In this document: one piece after another, positions 1 through 10,212 of the stretch | How positions within the stretch are numbered: position 1 is the stretch's first letter | Layout of the letters: every line of letters begins with the position of its first letter | Position numbers and translations under genes: made by a program | From: a virus | Taxonomy: Duplodnaviria; Heunggongvirae; Uroviricota; Caudoviricetes | Virus record (IMG/VR): IMGVR_UViG_2778261066_000004 | Direction: 5' to 3' (one strand) | Length of the DNA: 10,212 bases | Notes under the pieces: generated by a model | What the model was told of the DNA's origin: nothing | Databases searched by the model: none | The model's input: the letters and a program-made list of their open reading frames with translations, nothing else

Positions 1-6969: not shown

Positions 6970-7915
6970 ACGCCCACTGGTTATAAACACACAGCTTGCG
7001 ATGAAGATTGGCTTAAATGAAGCCATTGTGTTGCAGCAGTTGCATTACTGGTTGAGAGATACCAGTTCCGGTATGGAATGTGACGGGGTTCGCTGGATTT
7101 ATAACACAACAGAACAATGGCTGGAACAGTTCCCGTTCTGGTCAGAGTCAACGTTAAAACGCGCATTTGCAAGTCTGAAAACGCTGGGGCTTTTGCGTTG
7201 CGAAAAGCTCAACAAATCAAAGCGTGATATGACTAATTTTTACACGATTAATTACGAGAGTGAGCTTTTAGATGGTGGCAAAGTGAGCGAATCCATCAGG
7301 TCAAAATGCGCCGCTCCATCGGGTCAAAATGACACGATGGAAGAGGTCAAAATGGCACGCTCCATTGGTTCAAAACGACCCAATGTCATCGGGTCAAAAT
7401 GGCCTGATGATCTTACAGAGAATACAACAGAGATTACTACAGAGAATAAAAACACTTCTCGTCCGGAAGCTTCGCAACCGGACCCGCAGACGGCTGAACA
7501 GGATTTTTTAACCCGACACCCTGACGCGGTTGTGTTCAGTGCGAAAAAACGCCAGTGGGGAAGTCAGGAAGATTTGGCGTGCGCACAGTGGATCTGGGGA
7601 CGAATCGTGAGTCTTTACGAGCAGGCTGCCAGCGATGATGGCGAGATCACGCGACCGAAAGAACCAAACTGGACCGCATGGGCCAATGACGTGCGCACAA
7701 TGCGGATGCTGGATGGCAGAAGCCACAGACAAATTTGCGAAATGTTTGGTCGGGTACAGCGAGATCCATTCTGGGTAAAAAACATCATGAGCCCGTTAAA
7801 GCTTCGCGAAAAATGGGACGACCTGGTCATCCGCCTGGGGCGTTCACCTGTACAGTGTTGTGTGAATCATATTTCTGAACCGGATACCGAAATTCCGCCT
7901 GGTTTCAGGGGATAA
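6950..7915 (+). CDS. Replication initiator (O-like) with DnaT-like C-terminal domain; contains the origin iterons
   Basis: ATG 6950 (MSLLFAERPL…) overlaps the YdaT-like gene end; the ORF track's 6896 start is TTG. C-terminus …VNHISEPDTEIPPGFRG resembles the C-terminus of E. coli primosomal protein DnaT (…SEPDSQIPPGFRG, recalled). The middle of the gene carries five ~23-bp direct repeats. Confidence 0.85.
   Translation: MSLLFAERPLVINTQLAMKIGLNEAIVLQQLHYWLRDTSSGMECDGVRWIYNTTEQWLEQFPFWSESTLKRAFASLKTLGLLRCEKLNKSKRDMTNFYTINYESELLDGGKVSESIRSKCAAPSGQNDTMEEVKMARSIGSKRPNVIGSKWPDDLTENTTEITTENKNTSRPEASQPDPQTAEQDFLTRHPDAVVFSAKKRQWGSQEDLACAQWIWGRIVSLYEQAASDDGEITRPKEPNWTAWANDVRTMRMLDGRSHRQICEMFGRVQRDPFWVKNIMSPLKLREKWDDLVIRLGRSPVQCCVNHISEPDTEIPPGFRG
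7293..7402. repeat. Replication origin iterons: five direct repeats of (T)CCATC(G/A)GGTCAAAATG at ~23-bp spacing
   Basis: Copies at 7293-7309, 7316-7332, 7344-7355 (partial), 7362-7378 (variant ggttcaaaacg), 7388-7402; embedded in the O-like reading frame as lambda ori is in gene O. Confidence 0.65.
7411..7460. other. A+T-rich candidate DNA-unwinding element next to the iterons, with three ACAGAGA(A/T)T repeats
   Basis: 'tacagagaatacaacagagattactacagagaataaaaac' directly follows the last iteron. Confidence 0.45.
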
Positions 7916-7955
7916 GTGGTGATTTTAGGGCATAAAGTAATGTTCAGGAGGACTT

Positions 7956-8363
7956 ATGGCAAAAGTATTTACACAGGAAGAGCGGGAAAAAATTAAAGGA
8001 CAGGTGGTGGAACTCGTGCGCCAGAGCGGTCGTGAGACGTTACGGCAACTGGAAGCTAAAACAGGTGCGACAAGATATCTGATGAGCGTTCTTGCCAGAG
8101 AGCTGGTTGCCAGTGGTGATGTATATCACTCTGGCTATGGGGTGTTCCCGTCAGAACGGGCTCGTAAGGACTGGCAAAACGCCCGCAAAAAACTCTCGAG
8201 GGCAAAGGTGAAGAAACCTGTTGTGGTTGATCCGGGCCTTATCTGGACATTACCCGACGGAGAAATACGCCGCTACGACAGGCGTATGAACATAATCTGT
8301 CGCGAGTGCCGGAAGAGCGAAGTTATGCAGCGTGTATTGGCGTTCTATCAGGGATATGCCTAG
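7956..8363 (+). CDS. Hypothetical protein (135 aa), possible winged-helix DNA-binding protein
   Basis: Consensus SD AGGAGG 5 nt upstream of the ATG; basic C-terminus; no recognisable catalytic motif. Occupies the slot where lambdoid phages carry P/DnaC-like or ren/nin genes. Confidence 0.75.
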   Translation: MAKVFTQEEREKIKGQVVELVRQSGRETLRQLEAKTGATRYLMSVLARELVASGDVYHSGYGVFPSERARKDWQNARKKLSRAKVKKPVVVDPGLIWTLPDGEIRRYDRRMNIICRECRKSEVMQRVLAFYQGYA

Positions 8364-8409
8364 AATTGTCACAGGTAATGAAATTAAAGAGTATTGGTTC
8401 GGATATGAA

Positions 8410-8439
8410 TTGACATTTTCGCGGCACAGAGCTAAAAAT
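8410..8439 (+). promoter_or_regulatory. Candidate sigma70 promoter TTGACA-N17-TAAAAAT
   Basis: Consensus -35 TTGACA (8410-8415), 17-nt spacer, -10 TAAAAA(T) (8433-8439), in the A+T-rich intergenic region ~300 bp upstream of the SIR2-like gene. Confidence 0.3.
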
Positions 8440-8731
8440 AGCCTACTTGTTGGTTTTGTGTGAAAAGCAGACATTTTGAGGCTCAGGATTTGTTATCAAA
8501 TAAGACCAATACTTATCTATATTAATACACATTAAATACTGTGCAATACATTATTGCATTTTATTAGATAAGCGATATTTAGGGAAAAGAAAAGTCATAG
8601 AAAACAGGCCGCTATTTGTTGTTGGATTTTATAGGCTATATCTAGATTATCTTGCCACTGCGGTCTCTGTTTACCTAACAGCTTGGGCTTCTTTGCATGC
8701 AAGTTTGTAATAACAAGTGTAATCAAACGGA

Positions 8732-9763
8732 ATGTCTATTAATCCTAAACTTAAGCGTATCGCGCGACGCTATCCAGCGTTATTCCAATATGAGTCCCCC
8801 TATATGGCAAGAAAATTAATAATATTCGGCAACGGTCTCGGTATGGCTTTAGATCCTGCTCACTTCTCCTTAGACAGAGCGTTGGAAGAAATTTGGCATC
8901 GCCCCAATTTTTTAAAAGATATCCACAAGCAACTTATCGAGCGTTGTCTTCAGCGGCAAGGTCCACCAGAAGGAGAACATGAGTTGGATACCCTTCACCA
9001 GGCTGTCACATATTGTAAAGCTCTTGCTCAAATTGGAGAGGGGAACGTGCATTGGCTTACTGAAGATGGACTAAACTTCCCCAAAATTACCGCCACTTAT
9101 ATTCACAAAGTTGCAACCAGGTTGCATAATTACGATAAAGGTTTGCCACAAAGATTCGAAAATGCGCTTGTGGAGTTTGTAAAGAACACACACTCACATA
9201 TCGCGACATTAAACTATGACAAATTATTATACAATTCATTCATAGATAATGATATATTCAACGGGTATGATGGGGTTTTAGTTGATGGGATGCTAAGCCA
9301 CGGATTTTCCTCTGCAGCGCTCGAACGGAAATACAATCGTAGGTTTGGTTATTATTTGCACTTGCATGGTTCACCACTATTTATTAATCAGCATGAAAAT
9401 GTTTTAAAACTTTCACGCTCACAACTTACTCTTGACATAGATGAACCTAGTGAGCATATAGTGTTAACTCATATAAAAAGAAAACCGTCAGTTATAGCAG
9501 CATCTAATGTTCTTTCTACGTACTGGGATTATTTGCAGTTTGCATTATTTGAATCAGAAGAAATAATATTGTTTGGTTACTCTGGTCTCGATATTCACCT
9601 TAACCTGCTTATTCGACCTTACCTAACCTCTAAGCCTTTAAGAGTAATTGAGTGGAGCGGTGCTGGTGAACAAAACGCTCGTGAGATATATTGGAAAAAC
9701 CAGTTGAGACGGGAAGTTACTGTAATTAGGTTGGATAACATCACTGATTTTATTGATTGGTAG
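8732..9763 (+). CDS. Stand-alone SIR2-like (SIR2_2 / defence-type sirtuin) protein, 343 aa; candidate NAD+-targeting defence effector
   Basis: Ordered motifs: Gly-rich loop LIIFGNGLGMALD, ATLNYDKLL (SIR2_2 'TNYD'), YYLHLHGS ('LHGS' with candidate catalytic His), ILFGYSGLD ('GYS…D'). A+T-rich codon usage unlike the phage backbone. Weak SD; alternative start at Met25. Confidence 0.8.
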   Translation: MSINPKLKRIARRYPALFQYESPYMARKLIIFGNGLGMALDPAHFSLDRALEEIWHRPNFLKDIHKQLIERCLQRQGPPEGEHELDTLHQAVTYCKALAQIGEGNVHWLTEDGLNFPKITATYIHKVATRLHNYDKGLPQRFENALVEFVKNTHSHIATLNYDKLLYNSFIDNDIFNGYDGVLVDGMLSHGFSSAALERKYNRRFGYYLHLHGSPLFINQHENVLKLSRSQLTLDIDEPSEHIVLTHIKRKPSVIAASNVLSTYWDYLQFALFESEEIILFGYSGLDIHLNLLIRPYLTSKPLRVIEWSGAGEQNAREIYWKNQLRREVTVIRLDNITDFIDW

Positions 9764-9833
9764 CGCAATGCGAAGTTAAAGAGGCAGCCTCATATTTATC
9801 AGAGCTGGTGTACGTCCAATACAGGAGGTTATC

Positions 9834-9923
9834 GTGCTGGTTCTCAAATGCGCGCTGGCTATTGCGGCTGTAGTGGCAATTTATTGTCTTGCTATTGTTC
9901 TTATGGATCGCCTTTCTGATTGA
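9834..9923 (+). CDS. 29-codon hydrophobic peptide ORF (VLVLKCALAIAAVVAIYCLAIVLMDRLSD), candidate single-pass membrane peptide
   Basis: GTG start with consensus SD AGGAGG (9823-9828) at 5-nt spacing; almost entirely hydrophobic with a charged C-terminal tail; 70 bp downstream of the SIR2-like stop on the same strand. Below the ORF-track length cutoff. Confidence 0.4.
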   Translation: MLVLKCALAIAAVVAIYCLAIVLMDRLSD

Positions 9924-9973
9924 TTTTATATTGGCGAGGTGACGGGAGTTAAGTAGAATTGCTGCGGGTGCTT

Positions 9974-10102
9974 GAGGCTATCTGCCTCAGGCATGAACAC
10001 CAAAAGGCAGATAGAGAAAAGCCCCAGTTAACATTACGCGTCCTGCAAGACGCTTAATGTTAATCTGAGGCCATATCTATGCGACACATAGAGATTAGCC
10101 TC
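9974..10102 (+). other. Cluster of three hairpins (candidate structured RNA / leader) between the peptide ORF and an ORF starting at the window edge
   Basis: H1: gaggc-tatct-gcctc (9974-9988), mutually exclusive with ctatctgcc (9978-9986) / ggcagatag (10006-10014). H2: 15-bp stem with one mismatch, ttaacattacgcgtc / gacgcttaatgttaa, loop ctgcaa (10028-10063). H3: gaggcc…gcctc with inner tctatg/cataga stem (10067-10102). None is followed by a U-tract. Confidence 0.4.
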
Positions 10103-10212
10103 TTACGGACCAAAAGGTCAAGGAGATGTATGGGTCCACCACATATTGCAATTTTTATTCTCTTTTAAAATATATTCCACGGGCGTCATTAGTGCGAGCG
10201 CCTTGTGGGGTC

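Follow-up and report, generated by a model that had tools for sequence, protein, structure and literature searches.

The 10,212-nt window considered here, that is, the whole stretch of DNA that was analysed, belongs to a lambda-like E. coli prophage (Qin/Rac-like lambdoid) and carries a real gene for a SIR2-like protein in which, as judged from alignments, the catalytic Asn/Asp/His triad is intact. The chances are put at about even that this gene encodes a self-contained, auto-inhibited SIR2-type NAD+ glycohydrolase for abortive infection, borne on a prophage accessory cassette of about 1.3 kb. Few effectors of bacterial immunity have been reused as widely as SIR2 NADases, whose SIR2 domain is, to our knowledge, wired to a sensor in the characterised systems: HerA, a TIR/SLOG pair, STAND, Argonaute or, in the DSR proteins, the large C-terminal region.

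The gene lies in a 343-aa ORF at 8732-9763 on the plus strand, and a base-by-base check located all four SIR2_2-type motifs that an earlier note had read from the letters, in the canonical order. The ORF is under purifying selection, with dN/dS values of 0.06-0.16 against five enterobacterial orthologues, and the findings on it taken together are far above chance. Homologues are 319-320 aa long, and their alignment with the ORF begins at M25 (8804), the start used by RefSeq as well, so the conserved protein corresponds to 8804-9763; the length of 343 aa first proposed is correct for the ORF, but the conserved core comprises 319 aa. A literature search for the RefSeq proteins WP_000101550 and WP_000101549 found no paper naming either. 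The coding features are as follows.

8804..9763, plus strand: core SIR2-like coding sequence, 319 aa and stop codon, with a predicted Rossmann-type large domain, whose strands 1 and 2 are separated by an inserted helical small domain.
8732..8803, plus strand: N-terminal extension of 24 codons or upstream ORF, with the motif RIALRYPxLFQ, found in one enterobacterial subclade only.
8828..8842, plus strand: GNGLG, putative glycine-rich loop for NAD binding that follows strand 1; the family shows no variation in G-N-G.
9206..9220, plus strand: TLNYD motif, with N161 and D163 (N137 and D139 in the 319-aa numbering).
9359..9373, plus strand: HLHGS motif, with H212 (H188 in the 319-aa numbering, invariant).
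9575..9592, plus strand: GYSGLD motif, running on as xHLN and aligned with GFGFGDYHIN of the E. coli Nezha SIR2.

The ATG of the 24-codon segment is kept in six of seven diverged leaders. The segment has an in-frame stop in Pantoea, lacks a start codon in Klebsiella and is missing in Serratia and Citrobacter, and its dN/dS is about 0.5 compared with 0.16 for the core. In the AlphaFold2 model of the 343-aa form the extension has a pLDDT of 54-57, and this low confidence means that the model does not settle whether the extension is part of the protein.

The SIR2-type identity of the product was upheld by profile comparison, predicted fold and catalytic residues. The protein matches Pfam SIR2_2 (PF13289) with 26.1 bits against a gathering cut-off of 24.5 (E=1e-5), a narrow margin, while the same profile is matched by 59 of 60 diverse relatives with a best E of 6.4e-13. 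The AlphaFold2 model (pLDDT 90.2) has a Rossmann-type SIR2 fold, and its best fold matches are SIR2 folds. Searches of NCBIfam and PHROGs and a single-sequence PDB search gave no useful match. N161 and D163 are aligned with residues N163 and D165 of the Paenibacillus SIR2, for which a catalytic role is proposed. H212 falls on the histidine of KLHGS in SIR2-HerA SIR2 proteins, Paenibacillus SIR2 included; in the Paenibacillus enzyme this histidine has been named as catalytic (PMC11472057). Catalysis in the SIR2-HerA SIR2 family has been proposed to depend on N, D and H, and the small domain keeps the NADase auto-inhibited (PMC11472057).

Across 60 relatives of 29-52% identity the catalytic D and H are invariant and N is nearly invariant. 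Within and beyond GYSGLD, D263 is invariant, and G258, Y259, G261, H265 and N267 are nearly so. The family profile found the E. coli Nezha SIR2 from sequence (E=4e-8), pairing TLNYD with TTNYD, LHLHGS with YKLHGS and GYSGxDxHLN with GFGFGDYHIN. The GNGLG loop, described at first as atypical, is indeed present, but as an invariant family trait rather than a quirk of the window copy.

A protein-modifying sirtuin, such as a lysine deacylase or mono-ADP-ribosyltransferase acting on a host or phage protein, or a SliP-like effector directed towards an animal host, is an unlikely alternative to a bulk NADase. The protein has only two cysteines and no Zn-ribbon, so that the Zn-binding module is absent; it has no signal peptide, with strand 1 beginning at core residue 4; and NADase-type defence SIR2s are its best structural and profile matches by a clear margin. 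In favour of protein modification, 16 of the 60 relatives match DUF4917 weakly (best E 2.4e-7), and SliP of C. jejuni, the only DUF4917 member studied, is reportedly a deacetylase that is secreted (PMC10421069). The presence of porcine ETEC and Stx2e strains among the carriers would also suit an effector of this kind. However, the window protein itself has no DUF4917 match even at E<=1, and the family is spread over free-living marine and soil bacteria.

The gene lies in a tract of low GC content at 8364-9780 (37.8%, compared with 46.8% for 1-8363). The A+T-rich insertion of the earlier note is thus real in composition, but its length is about 1.4 kb and not 1.9 kb. The GC content of the SIR2 gene is 39%, with GC3 of 0.34, compared with GC3 of 0.45-0.53 for neighbouring genes. 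The cassette and its surroundings comprise the following.

7956..8363, plus strand: DUF977 gene, left flank and last gene of the replication module (Pfam DUF977, E=1.7e-29); context, outside the cassette.
8364..8731, plus strand: low-GC intergenic leader, 34% GC, with a promoter-like site TTGACA-18-AAAAAT at 8410-8439.
8455..9777, plus strand: putative mobile cassette of about 1.3 kb, consisting of conserved leader and SIR2 gene, the unit common to the window and locus L090.
9781..10126, plus strand: hok/mok leader and sok antisense RNA region of a type I toxin-antitoxin system, right flank, 46% GC (Rfam sok at 9966-10132, 108 bits); context.
10127..10212, no strand assigned: end of an IS481-family insertion sequence, directly after the hokD Shine-Dalgarno and 9 nt before the hokD start codon of IS-free relatives.

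By blastn, L090 matches 8455-9777 of the window with 86.9% identity over 1325 nt. Its homologue is 88% identical and stands in an unrelated genomic context, adjoining a TacA/TacT-type toxin-antitoxin pair. On the left, the backbone homology of SIR2-less prophages stops at about 8472-8475, and on the right, homology to the hok leader of phages and BL21 begins at 9781-9811. These comparisons indicate that the SIR2 cassette is horizontally mobile and has been transferred between contexts as a single gene. A flanking 12-nt direct repeat (8380-8391 and 9772-9783) was set aside, as chance alone should produce pairs of this length in this DNA and the left copy lies off the mapped cassette edge.

The slot between DUF977 and hok/sok, directly after the replication module, is a variable accessory slot with swappable content, in agreement with the placement suggested in the earlier note. 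In K-12 Qin the same slot, just upstream of hokD, holds relBE; elsewhere other cargo is found after DUF977, and BL21 lacks the cassette segment. The right flank is matched by the mokW/sokW regions of phages. In IS-free complete genomes the order downstream is hokD, Rem or two hypothetical proteins, DUF968, RusA and Q, and neither these nor the IS-bearing complete genomes contain the partner gene that had been suspected beyond 10212. Of 5,426 complete E. coli genomes, 46 carry the SIR2 gene, which occupies at least two integration sites, and the carriers include porcine ETEC and Stx2e strains. A literature search for SIR2 together with Stx2e, or for PDC-S21, found no paper.

The leader is about 87% identical between the two contexts, rising to about 93% over the final ~80 nt ahead of 8732, which is above the level of synonymous sites (dS of the coding part 0.33). 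This conservation would suit a selfish addiction module, in which the SIR2 protein is the toxin, the conserved low-GC leader and the short upstream ORF are the antidote or brake, and the cassette is stabilised rather than the cell defended against phages; the neighbouring modules, hok/sok here and relBE in Qin, are likewise toxin-antitoxin loci. This explanation is very doubtful. The leader is alignable among three close sequences only and is not kept in more distant orthologues; it has no conserved ORF at 8364-8731; and an Rfam scan of it gave no family and no evidence of an antisense RNA, the only match being sok, downstream. Addiction and abortive infection are, moreover, not mutually exclusive.

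The SIR2 gene is read in the same direction as cro, the replication genes and Q, and its place is after the replication module and before the Q antiterminator gene. A search for a strong promoter-like site inside the cassette found none. Expression from the early-right transcript, lytic rather than lysogenic, is possible on the basis of this shared orientation, and the protein might serve the prophage's own lytic cycle or counter-defence by remodelling host NAD or destroying NAD-derived immune signals. Such a role is improbable, since no homologue was found among 50,697 sequenced phage records, viral predicted structures (BFVD) show no resemblance (best match E=1.6e-3), most homologues are chromosomal and lie outside prophages, and the slot is dispensable, as BL21 shows. 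Among 72,556 plasmid records only one has a homologue.

A search of a 5.8-billion-protein set yielded 794 homologues, and 305 clusters were counted at 50% identity. Relatives are nearly all 310-365 aa long, and the family would be a widespread proteobacterial one. Copies 70-82% identical occur at unrelated loci of Klebsiella, Serratia, Pantoea and Citrobacter. That of Citrobacter is part of an integrase-bounded island and adjoins a DNA methyltransferase gene and Hachiman, the Serratia copy is about 1.1 kb from SoFic, the Pantoea copy adjoins a P2-type Ogr gene, and the copy designated P0002 adjoins a TacA/TacT pair. Neighbours in other species include PbeA, PLD-helicase, SNF2/DrmD-like and AAA_15/AAA_21 proteins, integrases and transposases. 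These defence-type neighbours are individual cases, and many homologues stand amid housekeeping genes (ThiC, MetH, GatB, enolase).

All ORFs within 5 kb of 82 loci were clustered by all-against-all BLAST, and the two nearest ORFs on each side at 30 non-redundant loci were compared with Pfam and PADLOC. No family occurred in more than three of the 30 non-redundant loci, and none recurred across the 80 loci from other species. Together with the absence of a partner from the prophage, this bears out the stand-alone nature of the gene. Two sub-branches of the family have additions, namely a translationally coupled upstream gene of ~200 aa at eight alphaproteobacterial loci, and a fused N-terminal domain of ~190-220 aa in Vibrio. 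No homology between the two was found by BLAST or HMM.

These additions, and the finding that the SIR2 of SIR2-HerA, the closest relative, is inactive alone and needs HerA for activation of its NADase (PMC11472057), would fit a two-part system with its other half encoded at a distance, for instance a host or phage ATPase in the role of HerA, or an activating factor of the incoming phage that forms a stable complex with the SIR2 protein. This is nevertheless unlikely, as no gene family recurs alongside the gammaproteobacterial copies and the cassette shifts between contexts as a single gene. Furthermore, PADLOC models matched none of the other ORFs of the window, apart from generic helix-turn-helix matches to the repressor.

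In the model of a self-contained defence NADase, we infer the NADase activity, the auto-inhibition, the trigger, expression in the lysogen and the anti-phage phenotype alike. The enzyme would be produced in the lysogen and held inactive. As in the SIR2 subunit of SIR2-HerA, its helical small domain, its oligomeric state or both would probably serve as the brake. A superinfecting phage would bring the trigger, upon which NAD+ would be hydrolysed to ADP-ribose and nicotinamide. Growth of the infected cell would be halted and the infection aborted, protecting sister lysogens and the resident prophage. The Pfam score barely over the threshold and the weakness of the PADLOC matches count against a defence NADase, as do the HerA dependence of the nearest structural relative, the many homologues amid housekeeping genes, the lack of a homologue in the phage records and the single one in the plasmid records, the orientation along the early-right operon, and the deacetylase report for SliP. 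The protein has nothing beyond the large and small SIR2 domains, with no separate sensor domain that could account for the control of a potentially lethal NADase.

A more far-reaching proposal, advanced tentatively, is that this is the smallest self-sufficient SIR2 immune module, in which 319 residues comprising only the catalytic and helical small domains would both sense infection and destroy NAD+. Sensing might proceed via the small domain or an oligomeric change, or control might be exerted via the conserved leader and upstream ORF. The family of ~300 clusters would then have gained add-ons repeatedly, such as the Vibrio fusion and the alphaproteobacterial partner. If this ~320-residue family acts alone, it would be a handy minimal model of SIR2 restraint and activation, the more valuable for the contrast with its nearest relative, which is HerA-dependent. 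Defence-annotation tools would also gain a one-gene system, and the replication-to-hok slot would become a site of defence cargo in Qin/Rac-like prophages, among them the Stx2e-converting ones of porcine E. coli. If the SIR2 protein is instead a sirtuin that modifies proteins, or a subunit that depends on a partner, the find would be routine.

Comparison with known systems agreed with the view that no named architecture fits, be it Thoeris, DSR1/2, SIR2-HerA, Avs5 or pAgo-SIR2. PADLOC models gave remote matches and no family membership, with a best E of 3.8e-6 for the window protein and 1e-12 to 1e-13 for any of the 60 diverse relatives. The SIR2 subunit of SIR2-HerA (Nezha; PDB 8W9L, 8J4U, 8SUB, 8YHX) is the closest fold and PDB-profile match, with the same N/D/H catalytic positions and in the same size class (319 compared with 360-415 residues). 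However, identity is only 14-17%, and HerA is absent both beside the window gene, whose neighbours are DUF977 and hokD, and from 80 other loci; no HerA-like family is among the neighbour families listed for the 30 non-redundant loci. The PADLOC SIR2 models give E values of 5e-5 or worse, PDLC04093 among them giving 6e-5.

Unlike Thoeris ThsA and Kongming KomC, the protein has no SLOG or Macro ligand-binding domain, its single SIR2 domain ending at residue 319; the prophage contains no TIR (ThsB) gene, and KomA and KomB are not found nearby. The STAND NTPase fusion of Avs5 (SIR2-STAND) is also absent. With regard to SPARSA (short pAgo-SIR2), the best PADLOC match of the protein is Aga_SIR2 (E=3.8e-6), a weak match shared by 56 of the 60 relatives, but there is no Argonaute or APAZ here and the fold similarity is low (8JL0, E 1.7e-3, TM 0.44).

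DSR1 and DSR2 were reportedly described by Garb et al. in 2022 as single-gene SIR2 defence, in which one polypeptide is the NADase and presumably senses infection. Both are about 1,000 aa long, with large sensor domains, whereas the window protein has 319-343 aa and no large sensor region; no DSR chain is among the fold matches listed. Sole-Sir2, of ~440 aa, is likewise a single-gene SIR2 protein with NADase activity; a close homologue protected against T2 and T4, and its SIR2 domain is DSR2-like with an extra N-terminal substructure (bioRxiv 10.1101/2024.12.27.630466). The window protein lacks that substructure and has 319 aa. The NADase activity of so small a single-gene protein, and the protection by its homologue, provide a precedent for reading the present gene as a defence NADase.

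DUF4917 (PF16263) and PDC-S21 proteins are similarly stand-alone, of ~310-340 residues, and SIR2-like over nearly the full length. The longer relative P0061 scores 18 bits against the 28-bit cut-off of DUF4917. PDC-S21 (PDLC04960, PDLC04961) matches the window protein with 23 bits over the N-terminal two-thirds only, and 46 of the 60 relatives match with a best E of ~1e-12. The matches to DUF4917 and to PDC-S21 alike are far too weak for membership. The idea of a minimal or new SIR2 module thus stands in so far as no system was matched as a member, but its novelty is reduced by partial precedents. Most likely, the gene is a candidate one-gene anti-phage module for NAD depletion, of a kind already known, with sole-Sir2 and PDC-S21 as its partial precedents.

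The window covers the left arm of an E. coli prophage of the lambdoid, Qin/Rac-like type. Among 5,426 complete genomes of E. coli, 46 have near-identical DNA, and numerous carriers are porcine ETEC or Stx2e strains; the prophage occupies at least two integration sites, tRNA-Ser/mtfA and ompW.

Gene layout of the prophage arm
279-1298, minus strand: integrase
1608-4043, minus strand: 811-aa protein with an Rv2179c-like exonuclease domain
between the 811-aa protein and the repressor: DUF1482 and DicB
5749-6156, minus strand: DicA-type repressor
6234-6464: Cro
between Cro and the replication-protein-like ORF: YdaT
6896-7915: replication-protein-like ORF
7956-8363: DUF977
after DUF977: low-GC stretch with the SIR2 gene, then the hok/sok locus, then the end of an insertion sequence

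The exonuclease domain of the 811-aa protein is of the 3'-5' type and lies C-terminally, behind a long, acidic, Gln/Glu-rich central region; relatives are annotated in RefSeq as 'exonuclease' (YdfE-like), and the last ~50 C-terminal residues look atypical, which might be caused by a frameshift. Between the DicB/DUF1482 region and DUF1391 lies a 128-aa ORF (5043-5429, minus strand) matching neither Pfam nor PADLOC. An antisense 74-aa ORF (8250-8474, minus strand), which spans the junction of the DUF977 3' end with the intergenic region, is a gene call in one metagenome assembly, has a sub-threshold Pfam match as its sole family match and is probably spurious.

The 343-aa SIR2-like ORF that an earlier note had reported at 8732-9763 is present, together with its four motifs, GNGLG (8828-8842), TLNYD (9206-9220), HLHGS (9359-9373) and GYSGLD (9575-9592); the GNG of the first, a loop regarded there as atypical, is invariant across this protein's own family. 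The Pfam SIR2_2 profile scores 26.1 bits against a curated cut-off of 24.5 (E=1e-5), a small margin. A word-indexed search found 794 homologues and an exhaustive one 305 clusters at 50% identity. Compared pairwise with five enterobacterial orthologues, the gene has a dN/dS of 0.06-0.16; this is not a chance ORF. The contrast in base composition is likewise real (37.8% GC versus 46.8% in the backbone), but the low-GC tract extends over 1.4 kb (8364-9780) and not the 1.9 kb first supposed. GC3 of the gene is 0.34, compared with 0.45-0.53 in most neighbours and 0.40 in the repressor.

Almost all homologues are 319-320 aa long and align from M25, the RefSeq start (position 8804). In the preceding 24 codons (8732-8803) a RIALRYPxLFQ motif is conserved only within one enterobacterial subclade: the frame is joined to the SIR2 start in E. 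coli and several metagenomic relatives, closed by an in-frame stop into a 15-codon upstream ORF in Pantoea, devoid of a start codon in Klebsiella, and absent from Serratia and Citrobacter. This extension evolves faster than the SIR2 core (dN/dS ~0.5), is a low-confidence part of the structure model, and may be a tail optionally present at the N terminus, a short upstream ORF or a regulatory leader peptide.

Structure prediction with AlphaFold2 and 64 homologues, a check proposed at the outset, gave a Rossmann-type SIR2 fold (pLDDT 90.2) with sheet strands at residues 4-8, 132-135, 182-186, 253-257, 279-284 and 306-310 and a five-helix insertion (residues 23-129) between strands 1 and 2. The protein is thus modelled as the large domain of SIR2 with a small, helical domain; having only two cysteines, it lacks a Zn-ribbon. 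The best fold matches are the SIR2 subunits of SIR2-HerA (Nezha) 8W9L, 8YHX and 8J4U (scores 19.6, 18.6 and 17.8; 266-273 residues aligned), followed by KomC (14.5), ThsA (13.8), archaeal Sir2 (13.1), Avs5 (11.9), FAM118B (11.1) and SirTM (10.4), and Foldseek concurs (E 1e-10). A profile of 60 relatives (29-52% identity) retrieved E. coli Nezha SIR2 from the PDB by sequence alone (E=4e-8), aligning TLNYD with TTNYD, LHLHGS with YKLHGS and GYSGxDxHLN with GFGFGDYHIN. In the Paenibacillus SIR2 NADase, a catalytic role is proposed for N163, D165 and H212, the small domain auto-inhibits, and complex formation with HerA activates (PMC11472057). The equivalents in the window protein are N161, D163 and H212 (343-aa numbering); among the 60 relatives D163 and H212 are invariant and N161 nearly so.

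Pfam DUF4917, the family of C. jejuni SliP, a reported secreted deacetylase (PMC10421069), matches 16 of the 60 relatives weakly and the window protein not at all. A protein-modifying sirtuin is an unlikely reading, and the foremost of the alternatives.

The gene travels as a cassette. An 88%-identical homologue (locus L090) occurs in a wholly different context, adjoining a TacA/TacT-type pair, and its nucleotide homology to the window covers exactly 8455-9777, comprising a leader of ~280 nt, the gene and 14 nt beyond the stop. Homology to the hok leaders found in other phages and prophages begins on the right at 9781; on the left, prophages without the SIR2 gene are homologous up to ~8472-8475. 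The shared span and these two edges show that a cassette of about 1.3 kb has been inserted between DUF977 and hok. The content of this slot is variable: K-12 Qin has relBE directly upstream of hokD, BL21 has no equivalent of 8253-9810, and the cargo behind DUF977 in other strains is a BCCT transporter, a set of hypothetical genes that includes one for a DUF4145 protein, or a cytosine methyltransferase accompanied by small ORFs. The low-GC leader (8455-8731) accompanies the gene in genomic contexts that are unrelated; between them its final ~80 nt are ~93% identical, conserved above the synonymous sites of the gene. It includes a near-palindrome, TGCAATACATTATTGCA, at about 8542-8558, and showed neither an Rfam match nor a clear promoter. 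A 12-nt direct repeat, GAAATTAAAGAG (8380-8391) and GAAGTTAAAGAG (9772-9783), flanks the low-GC segment; its right copy falls on the cassette edge and its left copy does not, and it may be due to chance.

Directly after the cassette lies a complete hok/mok leader and sok antisense RNA region (9781-10132; Rfam sok 108 bits, 9966-10132), the whole being 88-95% identical to the mokW/sokW regions of Stx phages and Rac. An IS481-family element (10127-10212, junction 10126/10127) begins directly behind the hokD Shine-Dalgarno AAGGAG, 9 nt ahead of the hokD start codon of IS-free relatives, so that translation of Hok from its own leader has probably been lost. The identical insertion is found in many porcine ETEC/Stx2e strains.

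A partner gene, it had been suggested, might lie beyond 10212. IS-free complete genomes have there hokD, then Rem or two hypothetical proteins, then DUF968, RusA and Q, and within the window PADLOC models matched no other ORF except the repressor, which drew generic helix-turn-helix hits. When all ORFs within 5 kb of 80 loci from other species were clustered, no family besides the SIR2 gene was universal, and when the two ORFs closest on either side at 30 non-redundant loci were scanned against Pfam and PADLOC, any family occurred at three loci at most. At eight alphaproteobacterial loci (L046, L054, L056, L059, L063, L070, L074, L076) a conserved ~200-aa gene without a Pfam match occupies the ~600 nt immediately upstream, its stop abutting or overlapping the SIR2 start in translational coupling, an arrangement resembling a two-gene form of the family. 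Two Vibrio proteins, P0042 (506 aa) and P0044 (541 aa), close homologues with 67-68% identity in the SIR2 part, carry a fused N-terminal domain of ~190-220 aa (35% identity between the two), which matched nothing in Pfam and showed no relationship to the alphaproteobacterial protein. At four Rhodobacteraceae loci (L058, L064, L065, L067; distant family members, 38-43% identity) the SIR2 gene lies directly downstream, on the same strand, of what from its sequence we take to be pncB (nicotinate phosphoribosyltransferase). This would connect a gene of NAD salvage with a putative consumer of NAD, and counts as one observation because the four loci are syntenic. The clade containing the window gene is solitary. 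That its product is a subunit dependent on an unlinked partner, as the HerA requirement of its nearest structural relative might suggest, is also unlikely and ranks after the sirtuin.

Among the orthologues, that of Citrobacter lies in an integrase-bounded island adjoining a DNA methyltransferase gene and Hachiman, that of Serratia ~1.1 kb from SoFic, that of Pantoea beside a P2-type Ogr gene, the P0002 copy beside a TacA/TacT pair, and that of Klebsiella as a lone insertion between core genes. Just upstream of the Serratia plymuthica orthologue is an uncharacterised 680-aa protein with a weak AAA_16 match (L087, 5812-7854), and just upstream of the Citrobacter farmeri one an uncharacterised 376-aa protein without a match (L096, 5613-6743); both contexts are defence-island-like, and the two genes are unrelated in clustering. 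Many other homologue loci have housekeeping surroundings. An addiction-type toxin is very unlikely, the least probable reading of all.

The likeliest function, given about an even chance, is a self-contained, auto-inhibited, putative SIR2 NADase in abortive infection for the lysogen. A defence role is favoured by fold neighbours that are anti-phage NADases, intact catalytic residues, a low-GC, patchily distributed and horizontally moving single-gene cassette, an accessory slot of the prophage flanked by two toxin-antitoxin-type positions, and the defence-type neighbours of the Citrobacter, Serratia, P0002 and Pantoea copies. Counted against it are the many housekeeping loci, the lack of homologues in 50,697 sequenced phage records and their presence on one plasmid only, the inactivity of the nearest structural relative without HerA, the lack of a sensor domain, and an orientation with which the gene could be expressed from the lytic early-right transcript. 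This orientation speaks for, and the phage-record count against, service to the phage's own lytic cycle or counter-defence, which is quite unlikely, behind the sirtuin and subunit readings. The earlier note is largely right, save for the hoped-for partner and some coordinates. The gene is a good, cheap candidate for phage challenge.

As the first reading held, no named architecture is matched, SLOG, TIR, STAND, Argonaute and HerA all being absent. PADLOC gave the window protein remote matches only (Aga_SIR2 3.8e-6, PDC-S21 8e-6, SIR2 6e-5) and 60 diverse relatives best scores of about 1e-12 to 1e-13 to any model, which would reflect superfamily-level similarity rather than membership. NCBIfam, PHROGs and a single-sequence PDB search returned nothing useful, and no paper was found on the protein or its RefSeq accessions. 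Uncharacterised SIR2-domain genes are known from P2/P4 hotspots. The gene is a variant of an already well-known kind of effector, unsurprising to a specialist. The ~440-aa 'sole-Sir2' is described as forming a system by itself and as having NADase activity, and one of its close homologues protected against T2 and T4; it differs from the window protein in its extra N-terminal substructure and DSR2-like SIR2 domain (preprint, bioRxiv 10.1101/2024.12.27.630466).

What the first reader, a model, noticed from the sequence alone, without database searches (positions are those of the whole stretch)
9974..10102. Three consecutive hairpins with alternative pairings in a ~130-bp untranslated stretch
Seen: H1 has two mutually exclusive foldings, H2 is a 15-bp stem, H3 is a nested imperfect stem. 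None has a U-tract, so they are not simple terminators. Inference: alternative structures placed before a downstream start (SD AGGAG 10121-10125, ATG 10126 or 10130) suggest an attenuator or riboswitch-like leader, a processing site, or a small structured RNA belonging to the accessory module.
Basis: partly seen in the sequence, partly recalled or inferred. Interest (0 to 1): 0.5.

Follow-up and report, generated by a model that had tools for sequence, protein, structure and literature searches.

The report
IS-split hok/sok toxin mRNA leader
The three hairpins are the well-known folded 5' leader of a hok toxin mRNA, with its antisense sok antitoxin gene on the other strand, in a prophage; an insertion sequence has cut the leader off from the toxin gene, so the finding is real but ordinary.

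Summary
The hairpins are real: the minimum free energy (MFE) is -64.9 kcal/mol, z = -7.0. They are not a new riboswitch or attenuator. Window 9966-10132 (+) matches Rfam RF01794 ("sok") at 108 bits (gathering score 59). The match is on the toxin-sense strand, so it is the 5' leader of a hokD-like type I toxin mRNA.

- H1 is the tac/ucb stem plus the long 5' stem. Its rival fold is the published metastable 5' hairpin.
- H2 is the complement of the Sok stem-loop. It can extend into ucb/mok-SD pairing.
- H3 is the mok-SD/dcb stem, and it holds the mok AUG.

All three conformers are conserved, with compensatory changes, in 76 hok leaders from Escherichia, Photorhabdus, Kluyvera, Pantoea, Erwinia, Enterobacter and R1-type plasmids.

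A Sok promoter is inferred on the minus strand: TTGACC, 18 nt, TAATCT.

Similarity to intact loci stops at 10126. From 10127 the sequence is the end of an IS481-family element. It is inserted between the hok SD and the start codon, with target duplication GGAGA. The mok frame is cut to 29 codons, and hokD and fbi lie outside the window.

Verdict: an already known system, IS-disrupted, of low interest. One side note: the same IS sits at the same nucleotide in hokB of other strains.

The parts
9931..9959 (+). Predicted hok promoter: -35 TTGGCG (9931-9936), 17-nt spacer, -10 TAGAAT (9954-9959). The predicted transcript start is about 9966.
   Evidence: Promoter scan. 9966 is the first position of the Rfam model and of my covariance model.
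9966..10126 (+). hok (hokD-like) mRNA 5' leader, up to the point where similarity to intact loci ends.
   Evidence: Rfam RF01794 at 108.1 bits, E = 2e-24. My model R1 scores 127 bits. BLAST similarity to intact loci ends at 10126.
9966..9973 (+). tac (translational activator) element. It pairs with ucb here, and with the 3' fbi element in a full-length mRNA.
   Evidence: MFE. Helix 1 is 98.7% paired in 73 distinct leaders. In relatives, fbi CCUCAACGCACCC lies 3' of hokD.
9970..9992 (+). Metastable 5' hairpin of the nascent transcript (9970-9978 with 9984-9992). It is mutually exclusive with the tac/ucb stem and the H1 long stem.
   Evidence: The first 31 nt fold to -19.6 kcal/mol. 89.6% of cells are paired, against at most 49.8% when the partner is slid. 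One pair varies GC 35 / AU 17 / GU 16.
9978..10014 (+). H1 long stem-loop (9978-9987 with 10005-10014).
   Evidence: MFE. In helix 2, 7 of 10 pairs have changes on both sides; for example one pair reads AU 34 / UA 26.
10019..10025 (+). ucb (upstream complementary box, the anti-SD of mok). It pairs either with tac or with the mok SD.
   Evidence: Element definitions are from PMC9841398.
10027..10064 (+). H2, a 15-bp stem-loop. Its complement forms the body and terminator hairpin of the predicted Sok RNA.
   Evidence: MFE. In helix 4, all 6 pairs have changes on both sides.
10067..10102 (+). H3: mok SD GAGG (10067-10070) pairs with dcb (10098-10102). An inner stem (10076-10081 with 10087-10092) holds the mok AUG at 10079. 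This is the Sok target region.
   Evidence: MFE. The outer helix 5 is 95.8% paired. The inner helix 6 is only 53% paired, so it is weakly conserved or poorly aligned.
10079..10168 (+). mok reading frame, cut short. Sixteen native codons run into the IS and stop after 29 codons (MRHIEISLLRTKRSRR|CMGPPHIAIFILF).
   Evidence: ORF list. The junction at 10126/10127 comes.
10108..10119 (+). Small fourth hairpin between dcb and the hok SD. It overlaps the spacer and -35 box of the sok promoter.
   Evidence: MFE. Helix 7 is 71% paired.
10121..10126 (+). hok Shine-Dalgarno AGGAG. GGAGA (10122-10126) is the left copy of the 5-bp target duplication.
   Evidence: Compare the intact L003 (GGCAAGGAGAAGCAGGCTATG) with L004 (..AAGGAGA|IS|GGAGAAGCAGGCTATG).
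10092..10121 (-). Predicted sok promoter: -35 TTGACC (10121 to 10116), 18-nt spacer, -10 TAATCT (10097 to 10092).
   Evidence: Read from the sequence. CAA (the TTG of the -35 box), and A10092 and T10096 of the -10 box, are invariant in 65 leaders. The position matches the R1 Sok promoter TTGCGC-17-TATCCT, which I quote from my own knowledge. The -10 box matches only 3 of 6 consensus positions, so the scan does not report it.
10010..10085 (-). Predicted Sok antisense RNA, about 75 nt with both ends inferred. It has a single-stranded 5' tail complementary to the mok SD and AUG, then a long hairpin followed by UUUUCUCU.
   Evidence: Fold of 10008-10088 on the minus strand: -35.1 kcal/mol, z = -7.7. 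The ends are inferred from the promoter position and the U-rich tract.
10127..10212 (.). Terminal 86 bp of an IS481-family insertion sequence (end TGTATGGGTCCACCACATATTGCAAT). The element is 1096 bp in relative L004.
   Evidence: The transposase scores 221 bits against NF033577 IS481, just below the curated cut-off of 224.
10118..10212 (-). C-terminal end of the transposase ORF. It reads out of the IS end and stops at TGA (10120 to 10118), inside the sok -35 box.
   Evidence: Translations.

Best explanation
Window 9966-10126 (+) is the 5' untranslated leader of a hokD-like type I toxin mRNA in a DicA/Qin-type lambdoid prophage. The cis-antisense antitoxin gene sok lies on the minus strand, at about 10085 to 10010.

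In intact relatives the leader acts as a programmed folding switch.
1. The nascent 5' end is trapped in a metastable hairpin (9970-9992).
2. In the full-length mRNA, tac (9966-9973) pairs with a 3' fbi element, and ucb (10019-10025) sequesters the mok SD (10067-10070). The mRNA can then be neither translated nor bound by Sok.
3. After 3' trimming, tac pairs with ucb and the mok SD pairs with dcb (10098-10102). This is exactly the MFE fold found here.
4. That form either allows mok translation, and hok translation coupled to it, or is bound by Sok and cut by RNase III.

In this window the locus is split. An IS481-family element inserted after 10126, between the hok SD and the start codon, duplicating GGAGA. 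The hok promoter, the leader, the mok start and the predicted sok gene with its promoter are intact. The mok frame ends after 29 codons inside the IS. hokD and fbi are at least 1.1 kb away, outside the window.

Most likely the leader/sok half is a decoupled remnant. The leader RNA lacks fbi, so it would fold directly into the Sok-accessible form and be degraded. Hok would no longer be translated through mok.

Basis of each step. Shown here: the identity of the element, its structures and their conservation, and the IS junction. Taken from the literature: the folding pathway. Inferred: Sok expression, loss of coupling, and the fate of the leader RNA.
For: - Rfam RF01794 hit at 108.1 bits (gathering score 59), E = 2e-24, covering the full model 1-157.
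- The same model hits intact hok loci on the hok-sense strand and ends at the hok ATG.
- Synteny: relatives share int, exo, dicB, dicA/C, ydaT, DUF977 and SIR2, followed by hokD and rem. The HokD ORF of the intact relative L003 matches PHROG 251 at E = 3e-33 and NCBIfam Hok.
- The fold is significant: z = -7.0.
- On 76 leaders aligned to a covariance model, the open structure has 82.6% of cells paired, against at most 54.6% when partners are slid. 24 pairs carry changes on both sides, against 8-14 when slid. 0 of 500 shuffles reach the observed values.
- The metastable hairpin has 89.6% of cells paired, against at most 49.8% slid.
- The ucb/mok-SD pairing has one pair that reads AU in 34 sequences and GC in 31. 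It also has a conserved C.A mismatch in 68 of 69 sequences. In R1 this mismatch corresponds to the position where the A106G mutation locks the closed form (PMC9841398).
- Stepwise folding of growing 5' segments reproduces the switch.
- The mechanism, as described for R1, is in PMC9841398.
- IS junction: similarity stops at 10126. L001 and L004 carry the same junction, with hokD directly beyond a 1096-bp IS and the target duplication GGAGA. The junction is present in 74 of 5426 complete E. coli genomes.
Against: - No expression data: the hok and sok promoters, the Sok ends and RNA processing are all inferred from sequence.
- The predicted sok -10 box (TAATCT) matches only 3 of 6 consensus positions and was not called by the scan.
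- The inner stem of H3 is paired in only 53% of cells, so that part of the structure is weakly supported or poorly aligned.
- The covariation alignment was fitted to the structure, which favours it. The slid-partner controls mitigate this but do not remove it.
- The window ends 86 bp into the IS. Whether a complete IS and an intact hokD follow in this genome is an extrapolation from relatives.
- hokD keeps an SD copy after the IS. Read-through or an outward promoter from the IS could still express it, so 'inactivated' is not proven.
Confidence: 0.93

Rival explanations
1. A riboswitch-like or attenuator leader. It would sense a ligand or ribosome stalling and so control transcription or translation of an ORF starting at 10126 or 10130.
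For: Alternative, mutually exclusive pairings do exist. A good SD sits at 10121-10125.
Against: - No riboswitch or leader family is hit, even at E <= 1.
- The alternative pairings coincide one-to-one with the published hok folding pathway.
- The ATGs at 10126 and 10130 lie on or inside an IS end that is absent from intact loci.
- The resulting ORFs are a 12-codon peptide and a frame antisense to the transposase.
- There is no terminator hairpin with a free U-tract on the + strand.
Confidence: 0.01
2. A still-functional, rewired hok/sok module. The IS insertion does not inactivate the system. hokD would be transcribed by read-through from the hok promoter or from an outward-facing promoter in the IS, and translated from the duplicated SD (GGAGA) independently of mok. 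Sok, or read-out transposase antisense transcripts, would act only on the leader.
For: - The target duplication regenerates an SD directly upstream of hokD in L001, L004 and L093.
- The hokD and hokB ORFs beyond the IS are intact in those relatives.
- The junction persists in 74 + 37 genomes.
Against: - Unregulated Hok translation would be lethal. In R1, hok translation depends on mok translation (Thisted & Gerdes 1992, as cited in PMC9841398).
- No outward promoter was identified.
[quoted passage not shown] That fits simple decay.
- It cannot be tested within the window, because hokD is outside it.
Confidence: 0.05
3. An independent + strand small RNA, 'CssrC/sok' as the Rfam name suggests, acting in trans rather than as an mRNA leader.
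For: - Rfam types the family as 'Gene; antitoxin' and the hit is on the + strand.
- With the IS in place, the + strand transcript has no toxin ORF attached. It could accumulate as a discrete structured RNA that titrates Sok.
Against: - In every intact locus tested, the model ends at the hok start codon on the hok-sense strand. The modelled RNA is therefore the toxin mRNA leader.
- The true antitoxin must be antisense to it (PMC9841398).
- There is no + strand terminator after H3 or H4.
Confidence: 0.02

Closest known systems
hok/sok (parB) of plasmid R1, and the hok mRNA family (Rfam RF01794)
   Same: It has the same ordered elements: the 5' tac sequence GG(G)YGCUUGAGG, a metastable 5' hairpin, ucb AGCCCC, the Sok-complement hairpin, the mok SD GAGG with the same C.A mismatch opposite ucb, dcb GCCUC, GCCUCUUAC, hok SD AAGGAG, and a minus-strand promoter at the homologous place. 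R1-type leaders (L059-L061) align to the same covariance model at 91 bits.
   Different: H2 is much longer here (15 bp with a 6-nt loop, against a short hairpin in R1 and in the short-H2 chromosomal leaders sampled, e.g. L019-L025). The apical part of H1 is shorter. The sok promoter spacer is 18 nt rather than 17. The toxin ORF is separated from the leader by an IS. The host replicon is a prophage rather than a plasmid.
hokD (relF) loci of lambdoid/Qin-type prophages with an intact leader (for example NZ_CP189657, locus L003)
   Same: It shares the same gene neighbourhood (SIR2-family gene, unannotated 29-codon ORF, hok leader, hokD, rem). Identity is about 92% across 10 kb up to position 10126.
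   Different: L003 has no IS, so its leader runs straight into hokD (ATG 10205) and on to fbi and the terminator. The window also differs in the H3 loop, the mok N-terminus and H4.
IS-inactivated chromosomal hok loci of E. coli K-12 (hokA, hokC/gef, hokE)
   Same: A hok/sok locus disrupted by an insertion sequence close to, but not inside, the toxin reading frame. The antisense gene is still present (PMC2654758; PMC3562002).
   Different: In K-12 gef/hokC the IS186 lies downstream of the coding region and disrupts fbi (PMC3562002). Here an IS481-family element lies upstream, between the SD and the start codon. It severs the promoter, the leader and mok coupling from the toxin ORF.

Membership tests
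hok mRNA leader / sok locus (Rfam RF01794) | Score at or above the curated gathering threshold of the covariance model, over the full model length. | tested here: met
   108.1 bits against a gathering score of 59, model positions 1-157 of 157, E = 2e-24.
hok mRNA leader / sok locus (Rfam RF01794) | tac/ucb stem and the 5' long stem (the open, translatable conformation), conserved with covariation. | tested here: met
   The MFE contains both. Helix 1 is 98.7% paired and helix 2 is 93.6% paired, with 7 of 10 pairs changed on both sides.
hok mRNA leader / sok locus (Rfam RF01794) | Metastable 5' hairpin that sequesters tac in the nascent transcript. | tested here: met
   An 11-bp hairpin of -19.6 kcal/mol forms in the first 31 nt. 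It is 89.6% paired across the family, with compensatory GC/AU changes.
hok mRNA leader / sok locus (Rfam RF01794) | ucb (anti-SD) able to pair with the mok SD (the closed conformation). | tested here: met
   10021-10027 pairs with 10065-10071. One pair reads AU in 34 sequences and GC in 31. The C.A mismatch is conserved in 68 of 69 sequences, as in R1.
hok mRNA leader / sok locus (Rfam RF01794) | mok SD/dcb stem that holds the mok start (the Sok target). | tested here: met
   The outer stem is 95.8% paired. GAGG lies at 10067-10070 and ATG at 10079. The inner stem is only 53% paired.
Functional hok/sok type I toxin-antitoxin system | A Hok-family toxin ORF (about 50 aa) immediately downstream of the leader, overlapped by mok. 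| tested here: not met
   After the SD the sequence is an IS end. The mok frame stops after 29 codons at 10168, and no Hok ORF lies in 10127-10212. In relatives with the same junction, hokD lies 1.1 kb further on. I therefore file this as an IS-split locus, not as an intact system.
Functional hok/sok type I toxin-antitoxin system | A cis-encoded antisense Sok RNA with its own promoter, complementary to the mok translation initiation region. | tested here: inconclusive
   Promoter-like hexamers TTGACC-18-TAATCT lie at the position homologous to R1, and their key bases are invariant in 65 leaders. The minus-strand hairpin has z = -7.7. Expression cannot be tested here, and the -10 box is weak.
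Functional hok/sok type I toxin-antitoxin system | A 3' fbi element complementary to tac. | not testable with these tools
   It would lie beyond the end of the window. In relatives L003 and L004, CCUCAACGCACCC, complementary to GGGUGCUUGAGG, lies 3' of hokD.
Riboswitch or transcription attenuator | A match to a known aptamer or leader family, or a terminator/antiterminator pair with a free U-tract upstream of a conserved ORF. | tested here: not met
   No such Rfam hit at E <= 1. No free U-tract on the + strand. The downstream 'ORF' is an IS junction artefact.

The most novel reading that the evidence does not exclude
The IS481-family element may specifically target the hok SD / sok -35 boundary. 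It sits at the identical nucleotide, with the same GGAGA duplication, in hokB and in at least three hokD-like leader variants. The resulting orphan 'leader + sok' half, or the IS-proximal hokD with its regenerated SD, may be kept for a function. Possible functions are Sok-based immunity against incoming hokD-type elements, or an IS-controlled toxin switch. The alternative is that it is simply decay.
Probability: 0.07. Interest if true: 0.5.

Novelty: already known. Interest (0 to 1): 0.1.

Why it matters
It matters little for discovery. The structures belong to one of the best-studied RNA folding switches in bacteria, and the family is already in Rfam.

Practical value:
- The leader and sok are not annotated in the RefSeq records of the relatives. 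Readers of raw sequence will therefore keep rediscovering them.
- The Rfam family is named "sok antitoxin" but models the toxin-sense leader. That can mislead strand assignment.
- This copy documents a way of uncoupling a hok toxin from its control region: an IS between the SD and the start codon. It recurs in E. coli, with 74 genomes at hokD-like loci and 37 at hokB.

Tried and rejected
- RNAalifold on a plain MAFFT alignment of 65 leaders recovered only the tac/ucb and H1 stems. Indels misaligned H2 and H3. I replaced it with a covariance-model alignment.
- The promoter scan did not call the sok promoter, because the -10 box matches only 3 of 6 positions. The promoter is therefore inferred from homology and from invariant bases.
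- The terminator-like call at 10038-10053 (+) was rejected, because its T-rich tail is the paired 3' arm of H2.
- The weak Rfam hits (ceN48 snoRNA, E = 0.07; a reverse-strand 'sok' hit at 16.5 bits) were rejected as chance or as palindrome echoes.
- The 29-codon ORF at 9834-9923 and the truncated mok product have no Pfam hit, and the 29-codon ORF also has none in NCBIfam, PHROGs or PADLOC.
- A literature search for this IS481-family element in hok loci found nothing relevant.
- Sampling eight other copies of the IS showed three unrelated insertion sites with no obvious shared target motif. The question of target specificity stays open.
- The idea that the hairpins belong to the IS was rejected, because they are present in loci without the IS.

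Full report
**Observation.** Folding 9966-10132 as RNA gives four consecutive helices:
- a tac/ucb closing stem (9966-9973 with 10019-10025) around a long stem (9978-9987 with 10005-10014);
- a 15-bp H2 (10027-10036 with 10055-10064, plus 10038-10042 with 10049-10053);
- a nested H3 (10067-10071 with 10098-10102, plus 10076-10081 with 10087-10092);
- a small hairpin (10108-10111 with 10116-10119).

The energy is -64.9 kcal/mol. Two hundred dinucleotide shuffles average -38.3 +/- 3.8 kcal/mol, so z = -7.0. The alternative folding of H1 is real. The first 31 nt form an 11-bp hairpin (-19.6 kcal/mol). With 65 nt this is replaced by the tac/ucb stem plus the long stem.

**Identity.** Rfam's covariance model RF01794 ("sok antitoxin, CssrC") matches 9966-10132 on the + strand. 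It scores 108.1 bits against a gathering score of 59, with E = 2e-24, over the whole model. Despite its name, the model is in the toxin-sense orientation. In intact loci it ends exactly at the hok start codon, on the hok strand. Examples are L020 551-703 and L035 556-703, where the hok ATG is at 701-703, and the R1-type L061. The finding is therefore the 5' leader of a hok-family toxin mRNA. The true Sok antisense gene lies on the opposite strand.

**Context.** The window is about 92% identical over 10 kb to DicA/Qin-type lambdoid prophages of E. coli. Their gene order is integrase, exonuclease, dicB, repressor/cro, ydaT, DUF977 and a SIR2-family gene, followed by hokD, rem, DUF968, rusA and Q. 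In the intact relative L003 the leader runs straight into hokD (ATG 10205). Downstream is CCUCAACGCACCC, which is complementary to the 5' GGGUGCUUGAGG; this is the fbi element. The HokD ORF of L003 matches PHROG 251 at E = 3e-33 and NCBIfam Hok models.

**Mapping onto the published mechanism.** For R1 hok/sok (PMC9841398) the pathway is as follows.
- A full-length mRNA is locked by a tac/fbi stem. In this form ucb sequesters the mok SD.
[quoted passage not shown] That permits mok translation and Sok binding.
- Sok binding leads to RNase III cleavage.
- A metastable hairpin, in which tac pairs just downstream of itself, prevents co-transcriptional activation.

In the window the elements sit at these coordinates:
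- tac: 9966-9973
- metastable hairpin: 9970-9978 with 9984-9992
- ucb: 10019-10025
- mok SD: GAGG at 10067-10070
- mok AUG: 10079
- dcb: 10098-10102
- hok SD: AGGAG at 10121-10125

The leader-only MFE equals the open (truncated-mRNA) conformation. The segment 10015-10075, folded alone, gives the closed ucb/SD pairing as an extension of H2.

**Conservation and covariation.**
- A Hok protein alignment retrieved 80 loci from one genome per species. They include Escherichia, Shigella, Kluyvera, Photorhabdus, Pantoea, Erwinia, Citrobacter, Enterobacter, Buttiauxella and R1-type plasmids.
- I built a covariance model from 65 distinct leaders. It aligned 76 matches.
- For the open structure, 82.6% of cells are paired, against at most 54.6% with partners slid by 1-3 columns. 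Twenty-four pairs carry changes on both sides, against 8-14 when slid. The covariation score is 0.189, against at most 0.086. None of 500 shuffles reaches the observed values.
- For the metastable hairpin, 89.6% of cells are paired, against at most 49.8% slid. One pair reads GC 35 / AU 17 / GU 16.
- For the ucb/mok-SD pairing, one pair reads AU in 34 sequences and GC in 31. A C.A mismatch is conserved in 68 of 69 sequences. In R1 this is the position where the A106G mutation creates an extra pair and locks the mRNA shut.
- The inner stem of H3 is weakly supported, at 53% paired.
- Caveat: the alignment was fitted to the model's structure, which favours that structure.

**The antisense side.** On the minus strand, TTGACC (10121 to 10116), an 18-nt spacer and TAATCT (10097 to 10092) sit where R1 has its Sok promoter, TTGCGC-17-TATCCT. 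The R1 sequence is from my own knowledge and is consistent with L059-L061. The bases that correspond to the TTG of the -35 box and to positions 2 and 6 of the -10 box are invariant in 65 leaders. The predicted RNA, about 10085 to 10010, has a free 5' tail complementary to the mok SD and AUG. It then forms a long hairpin followed by UUUUCUCU; its fold scores -35.1 kcal/mol, z = -7.7. Expression is inferred, not shown. The simple promoter scan did not call this site, although it did call the hok promoter TTGGCG-17-TAGAAT at 9931-9959.

**The break.**
- Similarity to thousands of hok loci ends at 10126.
- From 10127 the sequence TGTATGGGTCCACCACATATTGCAAT... is the end of an IS481-family element. 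Its transposase scores 221 bits against NF033577, just under the curated cut-off of 224, but far above any other IS family.
- In relatives L001 and L004 the element is 1096 bp long and has imperfect terminal inverted repeats.
- It is flanked by a GGAGA duplication. hokD follows directly..AAGGAGA|IS|GGAGAAGCAGGCTATG.
- The ATGs at 10126 and 10130 are therefore junction artefacts. They open a frame antisense to the transposase and a 12-codon ORF.
- mok is truncated to 29 codons (10079-10168).
- The transposase ORF has no stop codon inside the IS. In the window it stops at TGA 10120-10118, inside the sok -35 box. In L001 it runs 14 codons further.
- The leader/IS junction occurs in 74 of 5426 complete E. 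coli genomes.

**Mechanistic reading for this copy (inferred).** The hok promoter, the leader and sok are intact, but hokD and fbi are displaced by at least 1.1 kb and lie outside the window. Without fbi, the leader RNA should fold directly into the Sok-accessible form and be degraded. Without the mok overlap, coupled Hok translation should be lost. This parallels the K-12 chromosomal hok loci, which were inactivated by IS elements, point mutation or rearrangement (PMC2654758; PMC3562002). The duplicated SD leaves open that hokD is still expressed by read-through or from the IS. I rate that at about 5%.

**Rivals.**
- A riboswitch or attenuator is excluded. There is no family hit, no free U-tract, and the downstream ORF is an artefact.
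- A trans-acting + strand sRNA is unlikely, because the modelled RNA ends at the hok AUG in intact loci.

**Side observation.** The same IS sits at the same nucleotide, with the same GGAGA duplication, in the chromosomal hokB locus of strain A39, between trg and cybB. This hokB junction is present in 37 complete genomes. Strain UTME-9 carries both the hokB and the hokD-like junction. Three hokD-like leader variants share the junction. Other copies lie at unrelated sites. Independent insertion at one nucleotide in paralogous loci suggests a target preference for the hok SD region, but I did not resolve this. I found no paper describing it.

**Verdict.** But the element is a known hok/sok leader, here split by an IS. 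Novelty: already known. Interest: 0.1.

Noticed in passing
window 10122-10212; L093 1411-2518; L004 11565-12670; L001 4342-4352: The same IS481-family IS is inserted at the identical nucleotide (..CAAGGAGA|TGTATGG.., target duplication GGAGA, between the SD and the start codon) in two kinds of locus. One is chromosomal hokB (strain A39; 37 complete E. coli genomes). The other is hokD-like prophage loci, with three different leader variants (74 genomes). One strain, UTME-9, has both. Other copies of the IS lie at unrelated sites. This suggests either a target preference for the hok SD / sok -35 boundary or recurrent selection for uncoupling hok.
   Followed up: partly
window 10118-10212 (-); L001 4296-5384 (-): The transposase ORF of this IS has no stop codon inside the element and reads out into flanking DNA. 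In the window it ends at TGA 10120-10118, inside the predicted sok -35 box. In L001 it continues 14 codons further into the hok leader on the antisense strand.
   Followed up: partly
window 9834-9923 (+): An unannotated 29-codon, strongly hydrophobic ORF (MLVLKCALAIAAVVAIYCLAIVLMDRLSD; GTG start; SD AGGAGG 6 nt upstream). It lies between the SIR2-family gene and the hok promoter and is identical in L003 and L004. It has no hit in Pfam, NCBIfam, PHROGs or PADLOC. It could be a small membrane peptide or a chance ORF.
   Followed up: partly
window 8732-9763 (+): A 343-aa protein with a SIR2_2 domain (Pfam 26.1 bits, just above the cut-off). It has weak PADLOC matches to Aga_SIR2 and PDC-S21 models and no PHROG match. 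It is a possible prophage-borne defence gene directly upstream of the hok locus.
   Followed up: partly
Rfam RF01794 hits: window 9966-10132 (+), L020 551-703, L035 556-703, L061 542-718: The Rfam family is named 'sok antitoxin (CssrC)' and typed as an antitoxin gene. All hits, however, lie on the hok-sense strand and end at the hok ATG. The model describes the toxin mRNA leader, so taking its strand as that of Sok would be wrong.
   Followed up: yes
L007, L011, L026, L030, L045 (relBE-hokD type); L073, L076: These hok genes lack the leader. Unrelated DNA ending ..ACTTCTGCTTTGCGTTGACA is joined directly to GGAGAAG..ATG. That is the same point upstream of the SD where the IS sits in the window. 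It occurs in two different hok subtypes. It may mark the end of another mobile sequence that uses the same site.
   Followed up: no
L058, L078, L082 (about 60-100 nt upstream of the hok ATG): R1-like hok leaders from Buttiauxella and Enterobacter are interrupted inside the H2 region by a different IS-like end (..TGGGGTCAGTACA|). They still score 40-61 bits with the leader model. This is further evidence that hok leaders are frequent IS targets or casualties.
   Followed up: no
L003 4725-4776 (-): The intact relative carries a DicF sRNA gene (Rfam RF00039, 72.5 bits) in its dicB region. The gathering-threshold Rfam scan of the window found only the sok/hok hit, so the window's immunity region apparently lacks a recognisable DicF.
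   Followed up: no
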